Notes under the pieces: model-generated
Database searches by the model: none
What the model saw: the letters and a program-made list of their open reading frames with translations, nothing else
Told to the model about the DNA's origin: nothing
Shown here: piece after piece, positions 1 through 20,000 of the stretch
How the letters are laid out: the number at the start of each line of letters is the position of its first letter
Position numbering within the stretch: position 1 is the stretch's first letter
Source: Neolecta irregularis DAH-3
Lineage: Eukaryota
Length of the DNA: 20,000 nt
Assembly: GCA_001929475.1 (NCBI GenBank)
Contig: LXFE01000243.1
Location: forward strand, 48,888 to 68,887
Direction: 5' to 3'
Position numbers and translations under genes: made by a program

Positions 1-102
1 ACACAGTCAGTGTCTCAGGATATAAGGGCATTAATGTATACAAGGAAGGAATGCCAAACATATCTTATGTTCTTGGAATATAAGCTAGAAATATATCTTA
101 TA

Positions 103-415
103 GGGTGCGTTTGGTGCGCGCCAAATTTCTTGAAATTTGGCAATTCTTCAAATTACAATTTTAAGCGCGCGTTTGGTGCCCCACTTTCTTGGAATAATTT
201 TTCCGTCTTCCAAAATTCTTCAAAAAAGAAAAGGCCGGTTGCGCGACAAACAGTAAAAAATTGAAAACAGATTTGGTGTGCGCCAAACGTGTTGGGTGGG
301 TTATAAAAATAATTTCATAAATTGTACTTTTATGTGTTACACCAAACGCGCTCTTAAAATTGGAATTTGAAGAATGGCCAAATTTCAAGAAATATGGCGC
401 GCACCAAACGCACCC
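103..415. mobile_element. Non-autonomous MITE, PIF/Harbinger (Tourist-like)
   Basis: 76-bp terminal inverted repeats at 103-178 and 340-415 with 4 mismatches, beginning GGGTGCGTTTGGTG. Flanks are ATA (100-102) and TTA (416-418), an imperfect 3-bp TWA-type TSD. The TTTGGTG/CACCAAA motif recurs internally. No credible coding capacity. Confidence 0.85.
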
Positions 416-989
416 TTAGTTTGTTTTGAGGAATTTACTTTACACTCGATTTTGACTTTGAATACTCTTTCCATTCAGGTAGTAGATATTAGAAATGACT
501 CATGACCATTCATACAATCTTTAAAAAGGCTCTGACATTATAATACAACAGGAACATTCTTTATTTTGTAAGGCTGACATCTTTACACCCTCCACTCAGT
601 GTGTCCATCAATCGATCTGAATGTCCATCAGATTGATGAGGATTGATTACCGTCAGAGCTTTTGGCTTGTTGAAGTTTAAGCTCTTGTCTGAGGCTAATG
701 AATGGCTACCTGAGTTCGATGGCAGAGACTAAAAGAGTGATTTTTTATCACGTGACCTTTTTATAGTGGCTGGCGAACGCACCATAACTTCATTCCGGTT
801 CTCGGCGAATATCGGTCCTTGTTCTCAACCACTCAATTCCAAGTTTAGGTATACCCTACAGATAATGAATACAAGGGGCTCTTTCTTCCTAGGATGGGGT
901 GTGTTGATTCTTGGTATTAATTCTTGGTTGGGTCCCATTCAATTGCATAGCTGGTGGAGGAGCCTACTACTTTGCGAAGCGAGATATCA

Positions 990-1288
990 ATGCCCGAAGA
1001 AGACAACAAGACTCTAGGAGAGTTTCTCCAACTGAATCACTCGAATGTTTGTCCTGCGATTGGAGTATATGTAGCTGATACCCTAGGGTGGCAAGTGACG
1101 GCTTTGGACGAAAAGACTCGGAAAGTATCATTTCTTGATTAACATCACATATTAATCCTTTTCAGGATCCTTCAGGAACTCCTTCGAACGATCTCAGCGA
1201 ATCTGTGGATCCAGCTGCTCCAGGTGAAAGGAAAGCAAAACCGAAGACTGCCGCGGGCAGTAGGACGCCCGGGGATAGGCTAAGTTAG
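990..1288 (+). CDS. Possible small orphan gene or 3' part of a gene (hypothetical)
   Basis: ORF MPEEDNKTLGEF...DEKTRK joins via a 41-nt GT-AG intron (1125-1165, phase 0) to DPSGTPSND...GDRLS* (TAG 1286-1288). No recognisable domain; upstream exons uncertain. Confidence 0.25.
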
Positions 1289-1797
1289 TGAATATTCCGA
1301 CATTTGAATAAAAATATGATGGAACACACTCATAAATCTGGAACAGGAGGTAAATCACACTAACTAAAGTTTTTTAGTAAAATAGGAAAAACTTCAGAAA
1401 ACATGTCACTGAATGGTGTACTCTTTCTCTTAAATTCATCTGGTAAATTCTTTATCCAAGTCCAATCCAAATTATTTCGCATAAATATCACATAACTGCA
1501 TCATTTGAAGCTTTGACTACTACTTCCTACCAAACTATCATTTTTGCATACCTGAAAGAAGGAATTCGCACTTTGCAGATAACCATGACAGAAGGTAAGC
1601 CTTCACGTGTCCCAAATTTAGATTTTACAAGCTCAACAACTAATTGGCGCCAATCCATTTATTTGAAAATCCCTCCATCGTCACGGACAGCGTTCTGATT
1701 TTTGTAAACCTGCTTGTAAAGCAATTCGTTGCAATCTCGCTTTTTATCCGGTACGACAGGCATTATTATAAACGTGTCTGTCGATCAATAACTTGCA

Positions 1798-3292
1798 ATG
1801 TGCTCGCTCAAACATCAACCGGTACCTGAGAAGAAGGTATCGAATCGCAGAAACATCTCTGCAAAGGCAGTTACTAGGTGAGGATTAATTCATCTCTTGA
1901 GGCTAATCAATTAGAATCGTCTTCGTTGCATTAATTCTTGATCTCTTGGCATTCACTCTTATTCTTCCATTGGTACATCTCTACATTTTGTGATCTGTTC
2001 AGAAATTAGTTTCCACGGATGATTGAATACTACCTCGTTCAAGAACTTTCACATCCATCGATACTGAGCGAAATCCTTAAATTTCTAAACTCTCTTAAAC
2101 CCTCTTCTTTACAACACGAGAAATGGGATACGGTGTTACTTGGAGGAGTAGTTGGAAGTCTTTTCTCGTTGCTGCAATGCGTTGCGAGCCCGATCATTGG
2201 GTCATTAAGTGACCGAGGTGGCCGAAGACGAACATTATTACTGACAATGGTAAGCGTTCTCCATGATTCGATAGCGTTGACACCAAGTTTGGGAATATTC
2301 TGAGTTGTTCATTATGGCTGTTTGCATCGAACTTTTATATATTTCTCGCGTCTCGAATCGTCGGTGGCTTAAGTGAAGGAAACGTACAATTAAGTATTGC
2401 AATTATCTCTGATATAACAACATCGGACACGCGTTCTAGAGGCCTTGTTCGTATTTTCCTGACTGTTGTTAATATTTAGGCTATGGTTGGTATAGCCTTT
2501 GCTATTTCGTTCACAATTGGACCAGCTCTTGGAGCATACTTTGCTCACTTTCAAGCTGATTCGTTGCCAACTCCATTTGCCTGCTCAGCGTTGATTGCAC
2601 TCGGTTTGCTGATCATTGAGACGCTTTTCATTGCCTACGCATTACCAGAAACGATGCCAAAGTCCCAAGAAATCAAGCAGCAGACTGCTGTCTCAGAATC
2701 CCAAACTTTAGAGCTCGAGAAGCTTGGATGGATTCATTTCGGTCATCTCTTGTTCTTCTCGGGATTAGAGTTCTCGCTTACGGCATACTCGCTTATTATC
2801 ATATACTAATTCAAACAGTTCCTAACCTTTGACTTGTTTTCTTATACTTCAGCTCAAAATGGAAAGTTACTGGGCTTCATCGGTCTTTTTAGTACTCTCA
2901 TTCAAGGATTTCTGCGCCGCACTGCAATCACAGATAAAACTCTTGTTTATACAGGTCTTTTTTCGTGTTTCTTCTCATTTATCCTTCTTTCGTTGACGAA
3001 ATCCGAGACAACACTCTATCTCTCTGCCTCACTTCTTGCGATCGTTAGTGCAACCGTGGTCAATAATCTAAATAGTCTTGCAAGTAAAATGGCTGATGTT
3101 GAACGACGCGGGAAAGAAATGGGAGGATTTCGGGCTATGGGGCAATTCGGACGAGCGCTTGGGCCAATCTTATGTTGTGGAATTTACTGGAGGATCGGAA
3201 AGGAAGGTGCATATCTTTTGGGTGCAGTGGGTTTGGCATTTGTGATTGCGGGATTATGGACTTTAGATGTGAAAAAGTCCAAGATTCCTTGA
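1798..3292 (+). CDS. MFS transporter, MFSD10/TETRAN (tetracycline-efflux-like) family, about 437 aa
   Basis: Exons 1798-1877, 1915-1972, 2010-2249, 2288-2446, 2480-2782, 2819-3292 splice in frame. Motifs: VFVALILDLLAFTLILPL, GSLSDRGGRR (MFS motif A), SRIVGGLSEGNVQL, FSGLEFSLTFLT. Intron 5 (2783-2818) is GC-AG. Confidence 0.9.
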
Positions 3293-3904
3293 GAAACAGT
3301 ACGTTTTAATTAAGTTGACCGATGTTGTTTTTTAAATTTGGTTATTATTACACCATGAAGTTCTTCAAGTCTGACGAATACTCTTTGATACTTTCTACTA
3401 ATTCCATGATGGCAGATCTTCCATATCATGAAAACAAGGGCTCCTTTTGTTCAAATTTTCAGTTTCTGAGTTCTCTCGTGCTTAATACAGGTTGAGAATG
3501 TTGAAACCTGACTGCTTTGGGGACCCTGGCAGTCAAATACAAATTTTTAATGCTAACCTTTTGCATCTTTTTGGAAAGAATGCTCCTGATGAGCATATTT
3601 TTCTGACAGGTATTGCCATCAACCTTGTCTTACAATTGAAGGACAAATATAAGATAAAAAGACAATTCTAAATAACGAAGTAAGTAGTATTTCGTATAAT
3701 TACCACTGCACCAACATTCAGAGCCATAAAATGATCTAAAAGATTTGCCAGTTCTACAAACATCATGTTATAATGCAGATATACTCGAAAACTTCCCTCG
3801 CTTCGTTTCGTCATAATGACCAAAAACCCCACAAAAACTTACAAATTTGAAAAAAGAGATGGAAAACTATGTCCATTGAAAAACCCCGATGTTTGCCTTA
3901 CCCA

Positions 3905-6900
3905 TCATACCTTCCCAGTCTTGTCCATGTTCATACCAACACCCTTATCCTGACCGGAAATCCGTGCAAGTACAACTTTCATCTTTTCTAGTAATTCAGG
4001 AATACGGTATGGTTTTGTCACAAAATCATCCATTCCAGCAGCGATCATTTTATCGATTTGTTCTTTTCGAGCGTTGGCACTTACCGCGATTGCAGGTACA
4101 TGACCGCAAAGTTCACCTTTTTGTTCCATTTCGCGAATCTTACGGACGCATGTTATTCCATCCATGACCTTTTTGGTCAACTCTAAATAAAGAAAGGACA
4201 AAGTTTTACCGGCATTTCTACGTCAACAAGACAGATATCCAGAGGAAAAGCATCGTCCAGGGCACTACTCCGGAATTTAGACTTTGCGATTTGTTCGAGT
4301 GCCTCTTGGCCATGATTGGCAACGTATGTTGTCCATCCGATTTGATTCAACTGTTTTCGAAGAATCCGCTGATTAATTACATTGTCTTCGACAATCAACA
4401 CGTGTAGGTCTGACAAGTTTAAAAGAGTGAAATTGTAGCTCGATTGATTTAATTGAAATGCATCCACTAATTTTGGCGAAGTTGAGACTACCGGTAATGA
4501 ATTCATCGATTTATCATCTGGGTTTGATCCACGTTGTGCCACGATATAGAAAGCAAAAGTCGATCCTTGACCTTCTACGGAAGATACTGTAATCTCGCCA
4601 CCTTGAAGTTCAACCAATTTCCGGCATATAAAGAGGCCTAAATATTAGGCGTACTGAGATTTCAAATATACCAAGTCCACTACCACCATACTTGACATGA
4701 GTCTTTGGGGTAGCTTGCATAAATCTTTGGAAAAGGATTGCCCGTTCGCCCTCTTTAAGTCCAGACCCTGTATCCGTGACCGAAAAAATTAAATATATCG
4801 GGTTCTCGACTAGTATAGTGCATTGGTTGATCGTCGAATCCGGAAGTGAAGGTCGTTCGGTTGATGCGCTAATGTTGAGTTTGATTAGCCTATGTGGTCT
4901 CTTATCCGTGAATTCTAAATAAATAAGTTCATAAAACTATAAGGAAATTGTACTTATGGCGTTTGTAAACAAATTGATGAGAACCTGATTGAATCGACTA
5001 GGGTCAGCTTTTACCCAACAGATACCTAATTCAGTATAACTTTTGTCAAAATCCAACTCAGATGCGATTTGCTTCGACTGTAATTCTGCCTCAAACATCT
5101 TCAATACCCCTTCCACACATTCCTTTAGCTGGAAATCGACAGGTGTAACTAACAATAAATTTGAATCGACTTTAGATAGCGTCAATATATCATTGGTAAT
5201 TCGTCTCATATGTGTTGTGCAAAGAACTATTGTTTTCATATCTAAAATATTTTCGTTGACTTTCCGAGCGATATCGATTGAAGAGAAAGATTTACGAGAA
5301 GATACCATTTGTAAAAGATTGTGTAGGCTCTCAACGACAAAATCGACCGTCTGTATGATGGCACCGAGAGGATTTCTCATTTCATGGGAAGTCATGTCGA
5401 TAAAATATTCCTGTTGCCGTTTCCGTTCAATTCTTGATGTCAGAAGGAGGCACATGGATGAAATCTTACGCTTCTTCAGCCCTCTTTTGTTGATATTTTT
5501 CTGAGTTTTTTCGTTCAGATACGTTCATTATACAACCGGTAACTCCTATTATTTGACCATGATGGTCATATTCAGGTGCTGAAGAAGCGATTGTCCATCG
5601 TTCTTTACCTTGGTATGGGGTCTTCCAACGATATTCTAGCCTTCTAAATTTTCGTGATTAGTATGCTTTGGAAGAAACGAACTGCTGCTCTCCACGGAAA
5701 CACTTTTCCCAACTTGACTTTACTAGCTTCAAATCATCCGGATGTATGCTGTCCATCCATTCTGTTAATGGCTGGGATTTTGGGTTGCCAGAAATTTCCG
5801 ACCACGCTTGGTTGACGTAAGATAATGCTCCTGATGAATCGGCTATGTATATTCCAGCAGGACAAATCTCTGCCATGCGAGTGAACTTCATTTCTGATTG
5901 CTTCAACTCTTTTGTTGTTTGAGCTAGCTGCCTTTGCAACTCGATGCCATTTTGACGACTGAGTTCAGTAATTTCGTTGACTCTTAGGGATAAGACTGAT
6001 GATTTAGCGGGAAGGGCATACCGTTTGACATCTTCTTCGAAGAGTTGTACTCGACCCATTCCAGTTGCCAGTTGTCGTGACAATAACTCTAGAAAGATTT
6101 GATAAACTTCATCAAAAGGACGTCGAGGATTCAAGCCCATCATCAACATGCCGCTTGGCCGATCGCCTTCATTTGCAAATATTGGGTATATGACAGCTCG
6201 TTGAACCGGAATATCCCACCCTCTCCTACATTGATCCGACCCAGCACAGAATTCCTCAACGTTTTCGAATAAAACATAAGAAATGGATTTGTGTGCGGTG
6301 ATGTAGTATTCTGCAAGAGGGGATGAAGCATCTATAAGATAGGGTATCAAATTATGGTTAGAGGGAAGTCCTATCGATGCACTGAGGACAAAACTGAGTT
6401 GCTGGATTTTATAGATACAGGCGAAAGGGATATCGTAAGGATTGGAAAGCAACGATTCAAGCGCTACCTGATAAAAGTTATCGGCTTCCTGGGCGGTGGC
6501 TAGAGGATCACTAATGGACTCGCACTCGATATACCTGCCATCTGCCCGAGATTTCTCAGTGTTTGAATATGGCGTTCTGCGATTACTCGCTTTGTACTAT
6601 CGAAAGCAGGGTTCAATAGCCCGCCGACTTTTCCGTCTGGATGCAAGACGGGAACAAGGCTCCATGAAAAATAGCATTCTTCGAGGAACCCGTGACGATT
6701 TATGAAGAGGAGATCGTCGTCTTTGGTAGAAGGTTTGGCGTTGTAGAATGCATTTTCCATTGTCTCTTCCATAAGTTGCCAGATCTGCAGGGCTATCAGC
6801 ACTAGACGTCTCGTATGGCTAGGCTACCTCTGGCCAGCCCTCGCGATAGAGCTTCCCTAGAAGGGATGGGTGTTTTTGGGCTGTTAATTCAGTGTATGGC

Positions 6901-7427
6901 TTGTTGTACAGGATGACAAGGTCTTCTCCCCAGTACAAAGCGGTTGGAAAGGGACAGGCGAGGACGAAGCTGCATATTGTTCTGAGGGCAATAGGCCACT
7001 CGCTGGGATCACCTATGGAGGTATTTGCCCAGTCCACGCTTTCCAGCAGCTTTATGTGGTTTTGGAATGCCTGCGACTGCTTATGGAGGTTCACTACGCT
7101 GGGGAACCCTGTGCTCTCCGCGGGTTGGGTTTCGCCAGTGACGATGCTCGAGCCGCGCACCAGCGTCTTTGTCCACCGAATCTGCGAGTGATGAGCAGCG
7201 AATAGCCCTGCAGGCGTGGAATAGTGCACTGGCGACATTTTGTCGAACAGGAAATGTGCAAACGGGTCTGACAGCGCGACCAACGAAAATATGCAGGATG
7301 CGCCCAGATATTCTTTGAACCGCGGGTTCGAATATGCCGTGCGCTTAGTCGTGCCGCACACAACCAGCGCAGGCACCGGAAGTGCATCCAGATATTCGAC
7401 CAGCAGCAGATCGCAAGGCCCGTGCAT
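3905..7427 (-). CDS. Hybrid sensor histidine kinase (PAS-GAF-PAS-HisKA-HATPase-REC), about 1071 aa, resembling fungal group XI HHKs
   Basis: Nine exons (7427-6828, 6784-6535, 6499-6022, 5982-5683, 5643-5470, 5432-4954, 4914-4672, 4637-4210, 4168-3905) total 3216 nt in frame. H-box DMTSHEMRNPL, N-box QVLINLFTNAIKFT, G-boxes DTGSG and GGSGLGL, receiver VEDN...DVEMPVMDG...TKP. Confidence 0.93.
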
Positions 7428-7618
7428 TTGCAGGACTGGCGCTAGAAAAAAGAATTTTTTTATTGCGGCTTAGAAAGGATGGCAGAAGGCAAAAGGGCGA
7501 TTCGGATTTCGGTTTCCTCGGGTTCGGCGCGACCCCGGCGGGTGATTATAGGGTAGGGGCAGCGCCACTCCCAAACCTCGAGGTGCGCCCTTTGATCCAA
7601 ACCATTCCACACAAACGC
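7428..7618. promoter_or_regulatory. Short divergent (bidirectional) promoter region between the histidine kinase and the RnpA-like gene
   Basis: Only 191 bp separate the two head-to-head ATGs. Contains an A/T tract (7445-7462) and a GC-rich core. Confidence 0.5.
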
Positions 7619-8553
7619 ATGAATCCGCCATTTATTCTCAAAGGCATCCCCGCATTCCAGGGCCTCGAGCGTTTTTTTGCAATGCCCTCGAAAATCCGCA
7701 CACCTGCTTTTAGCCTCCGCGTCCGCTTTCGCGACCCCAGCGACAAAAATCCCGTTCGAGTCTTGGTTGTCGCCAGCAAGAAACAGATTTCAAACAGTGC
7801 TGTTGTCAGAAATCGTGTGCGGAGGAGGATAATGGAGGCCGTACGAGTCTCCCTCAGAGAAACAAACCTCTCTTTTGTCTTTGGTGTGCCATCCATCTTC
7901 GTCCCTCTCGTTGACCCGCAAAAGACTCTCCACGTGATCTTTTCTTCATCTCGCTCGTTGAAGTGTATTCCATGGAGTGGACTGCTCTGCTTCACTATGT
8001 CAGAAATGCAATCGTCCAGACGGAGACGCAAAATCCCAACCTCACAAGACGTGTGACGTTGCCTAGCCGTGTAACGTCGCGCAACCAAAAGCCCGTGCCA
8101 AAAGGACAGGAATCTCTGAATAAAAGTCCAGTAAAACACAGATCAGAGTCGATAGACTATGTCATGACAAACTGGGCTAAACCGTTCTCCTCATATTTTT
8201 CCAACAAACCAGAAAAATTTAAACCTCGTTCTCCAGGCGACTTTAATTGTACTAAAAGAGACCGGAATTGTACAAATCCATCTCCGGAGCCACCTCAAAG
8301 ATACGAGAATACGGAAAAACAGATCTCCAGGTCATCACCAGGAAAAGAAAGATCACCACCTAAACAAACAGAGACACTGCAATGGTCCAATTTTTCTCGT
8401 TCAAGTAACACAAGAGATCAAAACGATAGCCATATAAGAAACCTCGACTCACTGTCTCCGCACTGGGAACAGCCTTCCTGGTCATGCAAAGGTCCAGAAA
8501 ATATCATGAACATCCTCAAAAGAGGAACAAGGTCACAAGGAAGAAGAGACTAG
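7619..8553 (+). CDS. Bacterial-type ribonuclease P protein (RnpA-like) domain with long low-complexity C-terminal extension, about 297 aa
   Basis: Exon 1 (7619-7883) encodes RVLVVASKKQISNSAVVRNRVRRRIMEAVR, the RnpA RNR motif (K...AV.RNR..R...E). A 41-nt GT-AG intron (7884-7924) joins it in frame to DSPRDLFFISLVEVYSMEWTALLHYVRNAI, consistent with the final RnpA strand and helix. An S/P/R/K-rich tail follows to TAG at 8551-8553. Confidence 0.8.
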
Positions 8554-8989
8554 ACTTAGCAAGATCTTGTCTCGTTCCCCAATCAAGGGTTGGAAAAATT
8601 GACATCTTGCTCATTATTTATCTACTGGTATAAAAGCGAAATTCTGGCGTTTACCGCCACATCAACCAAACAGCATGTGGGGACTTAATAATGTCCCATG
8701 ATCAGACAGCACCGGCACTCCTCATCGCAAACCACCATGACTCACCCAGCGATTCAAGGCTCACTGACGTCAATGCTGATCAAAACTGTCTGACTGTGGC
8801 AAACAGTACCACCGAGTCAATTCAGGACGGTCACAAGCTTCGCCACTCGAGAGGTATGCAGGGAGGCAAACAGAGATGAGGAAGCGCATGTGCCAGTTCT
8901 TCTATCAAGCCAGGCCAAACCGGAGCAAGAATATACGTAGTTGTCTTTATTTCCTGAATCGCGATCGTATATTCCCAGCGAAGCCTCCT

Positions 8990-9960
8990 GGGAGGCAAGT
9001 CCGGACACCCAACTCTCCCACAGCAGTCTGTTTTTTTGCATGAAATTACCCTCACAACAACATGCAGCAGTATCAAGCGAGATAATTTCAAAACTTTGCT
9101 ACTAGTAACTCGCAAGGAACTCCCAGTGTAAGGATATACCCAATCGGTATACCTAACCAATACAGTAATCAGGCGTTGGTAGAATATGAAGCGGAGTTCG
9201 TAGTGATACCTATCCTGACTCACAACATTTAGACTAGAAATATATCCTGGTCTTATTTGTAATTTCTGGCGATAAGCTTACACCCAGTTCCAGAAATCCC
9301 TCTCTTCACCATGGAATTGCAAAAAACAGTAAAGATGCAAAATATCTATACGTTGGTGTTCGTGATCTGGAAAAGCCAGGTCAATGTCTAATATTTACAC
9401 CGAATATGTTGTGCTTGTCCTTCAAAGACTCTTTCAGCGCGGTTAAGCGGTAGGCCAATTATCCTTTTTTGTGGTTCCGATGAATGTTAAAACGTCCACT
9501 AGAATCTCTATTCTAAAGCACTCAAATTAGGCATTCTGGGATGTAAGCTTTCTCCTACTTATATATCCCATAGTCAAGATCCGAAGCCGAGCTTATTCAC
9601 GCAGAGAATTCCAGGAGTGGAAATACCTGCTCATAACCAAAGACCCGCCGATACCCCGGGAATAAACCAGTCGCAGATGTCGTCGAATTGATATTTGGCG
9701 CAGCTTACCTTAGCGGTGCAGTTGAAGAAGGTTTTCATGTTGCGTAAGTGTTTGGGTTATCAGTGTCTGGTGCTGGTAATTTTGAGTATCTTGGCGAAAC
9801 AGCTGGCATTATATCCTTATGGTAATTTAATCGGATACTTTGTAGTTAACGCGACAAGGAATACGTCAACTAATGTAGGCAAGACTTGAGCTCGGTGATG
9901 ATACTTGAACTCTAGCCATATTTCTCTTTCATAACCCAAACTATTCAAATGCCCAGAAGT
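8990..9960 (+). pseudogene. Dicer-like pseudogene (platform, RNase IIIa and RNase IIIb remnants), LTR-disrupted and internally deleted
   Basis: Collinear fragments: VFLHEITLTTT...FKTLLLVTRKELP[solo LTR]VPEIPLFT (platform-like, 9030-9310); NLYSKALKLGILG (from 9503); NKPVADVVELIFGAAYLSGAVEEGFHVA*VFGL (from 9661, RNase IIIa end with in-frame TAA); NLIGYF (about 9824) and RLE-LGD/ILEL (9882-9912, degenerate RNase III signature with indels). Boundaries approximate. Confidence 0.8.
9127..9282 (+). mobile_element. Solo LTR (156 bp), LTR retrotransposon
   Basis: Termini TGTAAG...CTTACA with a perfect 5-bp TSD CCCAG (9122-9126 and 9283-9287). Similar to 11849-12042 and the fragments at 17590-17970. 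Strand is relative to the family consensus. Confidence 0.88.
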
Positions 9961-10076
9961 AGGCCTACGATATACAAACGTTCCCTATTCTAAAATAAAT
10001 TATTCCTACAAAAAGAAACTTGCCAGCAGCAGGCTTGAAAGTTTTACAAGTGACGTCCATTCTGTCTCTTAGAGGA

Positions 10077-11651
10077 CTAATGAATCAAAAACCTAAACGC
10101 AGGGTCCTTCAATGCAAAGTGCCATTTGAGAGCATCCAGAGTCGGATCAAATTTTATTGCTTGACCCAGTCCCTTTATGTCAATATAAAAGAACTCTTCG
10201 TCATTTCGATAATATTTAGCAGGTAATTTGTATCGACCATGACTTGGGCAATTGAGGCATTGAGAAATTCGATATTTCATAAGTGCCTTTTGCATTTGTG
10301 AATCATATCCAAAGTCCGAGGGATAAAGCATGTCGACCTCGATCCATTCCATCTTCGGACAATGATAAGCTAGCAAGATGAAAACTTCGATGTCGAAATG
10401 AAATGGCCCTGTCGAAAGATTCTCAAGCTTTGTACAACCAATAAGAGATTTCAAGGATTTTGCCTGAAAAAAACTCTCTTGACTATTGAAAGAGACCGCT
10501 TTGAGATCTTCCAACTCTCCGAGGCGGTTGATCCAAACTTCCGGGAAGTCGAAATACGGGCCGCACATGATTTCGATGATTTCGATACCGTTATTGGCAT
10601 GAAGTAGAGAATGACAGAGATTCTCAGCACTGTCTATTGCGCCGACTGTGAATTTACGAAGATTTGAATGAGTTATCACCCACGGGATTTCCCGAGTGGC
10701 CTCTGATAATATGCAGGAATAAATTTGAAAAGTCTGCAGGCATGGTAGCTGCAACAATGTCTCACGAATATCGGAAGGAAACGTAATACTAAACAAGGAA
10801 AGCTCTTTGAGAGTATTTGCAACGCTCTTTAGTTCTGGGAGGTGAAGACGACGATCGAAATCATGCATGTCTCGACCGAGATGTAACTCCATCAACGACG
10901 ACGAGGTAGTAATCTCCCTAGTATCTTCATCATCCTGGCTCCACCAGACCCTTGCTATTTTCAAATTTTCTGAATTTTGAATAAAGAGCTCGATCCGGGC
11001 TTCCGGATATTCAATGTCGATTGAGATGACCTTCTTCGTAAGGCAACCTAGAAACGACCAAAGTGCTTGTCTTCCGGCAGGTGTATTGAGTGGATGCCCT
11101 GATATTGTTGTCCAATGCCCAGAAGAGTGAGAAGCCTTCATAACGAGTTTCACGGTCTTTATATTGGAATTGGATATATAGGACGCAAGGTTTTGCCATT
11201 CGACGAAACTGCGATTATAAAAAGGTCTATGCATATATCGAGCAGACCACAGTAGTTCTAGATCGATGTGAGTGATTCTTGGCAAACTTCGTAGTAACTG
11301 GATAGCTTCGAAAGTTGATTCGGTAGTAGGGAGTCCAAAATCATGAAAATAGGATAACGCGATTCTATTGACATAGGTTTCGATGTCCGACCTGTTTGCG
11401 AGCTTCCGAAGATTCAAAATGTGACGGTGATTGTGCAGACCTCTGTGCATATAGTCATGTGTGGGCCTCCTGAAATGACGAGAGATATCTGCCCAAAATA
11501 CGCGCTTGGTGAGATAGTGCCATTCTCTGCAGACAAGACGAACTGAGCATACGTCAAGGAGATCGACGCTCTCCAGGATAGTGCATTTCAATTCGACTGG
11601 CAGTTTGGCGAATGATAAGTTGTCTTCGATAATTCCATGATTACTGCACAT
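10077..11651 (-). CDS. F-box protein with LRR/RNI-like C-terminal region, 524 aa, intronless
   Basis: N-terminal F-box FAKLPVELKCTILESVDLLDVCSVRLVCREWHYLT, followed by repeated LxxLxL segments (TLKELSLFSI, LPCLQTFQIYSC, CTKLENLST, CPKMEWIEV). Confidence 0.85.
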   Translation of the reverse strand: MCSNHGIIEDNLSFAKLPVELKCTILESVDLLDVCSVRLVCREWHYLTKRVFWADISRHFRRPTHDYMHRGLHNHRHILNLRKLANRSDIETYVNRIALSYFHDFGLPTTESTFEAIQLLRSLPRITHIDLELLWSARYMHRPFYNRSFVEWQNLASYISNSNIKTVKLVMKASHSSGHWTTISGHPLNTPAGRQALWSFLGCLTKKVISIDIEYPEARIELFIQNSENLKIARVWWSQDDEDTREITTSSSLMELHLGRDMHDFDRRLHLPELKSVANTLKELSLFSITFPSDIRETLLQLPCLQTFQIYSCILSEATREIPWVITHSNLRKFTVGAIDSAENLCHSLLHANNGIEIIEIMCGPYFDFPEVWINRLGELEDLKAVSFNSQESFFQAKSLKSLIGCTKLENLSTGPFHFDIEVFILLAYHCPKMEWIEVDMLYPSDFGYDSQMQKALMKYRISQCLNCPSHGRYKLPAKYYRNDEEFFYIDIKGLGQAIKFDPTLDALKWHFALKDPAFRFLIH

Positions 11652-11848
11652 GACATCCAGTTCGTGTGTCGAACTTAGCGGGTTGGCCCCGTGAGAATAG
11701 CTGGAGCTGAGGAACGAGGTGGTGGGTGCCGTCGGAAGTCAAACTCATGTTGTTATATTAGGACCCTGATAGTGCGTAGGGACTTTCGCAGCCACAAATC
11801 TTGCCGGAGTTCCGTCCCGAGAATTGCTTAGGAATGCGCCAAGCCAAC

Positions 11849-12042
11849 TGTAAGGATATGCCCTTTGGGTATATATTACCAATACGGCAAGGTGGCTTGG
11901 CGGGAAGTATATAGAGGCGGAAGTTAGATATTCCTAGCCAATTACGAATACTTAGGCTAGGTATGTCCCTTTGTAAGAAGTACGAATACTTAGGCTAGTT
12001 ATAACACTTGGTCTTATCGTACTTCTAAGCGCATAGCTTACA
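11849..12042 (+). mobile_element. Solo LTR (194 bp), same family as 9127-9282
   Basis: TGTAAG...CTTACA termini with a perfect TSD CCAAC (11844-11848 and 12043-12047). Internal direct repeat TACGAATACTTAGGCTAG at 11943 and 11981. Confidence 0.88.
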
Positions 12043-12446
12043 CCAACTATCTAAGCACCTTGCACATCAAGTACCCAGCACTACTAGAATACTTCCAACC
12101 ACGTTCAAGTCGGGAATCATTGCACTTATATCAGTTTAATGGATTTATTTCTTACTATATCATTGCATTCCCCATTGGGATAGCACTCGCTTTCATGGCA
12201 GGAGTTAATAACTTCTGAGTACTTGGATTAACGAGGAAGGTGGGGATTGTACGGATTATCAGGTGGATTCGCTTTGGCTCTAACATTGTAAGTCACTCAA
12301 ACCTCCAATGGTTGATCTCTTCAGAGTTGCAACAGCAAAAGTATTTGTAATAAGCCGTACAAAATGGGGAGCCCTAGTACGTAAAGTTGAAGATCGTTCG
12401 CGAGAAAGCGAAGAAAATGGAGATTTAGAAAGACCAGCTGAGCTGA

Positions 12447-14223
12447 TCATTCAACTAAATGCCATTGATACTCCAAAACTCCATCCCTTTTATATCTTAC
12501 ATTTTCCCTTAAGCTCTTCTTCTGAGAAATCCAATCATGGTCTATTTTCCAATTTACTCTTCGAGCTAGATCACAGACGATCTCATCGCACGGACCAAGG
12601 AGGCAGACGTCAAAATTCATATGTGTCACAGGCGTTTTTGAAATATAAATTTGCGGAATCATAGACAATATTCCAATCGTTTCGGCCACCGGTGAAACCT
12701 TTAGTGATGTTCCTGTTGTCAGCATTTGTTGAAAGTGAAGATACCTATTGCGATTAGGAGATCGGCTTTTTGTTTGTCCTTTTGGTGGAGAGTATCAAAA
12801 AATTCCAAGGGAAGATTCTCGTGGAAAAATATGATGTCAGGCTGGTGAAGTCAAGTCAAGCTCGATACCGGACAGAAATATACTTTCATAACACCCTGAG
12901 ATCGCTCCTCTTCTTCATCACTTTCATTCTTCCTTTTTCTTCTTTTTCTTTTCATTTTCCCATTGGCGTGTTCCCGCATTGTCTTGGTACCTTCTTTAAT
13001 GCACGCTGGGTTCGAGCAGTATGCAACAAGACCTGCTAGTATATCCCTTTCTATTTCCTTTCCAGGGACCTGTTGATGACACTGCATGCAAGAAGCGGTA
13101 GCGAAAGACCCGTGACATTGTACAATCTTCTCTCGAGGGAGACCACTTTTAAATTCCAAGTTATCAATATTCTGGGTGTAAATCCGTAGCAATTTGTGTT
13201 GTTCATAAAGGACGCGTAGGAAGGCATGCGTTGGGCTTACCCTTTCTGTTTTGGGATATATTTTGTGGGCATAACGATAGAAAAGTCTTCATGTTATACC
13301 TTGGTATTAGGCAGAGGATACGTTGGATCCTGTTTGAATATATCATAGTTGAAGATTTCCTGGAATCAGTAGATTCAGACTGGAATAGCACTTGAGGATC
13401 TTGAACTTCACCGGAACCAGCGACATCAGCATAAATACCACGCGAGCTTCGAAAATCAGGAATTCCGAGGCTTGTGCTGATACCTAGATTGGCATAAGAA
13501 AAGTTCTCTAGGAATTATTAAAGACCTGCACCTACGAGAACAACAATGTTCTTGCAGCGTTCCAGTAGTTTGACAACGTCGTCTGGCGTCCGGTATTCCT
13601 TTATTCGATCTCTTTTCCTCAGTTCTCGAAGAATCAGTCTTTTGAGCATCCTTTTGAGACTAAGTGTGTTTAGTAAACTTTATCAGTAAATTACGTACTC
13701 TGTCTCTTCAAAATTCATACAAGATTCAAACTAATTCATGAGCATGAGACTAATGGGTTAGATGCCATGTTATATCCGAAGGCGCTGAACAATTTCAAAA
13801 TCGGGATTTCCTGTTCTTTTAAGTGGTAATCCAGAAATTCCTCCCATTTTAGATCGCGCACTTTACATCTGATGTCAGTGGCCTCTTCCTTGGTGAAAGC
13901 CTCAGGATCTAAATGAATTCAGCCGGAAGAGAGATATTACGATAGGCTATACGATCAACAGTTTCGGCGGGATCGCCCAGATTTTCGACCAAATCATCAA
14001 CATAGGTGTTCGTGGACACATTTGACTCAGTGTCCGAATCTTCTGGTGATACTGACTTATACCTCTTGTGAGAAGAAGAGTATTCGCAGCTCGAATTAAT
14101 TTGGGATCGCTTGGAAACCTGGACGGCAGTGGAAAGCGAGATATTCGAATCGGGTGTTAGATGCTCTCTTGTAGCGAAACCGTTTTCTTGCAAAGGTCTT
14201 TCTGTTCCGGTATTGGAAATCAT
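12447..14223 (-). CDS. SIR2: NAD-dependent histone deacetylase, Sir2/Hst1 (class Ia sirtuin)
   Basis: Spliced motifs: [59 protein letters not shown] (catalytic His, Zn), CSNPAC, GVMKPDIIFFHENLP, GTSLKVSPVAE. Eight short introns; 13731-13765 is GC-AG and the first donor is ambiguous. Confidence 0.92.
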
Positions 14224-14518
14224 TTAATTGCAATGAAAGTATGGGAGTAGAGAATTTGCAAGTACAAATTTGTCGTACGTTAACGCGAACCACAAACAAT
14301 GACAGGTTGTTTTTTCTTCAACATTTTTTTAATGTGAAATGTTTTTAGTTCTCTATGACCCGATTGATGAGCATCTAGTTCTCTTCGGTTCTCCATAGAC
14401 CAATTGTTTAGCATCTCATAGTTTAGGTTATGTTGATAGAATTTCGATCTACATGCTGGGATATTCCGTGAAAACAAAGGAATTAAAGGTGATCACGGTG
14501 ATATATGCCGAAAATTTT

Positions 14519-15092
14519 TGTTTGAAGTTCGGAGAACATGTGTTTGCCATATGATTGTGGTGTCCTCTAAAAACCTTATGTACAGCAAGCTCTTCCGAGT
14601 TGCTAAAACATTGGTAGCACAAGATATCCAAGCCTTAAATCCCTTCTTACAAATTCCAACATTAAGTCGTTGAGTAGTCATGCAGAGGTTTCGCTGCTTC
14701 AATATCGATTGCGAACCTTGATGTTTTATCATGGTAGAGCTAAATTCGAACCTATCCTCGCAAATCCGAGTCTGAAACCGAACCCGATAAAGAAAATTCA
14801 CTGAATATTGATCATAGAGAACAAAACCTCAGACTAGTCTTAGCGGGAAAAAACTGACTCTGGAATTCACAAGTCTTTTCCTTTCAATATTCCTGGTTTC
14901 TTTGGACCAGACTATCGTGGCCACTGCTCTCCCAGTAATTACAAGCCGACTTAATGCTTTGAATCAAGTCTTTTCATTATTCTCCAATCTAGCAGCAATT
15001 GATCTATACGATTGTCGTGTTTAAAGTTGGGAGAACATGGGTTTGCCACGCAATTTTGGTGTCCTCTGAAGATCCTCTACACACCAAACTTG
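14519..15092 (+). repeat. Tandem partial segmental duplication of the DHA2 upstream region
   Basis: 14519-14590 resembles 15019-15092 (GGAGAACATG.GTTTGCCA...TGGTGTCCTCT), and about 14625-15014 resembles about 15475-15852. Confidence 0.75.
14731..15014 (+). pseudogene. Truncated, frameshifted duplicate of exon 1/intron 1 of the downstream DHA2 transporter
   Basis: Aligns by eye to 15566-15852 (identical block TTTGGACCAGACTATCGTGGCCACTGCTCTCCCAGTAATT). Small deletions give early TGA stops; the splice donor is lost and the acceptor TAG is mutated to TAC. Confidence 0.85.
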
Positions 15093-15565
15093 TCGCGACG
15101 AACGGTATGGTGTTCTTTCATCTTACTTTCTAGTCTCACTTTCCGGTTTCGATTTGCCTTTTCGAGATATCTAGGGATGCCCTGGTCTCTCTTGTGACTC
15201 AGCTCTTTATTTTTTCAGTTTCTCCCCTCGATCATAAACTTAGAGGGAGCCTTACAGGAAACGTCTATAAAAGAAGACTGTTTTCTCCTTATTAGATAGC
15301 CAATAGTATTCCCACTTTCAGTACTCGATCTCTAAGATACTGGAAAGCCCTCTACGCCTGTTATAGAACTACTTGTTCTGCTCACCTAAAACTTCGCTAT
15401 TAACTTGACCTACAATCTGTGTGTATCGAAGTATTCCGAGACCGCCGAAACATTGCTTGAGTAGCACGAGGCGTGCAAGCCATATATCCCCTTTTGCCAA
15501 TCACAATTTACAACATACGCCTTTGACACCGCTTCTTGTTCGATCGCGAACGTACATTCTTTATC

Positions 15566-17467
15566 ATGATAGAGATAGATTCCAACTCTGCCTCTCATAA
15601 CTTTCAGTCTGAAACCGAAACCGAGAAAGACAATTCCCGGAATGTTGATCGTAGACAACAAGATCTCAGACTAGTCTTATCAGGAAAAAAACTGGCTCTG
15701 GCATTCACTGGCCTTTTACTCTCAATCTTGCTGGTTGCTTTGGACCAGACTATCGTGGCCACTGCTCTCCCAGTAATTGCAAGCCAGTTTAGTGCTTTGG
15801 ATCAAGTCACATGGTAACTCTTGAATCTAGCAGCAACTGATCAATAGGATTGCCTCTGCATATTTCCTGACACAAAGTGGATTTCTATTGCTCTATGGAA
15901 AGCTTCTAACAATATTCGATCGGAAATGGGTTTATTTAGTTGCTATCATGATTTTTGAAAGTAAGTTCACTCGGCTAAAAAGTTATTCTAATGATTATTG
16001 AAAAGTCGGATCACTCTTTTGCGGAATTGCTATGAATGCTACTTTCTTAATATTTGGAAGAGCTGTTGCTGGGATAGGTGCGGCAGGAATCTTTGTTTCT
16101 TGTATCACAATGTTCGTTCTCCAACTCGGGCCAAACCGAAAACATTAACTCCAGATAGTATCTCTGAGATCACTCTCCTCAAAGATCGTCCAAAGCTTTT
16201 TGGCGCCTTTGGAGCAGTTTTTGGTGCTTCCAGCGTAATTGGTCCTCTCATGGGAGGAGCTTTCACGGATCATATTAGCTGGAGATGGTGTTTCTTCATC
16301 AATGTAATCAACCTTTGCCAAGAAGGAATCTGACAGTAGCTGCCGATCGGAGCGATAACCTTAACGACAGTCGGAATGATCATCAAACGGAACCCCCCAG
16401 AGGGTGTCATATTGTCACAGAAGCTTAGAGAACTTGATTACATTGGTGCTGTCTTGGCGCTAGGAATGATCACTTCCCTTGTTTTACCTCTCCAGTGGGG
16501 TGGAAACTTATATCCTTGGAACTCGAAACAAGTAATCATTTCCCTCTGCTTTGTGGCAGTTTTGATCCCTGTCTTTGCCATCTGGGAAAAGTATGGAGTC
16601 GGGAATGAAAGAGCTATTCTTCCTATGAAATTCTTTTCGAATCGAACGGTGTATGGCATTGAACATACTGTGGTCACTGACCGGTTAGCGTGGCTGCTTG
16701 TATAGAGAATTTTTTCATTTTCTTTGGTTTACTTCTTACGGTCTACTATCTCCCATTACAATTCCAAGCTGTCAAGGTATACAACCGTATCCTCAGCAGT
16801 TTTTAATGTCCAGGGCCACTCTGCAACACAGTCTGGGATCGATATTCTTCCCTATATGTTATCCAATGTTCTAGCAGCTGGAATATCTGGATTTGTAATC
16901 TCAGCTACTGGTCACTATTGGCCGTTCCTGATTTTTGGTCCCTTGATAGTCGCTATTGGGGCTGGATTAATGTATACATTTTCGTATATCTCTACGACTG
17001 CCCAATTGATTGGATATCAAATTATCTTCGGGGCTGGACTTGGATTCGTAATGCAGAATACAGTATTTTCTTTGTTATCTGTGATTTTAACCAGCGAGAT
17101 GATCGCGGTACAGGCAGACGTTGACCATCATGATATTCCTCAAGCTAGTGCTCTTTGCTCGTTTATGCAGTTAGTTGGTGGCGTTCTGGGAATTGCAGTT
17201 GCAGGAACTATTTTCTCTAACGAATTAGTATCTCACTTACAAAGAGTGGCACCGGATGCGCCTTTGGTTGCGATTCAACAAAGTGTCACTGTTATCAGGC
17301 ATCTTGATCCGGCAATGCAGGAAGTCGTGAAGAAGGCTTATGTCCGTGCATTGGACTATGTTTATCTAACCGGCGTACCTGTAGGTATTATTGCAAGCAT
17401 CTGTGGTCTCTTTATTAAGAGACATAATATCAAAGGAAAAGAAATGATGACGACAGGTGGGGCATAG
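15566..17467 (+). CDS. MFS drug:H+ antiporter, DHA2 (14-TMS) family
   Basis: Motifs [15 protein letters not shown] (motif D1), [63 protein letters not shown]. Seven short introns are inferred (e.g. 15814-15847, 15961-16005, 16112-16158, 17063-17098). Confidence 0.92.
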
Positions 17468-17589
17468 ACGAAATCAGCTCCGAGTTTCATATAATACTTC
17501 TAGAGAATGGACATTAATTGTGGGTACAAACTTTCGAGTGACGTCGCCCATAGTCTTTATATACATTTCTATCTAATGTCTTATTTCTT

Positions 17590-17970
17590 TCTCCGCCACT
17601 TGCTGTATTGGTATGGGTATATCTGGGTAATAGCCGGGATATACCCTTACACGCACTATCTTAGAATAGTATACTAGAAATCCTAGTTTTATTTGTGCAC
17701 CGTCGAAATACTTGCAGCGATAGAGCCACAAAGGAATCTAACAATCCGTTTTCTCGGTTTTATTCAAGTCATAAGTCTGCAAAGCTCTACAACTGCAGCG
17801 TCGACGGGCGGTTTGTGTAAGCTTTGATACTCCGGAGTACAAATAAGACCAGGTTTATAGTACTAGCCTAGGTGTTGTATCTCCTAAGGAAACGTACCTA
17901 GCCTAAGTGTTGTATCTCAGGCTAGGTATTCTAATTACATGAAGTTTACAGCCGGCCATACCCTAACCCT
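17590..17970. mobile_element. Cluster of degraded LTR fragments (same family as the solo LTRs)
   Basis: 17590-17651 is the reverse complement of the LTR 5' end (ending CCCTTACA). 17670-17716 resembles the plus-strand 3' end (CTAGAAATCCTAGTTTTATTTGT...CTTGCA). 17816 to about 17970 is the reverse complement of the LTR 3' part (TGTAAGCT...CAAATAAGACCAGG...CTAGCCTA twice). No clean TSD. Confidence 0.65.
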
Positions 17971-18188
17971 GGGTTTGGTAATGATGATATTGTGTGAAGA
18001 ATGTGTTTCATACCACAAACTATATCAATCCTGCAAGGCAAATGAGTCATGGGTCAATTGGCACTAGAATTCTCCAATTGGATTTGAACAGGCTAAATAT
18101 TCCCGTGATCTTTGTATTATATAGAAGGGGGCGAAGAAGGGAATTTTCATTTTATTACAAACTTCAACATCTCAAATTCACATTCGTC

Positions 18189-18605
18189 ATGAGGCTCCTT
18201 GGACTTTTAGTCTGTCAAGCGTTTGTTATTTCGGCTCATCACCAAAAACATCATTACTTTACCATGTCCTTTAATGAACTATACAGCAAGACCTGTGTGG
18301 GTATTAAAGGTGCTTATTTGATACTGGACTCTACTGCCTGTATGACTTTCTTCATCGATAAAGACCATGTAATGCACATGAGTGATCCGAACACTGGCGA
18401 TGATTATGAAATATCAGCGACAAATGACGGCAAGTTGGCAGTTACTCCACTAGGGGACAGCGCAATTACTTGGCAGGAGGATGGATACCTTCTCAAATCC
18501 CAGGGTTTCCTAGAGACGTTCTGCTATTATAACAGCTATATTTATGTCATGACACCCTCCGCAAGTTGTAGTATCGGCAATCTCGTATATGATAACTTAC
18601 CATAG
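18189..18605 (+). CDS. Small putative secreted protein, 138 aa, 5 Cys
   Basis: ATG at 18189 downstream of a TATA-like TATTATATAG (18115-18124). Signal-peptide-like N-terminus MRLLGLLVCQAFVISA; intronless; beta-rich aromatic mature part. Confidence 0.65.
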   Translation: MRLLGLLVCQAFVISAHHQKHHYFTMSFNELYSKTCVGIKGAYLILDSTACMTFFIDKDHVMHMSDPNTGDDYEISATNDGKLAVTPLGDSAITWQEDGYLLKSQGFLETFCYYNSYIYVMTPSASCSIGNLVYDNLP

Positions 18606-18678
18606 TGAAGTTAACTGTTGGAGGATTCTGCTTACAGCATAGTCCTCTGGCAAACGAATAATGACTAACACTGAGGGG

Positions 18679-18819
18679 ACAAACAGAACAATTAGCCCAA
18701 TACACGAATACAGAGCCATATGTTAAATGGGAATTAAATATTTTCTTAAATACCACTGATTTGATTTGTTCACCTTTGTGTCCACCTGCCCACCCACCAG
18801 AGAAATCTGAACCGTGATG
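18679..18819 (-). mobile_element. Integrase zinc-binding (H2C2)-like relic
   Basis: IHHG...AGGHKG-x-FKKIFNSHLTYGSVFVYWANCSVC has H-x29-CxxC spacing typical of retroelement/Ginger integrase N-terminal domains. No DDE core follows. Confidence 0.4.
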
Positions 18820-19299
18820 GATTTTTATGCTGCCCACCTTCACCAAGAGGTCCAAACTATCCACCTGGAAAGTGCTCCAATCTCAATGGTTTTGATACCA
18901 TTAGAAAGCCCTCGTCGAGGCGCATCCGCTCGTGGTAATTACGTTTTCGTGTGATGTGTTTTGAATACCACACTCCCATGTGATACTTCCTCAAAGGTCC
19001 ACATTTGACTTTCTTATATTGAATTTGTTGGCAAACCATTAGTTTCGCCTTTAAATTCCGGTCCCAATAGTGCTTGTTTCGTTTGAATCTGTTGGTTGAT
19101 TGTTCAACTGTGAATCATTTGTTCTAAGTTCTGGTCACAAGATTTGTCATGGATCACGTGACATTGTCATCACTTCAACGTGAACTTTTTGAGTATGTGC
19201 GGCATACTTCACCAACTAAAGAAATGGCCAGATAGAAATCGTTTTATATTAGCAATTTTGGTTATTTAGTGGATTTTGTATTGCACCTATATAAGACTC

Positions 19300-19750
19300 G
19301 CCCGCCCCTCCGGCGGCGGGGATACAGCCTTGTCAGATGGTGGTTGACTGACTTATGGCGGTGGTCGAGTGACCGTGGGTGGTGGTTGATTGACGGCGGG
19401 CAATGGCTGCCGCGAGCACTGGTGCAGCACCAGCTGCCGGGAGAGATAGGGGCGACAAGGTGGATGGCAGTGAGAGAGCACAGGTCAGGGGATCTGGGAG
19501 GACTCTGCAGGTGGGTGACCGGGACAGCAATGCGGAGGAGACAGAGGCTATTCTGCAGGGTTAGTCTTCGTTTGAGCCGGATGAGTGAGTGTCTGCGATG
19601 GGTATGGGCGACAAGGGCGAGCGGCAAGGGCGGAGGGCGGGCGGCGAGGGCGGGCGGGCGGCGAAGGGAGGCAGGCAGTGCTGAGCTTAGCAGAGTAGCG
19701 GGTAAAGGGCGGGGCAGCGGGGCACAGGGTCAGCTTGAGCGCAGGTAGAA
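19300..19750 (+). repeat. G-rich, strand-asymmetric low-complexity tract with G-quadruplex-type motifs
   Basis: Seven G3 runs at 19628-19668 and five at 19700-19729. Much higher GC than the flanks. Confidence 0.6.
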
Positions 19751-19875
19751 GACAAAGTGGAAGGAGAAGATAGGAAATGTATAAAACTATTAGGAGAGAT
19801 TTTAACAAATACATTTACAACGTGGTGAATAATGATATAGGCAACATGATGAATGCCATGACAGATAATTAGGAC

Positions 19876-19885
19876 NNNNNNNNNN
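19876..19885. other. Assembly gap (10 N)
   Basis: Run of N characters. Confidence 1.
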
Positions 19886-19886
19886 C

Positions 19887-20000
19887 CAATTGGCACTAGA
19901 ACTCTCCAATTGGATTTGAACAGGCTAAATATTTCCGTGATCTTTGTATTATATAGAAGGGGGCGAAGAAGGGAATTTTCATTTTATTACAAACTTCAAC
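19887..20000 (+). repeat. Near-identical copy of 18055-18168 (upstream region of the small secreted protein gene)
   Basis: 114 bp with 2 mismatches, starting just after the N gap and running off the window end. Confidence 0.9.

Follow-up and report, generated by a model that had tools for sequence, protein, structure and literature searches.

A spliced nuclear gene of Neolecta irregularis encodes a bacterial-type RnpA-like protein, a candidate part of fungal mitochondrial RNase P

The RnpA-like gene on the plus strand at 7619-8553 of the window, i.e. the whole 20,000-nucleotide stretch of Neolecta irregularis DAH-3 DNA analysed here, is a real, transcribed, spliced, single-copy nuclear gene of a eukaryote. 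Its spliced product is a very basic protein of 297 aa (34.5 kDa) that combines an RnpA domain of ~125 aa with a basic tail of ~170 aa. Judged by sequence comparison, the nearest known sequences are RnpA proteins of the Saccharibacteria/Patescibacteria type and transfer from a bacterium is the most likely origin, although an approximately unbiased (AU) test leaves the origin open. Taken as a whole, a bacterium-derived, domesticated RnpA serving as cofactor of mitochondrial RNase P is the best explanation, which we put forward tentatively and with somewhat less than even confidence.

The list of open reading frames cuts the gene into two pieces in different frames (7382..8056 and 7963..8553), as the first-pass annotation of this DNA had recognised. 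The gene and its upstream spacer are organised as follows:

7428..7618, no strand: spacer of 191 bp, common to the RnpA-like gene and a divergent histidine-kinase gene (ORF coordinates)
7619, plus strand: start codon ATG (translation)
7619..7883, plus strand: exon 1, residues 1-88 and base 1 of codon 89, supplying the RnpA domain with its N-terminal helix, three strands and RNR helix (PF00825, AlphaFold2 model)
7775..7846, plus strand: RNR motif region SKKQISNSAVVRNRVRRRIMEAVR, residues 53-76 of the exon 1 translation
7884..7924, plus strand: spliceosomal intron, 41 nt, GT..AG, phase 1 (missing from the X2 contig, present in the genomic contig of X1)
7925..8040, plus strand: start of exon 2, residues 89 to ~127, placed by the two-chain model as strand 4 (DLFFISL) plus C-terminal helix in the RnpA fold
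8041..8550, plus strand: C-terminal tail of ~170 residues without known domain (open frame)
8551..8553, plus strand: stop codon TAG (sequence)

As 39 GT..AG pairs between 7797 and 8091 preserve the open frame and 7884-7924 has weak splice signals (GTGTGC ... AAAG), the intron could not be chosen from the sequence by itself. A 4680-nt contig from run X2 is colinear with the window over 5683-8877; at 7882/7924 it leaves out exactly 41 nt, which are a GT..AG intron at 7884-7924 once the cut is moved one base to the right. The X1 genomic contig spans 6458-8847 with no differences from the window and retains this stretch. Thus, the proposal of a nuclear, intron-containing gene made in the first-pass annotation holds, and its intron boundaries were exact. 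Four CT..AC stretches (39, 39, 35 and 43 nt) of the histidine-kinase gene on the minus strand are likewise absent from this X2 contig, which therefore behaves like an assembly of spliced transcripts; the run carries only the label 'DNA?', a guessed library type, and the evidence for expression consists of this spliced contig. The five skipped stretches of 35-43 nt indicate that the introns of this organism are all of such size. The read depth over the gene (444) is comparable to that over its unique flanks (369-390), excluding a contaminant origin. Between the X2 contig and the window we found two differences, N196S and S208F, both non-synonymous and both in the tail.

The frame upstream of the ATG is open from 7382 to 7618 (79 sense codons, plus a TAG) and, by the ORF coordinates, has no in-frame ATG upstream of 7619; the context of the start codon is weak, with C at position -3. 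The divergent histidine-kinase gene on the minus strand starts with an ATG at 7427, and the 191-bp spacer presumably holds the 5' UTR and what would act as a bidirectional promoter. Between 6800 and 7799, windows of 200 bases have a G+C content of 0.52-0.57, compared with about 0.40-0.43 elsewhere. We rejected this peak as a mark of foreign origin since it is centred on the common 5' ends of both divergent genes and falls into both. Besides the histidine-kinase gene, which is of the hybrid type and has introns, the neighbours on the same contig, all at equal depth, comprise a gene for an F-box protein, one of the Sir2 family and MFS transporter genes; one of these transporters scores as a member of TRI12 ('fungal trichothecene efflux pump'). 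Such a neighbourhood is consistent with a fungal host. A search of the 20,000-nt window against Rfam at gathering thresholds gave no match.

Exon 1 carries a recognisable RnpA domain. Searched against Pfam PF00825, exon 1 alone scored 37.2 bits (cut-off 22.3, E 3.3e-9, profile positions 16-76 of 109) and the unspliced open reading frame 36.8 bits, whereas both remained below the cut-off of the TIGR00188 equivalog model (30.0 and 30.1 bits, cut-off 38.35); these are the two family models that the first-pass annotation had named as checks. The clear RNR motif that it had described is intact, with R64-N65-R66 and R68-R69-R70 both present in the putative RNA-binding helix. In an alignment of 79 RnpA sequences R47, K55, A61, R64 and N65 are nearly invariant and R69 is invariant, and all six are kept here. 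A profile of exon 1 and its nearest relatives matched 11 solved RnpA proteins among the PDB sequences (best 1.6e-12); the single-sequence search of the PDB with exon 1 matched no RnpA. In the ESM Atlas exon 1 retrieved generic bacterial RnpA clusters only, and the neighbour gene GAF clusters only. The sequence similarity does not extend over the whole RnpA domain including the C-terminal strand and helix: an HMM restricted to the RnpA C-terminus gave -1.7 bits for exon 2, a score reached by 519 of 1000 shuffles, and splicing did not raise the HMM score (53.3 vs 54.3 bits), although the alignment then reaches position 111 of 119.

The AlphaFold2 model of exon 1, based on 79 aligned sequences, has a pLDDT of 78.5. 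When it was compared with the PDB using Foldseek, the best-ranked 11 matches were all RNase P proteins (TMq 0.64-0.74), and it superposes on solved RnpA chains (B. subtilis 1A6F, T. maritima 1NZ0 and 3Q1Q, S. aureus 6D1R, E. coli 2LJP) with TMq 0.63-0.74 at Foldseek E-values of only 0.04-0.6. We also predicted exon 1 and exon 2 as two chains. This gave a score of 0.65, compared with 0.02 for the best of three controls; the mark for such scores is attained by 51 of 78 solved complexes and 2 of 108 mismatched pairs. At least 91% of the contacts agree between runs and the pLDDT of the partner is at least 75. In the model the start of exon 2 packs on exon 1 as the missing RnpA strand and helix, where contacts link residues 4-10 of exon 2 with 31-36 and 47-51 of exon 1, and residues 21-25 of exon 2 with 70-75 of exon 1. 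As RnpA structures have already been solved, this result shows likeness to them and may reflect model memory. The idea that removal of the intron completes an RnpA-like fold finds support in the two-chain model and not in sequence similarity. The single-sequence AlphaFold2 prediction of the unspliced product was useless (pLDDT 35.7).

The tail is rich in S, R, P, N and K and has a pI of about 10.3. The reading frame in which it lies stays open over 208 codons, compared with 5-12 stops in each of the other five frames, and none of 20000 composition-matched shuffles was open, indicating that the frame is kept open and coding. No Pfam family matched the tail at E 0.01 or better, the sole row being Ribonuclease_3 at E 0.094. 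At its other end the protein starts only 5 residues ahead of bacterial N-termini (alignment A1). Together with the lack of an upstream in-frame ATG this argues against an added presequence and weakens the earlier suggestion that the N-terminus might double as a targeting signal; the alignment reveals no N-terminal organelle-targeting extension, and it is compatible with an internal or uncleaved signal.

A HMMER search of 1.84 billion representative proteins returned nine sequences at E <= 0.001, namely the query itself, two repeat proteins and six short proteins (91-137 aa, 44-52% identity). We discarded the repeat proteins, P0004 (2015 aa) and P0005 (815 aa), as spurious: they are internally repetitive and were matched in 6 and 10 stretches, respectively. 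For the unspliced 145-aa product the only homologue among 90 candidates was its own record, and there was none among 427 longer ones. Profile A1 retrieved 13 proteins of at least 241 aa; the 10 of these that were inspected look like bacterial read-throughs or fusions, and none has a related tail. Two very large protein libraries yielded no eukaryotic relatives. In a tree of 157 rows the Saccharibacteria clade includes three of the six short relatives, and the other three branch at its base. A phylogeny with alphaproteobacterial RnpA, as suggested in the first-pass annotation, was computed by careful maximum likelihood and places the protein within a 17-row Saccharibacteria set with support of 100/99; its bootstrap had not settled (correlation 0.945), and the tree is biased towards Saccharibacteria because those rows were picked by a motif from the query. 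The branch to the protein is very long (2.3-2.7 changes per column). Constraining the protein to group with 56 Pseudomonadota rows (including 25 alphaproteobacterial rows plus L001 and L050) costs 4.84 lnL with p-AU 0.413, so that a proteobacterial placement stands unrejected. Two AU tests on quick trees were set aside: there the constrained trees were more likely than the free search, indicating that the quick searches were poor, and we relied on the careful tree and its test.

These results bear on the view that the gene descended vertically from the mitochondrial endosymbiont with the same cofactor function, having been lost or having diverged past recognition in most other fungi. The unrejected grouping with Pseudomonadota, alphaproteobacterial rows among them, is consistent with it, as are alphaproteobacterial motifs such as GNAVVRNRVRRRL, which come close to that of the gene, and the score of the protein with the alphaproteobacterial HMM (42.7 bits), which is near the median of other Proteobacteria (48.5). 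A search at E <= 0.001 would moreover miss fungal orthologues that had diverged as far as this protein has from bacteria, and vertical descent has a proposed precedent in Andalucia godoyi (PMC7050145). Nevertheless, the best matches of the unbiased search are all of the Saccharibacteria type, the careful tree points the same way within the limits given above, the Saccharibacteria HMM scores higher than the alphaproteobacterial one (53.9 vs 42.7 bits), and neither another eukaryotic homologue in the protein libraries nor a targeting extension was found. We thus regard vertical descent as improbable, and the earlier framing of the protein as part of an ancestral organellar enzyme is not favoured.

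A second view accepts capture from a bacterium and denies any service in RNase P, now or ever: the product would be a generic basic RNA-binding protein (cytosolic, nuclear or mitochondrial), or the gene a transcribed, lineage-specific one drifting to loss. This is a substantial if somewhat doubtful possibility. The gene appears lineage-restricted, the C-terminal half of the domain is devoid of sequence similarity, the branch is very long, a presequence is absent, both differences between the runs are non-synonymous, the long tail has no known domain, and the S. aureus RnpA entry 6ov1, titled as a mutant 'with defective mRNA degradation activity', implies that roles beyond RNase P have been proposed. 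Against it stand the six most conserved RnpA positions, all intact including the RNR motif, the frame that is open in both exons and for exon 2 was never matched by shuffles, the two halves confidently modelled as one RnpA-like fold, and the correctly spliced mRNA; a gene drifting to loss is not expected to keep motif, frame, fold and splicing together. Finally, an artefact might be suspected, be it contaminating bacterial DNA, an assembly error or a pseudogene whose frameshift was taken for an intron, as the splice signals are weak and the same frame change is obtainable from a 1-base indel; 41 nt is also short for an intron in most fungi. However, a single X1 contig covers 6458-8847 without differences and at the depth of the flanking eukaryotic genes, and the X2 contig lacks precisely these 41 nt, which begin with GT and end with AG, as well as four introns of 35-43 nt nearby, making such an artefact very improbable indeed.

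The protein shares with bacterial RnpA (C5 or P protein; PF00825) the passed Pfam model, the RNR motif and the six most conserved positions. It differs in size, since bacterial RnpA is a single domain of ~115-130 aa and ~14 kDa and the ~170-aa tail is additional here, as well as in its nuclear location, its spliceosomal intron, its score below the TIGR00188 cut-off and a C-terminal third without detectable sequence similarity. Bacterial RnpA genes usually lie beside rpmH, whereas this gene is not next to rpmH, yidD or yidC. As a nuclear gene with an RnpA domain it agrees with the eukaryotic, nuclear-encoded organellar type of RnpA. By description it resembles that of the prasinophyte Ostreococcus tauri, a eukaryote in which an RnpA homologue is likewise encoded in the nucleus (Lai et al. 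2011, as summarised in PMC4919922, PMC3858429 and PMC7050145), whose product is described as associating with organelle-encoded P RNAs and rescuing an E. coli rnpA(ts) mutant (PMC4919922). The RnpA of Andalucia godoyi is presented as a similarly highly diverged, nuclear-encoded domain with conserved functional residues; it differs in being predicted to be targeted to mitochondria and in having a known bacterial-type mitochondrial rnpB as its partner (PMC7050145). The Andalucia genome is compact with introns of 55-756 nt, in contrast to the introns of 35-43 nt in a repeat-rich setting here. Rpm2p of S. cerevisiae, a nuclear-encoded cofactor of a mitochondrially encoded RNase P RNA, may be a functional analogue but has no homology to the protein, being large and described as unrelated to any other RNase P protein (PMC4919922, PMC3790967).

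The preferred explanation, a bacterium-derived RnpA working in mitochondrial RNase P, would require that an RnpA gene from a bacterium entered this lineage, that the captured gene acquired, in the course of its domestication, an intron, a eukaryotic tail and a common divergent promoter, and that the protein acts as cofactor of mitochondrial RNase P. The last step follows from the consideration that the only RNA of suitable type in the fungus would be a mitochondrially encoded rnpB RNA. RnpA proteins of different bacteria are described as interchangeable (PMC4919922), and organellar rnpB is reported to be partnered by nuclear-encoded RnpA in prasinophytes and Andalucia (PMC4919922, PMC7050145). 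A role of the RnpA-like protein in mitochondrial RNase P is plausible, which makes it a candidate for the protein part of that enzyme. In its most specific form, in which the fungus captured an RnpA gene from a Saccharibacteria-like member of the candidate phyla radiation, added intron and tail and uses the product with the mitochondrial rnpB ribozyme, the explanation is rather unlikely. A general subunit of fungal mitochondrial RNase P should be widespread, yet the two protein libraries yielded no eukaryotic relatives. The missing presequence, the diverged C-terminal half, the long branch, the non-synonymous variation in the tail and the weak AUG context also count against the explanation.

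A 2012 review describes the proteins of fungal mitochondrial RNase P outside yeast as unidentified, naming Neurospora crassa among the clades concerned and reporting for Aspergillus nidulans seven purified polypeptides that were never identified; according to the same review rnpB is patchy in ascomycetes and not found in basidiomycete or chytrid mitochondrial genomes (PMC3790967). In the literature examined, bacterial-type RnpA of eukaryotes is reported for prasinophyte algae and the jakobid Andalucia only (PMC4919922, PMC7050145), and the literature searched held no report of a fungal one. One gene of Cryptococcus, CNAG_03481, appears in a listing under the name 'ribonuclease P protein component'. 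The gene of N. irregularis is, by its sequence, a candidate for the missing protein part of fungal mitochondrial RNase P. If the explanation is true in its most specific, Saccharibacteria-like form, an RNase P subunit would have passed between domains of life, and the first bacterial-type RNase P holoenzyme known from a fungal mitochondrion would combine an RNA that descends from alphaproteobacteria with a protein of an unrelated bacterial phylum. Either origin would inform how organellar RNase P is rebuilt, by keeping an ancestral subunit with wholesale loss elsewhere or by replacement from a foreign bacterium, and even if the protein is unrelated to RNase P it would still clearly exemplify the domestication of a bacterial RNA-binding domain by a eukaryote.

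The RnpA-like gene encodes an intact RnpA-type RNA-binding domain and is expressed. The frame from ATG 7619 on the plus strand encodes MNPPF...SKKQISNSAVVRNRVRRRIMEAVRVSLRETNLSFVF, and exon 1 alone (88 aa) scored 37.2 bits against Pfam PF00825 (Ribonuclease_P), above the cut-off of 22.3 bits (E 3.3e-9, profile positions 16-76 of 109), in line with the family assignment of the first-pass annotation. With TIGR00188, the second profile proposed there, it reached about 30 bits, under the stricter equivalog cut-off of 38.35. Across 79 aligned RnpA sequences one position is invariant (R69) and five are nearly so (R47, K55, A61, R64 and N65), and the window protein keeps all six. The ORF list does split the gene in two, as had been remarked, into the overlapping ORFs 7382..8056 and 7963..8553, which differ in frame.

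A hybrid histidine kinase gene is its head-to-head neighbour, with the two ATGs 191 bp apart, in the following setting:

2010-3292, plus strand: second MFS transporter
at least 4183-7427, minus strand: hybrid histidine kinase with GAF/PAS, HisKA and receiver-domain matches, at least four short introns, ATG at 7427
7619-8553, plus strand: RnpA-like gene (exon 1 7619-7883, intron 7884-7924, exon 2 from 7925)
10077-11651, minus strand: intronless F-box protein, 524 aa
about 12854-13514, minus strand: Sir2-family gene, split
15995-17467, plus strand: MFS transporter with a match to TRI12 ('fungal trichothecene efflux pump')

The TRI12 family cut-off was passed by one of the two MFS transporters. 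This gene content fits a fungal host, without being proof of one. G+C is highest, at 0.52-0.57, where the two divergent genes share their 5' ends (6800-7799), and is about 0.40-0.44 further into each; likewise, GC3 is 0.64 in kinase exon 6828-7427 and 0.56 in exon 1 of the RnpA-like gene, and about 0.36-0.41 downstream in each gene. As the peak is common to both genes, composition is no sign of a foreign RnpA gene and was rejected as a marker of such an origin.

The choice of intron is not evident from sequence alone, since 39 GT..AG pairs leave the frame open, and the splice signals at 7884-7924 are weak (5' GTGTGC, branch-like TTGAC, 3' AAAG). The deciding evidence comes from two sequencing runs of the same study, the genomic run X1, which is the probable source of the window, and the public run X2. 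An X2 contig of 4680 nt aligns to 5683-8877 as five colinear pieces, with 3 base differences from the window over the unique part 5683-8681. It omits 41 nt with GT..AG ends at 7882/7924, which becomes 7884-7924 when the cut is shifted one base to the right, and also four CT..AC stretches (39, 39, 35 and 43 nt) within the minus-strand kinase gene, the first of these joints being 44 nt away from where the compared stretch ends. The X1 contig spans 6458-8847 with no gap and no difference, at a depth of 444 compared with 369-390 in the unique flanks. The run type of X2 is labelled merely 'DNA?', itself a guess; as five short GT-AG introns are precisely removed from two opposed genes in one contig, we infer that this contig is an assembly of spliced, unstranded transcripts. 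Together with the X1 coverage, this reading indicates that the RnpA-like gene is single-copy, resides in the eukaryotic genome and is transcribed and spliced. The intron predicted at 7884-7924 was recovered exactly, being removed in the X2 contig and present in the genomic one.

The introns seen are located at 5644-5682, 5983-6021, 6500-6534 and 6785-6827 on the minus strand and at 7884-7924 on the plus strand. All have degenerate 5' sites (GTTCGT, GTATGC, GTATAT, GTAGCC, GTGTGC), with CTAAT, CTGAT or TTGAC-like branch sites near the 3' ends. Introns of 35-43 nt are below the usual length in most fungi; all five seen here fall in this range, so that 41 nt is ordinary for this organism. One X2 contig crosses both divergent genes, implying that their transcripts overlap or that unspliced reads bridge them. 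Just 3' of the RnpA-like gene, in a high-copy repeat (8682-9350) onto which many diverged short contigs align, the X1 depth climbs from about 444 to 3800-13400, and the X2 contig terminates inside it, at 8877.

The spliced product comprises 297 aa (34.5 kDa, pI 10.65). The exon 2 frame runs for 208 codons without a stop, with 5-12 stops in each of the other five frames, and was open in 0 of 20000 composition-matched shuffles, so the tail is coding. Its most abundant residues include S, R, P, N and K, and it gave no Pfam match at E <=0.01, the sole row being Ribonuclease_3 (E 0.094). X2 departs from the window in just two codons (N196S and S208F), both non-synonymous and both in the tail, which may be less constrained, judged on these very small numbers.

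Whether removal of the intron completes an RnpA fold, as had been claimed, is answered in the negative by sequence and in the affirmative by modelling. With an HMM built from 70 RnpA sequences of bacteria (119 positions) the alignment extended over 14-111 for the spliced protein and stopped at 77 for the unspliced one, with no gain in score (53.3 vs 54.3 bits), and a C-terminal-only HMM gave -1.7 bits with exon 2, a value equalled or beaten by 519 of 1000 shuffles. A model of exon 1, built with 79 aligned sequences, had a pLDDT of 78.5; in a Foldseek search of the PDB it retrieved RNase P proteins at all ranks from 1 to 11 (TMq 0.64-0.74, rmsd 1.9-2.8 Å, 73-82 columns), with E-values of merely 0.04-0.6, and E. 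coli 2LJP at rank 15 (TMq 0.63). The fold itself was tested by predicting the unaltered exon 1 and exon 2 halves as a two-chain complex. The median score of three runs was 0.65, the best of 3 controls scoring 0.02; solved complexes attain this mark in 51 of 78 cases and mismatched pairs in 2 of 108. The runs share at least 91% of contacts, with a partner pLDDT of at least 75. In the models exon 2 residues 4-10 (DLFFISL) pack against exon 1 strands 31-36 and 47-51, and residues 21-25 against residues 70-75 of the RNR helix, predicted contacts that make structural sense. Since RnpA structures have already been solved, the pass possibly reflects model memory; as a prediction, it shows resemblance to RnpA, which was the question put.

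No eukaryotic relative was found across word-indexed, HMMER and longer-protein profile searches. In a word-indexed library of 5.8 billion proteins the sole match was the window's own unspliced ORF, with none among longer proteins. HMMER against 1.84 billion cluster representatives at E <= 0.001, a threshold that in so large a library would miss orthologues diverged as far as the window protein is from bacteria, returned 9 proteins: the query itself, two long repeat proteins regarded as spurious, and six of 91-137 aa with 44-52% identity to the query across about 47-67 residues. When one genome per prokaryotic species was scanned for a motif derived from the query and its HMMER relatives, 64 loci emerged, titled as Saccharibacteria/Saccharimonadota (44), unclassified (11), Pseudomonadota (5), Uhrbacteria (2), Chloroflexota (1) and Bacillota (1). 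The Chloroflexota- and Bacillota-titled genomes fall in one phylum sample with a Saccharibacteria genome. These two (G003 and G004, carrying loci L015, titled Limnocylindrales, and L021) measure 0.7-1.4 Mb, and a Nevskiaceae-titled bin (L017) has a Saccharibacteria-type RnpA; all three titles are probably mislabels. The profile search for longer RnpA-domain proteins found 13, and the 10 inspected resemble bacterial read-throughs or fusions. One protein, P0018 (264 aa, 4 contigs), carries an extension of about 150 aa, starting Ala/Arg/Ser-rich, N-terminal to the RnpA domain and may be a second eukaryotic, organelle-targeted RnpA.

For phylogenetic placement, unbiased RnpA samples were added that cover the phylum and the class to which an alphaproteobacterial genome belongs, and also the phylum of a Saccharibacteria genome. 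Five duplicate loci were left out, as was L141, whose genome is unpublished. With Saccharibacteria rows picked by query similarity, which biases both the trees and the group-HMM scores toward them, two quick trees placed the window protein basal to or within the Saccharibacteria clade (SH-aLRT 91-92), a careful tree of 97 rows placed it inside the 17-row Saccharibacteria set (support 100/99), and the group HMMs scored it at 53.9 bits for Saccharibacteria, 42.7 for Alphaproteobacteria, 38.6 for other Patescibacteria and 24.0 for other Pseudomonadota, true members reaching 112-160 bits with their own group's HMM. Its sister in the careful tree, whose bootstrap had not converged (correlation 0.945), is locus L064 (82/54). 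The window protein sits on a very long branch of 2.3-2.7 changes per column. From these comparisons we favour a Saccharibacteria/Patescibacteria-like bacterium as the putative donor. The gene may instead have been inherited from the mitochondrial ancestor, and an AU test on the careful tree is compatible with this, as grouping with the 56 Pseudomonadota rows was not rejected (lnL 4.84 lower, p 0.413).

Irrespective of origin, we regard a role in mitochondrial RNase P, of which the protein would be a cofactor, as slightly more probable than not. In favour of this role, no bacterial-type RNA other than mitochondrial rnpB is known in fungi. Also counted in favour are statements in the pertinent sections of the literature that bacterial RnpA proteins are functional with heterologous P RNAs (PMC4919922), that prasinophytes and Andalucia have nuclear RnpA genes alongside organellar rnpB (PMC4919922, PMC7050145) and that proteins of fungal mitochondrial RNase P are unidentified except in yeast (PMC3790967, section 2.2.2). 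Against it count the absence of an N-terminal extension relative to bacterial RnpA and of an in-frame ATG upstream of 7619, the failure of library searches to find the gene in other fungi, and the distribution of rnpB, which, in the part of PMC3790967 concerned, is patchy in ascomycetes and was found in no basidiomycete or chytrid mitochondrial genome. That the gene has a role outside RNase P, or a decaying one, is possible, though less likely. The frame ahead of the ATG (7382-7618, plus strand) is open, with 79 sense codons plus a TAG, an Arg-rich start and near-cognate codons such as CTG 7436, TTG 7463 and GTG 7583, so that a non-AUG start might conceivably supply a presequence; at 7479 an ATG in another frame would start a short upstream ORF.

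In the passages on this subject in reviews and the Andalucia paper (PMC4919922, PMC7050145), eukaryotic RnpA is reported only from prasinophytes and Andalucia. A literature search found no fungal case of RnpA; a Cryptococcus gene (CNAG_03481) is listed as 'ribonuclease P protein component' and may have been named after yeast Rpm2, a mitochondrial RNase P protein unrelated to RnpA. What this gene adds is a host group new to the RnpA family, together with an intron and a long tail, and a foreign bacterial origin of the gene is possibly a further new aspect.

Follow-up and report, generated by a model that had tools for sequence, protein, structure and literature searches.

A solo LTR of a dispersed family in the spacer between convergent RnpA-like and F-box genes of Neolecta irregularis

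The locus and its genes

The DNA analyzed here (the window) is a stretch of 20,000 nt from Neolecta irregularis DAH-3 (contig LXFE01000243.1), and all positions are counted from its first nucleotide. Two public runs cover the region: X1, possibly from the source itself, and X2, which carries a different organism label in the same study; the contigs of both were aligned to the window and depth was read per bin. The element of interest, a 156-bp solo LTR, sits in a spacer of 1523 bp (8554-10076) between two convergent genes. The features of the spacer and of its borders are the following (with the source of each assignment in parentheses):

7619..8553, + strand: RnpA-like (bacterial-type RNase P protein) gene, upstream (Pfam; X2 splice joint)
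7619-7883 and 7925-8553, + strand: exons of the RnpA-like gene, separated by a 41-nt GT..AG intron at 7884-7924 (X2 contig 10)
8821..9017, no strand assigned: further dispersed repeat to the left of the LTR, its limits being approximate (contig depth, contig breaks)
9122..9126, + strand: left 5-bp target-site duplication, CCCAG (read directly from the sequence)
9127..9282, + strand: 156-bp solo LTR, TGTAAG...CTTACA (sequence; family alignment; contig depth)
9283..9287, + strand: right target-site duplication, CCCAG (read directly from the sequence)
9543..9604, + strand: putative 62-nt intron, GTAAGC...CAG, absent from X2 contig 11 (from the size and variant positions of that contig)
9670..9726, + strand: 19-residue RNase III-like motif, VADVVELIFGAAYLSGAVE (protein atlas, PDB phmmer, our own HMM, frameshift-aware scan)
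10077..11651, - strand: intact F-box gene of 524 aa, downstream (ORF; F-box-like Pfam match, E 1.8e-7)

The first exon of the RnpA-like gene matches the Pfam family PF00825, Ribonuclease_P (E 1.4e-8, 35.2 bits for a cut-off of 22.3). In X2 contig 10, the record positions 954 and 955 are contiguous and join 7924 to 7882 across the intron. The 41-nt splice is in frame, and the stretch 7616-8553 then reads through 298 residues, or 297 when counted from the ATG at 7619, down to the stop at 8551-8553. On the other side of the spacer, the stop of the F-box gene is at 10077-10079, and X2 contig 11 spans this gene without a gap. The F-box gene is convergent both with the RnpA-like gene and with the + strand transcript of the spacer discussed below. 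Both genes are live. Throughout the window, most of the frames that look broken are genes with very short introns.

Structure of the insertion at 9122-9287

The segment 9127-9282 ends in a 6-bp inverted repeat of the TG..CA type. The arrangement given in the initial annotation, with 156 bp ending in TGTAAG...CTTACA between two copies of CCCAG, matches the sequence exactly. Ends of the TG..CA type with short inverted termini, together with a 5-bp duplication, are a hallmark of LTR ends. We scanned the 20-kb window for such structures (TG start, 6-bp inverted termini, perfect 5-bp duplication, length 100-700). Exactly two occur in the whole window, 9127-9282 and 11849-12042, with the same termini and with different duplications. 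In shuffled windows, no such structure occurs in 17 of 20 and a single one in each of the other three. Since the window holds two matches and a shuffled window none or one, the structure is judged not to be a product of chance.

The second match and two partial copies of the same family are found at higher coordinates:

11849-12042 (11844..12047 with duplications), + strand: another complete solo LTR of this family, 194 bp (structure scan, alignment, depth)
11844-11848 and 12043-12047, + strand: CCAAC duplications of the second copy (sequence)
17816..17951, - strand: 3' part of an LTR, fragmentary or degenerate, ending in AGCTTACA, without a matching duplication (in-window comparison)
17560..17651, - strand: truncated LTR fragment, 5' part starting with TGTAAGGGTAT (in-window comparison)

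The in-window comparison (BLAST and MAFFT) relates these three pieces to 9127-9282. The pieces have in common a 5' end, TGTAAGG.TAT..CC..GGTATA...TACCAATAC, and a 3' end, CTGGTCTTATTTGTA...AAGCTTACA. The longer copies include an internal tandem unit of which the 9127 copy, a short variant, lacks about 38 nt. Of 148 aligned positions, the two complete copies agree at 110 (~74%). The best-known yeast LTRs are longer than both the 156-bp copy and the fuller copy of ~194 bp. The copy at 11849-12042 lies upstream of the F-box gene.

Copy number, boundaries, and divergence of the family

In X1, single-copy depth is about 370-440. Depth rises to 10105 in the bin 8620-9282 (containing the LTR at 9127), to 5708-19700 in two bins of 11272-12597 (containing the LTR at 11849), and to 10440 in the bin 17239-17901 (containing the fragments); in the stretches with LTR copies, contig depth is 10 to 50 times that of single-copy DNA. 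The boundaries of the element are exact. Five X2 contigs start matching precisely at 9127 and are unlike the sequence before that position (flank agreement 0.51). At the second copy, 17+9 contigs of X1 diverge directly after 12042/12043 (flank agreement 0.41-0.44). The initial annotation had made its reading depend on the 156-bp segment having other genomic copies; such copies were looked for and are present in the window as well as in the public contigs.

At ten listed positions between 9181 and 9233, 78-98% of the X1 depth differs from the letter of the 9127 copy, and the X2 contigs carry, at the same positions, essentially only letters unlike it. Because most of the X1 depth differs there, the 9127 copy is taken as a diverged and presumably old member, its age being read from its divergence.

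The identification of 9127-9282 as a solo LTR of a multi-copy family, also proposed in the initial annotation, is well supported: the inverted ends are of the TG..CA type, each of two independent copies has its own 5-bp duplication, and the dispersed copies have unrelated flanks. The element integrated with a 5-bp duplication, and its architecture and copy number point to a retrotransposon origin. Within the 20-kb window, Pfam revealed no full-length element bearing these LTRs, nor any match to reverse transcriptase, integrase, or gag in the repeat-rich stretch 18550-19874 (six-frame Pfam). With no internal retroelement sequence found, with termini inverted over 6 bp, a small size, and many copies, one could think of a small non-autonomous DNA transposon (MITE-like) with short inverted ends instead of an LTR. 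However, inverted termini of just 6 bp and of the TG..CA type, accompanied by 5-bp duplications at two copies, argue against such an element, as does the variation of copy length through internal tandem units, which is common in LTRs. We hold a MITE-like origin to be extremely unlikely and keep the assignment as a solo LTR.

Neither the 3' end of the LTR nor its right flank has a match in a scan of metagenomes. The tRNA and Rfam scans of the whole window give nothing, and there is no cue for targeting to a tRNA gene. A joint corresponding to the empty site (9126>9288) does not occur among the 15 listed of 67 contig joints; X2, which seems RNA-derived (see below), is uninformative on the presence of the LTR.

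Solo LTRs are described as arising through recombination between LTRs (PMC7175516) and, in the reference genome of S. pombe, every Tf1/Tf2 insertion is reported as intergenic (PMC7175516). The element at 9127 resembles the solo LTRs of fungal Ty1/copia and Ty3/gypsy elements (S. cerevisiae, S. pombe Tf1/Tf2, Candida, Cryptococcus), as described in the same source (PMC7175516), in its TG..CA ends and 5-bp duplication. The likeness extends to many dispersed copies mostly without interiors, to an intergenic position near gene ends, and to a probable origin by LTR-LTR recombination. In contrast to those elements, the present family is unnamed and is known here from LTR copies alone.

A second dispersed repeat in the left flank

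The spacer carries another repeat to the left of the LTR, at about 8821-9017. Against an X1 depth of 444 for single-copy DNA, position 8821 has 6031 and position 8991, covered by 27 contigs, has 20025; the X1 contigs of this region break at 8847 and 8962. Two contig joints, 9010>17823 and 9017>12045, link the left-flank repeat to LTR ends elsewhere. The stretch 8821-9017 has no TG..CA-plus-duplication structure of its own and no second copy in the window.

Transcription and splicing to the right of the LTR

Three + strand GT..AG stretches are missing from the X2 contigs: the RnpA-like intron (7884-7924, 41 nt), 18605-18642 (38 nt, a gap listed as a contig joint in X2), and the putative intron 9543-9604 (62 nt). 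In addition, the X2 depth depends on the gene (from 10.7 to 377), whereas that of X1 is flat. Because GT..AG stretches are missing and depth varies by gene, we infer that X2 is derived from RNA, though it is listed as "DNA?"; no RNA run is listed among the public runs covering the region. Alternatively, X2 would represent DNA of organism B that itself lacks the three stretches.

The putative intron at 9543-9604 is placed through X2 contig 11. This contig has 2416 nt, of which the listed piece 9605-11761 makes up 2157 nt. Three of its variants, at 9318, 9453, and 9495, have from_end values of 35, 90, and 48, which fit a second piece 9284-9542. Since both the size of the contig and the from_end values agree with that second piece, the 62 nt between the two pieces are read as spliced out. 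Contig 11 ends at 9284, the second base of the right duplication; such an end may reflect a branch of the graph, the end of the transcript, or a difference between alleles.

To the right of the LTR, the + strand of the spacer thus seems to yield a spliced transcript. In the predicted transcript (9284-9542 joined to 9605 onward), we did not observe any ATG-started ORF of more than 50 codons. A spliced right spacer of this kind, devoid of ORF, fits a transcribed pseudogene, a non-coding RNA, or a long UTR equally well.

Search for Dicer sequences around the LTR

The initial annotation had placed the LTR inside a Dicer coding region. With the element in place, the frame does read ELPV followed by a stop at the edge of the LTR, as had been described. 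Deletion of 9127-9287 joins 8958-9128 to 9288-9388 in a stop-free run of 90 codons, which contains the 19-residue reading of the annotation. The proposed restoration of a frame holds in that the open run does form, but its length is unremarkable: a position chosen at random falls within a stop-free run of at least 90 codons in 6.2% of cases when the window is shuffled and in 37% of cases in the actual sequence. Because such runs are common in both, the 90-codon run is not evidence of coding. The annotation also compared the rejoined frame with a Dicer platform motif; this resemblance is not confirmed, and there is no Dicer-related Pfam match for either 8958-9128 or 9263-9388 at E<=10.

The same outcome is obtained on a larger scale. 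In the three + frames of the whole window, the Pfam matches at E<=0.1 are MFS_1, DUF4748, and Ribonuclease_P only, with none for helicase, PAZ, platform, Dicer-dimer, dsRBD, or RNase III. The Dicer families have no Pfam match at E<=10 in the 28 stop-to-stop pieces of 7915-10100 or in four further pieces, and the models Ribonuclease_3 and Ribonucleas_3_3 have none within 8554-10100. With phmmer against the PDB, three frames of 726 aa each hit no RNase III or Dicer chain. A word-indexed search against longer proteins returned 0 of 80 candidates for 9601-9822 and 0 of 169 for 7915-8550 (E<=10, E<=1). The left-flank piece 8958-9128 is unrecognized by the protein atlas (recognition 1214, no usable match). 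The flanks of the LTR, each searched singly (Pfam for both, the atlas for the left one), show no Dicer match; no Dicer domain is detectable in them.

One Ribonuclease_3 match was considered and rejected, as its span, 7954-8145, belongs to the second exon of the RnpA-like gene. Its E value is 0.0082 over the whole frame (7900-10080 in the three + frames, stops written as X), and no single stretch passes; in the ORF 7915-8550 the match weakens to E 0.096, with 13.9 bits for a cut-off of 27, and is the sole Ribonuclease_3 row among the 28 pieces.

A canonical Dicer has well over a thousand residues. Given this size and the 1523 bp available between the two live genes, a canonical Dicer cannot fit in the spacer. 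The features of such an enzyme are absent: there are no tandem RNase IIIa/IIIb domains and no upstream helicase, Dicer-dimer, or platform/PAZ modules, and the upstream space in which these modules would lie is occupied by the live RnpA-like gene. A search of the literature, limited in extent, met no case of a fungal Dicer gene interrupted by a solo LTR.

The fullest form of the Dicer proposal is that the spacer is a Dicer relic, that the retroelement landed in its platform/PAZ coding region and became a solo LTR, and that excision restores the ancestral frame. The 90-codon open run would agree with this, as would a + strand that seems to be spliced without an ORF, as in a transcribed pseudogene, and the fact that the best natural PDB match of the downstream RNase III-like motif is a Dicer-like protein (see below). 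However, an open run of that length is expected at ~6% of random positions. Also against such a relic are the lack of + strand Pfam matches for helicase, Dicer_dimer, PAZ, platform, a second RNase III domain, or dsRBD, the lack of an RNase III signature region in any frame, and the small space between live genes; part of the left flank (8821-9017) belongs to a dispersed repeat, and the piece 8958-9128 is not recognized. We give this history very little probability and consider an insertion of the LTR into a Dicer reading frame very improbable. With no Dicer domain, 1.5 kb between live genes, and a left flank made in part of dispersed repeat, the placement in a Dicer coding region is not supported, and the element is read here as a solo LTR in a spacer.

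An RNase III-like motif at 9670-9726

A stretch of 19 residues, some 385 bp downstream from the LTR, resembles RNase III. The open piece around it (9637-9744) has 36 codons between TAA stops at 9634 and 9745. In the protein atlas, the signal at 9637-9771 (recognition 3140) has RNase III clusters as its top matches (0.90, 0.90, and 0.88). It shares 161 features where true members typically share 170, and a score of 0.9 is also attained by 4-10% of shuffled proteins. With phmmer against the PDB, the best natural match of 9607-9771 (55 aa) is the Dicer-like 3 protein of Arabidopsis (7vg2_A), at E 0.14, and the 36-aa query gives E 1.5. Designed repeat proteins come first in that search and were discarded as spurious multi-repeat sums.

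For a more direct comparison with RNase III, an HMM of our own was made from 124 domains, namely, E. coli Rnc (K-12 record) and domains cut from the proteins of a probe search. In that Dicer search, done with an E. coli RNase III probe, the 120 matches listed are bacterial RNase III proteins except for a single insect one, annotated as Ribonuclease 3 (P0023). Run unfiltered on 849 six-frame pieces of the window, the HMM ranks the motif piece first, with 9.0 bits (positions 108-127), the next piece having 3.6. The best scores of 20 shuffle sets range from 1.8 to 7.1 bits, and none of the 20 reaches the motif piece. A scan of 8554-10076 tolerant of frameshifts and insertions, with strict gap costs, keeps only the block of 19 residues, with 22 bits, a score reached by 0 of 60 shuffles. 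The block is ungapped and covers HMM positions 109-127 of 152, where the RNase III domain has its C-terminal helix motif (consensus ladtlEAllGaiflDagle). The signal is weak, and after the conserved E one consensus residue is missing. The motif piece was picked for its RNase III likeness, and the shuffle tests carry that selection.

Around these 19 residues, the searches give nothing further. The Pfam RNase III models have no match for the motif piece at E<=10. No piece upstream of 9637 scores in our HMM for the RNase III N-terminal signature with its catalytic acidic residues, and a PDB search of 9366-9542 returns 0 matches. No dsRBD was found beside the motif. Two candidates were set aside. 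Strings in 9400-9540 read by eye as an RNase III "signature" turned out to be two readings of the same nucleotides in different frames, neither of which scored. A permissive frameshift-aware chain ran through the LTR and, being matched by 2 of 100 and by 4 of 60 shuffles, lacks significance. In an exhaustive search of 9607-9822 against 1.84 billion representatives, five matches have E<=0.001; the four that were scanned, all but P0123 (5258 aa), are repeat proteins (fn3, CAP/TIG, and others) without RNase III.

The motif may be due to chance, or it may be the last recognizable piece of a decayed gene with an RNase III domain; a genuine RNase III-derived remnant is rather less likely than not. 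The corresponding proposal for the whole spacer is a decayed gene with a single RNase III domain (an Rnt1/Pac1-like enzyme, a Dicer of the budding-yeast type, or a copied fragment), of which 9637-9771 would be the rest, the LTR and the repeat having come into or upstream of a 5' part that was already decaying. The RNase III-like signal in the atlas, in the PDB, in the HMM, and in the frameshift-aware scan speaks for this proposal, as do the in-frame TAA stops on both sides of the motif and the GT..AG intron just upstream (9543-9604), with no ORF of more than 50 codons across. A gene of 350-600 codons, a size based on the non-canonical Dicer genes of yeasts, would fit the spacer. However, 19 residues alone score, the Pfam models stay silent, neither signature motif nor dsRBD accompanies them, the 1.84 billion representatives hold no homolog among the four matches scanned (P0123 left out), and the piece was selected for its likeness to RNase III. 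On balance, we rate a decayed single-RNase III gene as unlikely and the spacer is better described as non-coding. Non-canonical Dicers are reported in yeasts (PMC7175516).

The likeness of the locus to Dicer and Dicer-like proteins, such as Arabidopsis Dicer-like 3 (7vg2_A), is confined to this one stretch of 19 residues in the C-terminal helix motif. In contrast to a Dicer, the locus is without a second RNase III domain, a signature motif, a helicase, a PAZ domain, a platform, or a dsRBD, and the motif, enclosed between stops, stands apart from the LTR and not around it.

Origin and meaning of the insertion

The most probable history starts with an LTR retrotransposon that would have integrated at CCCAG, its integrase making the 5-bp duplication. 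The element would later have lost its interior as its two LTRs recombined, leaving the solo LTR of 156 bp. The insertion site is the 1.5-kb spacer between the live and convergent RnpA-like (+) and F-box (-) genes, a spacer that also contains a fragment of another dispersed repeat and whose + strand appears to be transcribed and spliced, with no frame of more than 50 codons. The element is most likely an old and diverged solo LTR in a non-coding, probably transcribed spacer, where it interrupts no demonstrable Dicer coding sequence; this last point follows from the position of the spacer between live genes and from its lack of a reading frame of more than 50 codons.

The initial annotation went further and had a retroelement entering a gene of the very pathway that silences retroelements. 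No relic of an RNAi gene is demonstrable here. A weaker form of that idea takes the spacer as the last remnant of a silencing gene of the RNase III/Dicer type, split by the LTR and the neighboring repeat and now dead, though its transcript would still be made and spliced. We regard it as very unlikely. Were it true, a retroelement would have disabled part of the machinery that restrains retroelements.

The loss of RNAi genes is reported in fungi, for instance in Cryptococcus deuterogattii (PMC4778953, PMC8022950; PMC7763443 for background only). The present locus shares with those reports (PMC4778953, PMC8022950) the idea of silencing-gene relics in transposon-bearing genomes and differs from them in that no such relic can be demonstrated at it. 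The insertion would gain importance only if its flanks belonged to an RNAi gene: a silencing gene entered by a transposon would bear on how fungi lose RNAi. As found, the element is one more solo LTR of an undescribed LTR family of fungal type, in an intergenic spacer, and its importance is limited; it is of use for repeat annotation and may serve as an insertion-polymorphism marker between isolates.

Repeats in the window

The solo LTRs of the TGTAAG...CTTACA family (complete copies at 9127-9282 and 11849-12042) are accompanied by a second dispersed repeat at 8821-9017, where depth in X1, a public sequencing run that is possibly the source of the window, reaches 20025 vs. 444 for single-copy sequence. 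This repeat shows neither a TG..CA structure with a duplication nor a second copy within the window, and inverted LTR copies adjoin it at other loci. It could come from the LTR's own retroelement, as a leader or internal segment, or it could belong to a different element.

The stretch 18565-19870 is also highly repeated (X1 bin depths of 8312-15973), with a G-rich, GGC/GGG-repeat-like part at 19300-19760, and a six-frame Pfam search of it gave no match. Many joints, contigs linking two separate window positions, connect LTR ends to this stretch (for example, 12039>19115, on opposite strands). Beyond it, 11 N occur at 19875-19885 and 19887-20000 is a 98% copy of 18055-18168; 19875-20000 has the appearance of a scaffold gap accompanied by a local duplication, or else of an artefact of assembly.

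Near the other end, an inverted repeat (102-178/340-416) has arms of 77 nt that are 95% complementary and separated by 161 nt. X1 depth is raised (1805) in the stretch holding this repeat, which is possibly a foldback element or a MITE-like one. At 14519-15852, direct repeats of 73-170 nt with 77-86% identity, spaced by about 500 and about 838 nt (families D1, D3, and D4), point to local tandem duplication.

Genes and very short introns

A Pfam DUF4748 match at ~926-1009 in a + frame (E 4.1e-7; 30.1 bits, cut-off 27) probably marks a small gene. Two larger genes and three introns are as follows:

3908-7469, -, hybrid histidine kinase (PAS, GAF, HisKA, HATPase_c, receiver domains), interrupted by short introns
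7619-8553, +, RnpA-like gene, spliced
7884-7924, intron of the RnpA-like gene, 41 nt, GT..AG
9543-9604, intron, 62 nt, GT..AG
18605-18642, intron, 38 nt, GT..AG

The two genes are divergent, with start codons at 7427 and 7619 about 190 bp apart, and both are covered by contig 10 of X2, a second public run of the same study under a different organism label, inferred to be RNA-derived. The RnpA-like gene is apparently expressed. Its exon 1 matches Pfam Ribonuclease_P, the bacterial-type RNase P protein family (E 1.4e-8), and is followed by a long tail rich in Ser, Pro, Lys, and Asn. The gene lies within a G+C-rich island (0.52-0.54 across 6500-8000 vs. about 0.40 elsewhere). A bacterial-type RNase P protein is unusual for a fungus-like, intron-rich nuclear genome, and the one here might be targeted to an organelle or might have been acquired.

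The in-frame stops of the MFS, kinase, and SIR2 genes are likewise located in stretches similar in size to the 38-62-nt introns and, because of this, live genes mimic pseudogenes under a naive ORF reading.

Follow-up and report, generated by a model that had tools for sequence, protein, structure and literature searches.

A probable Dicer gene remnant interrupted by LTR-like repeats between two fungal-type genes

In a stretch of 20,000 nucleotides of genomic DNA from Neolecta irregularis DAH-3 (the window), a gap of about 1.5 kb separates two intact-looking frames, an upstream gene at 7349-8553, which comprises 387 codons after intron removal, and the frame of an F-box gene at 10077-11738. Short peptides resembling parts of Dicer had been noticed in this gap, and the original prediction interpreted them as a dead, strongly shortened Dicer gene, in which a platform region is followed by tandem RNase III relics. 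This raises the question of whether the gap contains Dicer-derived sequence and, if so, how much of the protein can still be recognized. All quoted peptides were found on the + strand where they had been reported: LLVTRKELPV (9099-9128, frame 3), PEIPLFT (9290-9310, frame 2), NLYSKALKLGILG (9503-9541, frame 2), KPVADVVELIFGAAYLSG (9664-9717, frame 1), VFGL (9748-9759, frame 1), NLIGYF (9824-9841, frame 2), RLE/LGD (9882-9899, frame 3), and ILEL (9901-9912, frame 1). Judged from its sequence, a + strand segment that starts at about 9026, or possibly at 8633, and ends at about 9774 is very probably a non-functional remnant of a Dicer gene. The recognizable remains consist of about 55 residues (perhaps up to about 100) from the region following the Dicer dimerisation domain and about 45 residues that end the RNase IIIa domain. 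Only about 100-150 of the approximately 1450 positions of a fungal Dicer profile are thereby accounted for.

General searches did not reveal this relationship. When all six frames were read through stop codons, no Pfam family matched at E<=10, including PF00636, for which this search had been proposed along with the original prediction, and five single pieces searched separately also matched no family. Among PDB sequences, no RNase III was retrieved; for a piece of 28 amino acids, the only match was to a designed repeat protein (E 0.44). When 9601-9825 was compared with 5.8 billion proteins in a word-indexed search, 80 candidates were returned, none of them at E<=10. Remnants of such small size are thus missed by Pfam and word-indexed searches but become provable with family-specific profiles after excision of transposon inserts. 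The Dicer-specific profiles were built in this analysis from unnamed database proteins, one of them from 57 diverse Dicers; the fungal Dicers were represented by 150 proteins, P0193 and 149 relatives. A bacterial RNase III profile was based on 126 domain matches from 120 proteins collected with E. coli rnc as seed, almost all of them bacterial and one a Drosha. Dinucleotide shuffles, which are a mild null, served as one control and the rest of the window, including real genes, as the other.

The RNase IIIa relic, located with Dicer profiles and tblastn, lies at about 9637-9774 in + frame 1 and consists of the K..AD..E..GA helix and the ..LG[IL].. motif leading to the linker between the IIIa and IIIb domains. 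The helix piece extends through a stop codon, the TAA at 9745-9747 that is crossed by the alignments, into ..FGLSV (9661-9771). A sub-profile of the C-terminal part of Dicer IIIa (IIIa-C) scored 31.0 bits at 9661-9771 versus 10.1 bits for the next best match in the six frames of the window, and the corresponding IIIb-C profile reached only 8.4 bits on the block. With the fungal Dicer profile, 33.5 bits were obtained, a value to which none of 500 dinucleotide shuffles came close (null maximum 5.1). The profile of 57 diverse Dicers gave 23.6 bits (P 1e-9) on the block and, when applied to the whole window, 22.7 bits at this place versus 3.9 bits at the next best one. In a tblastn search with 67 RNase III and Dicer proteins, the top six HSPs fell at 9583-9774, as did 18 of the best 40 listed, and all of these align through the IIIa C-part of the query as read on the domain map; the best score of 34.7 bits was reached by none of 200 shuffled windows. 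When the 150 fungal Dicers were searched against the whole window, 35 of the 40 matches with at least 27 bits were located at 9600-9699, and the other five were single and scattered.

All RNase III enzymes have the ..AD..EA..GA.. helix in common, and the best match of the bacterial RNase III profile in the window was found on the same spot as that of the Dicer IIIa profiles; the block was the top place under every RNase III or Dicer profile used. However, the bacterial profile scored 9.7-10.2 bits (next unrelated place 2.7) compared to 31-33 bits for Dicer IIIa, and the Pfam model was silent. As the bacterial profile alone was equalled by two of 40 shuffled windows, the case rests on the Dicer-specific profiles. 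A frame-2 reading of 9665-9736 had the top score for the N-terminal part of IIIa with 6.7 bits. It overlaps the frame-1 block of 31 bits, scores of 5.8 and 5.1 bits occurred elsewhere in the window, and it was rejected as a chance match.

The second recognizable block is split. Its left half is located at 9026-9126 in + frame 3, ends with ..LLVTRKELP and corresponds to positions 682-712 of the fungal Dicer profile, while its right half at 9288-9349 in + frame 2 starts at PEIPLFT and extends up to position 734; the profile match covers 9033-9126 and 9288-9349. The left half alone scored 10.5 bits. Removal of exactly 9127-9287, an excision that had been suggested beforehand, restored frame and alignment and raised the score from 8.4 bits with the segment left in place to 18.8 bits, with none of 500 shuffles as good; removal of the inserted element alone gave 10.5 bits. 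In tblastn after excision, alignments of at least 22 bits crossed the junction for 26 of 217 Dicer query rows, for example P0331 with 60% identity over 20 amino acids. A possible but weak 5' continuation at 8665-8675 on the + strand, left of the first LTR-like insert, is suggested by a gain in score: when 8633-8675 was added, the joined block reached 21.3 bits with an alignment start at profile position 676 (none of 500 shuffles as good, null maximum 5.7).

In the fungal Dicer P0193, whose Dicer_dimer domain spans 677-767, the corresponding residues (803-846) follow closely behind this domain. The label "platform" is given by this position and by the known order of Dicer domains, from which we take the matched stretch to be the platform; none of the Pfam models found in three scanned fungal Dicers covers it. 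The platform/PAZ region is present only as a partial relic, with positions 676/682-734 recognizable, positions 767-779 weakly so, and the remainder up to 1022 absent. The weak piece, ..FFVVPM.. at 9453-9488 in + frame 3, scored 6.3 bits in a narrow test (one of 500 shuffles) and 0.9 bits in a wider test between the blocks (nine of 500). It was preferred as the shorter alternative to an ..AFWD reading of 9531-9542 as a platform extension, which was dropped. Of the preceding dimerisation domain (PF03368), no Pfam match was found, and profile positions 540-680 scored -0.3 bits on 8554-8675, with 136 of 500 shuffles as good.

The segment that splits the platform block is not an intron. It is a solo-LTR-like repeat of 156 bp at 9127-9282 with the ends TGTAAGG..CTTACA, followed by one copy of a 5-bp target-site duplication, CCCAG, present at 9122-9126 and 9283-9287. 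A similar repeat of 345 bp at 8676-9020, with TG..CA ends and the direct repeat CAGCA at 8671-8675 and 9021-9025, is located at the 5' edge of the relic; no strand is assigned to either repeat. Both are present in many copies. In the contigs of runs X1 and X2, which belong to the same study and are the sole public sequencing runs found with this stretch, summed depth over 8670-9337 was 4,400-14,700 compared to about 390-444 on both sides, i.e., 10-30 times that of the flanks. The 345-bp repeat has many diverged copies in both runs that depart from the window sequence after 9017, and other copies of the 156-bp repeat break off exactly at 9127 and 9282. Within the window, a related copy of the latter is found at 11849 to about 12045, flanked by CCAAC, and a fragment of it at 17838-17878. 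Both inserts thus combine TG..CA termini, a 5-bp duplication and multiple copies with the lack of an internal region, and they share these properties, together with short terminal inverted repeats, with the solo LTRs of LTR retrotransposons. No complete gag/pol-bearing parent element was found within the 20-kb window. For an LTR, 156 bp is short, so that the shorter repeat may instead be a small element with terminal inverted repeats that makes a 5-bp duplication. Two LTR retrotransposons probably inserted into the relic, one within the platform block and one at its 5' edge, and have since been reduced to solo LTRs.

After excision of 8676-9025, 9127-9287, and 9543-9604, the last of which is discussed below, both blocks are in one frame. 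On this single excised sequence, the full fungal Dicer profile scored 32.1 bits (E 1.1e-12), with two collinear matches at positions 674-764 and 1072-1110. The 12 Dicers that match both blocks all show them in the correct order, which agrees with the predicted succession of platform region and RNase IIIa. In these proteins, the two matches are about 350-385 query residues apart versus about 80 codons in the relic, and about 300 residues are missing between the blocks. An uninterrupted reading frame is not present. Stops are found within and between the blocks, at 9389-9391, at 9528-9530 (frame 3), in a codon split at the splice, at 9634-9636 (TAA) and in frame at 9745-9747, and there is at least one frame change in addition to the two inserted repeats. 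The locus thereby combines collinear same-strand similarity to Dicer-specific regions with disabling lesions, as is characteristic of a Dicer-derived pseudogene, and the prediction of a dead, strongly shortened Dicer-derived sequence on the + strand was borne out by profile scores, stops, and inserts.

The predicted tandem arrangement of RNase III relics shrinks to the C-terminal third of IIIa. When both motifs of this domain were tested, the C-terminal block gave 31.0-33.5 bits, but the signature half (positions 960-1060) gave -1.8 bits, with 233 of 500 shuffles as good. The fragments claimed for RNase IIIb and the "intron" at 9842-9878 lie in a segment (9775-9960, + strand) without detectable similarity to Dicer. 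A profile of the N-terminal part of IIIb on 9772-10076 was equalled or surpassed by 352 of 500 shuffles, or by 287 of 500 when 9842-9878 was removed, and the whole C-terminal profile (positions 1111-1455) downstream of the IIIa block by 184 of 500. NLIGYF, RLE-LGD, and ILEL are thus no better than chance, and the interpretation of RLE-LGD as a signature of the ERLEFLGD type was not supported either, with 0.2 and -0.0 bits and ranks 109 of 2325 and 224 of 2825. The peptide NLYSKALKLGILG at 9503-9541 in + frame 2 is a weak candidate for a mid-domain piece of IIIa (profile positions 1023-1033): it scored 4.7 bits in a narrow test that was chosen after the peptide had been seen (four of 500 shuffles), but it shared the result of the wide test of the signature half, and it ranked only 136 of 2325 with the diverse-Dicer profile. 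Searches with profiles and tblastn found no remains of Dicer_dimer, PAZ, the IIIa signature, IIIb, or the dsRBD, and tblastn with 67 and then 150 Dicers found no helicase-region match in the whole 20-kb window; the sequence upstream of the relic belongs to a different gene.

Neither the signature motif, which makes up the first half of the catalytic site of IIIa, nor any part of IIIb is present; no catalytic centre can therefore form, and the relic, as predicted from its sequence, cannot encode an enzyme. It has probably arisen by decay of a Dicer gene in place through large deletions, which would presuppose an earlier full-length Dicer at this locus. The residues missing between the blocks, the helicase and Dicer_dimer regions upstream as well as RNase IIIb and the dsRBD downstream would then have been either deleted or changed by decay past detection. 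Repeat-induced point mutation (RIP) was rejected as the cause of death, because the RIP indices of the relic (TpA/ApT 0.85, (CpA+TpG)/(ApC+GpT) 1.25) are close to those of the window (0.74 and 1.25) and thus show no RIP signature.

The relic may still be transcribed. A contig of run X2 covering 9284-11761 joins 9542 to 9605 and thereby skips 62 nucleotides at 9543-9604 on the + strand that have GT..AG ends (GTAAGC...CAG). It retains 9842-9878, the stretch that had been proposed as an intron. Removal of 9543-9604 brings NLYSKALKLGILG into phase with the frame-1 block. A second skip in X2 removes 41 nucleotides at about 7883-7924 and opens the frame of 387 codons in the upstream gene; the skips in X2 therefore behave as introns. 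Splicing of 9543-9604 is suggested by these two GT..AG skips in a run whose type is a guessed "DNA?" and which is not on record as RNA. The relic would thus probably be part of a + strand transcript, either as a transcribed pseudogene or as a 3' trailer. By depth it is single-copy, with unique-level contigs over 8962-9262 and 9233-11898. For the neighbouring genes, a metagenome scan for a syntenic relative with the F-box protein gave 20 pattern matches, none of which was confirmed. In the ESM Atlas, a neighbouring GAF/PAS exon matched only bacterial GAF clusters.

It is extremely improbable that Dicer-like words were picked by chance from intergenic DNA, even though the Pfam, PDB, and word-indexed searches were blank, the bacterial profile was equalled by shuffles, and the fragments assigned to IIIb indeed have no support. 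The chance reading is contradicted by two independent blocks, each unmatched in 500 shuffles, by the tblastn score, by the shared strand and correct order in all 12 Dicers, by the specificity for IIIa over IIIb, and by alignments that continue past a stop codon and, once the transposon insertion has been precisely excised, across its site. A short gene that still encodes a Dicer-derived product, e.g., a small RNase III-like protein, can practically be dismissed. The ..AD..E.. motif retains its D and E and the intron still appears to be spliced, but neither block is spanned by an open frame, the half of the catalytic site with the signature is lacking, and the 156-bp repeat cuts the platform block. 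Co-option for a new role is very unlikely, whether as part of the upstream gene's 3' untranslated region, as a spliced non-coding RNA that runs convergently to the F-box gene, or as a source of small RNAs. It would fit X2 contigs that run from the upstream gene to 8877 and, beginning at 9284, cover the relic and reach the F-box gene, the removed + strand intron, and contig depths (54.9, 147.1, and 8.55) that differ as in expression data. However, X2 is not recorded as RNA, the contigs show neither strand nor ends, no Rfam family was found at E<=1 in 8300-10300, and transcription of a pseudogene does not need a function.

A somewhat unlikely alternative to decay in place is that a Dicer fragment was copied to this site by segmental duplication, a repair-mediated patch or capture by a mobile element and then decayed, with one or more functional Dicers elsewhere. 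Such a copy would be compatible with the two or more LTR insertions that the spot has received, with the small extent of the remains, two short blocks in a gap of about 1.5 kb between intact-looking genes, and with the lack of any helicase or IIIb trace in the 20 kb. On the other hand, the relic is single-copy, and the intron between the blocks speaks against an origin by retro-copying of an mRNA; no close paralogue at E<=10 was revealed with 9601-9825 in the word-indexed search either, which is weak evidence. More far-reaching, and unlikely, is the view of the remnant as a unitary pseudogene, with which this fungal lineage would have kept no other trace of a lost Dicer paralogue or of a lost RNAi pathway as a whole. 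The LTR-retrotransposon insertions would then have come after the loss, and the remnant would be kept in a still-spliced transcript. This transcript would now act either as a 3' trailer to the upstream gene or as non-coding RNA in convergent orientation to the F-box gene.

As a recognizable relic of Dicer, the locus marks when and where the RNAi gene set of this organism changed. If the genome had no intact Dicer of the same clade, the relic would be the footprint of RNAi loss or of paralogue turnover, as in Cryptococcus deuterogattii, and the two LTR insertions within it would then fit relaxed transposon control. The practical value lies in annotation, as the stretch is neither an intergenic blank nor a gene. 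Taken alone, the Dicer remnant, flanked by two ordinary genes of fungal type, is a genuine pseudogene but not a particularly unusual one.

Fungal Dicer-like proteins consist of helicase, Dicer_dimer, platform/PAZ, RNase IIIa, RNase IIIb, and dsRBD. With these proteins, the relic shares the LL.TR..LP..P.F motif and the C-terminal helix of IIIa with ..LG[IL].., on the same strand, in the same order and with an identity of up to 60-64% over 20-28 residues. The platform-region block is without counterpart outside Dicers. In contrast to the intact proteins, about nine-tenths of the sequence are gone from the relic, and stops, a frame change and two transposon-derived inserts are present. A deletion-shortened Dicer pseudogene has already been described in C. 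deuterogattii. DCR1 of this yeast became a pseudogene after truncations that removed key domains, and the shortened genes described in that paper are attributed to extensive genomic deletions (PMC4778953). The paper also documents a collapse of the RNAi network, in which AGO1 and AGO2 are missing and RDP1 is truncated while DCR2 is intact (PMC4778953). Compared with DCR1 as characterized there, the relic described here is shorter and interrupted by LTRs, and of the two it is C. deuterogattii for which a collapse of RNAi is documented.

The remnant at ~9026-9774 on the plus strand of the window is Dicer-derived, yet fails every functional-Dicer test. It lies in DNA with the appearance of fungal nuclear DNA (~42% G+C, short GT..AG introns), in a 1.5-kb gap between a plus-strand gene at 7349-8553 and a minus-strand F-box gene at 10077-11738. 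The former consists of two exons, giving 387 codons stop-to-stop after removal of a 41-nt GT..AG intron at ~7883-7924. Its first exon matches PF00825, the bacterial-type Ribonuclease P protein (E 1.4e-8, 35.2 bits), an unusual family in a nuclear gene of fungal appearance, so that an organellar product is possible. Further minus-strand genes encode a hybrid histidine kinase (~4183-7469, multi-exon) with GAF, PAS, HisKA, HATPase_c, and response-regulator receiver parts and a SIR2-family deacetylase (12854-13514, at least two exons; PF02146, E 3e-22 and 2.2e-7). The kinase is phytochrome-like in build; the frames scanned contained neither a PHY nor a PAS_2 domain. MFS transporters are encoded elsewhere in the window.

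Every peptide quoted in the original prediction is present in the sequence at its position and in the implied frame. Pfam searches with five single pieces and with all six frames read through stops found no family at E<=10, a PDB sequence search with the relic returned no RNase III, and a word-indexed search of 5.8 billion proteins gave no match. As a relic of 30-50 residues was expected to stay blank in such standard searches, targeted profile and tblastn tests were made. The E. coli rnc locus led to 120 long RNase III proteins, almost all bacterial and including one Drosha. Using 900 residues of this Drosha as query in the "longer" length class yielded 67 proteins (P0173-P0239), mostly named by their sources as Dicers of plants, animals, protists, and fungi, with DEAD, Helicase_C, Dicer_dimer, PAZ, and Ribonuclease_3 domains. 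One of these, P0193, resembles the relic at both of its blocks. Its last 1190 residues retrieved 149 more representatives, which were taken to be fungal Dicers from 27-53% identity over Dicer-length matches. A diverse-Dicer profile covers the IIIa-to-IIIb region of 57 of the 67 proteins, leaving out P0173-P0176, P0183, P0195, P0197, P0200, P0214, and P0229 as multi-copy models or as proteins without Dicer helicase/dimer families, and a fungal profile was built from 62 of the 150 fungal sequences, chosen at 1200-1750 residues.

The clearer of the two blocks is the C-terminal end of RNase IIIa at ~9637-9774 in frame 1. With a general RNase III profile (126 domain matches from the 120 almost all bacterial proteins), the best six-frame match in the window is at 9643-9729 (9.7 bits; 2.7 bits at the next unrelated place). 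Two of 40 dinucleotide-shuffled windows score as well, so that this evidence is borderline by itself. In a tblastn search of the 67 proteins against the window, the six best HSPs and 18 of the best 40 listed fall at 9583-9774 in frame 1, and their query side is the IIIa C-part each time, not IIIb; the top score of 34.7 bits is equalled by none of 200 shuffled windows (maximum 33.1). Several alignments continue past the stop codon (TAA, 9745-9747) to ..FGLSV, the counterpart of ..LG[IL].. after IIIa in Dicers. The diverse-Dicer profile reaches 23.6 bits (P 1e-9) on the stop read-through and, over the window, 22.7 bits at this block versus 3.9 at the next best place. By sub-profile, the block scores 31.0 bits as IIIa-C versus 8.4 as IIIb-C. 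The fungal profile gives 33.5 bits (0/500 shuffles as good, null maximum 5.1), and of the 40 matches that the 150 fungal sequences produce at >=27 bits, 35 are located here.

Three other signals were recorded. The window's best, though weak, score for the mid-domain ..SN..L..A..L.. of the IIIa/IIIb profiles (6.7/5.6 bits) is in frame 2 at 9665-9736, oddly the same DNA as the 31-bit frame-1 IIIa C-part, and is probably due to chance. The runner-up for the IIIa-C sub-profile (10.1 bits, profile positions 33-56), at 18112-18183 (+) in frame 1 within an open frame (17988-18605) without a Pfam family, was also taken as chance. A low-complexity proline/serine-rich stretch at ~19290-19830 (-) attracts spurious tblastn matches (27-31 bits) from low-complexity parts of several Dicers.

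The platform block is interrupted by a repeat. When contigs of two public sequencing runs were placed on 7000-12000, summed depth at 8670-9337 and 11843-12000 was 10 to 80 times that on either side, and many diverged copies were present. A 345-bp element at 8676-9020 has TG..CA ends and CAGCA flanking both sides, and a 156-bp element at 9127-9282 has TGTAAGG..CTTACA ends and CCCAG flanking both sides; contigs of other copies end precisely at 9127 and 9282. Based on depth, break-offs, terminal motifs, and flanking direct repeats, both look like solo LTRs. The 156-bp repeat recurs in a longer copy, flanked by CCAAC on both sides, from 11849 to ~12045 just upstream of the F-box gene, where the 11843-12000 bin has the top summed depth of 7000-12000 (~36,000 vs ~390); positions 17838-17878 carry a 41-bp fragment of this family at 83% identity.

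The proposed excision of 9127-9287 takes out exactly the 156-bp element and one copy of its target duplication. Once the inserts are cut out, many Dicers align over the junction, e.g., P0238 (57 residues, 38.6% identity) and P0331 (20 residues, 60%), always ~35-80 residues past the dimerisation domain, a position that identifies the block (9033-9126 and 9288-9349) as putative platform. The fungal sub-profile scores 18.8 bits on 9026-9420 without 9127-9287, 10.5 bits without the element alone (9127-9282), and 8.4 bits with the element kept; the left half alone (9026-9126) gives 10.5 bits and the right half (9288-9420) 3.6 bits. Extended by the sequence preceding the first LTR, the block reaches 21.3 bits (0/500 shuffles, null maximum 5.7).

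After excision of 8676-9025, 9127-9287, and 9543-9604, both blocks fall into a single reading frame, where the full fungal Dicer profile matches them at positions 674-764 and 1072-1110 with 32.1 bits (single-sequence E 1.1e-12). Among 217 query rows, with P0193 counted twice, the IIIa block is matched by 93 (threshold 24 bits) and the platform block by 26 (threshold 22 bits); 12 match both, all in the right order. As the blocks are 350-385 residues apart in these 12 queries versus ~80 codons in the relic, ~300 residues are missing between them.

The central idea of a Dicer pseudogene in the original prediction holds up, with exact excision coordinates, whereas its IIIb relics and its intron at 9842-9878 are unsupported and the RNAi loss that it implied is hypothetical. 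The IIIb N-part was equalled or beaten by 352/500 shuffles, and by 287/500 with 9842-9878 cut out, a segment kept in the spanning contig of X2, the second of the two runs. RLE-LGD, read as a Dicer motif, ranks only 109/2325 and 224/2825 among window pieces. There is no Dicer similarity downstream of 9774 (positions 1111-1455 on 9772-10076: 184/500 shuffles), no support upstream of the first LTR (136/500), no IIIa signature half in the relic (233/500), and, across all 20 kb of the window, no trace of a helicase or dimerisation domain. Between the blocks, 9453-9488 resembles profile positions 767-779 (6.3 bits, 1/500 shuffles, narrow test). NLYSKALKLGILG resembles positions 1023-1033 (4.7 bits, 4/500 shuffles in a narrow test picked post hoc) and shares the frame of the IIIa block after intron removal; as a piece of the Dicer remnant, it is plausible, not proven.

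In unique sequence, X2 and the window share 99.8% identity. Its contigs skip 9543-9604 and the 41 nt at ~7883-7924, both with GT..AG ends, and these skips behave as introns because the 41-nt removal opens the 387-codon frame. The data type of X2 is listed as "DNA?", a guess; its small size (20,248 records, ~11 million letters) and uneven contig depths agree with a transcriptome. The relic would then still be part of a spliced plus-strand transcript; none of the runs containing this stretch is listed as RNA.

The relic may have originated from a plus-strand Dicer gene or gene piece, either a once-full gene at this locus or only a copied fragment, of which the ends and a large middle part were presumably deleted. 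It would have gained stops and a frame change, and two LTR retrotransposons would have inserted and later collapsed to solo LTRs. No RIP signature was found in the relic. A full-text literature search for the phrase "dicer pseudogene" together with related terms turned up reviews of fungal RNAi loss, and none of the 15 papers listed contained the phrase. DCR1 of Cryptococcus deuterogattii is reported to be a fungal Dicer made a pseudogene through truncations (PMC4778953). The relic of N. irregularis resembles it as a Dicer pseudogene and is a further case.
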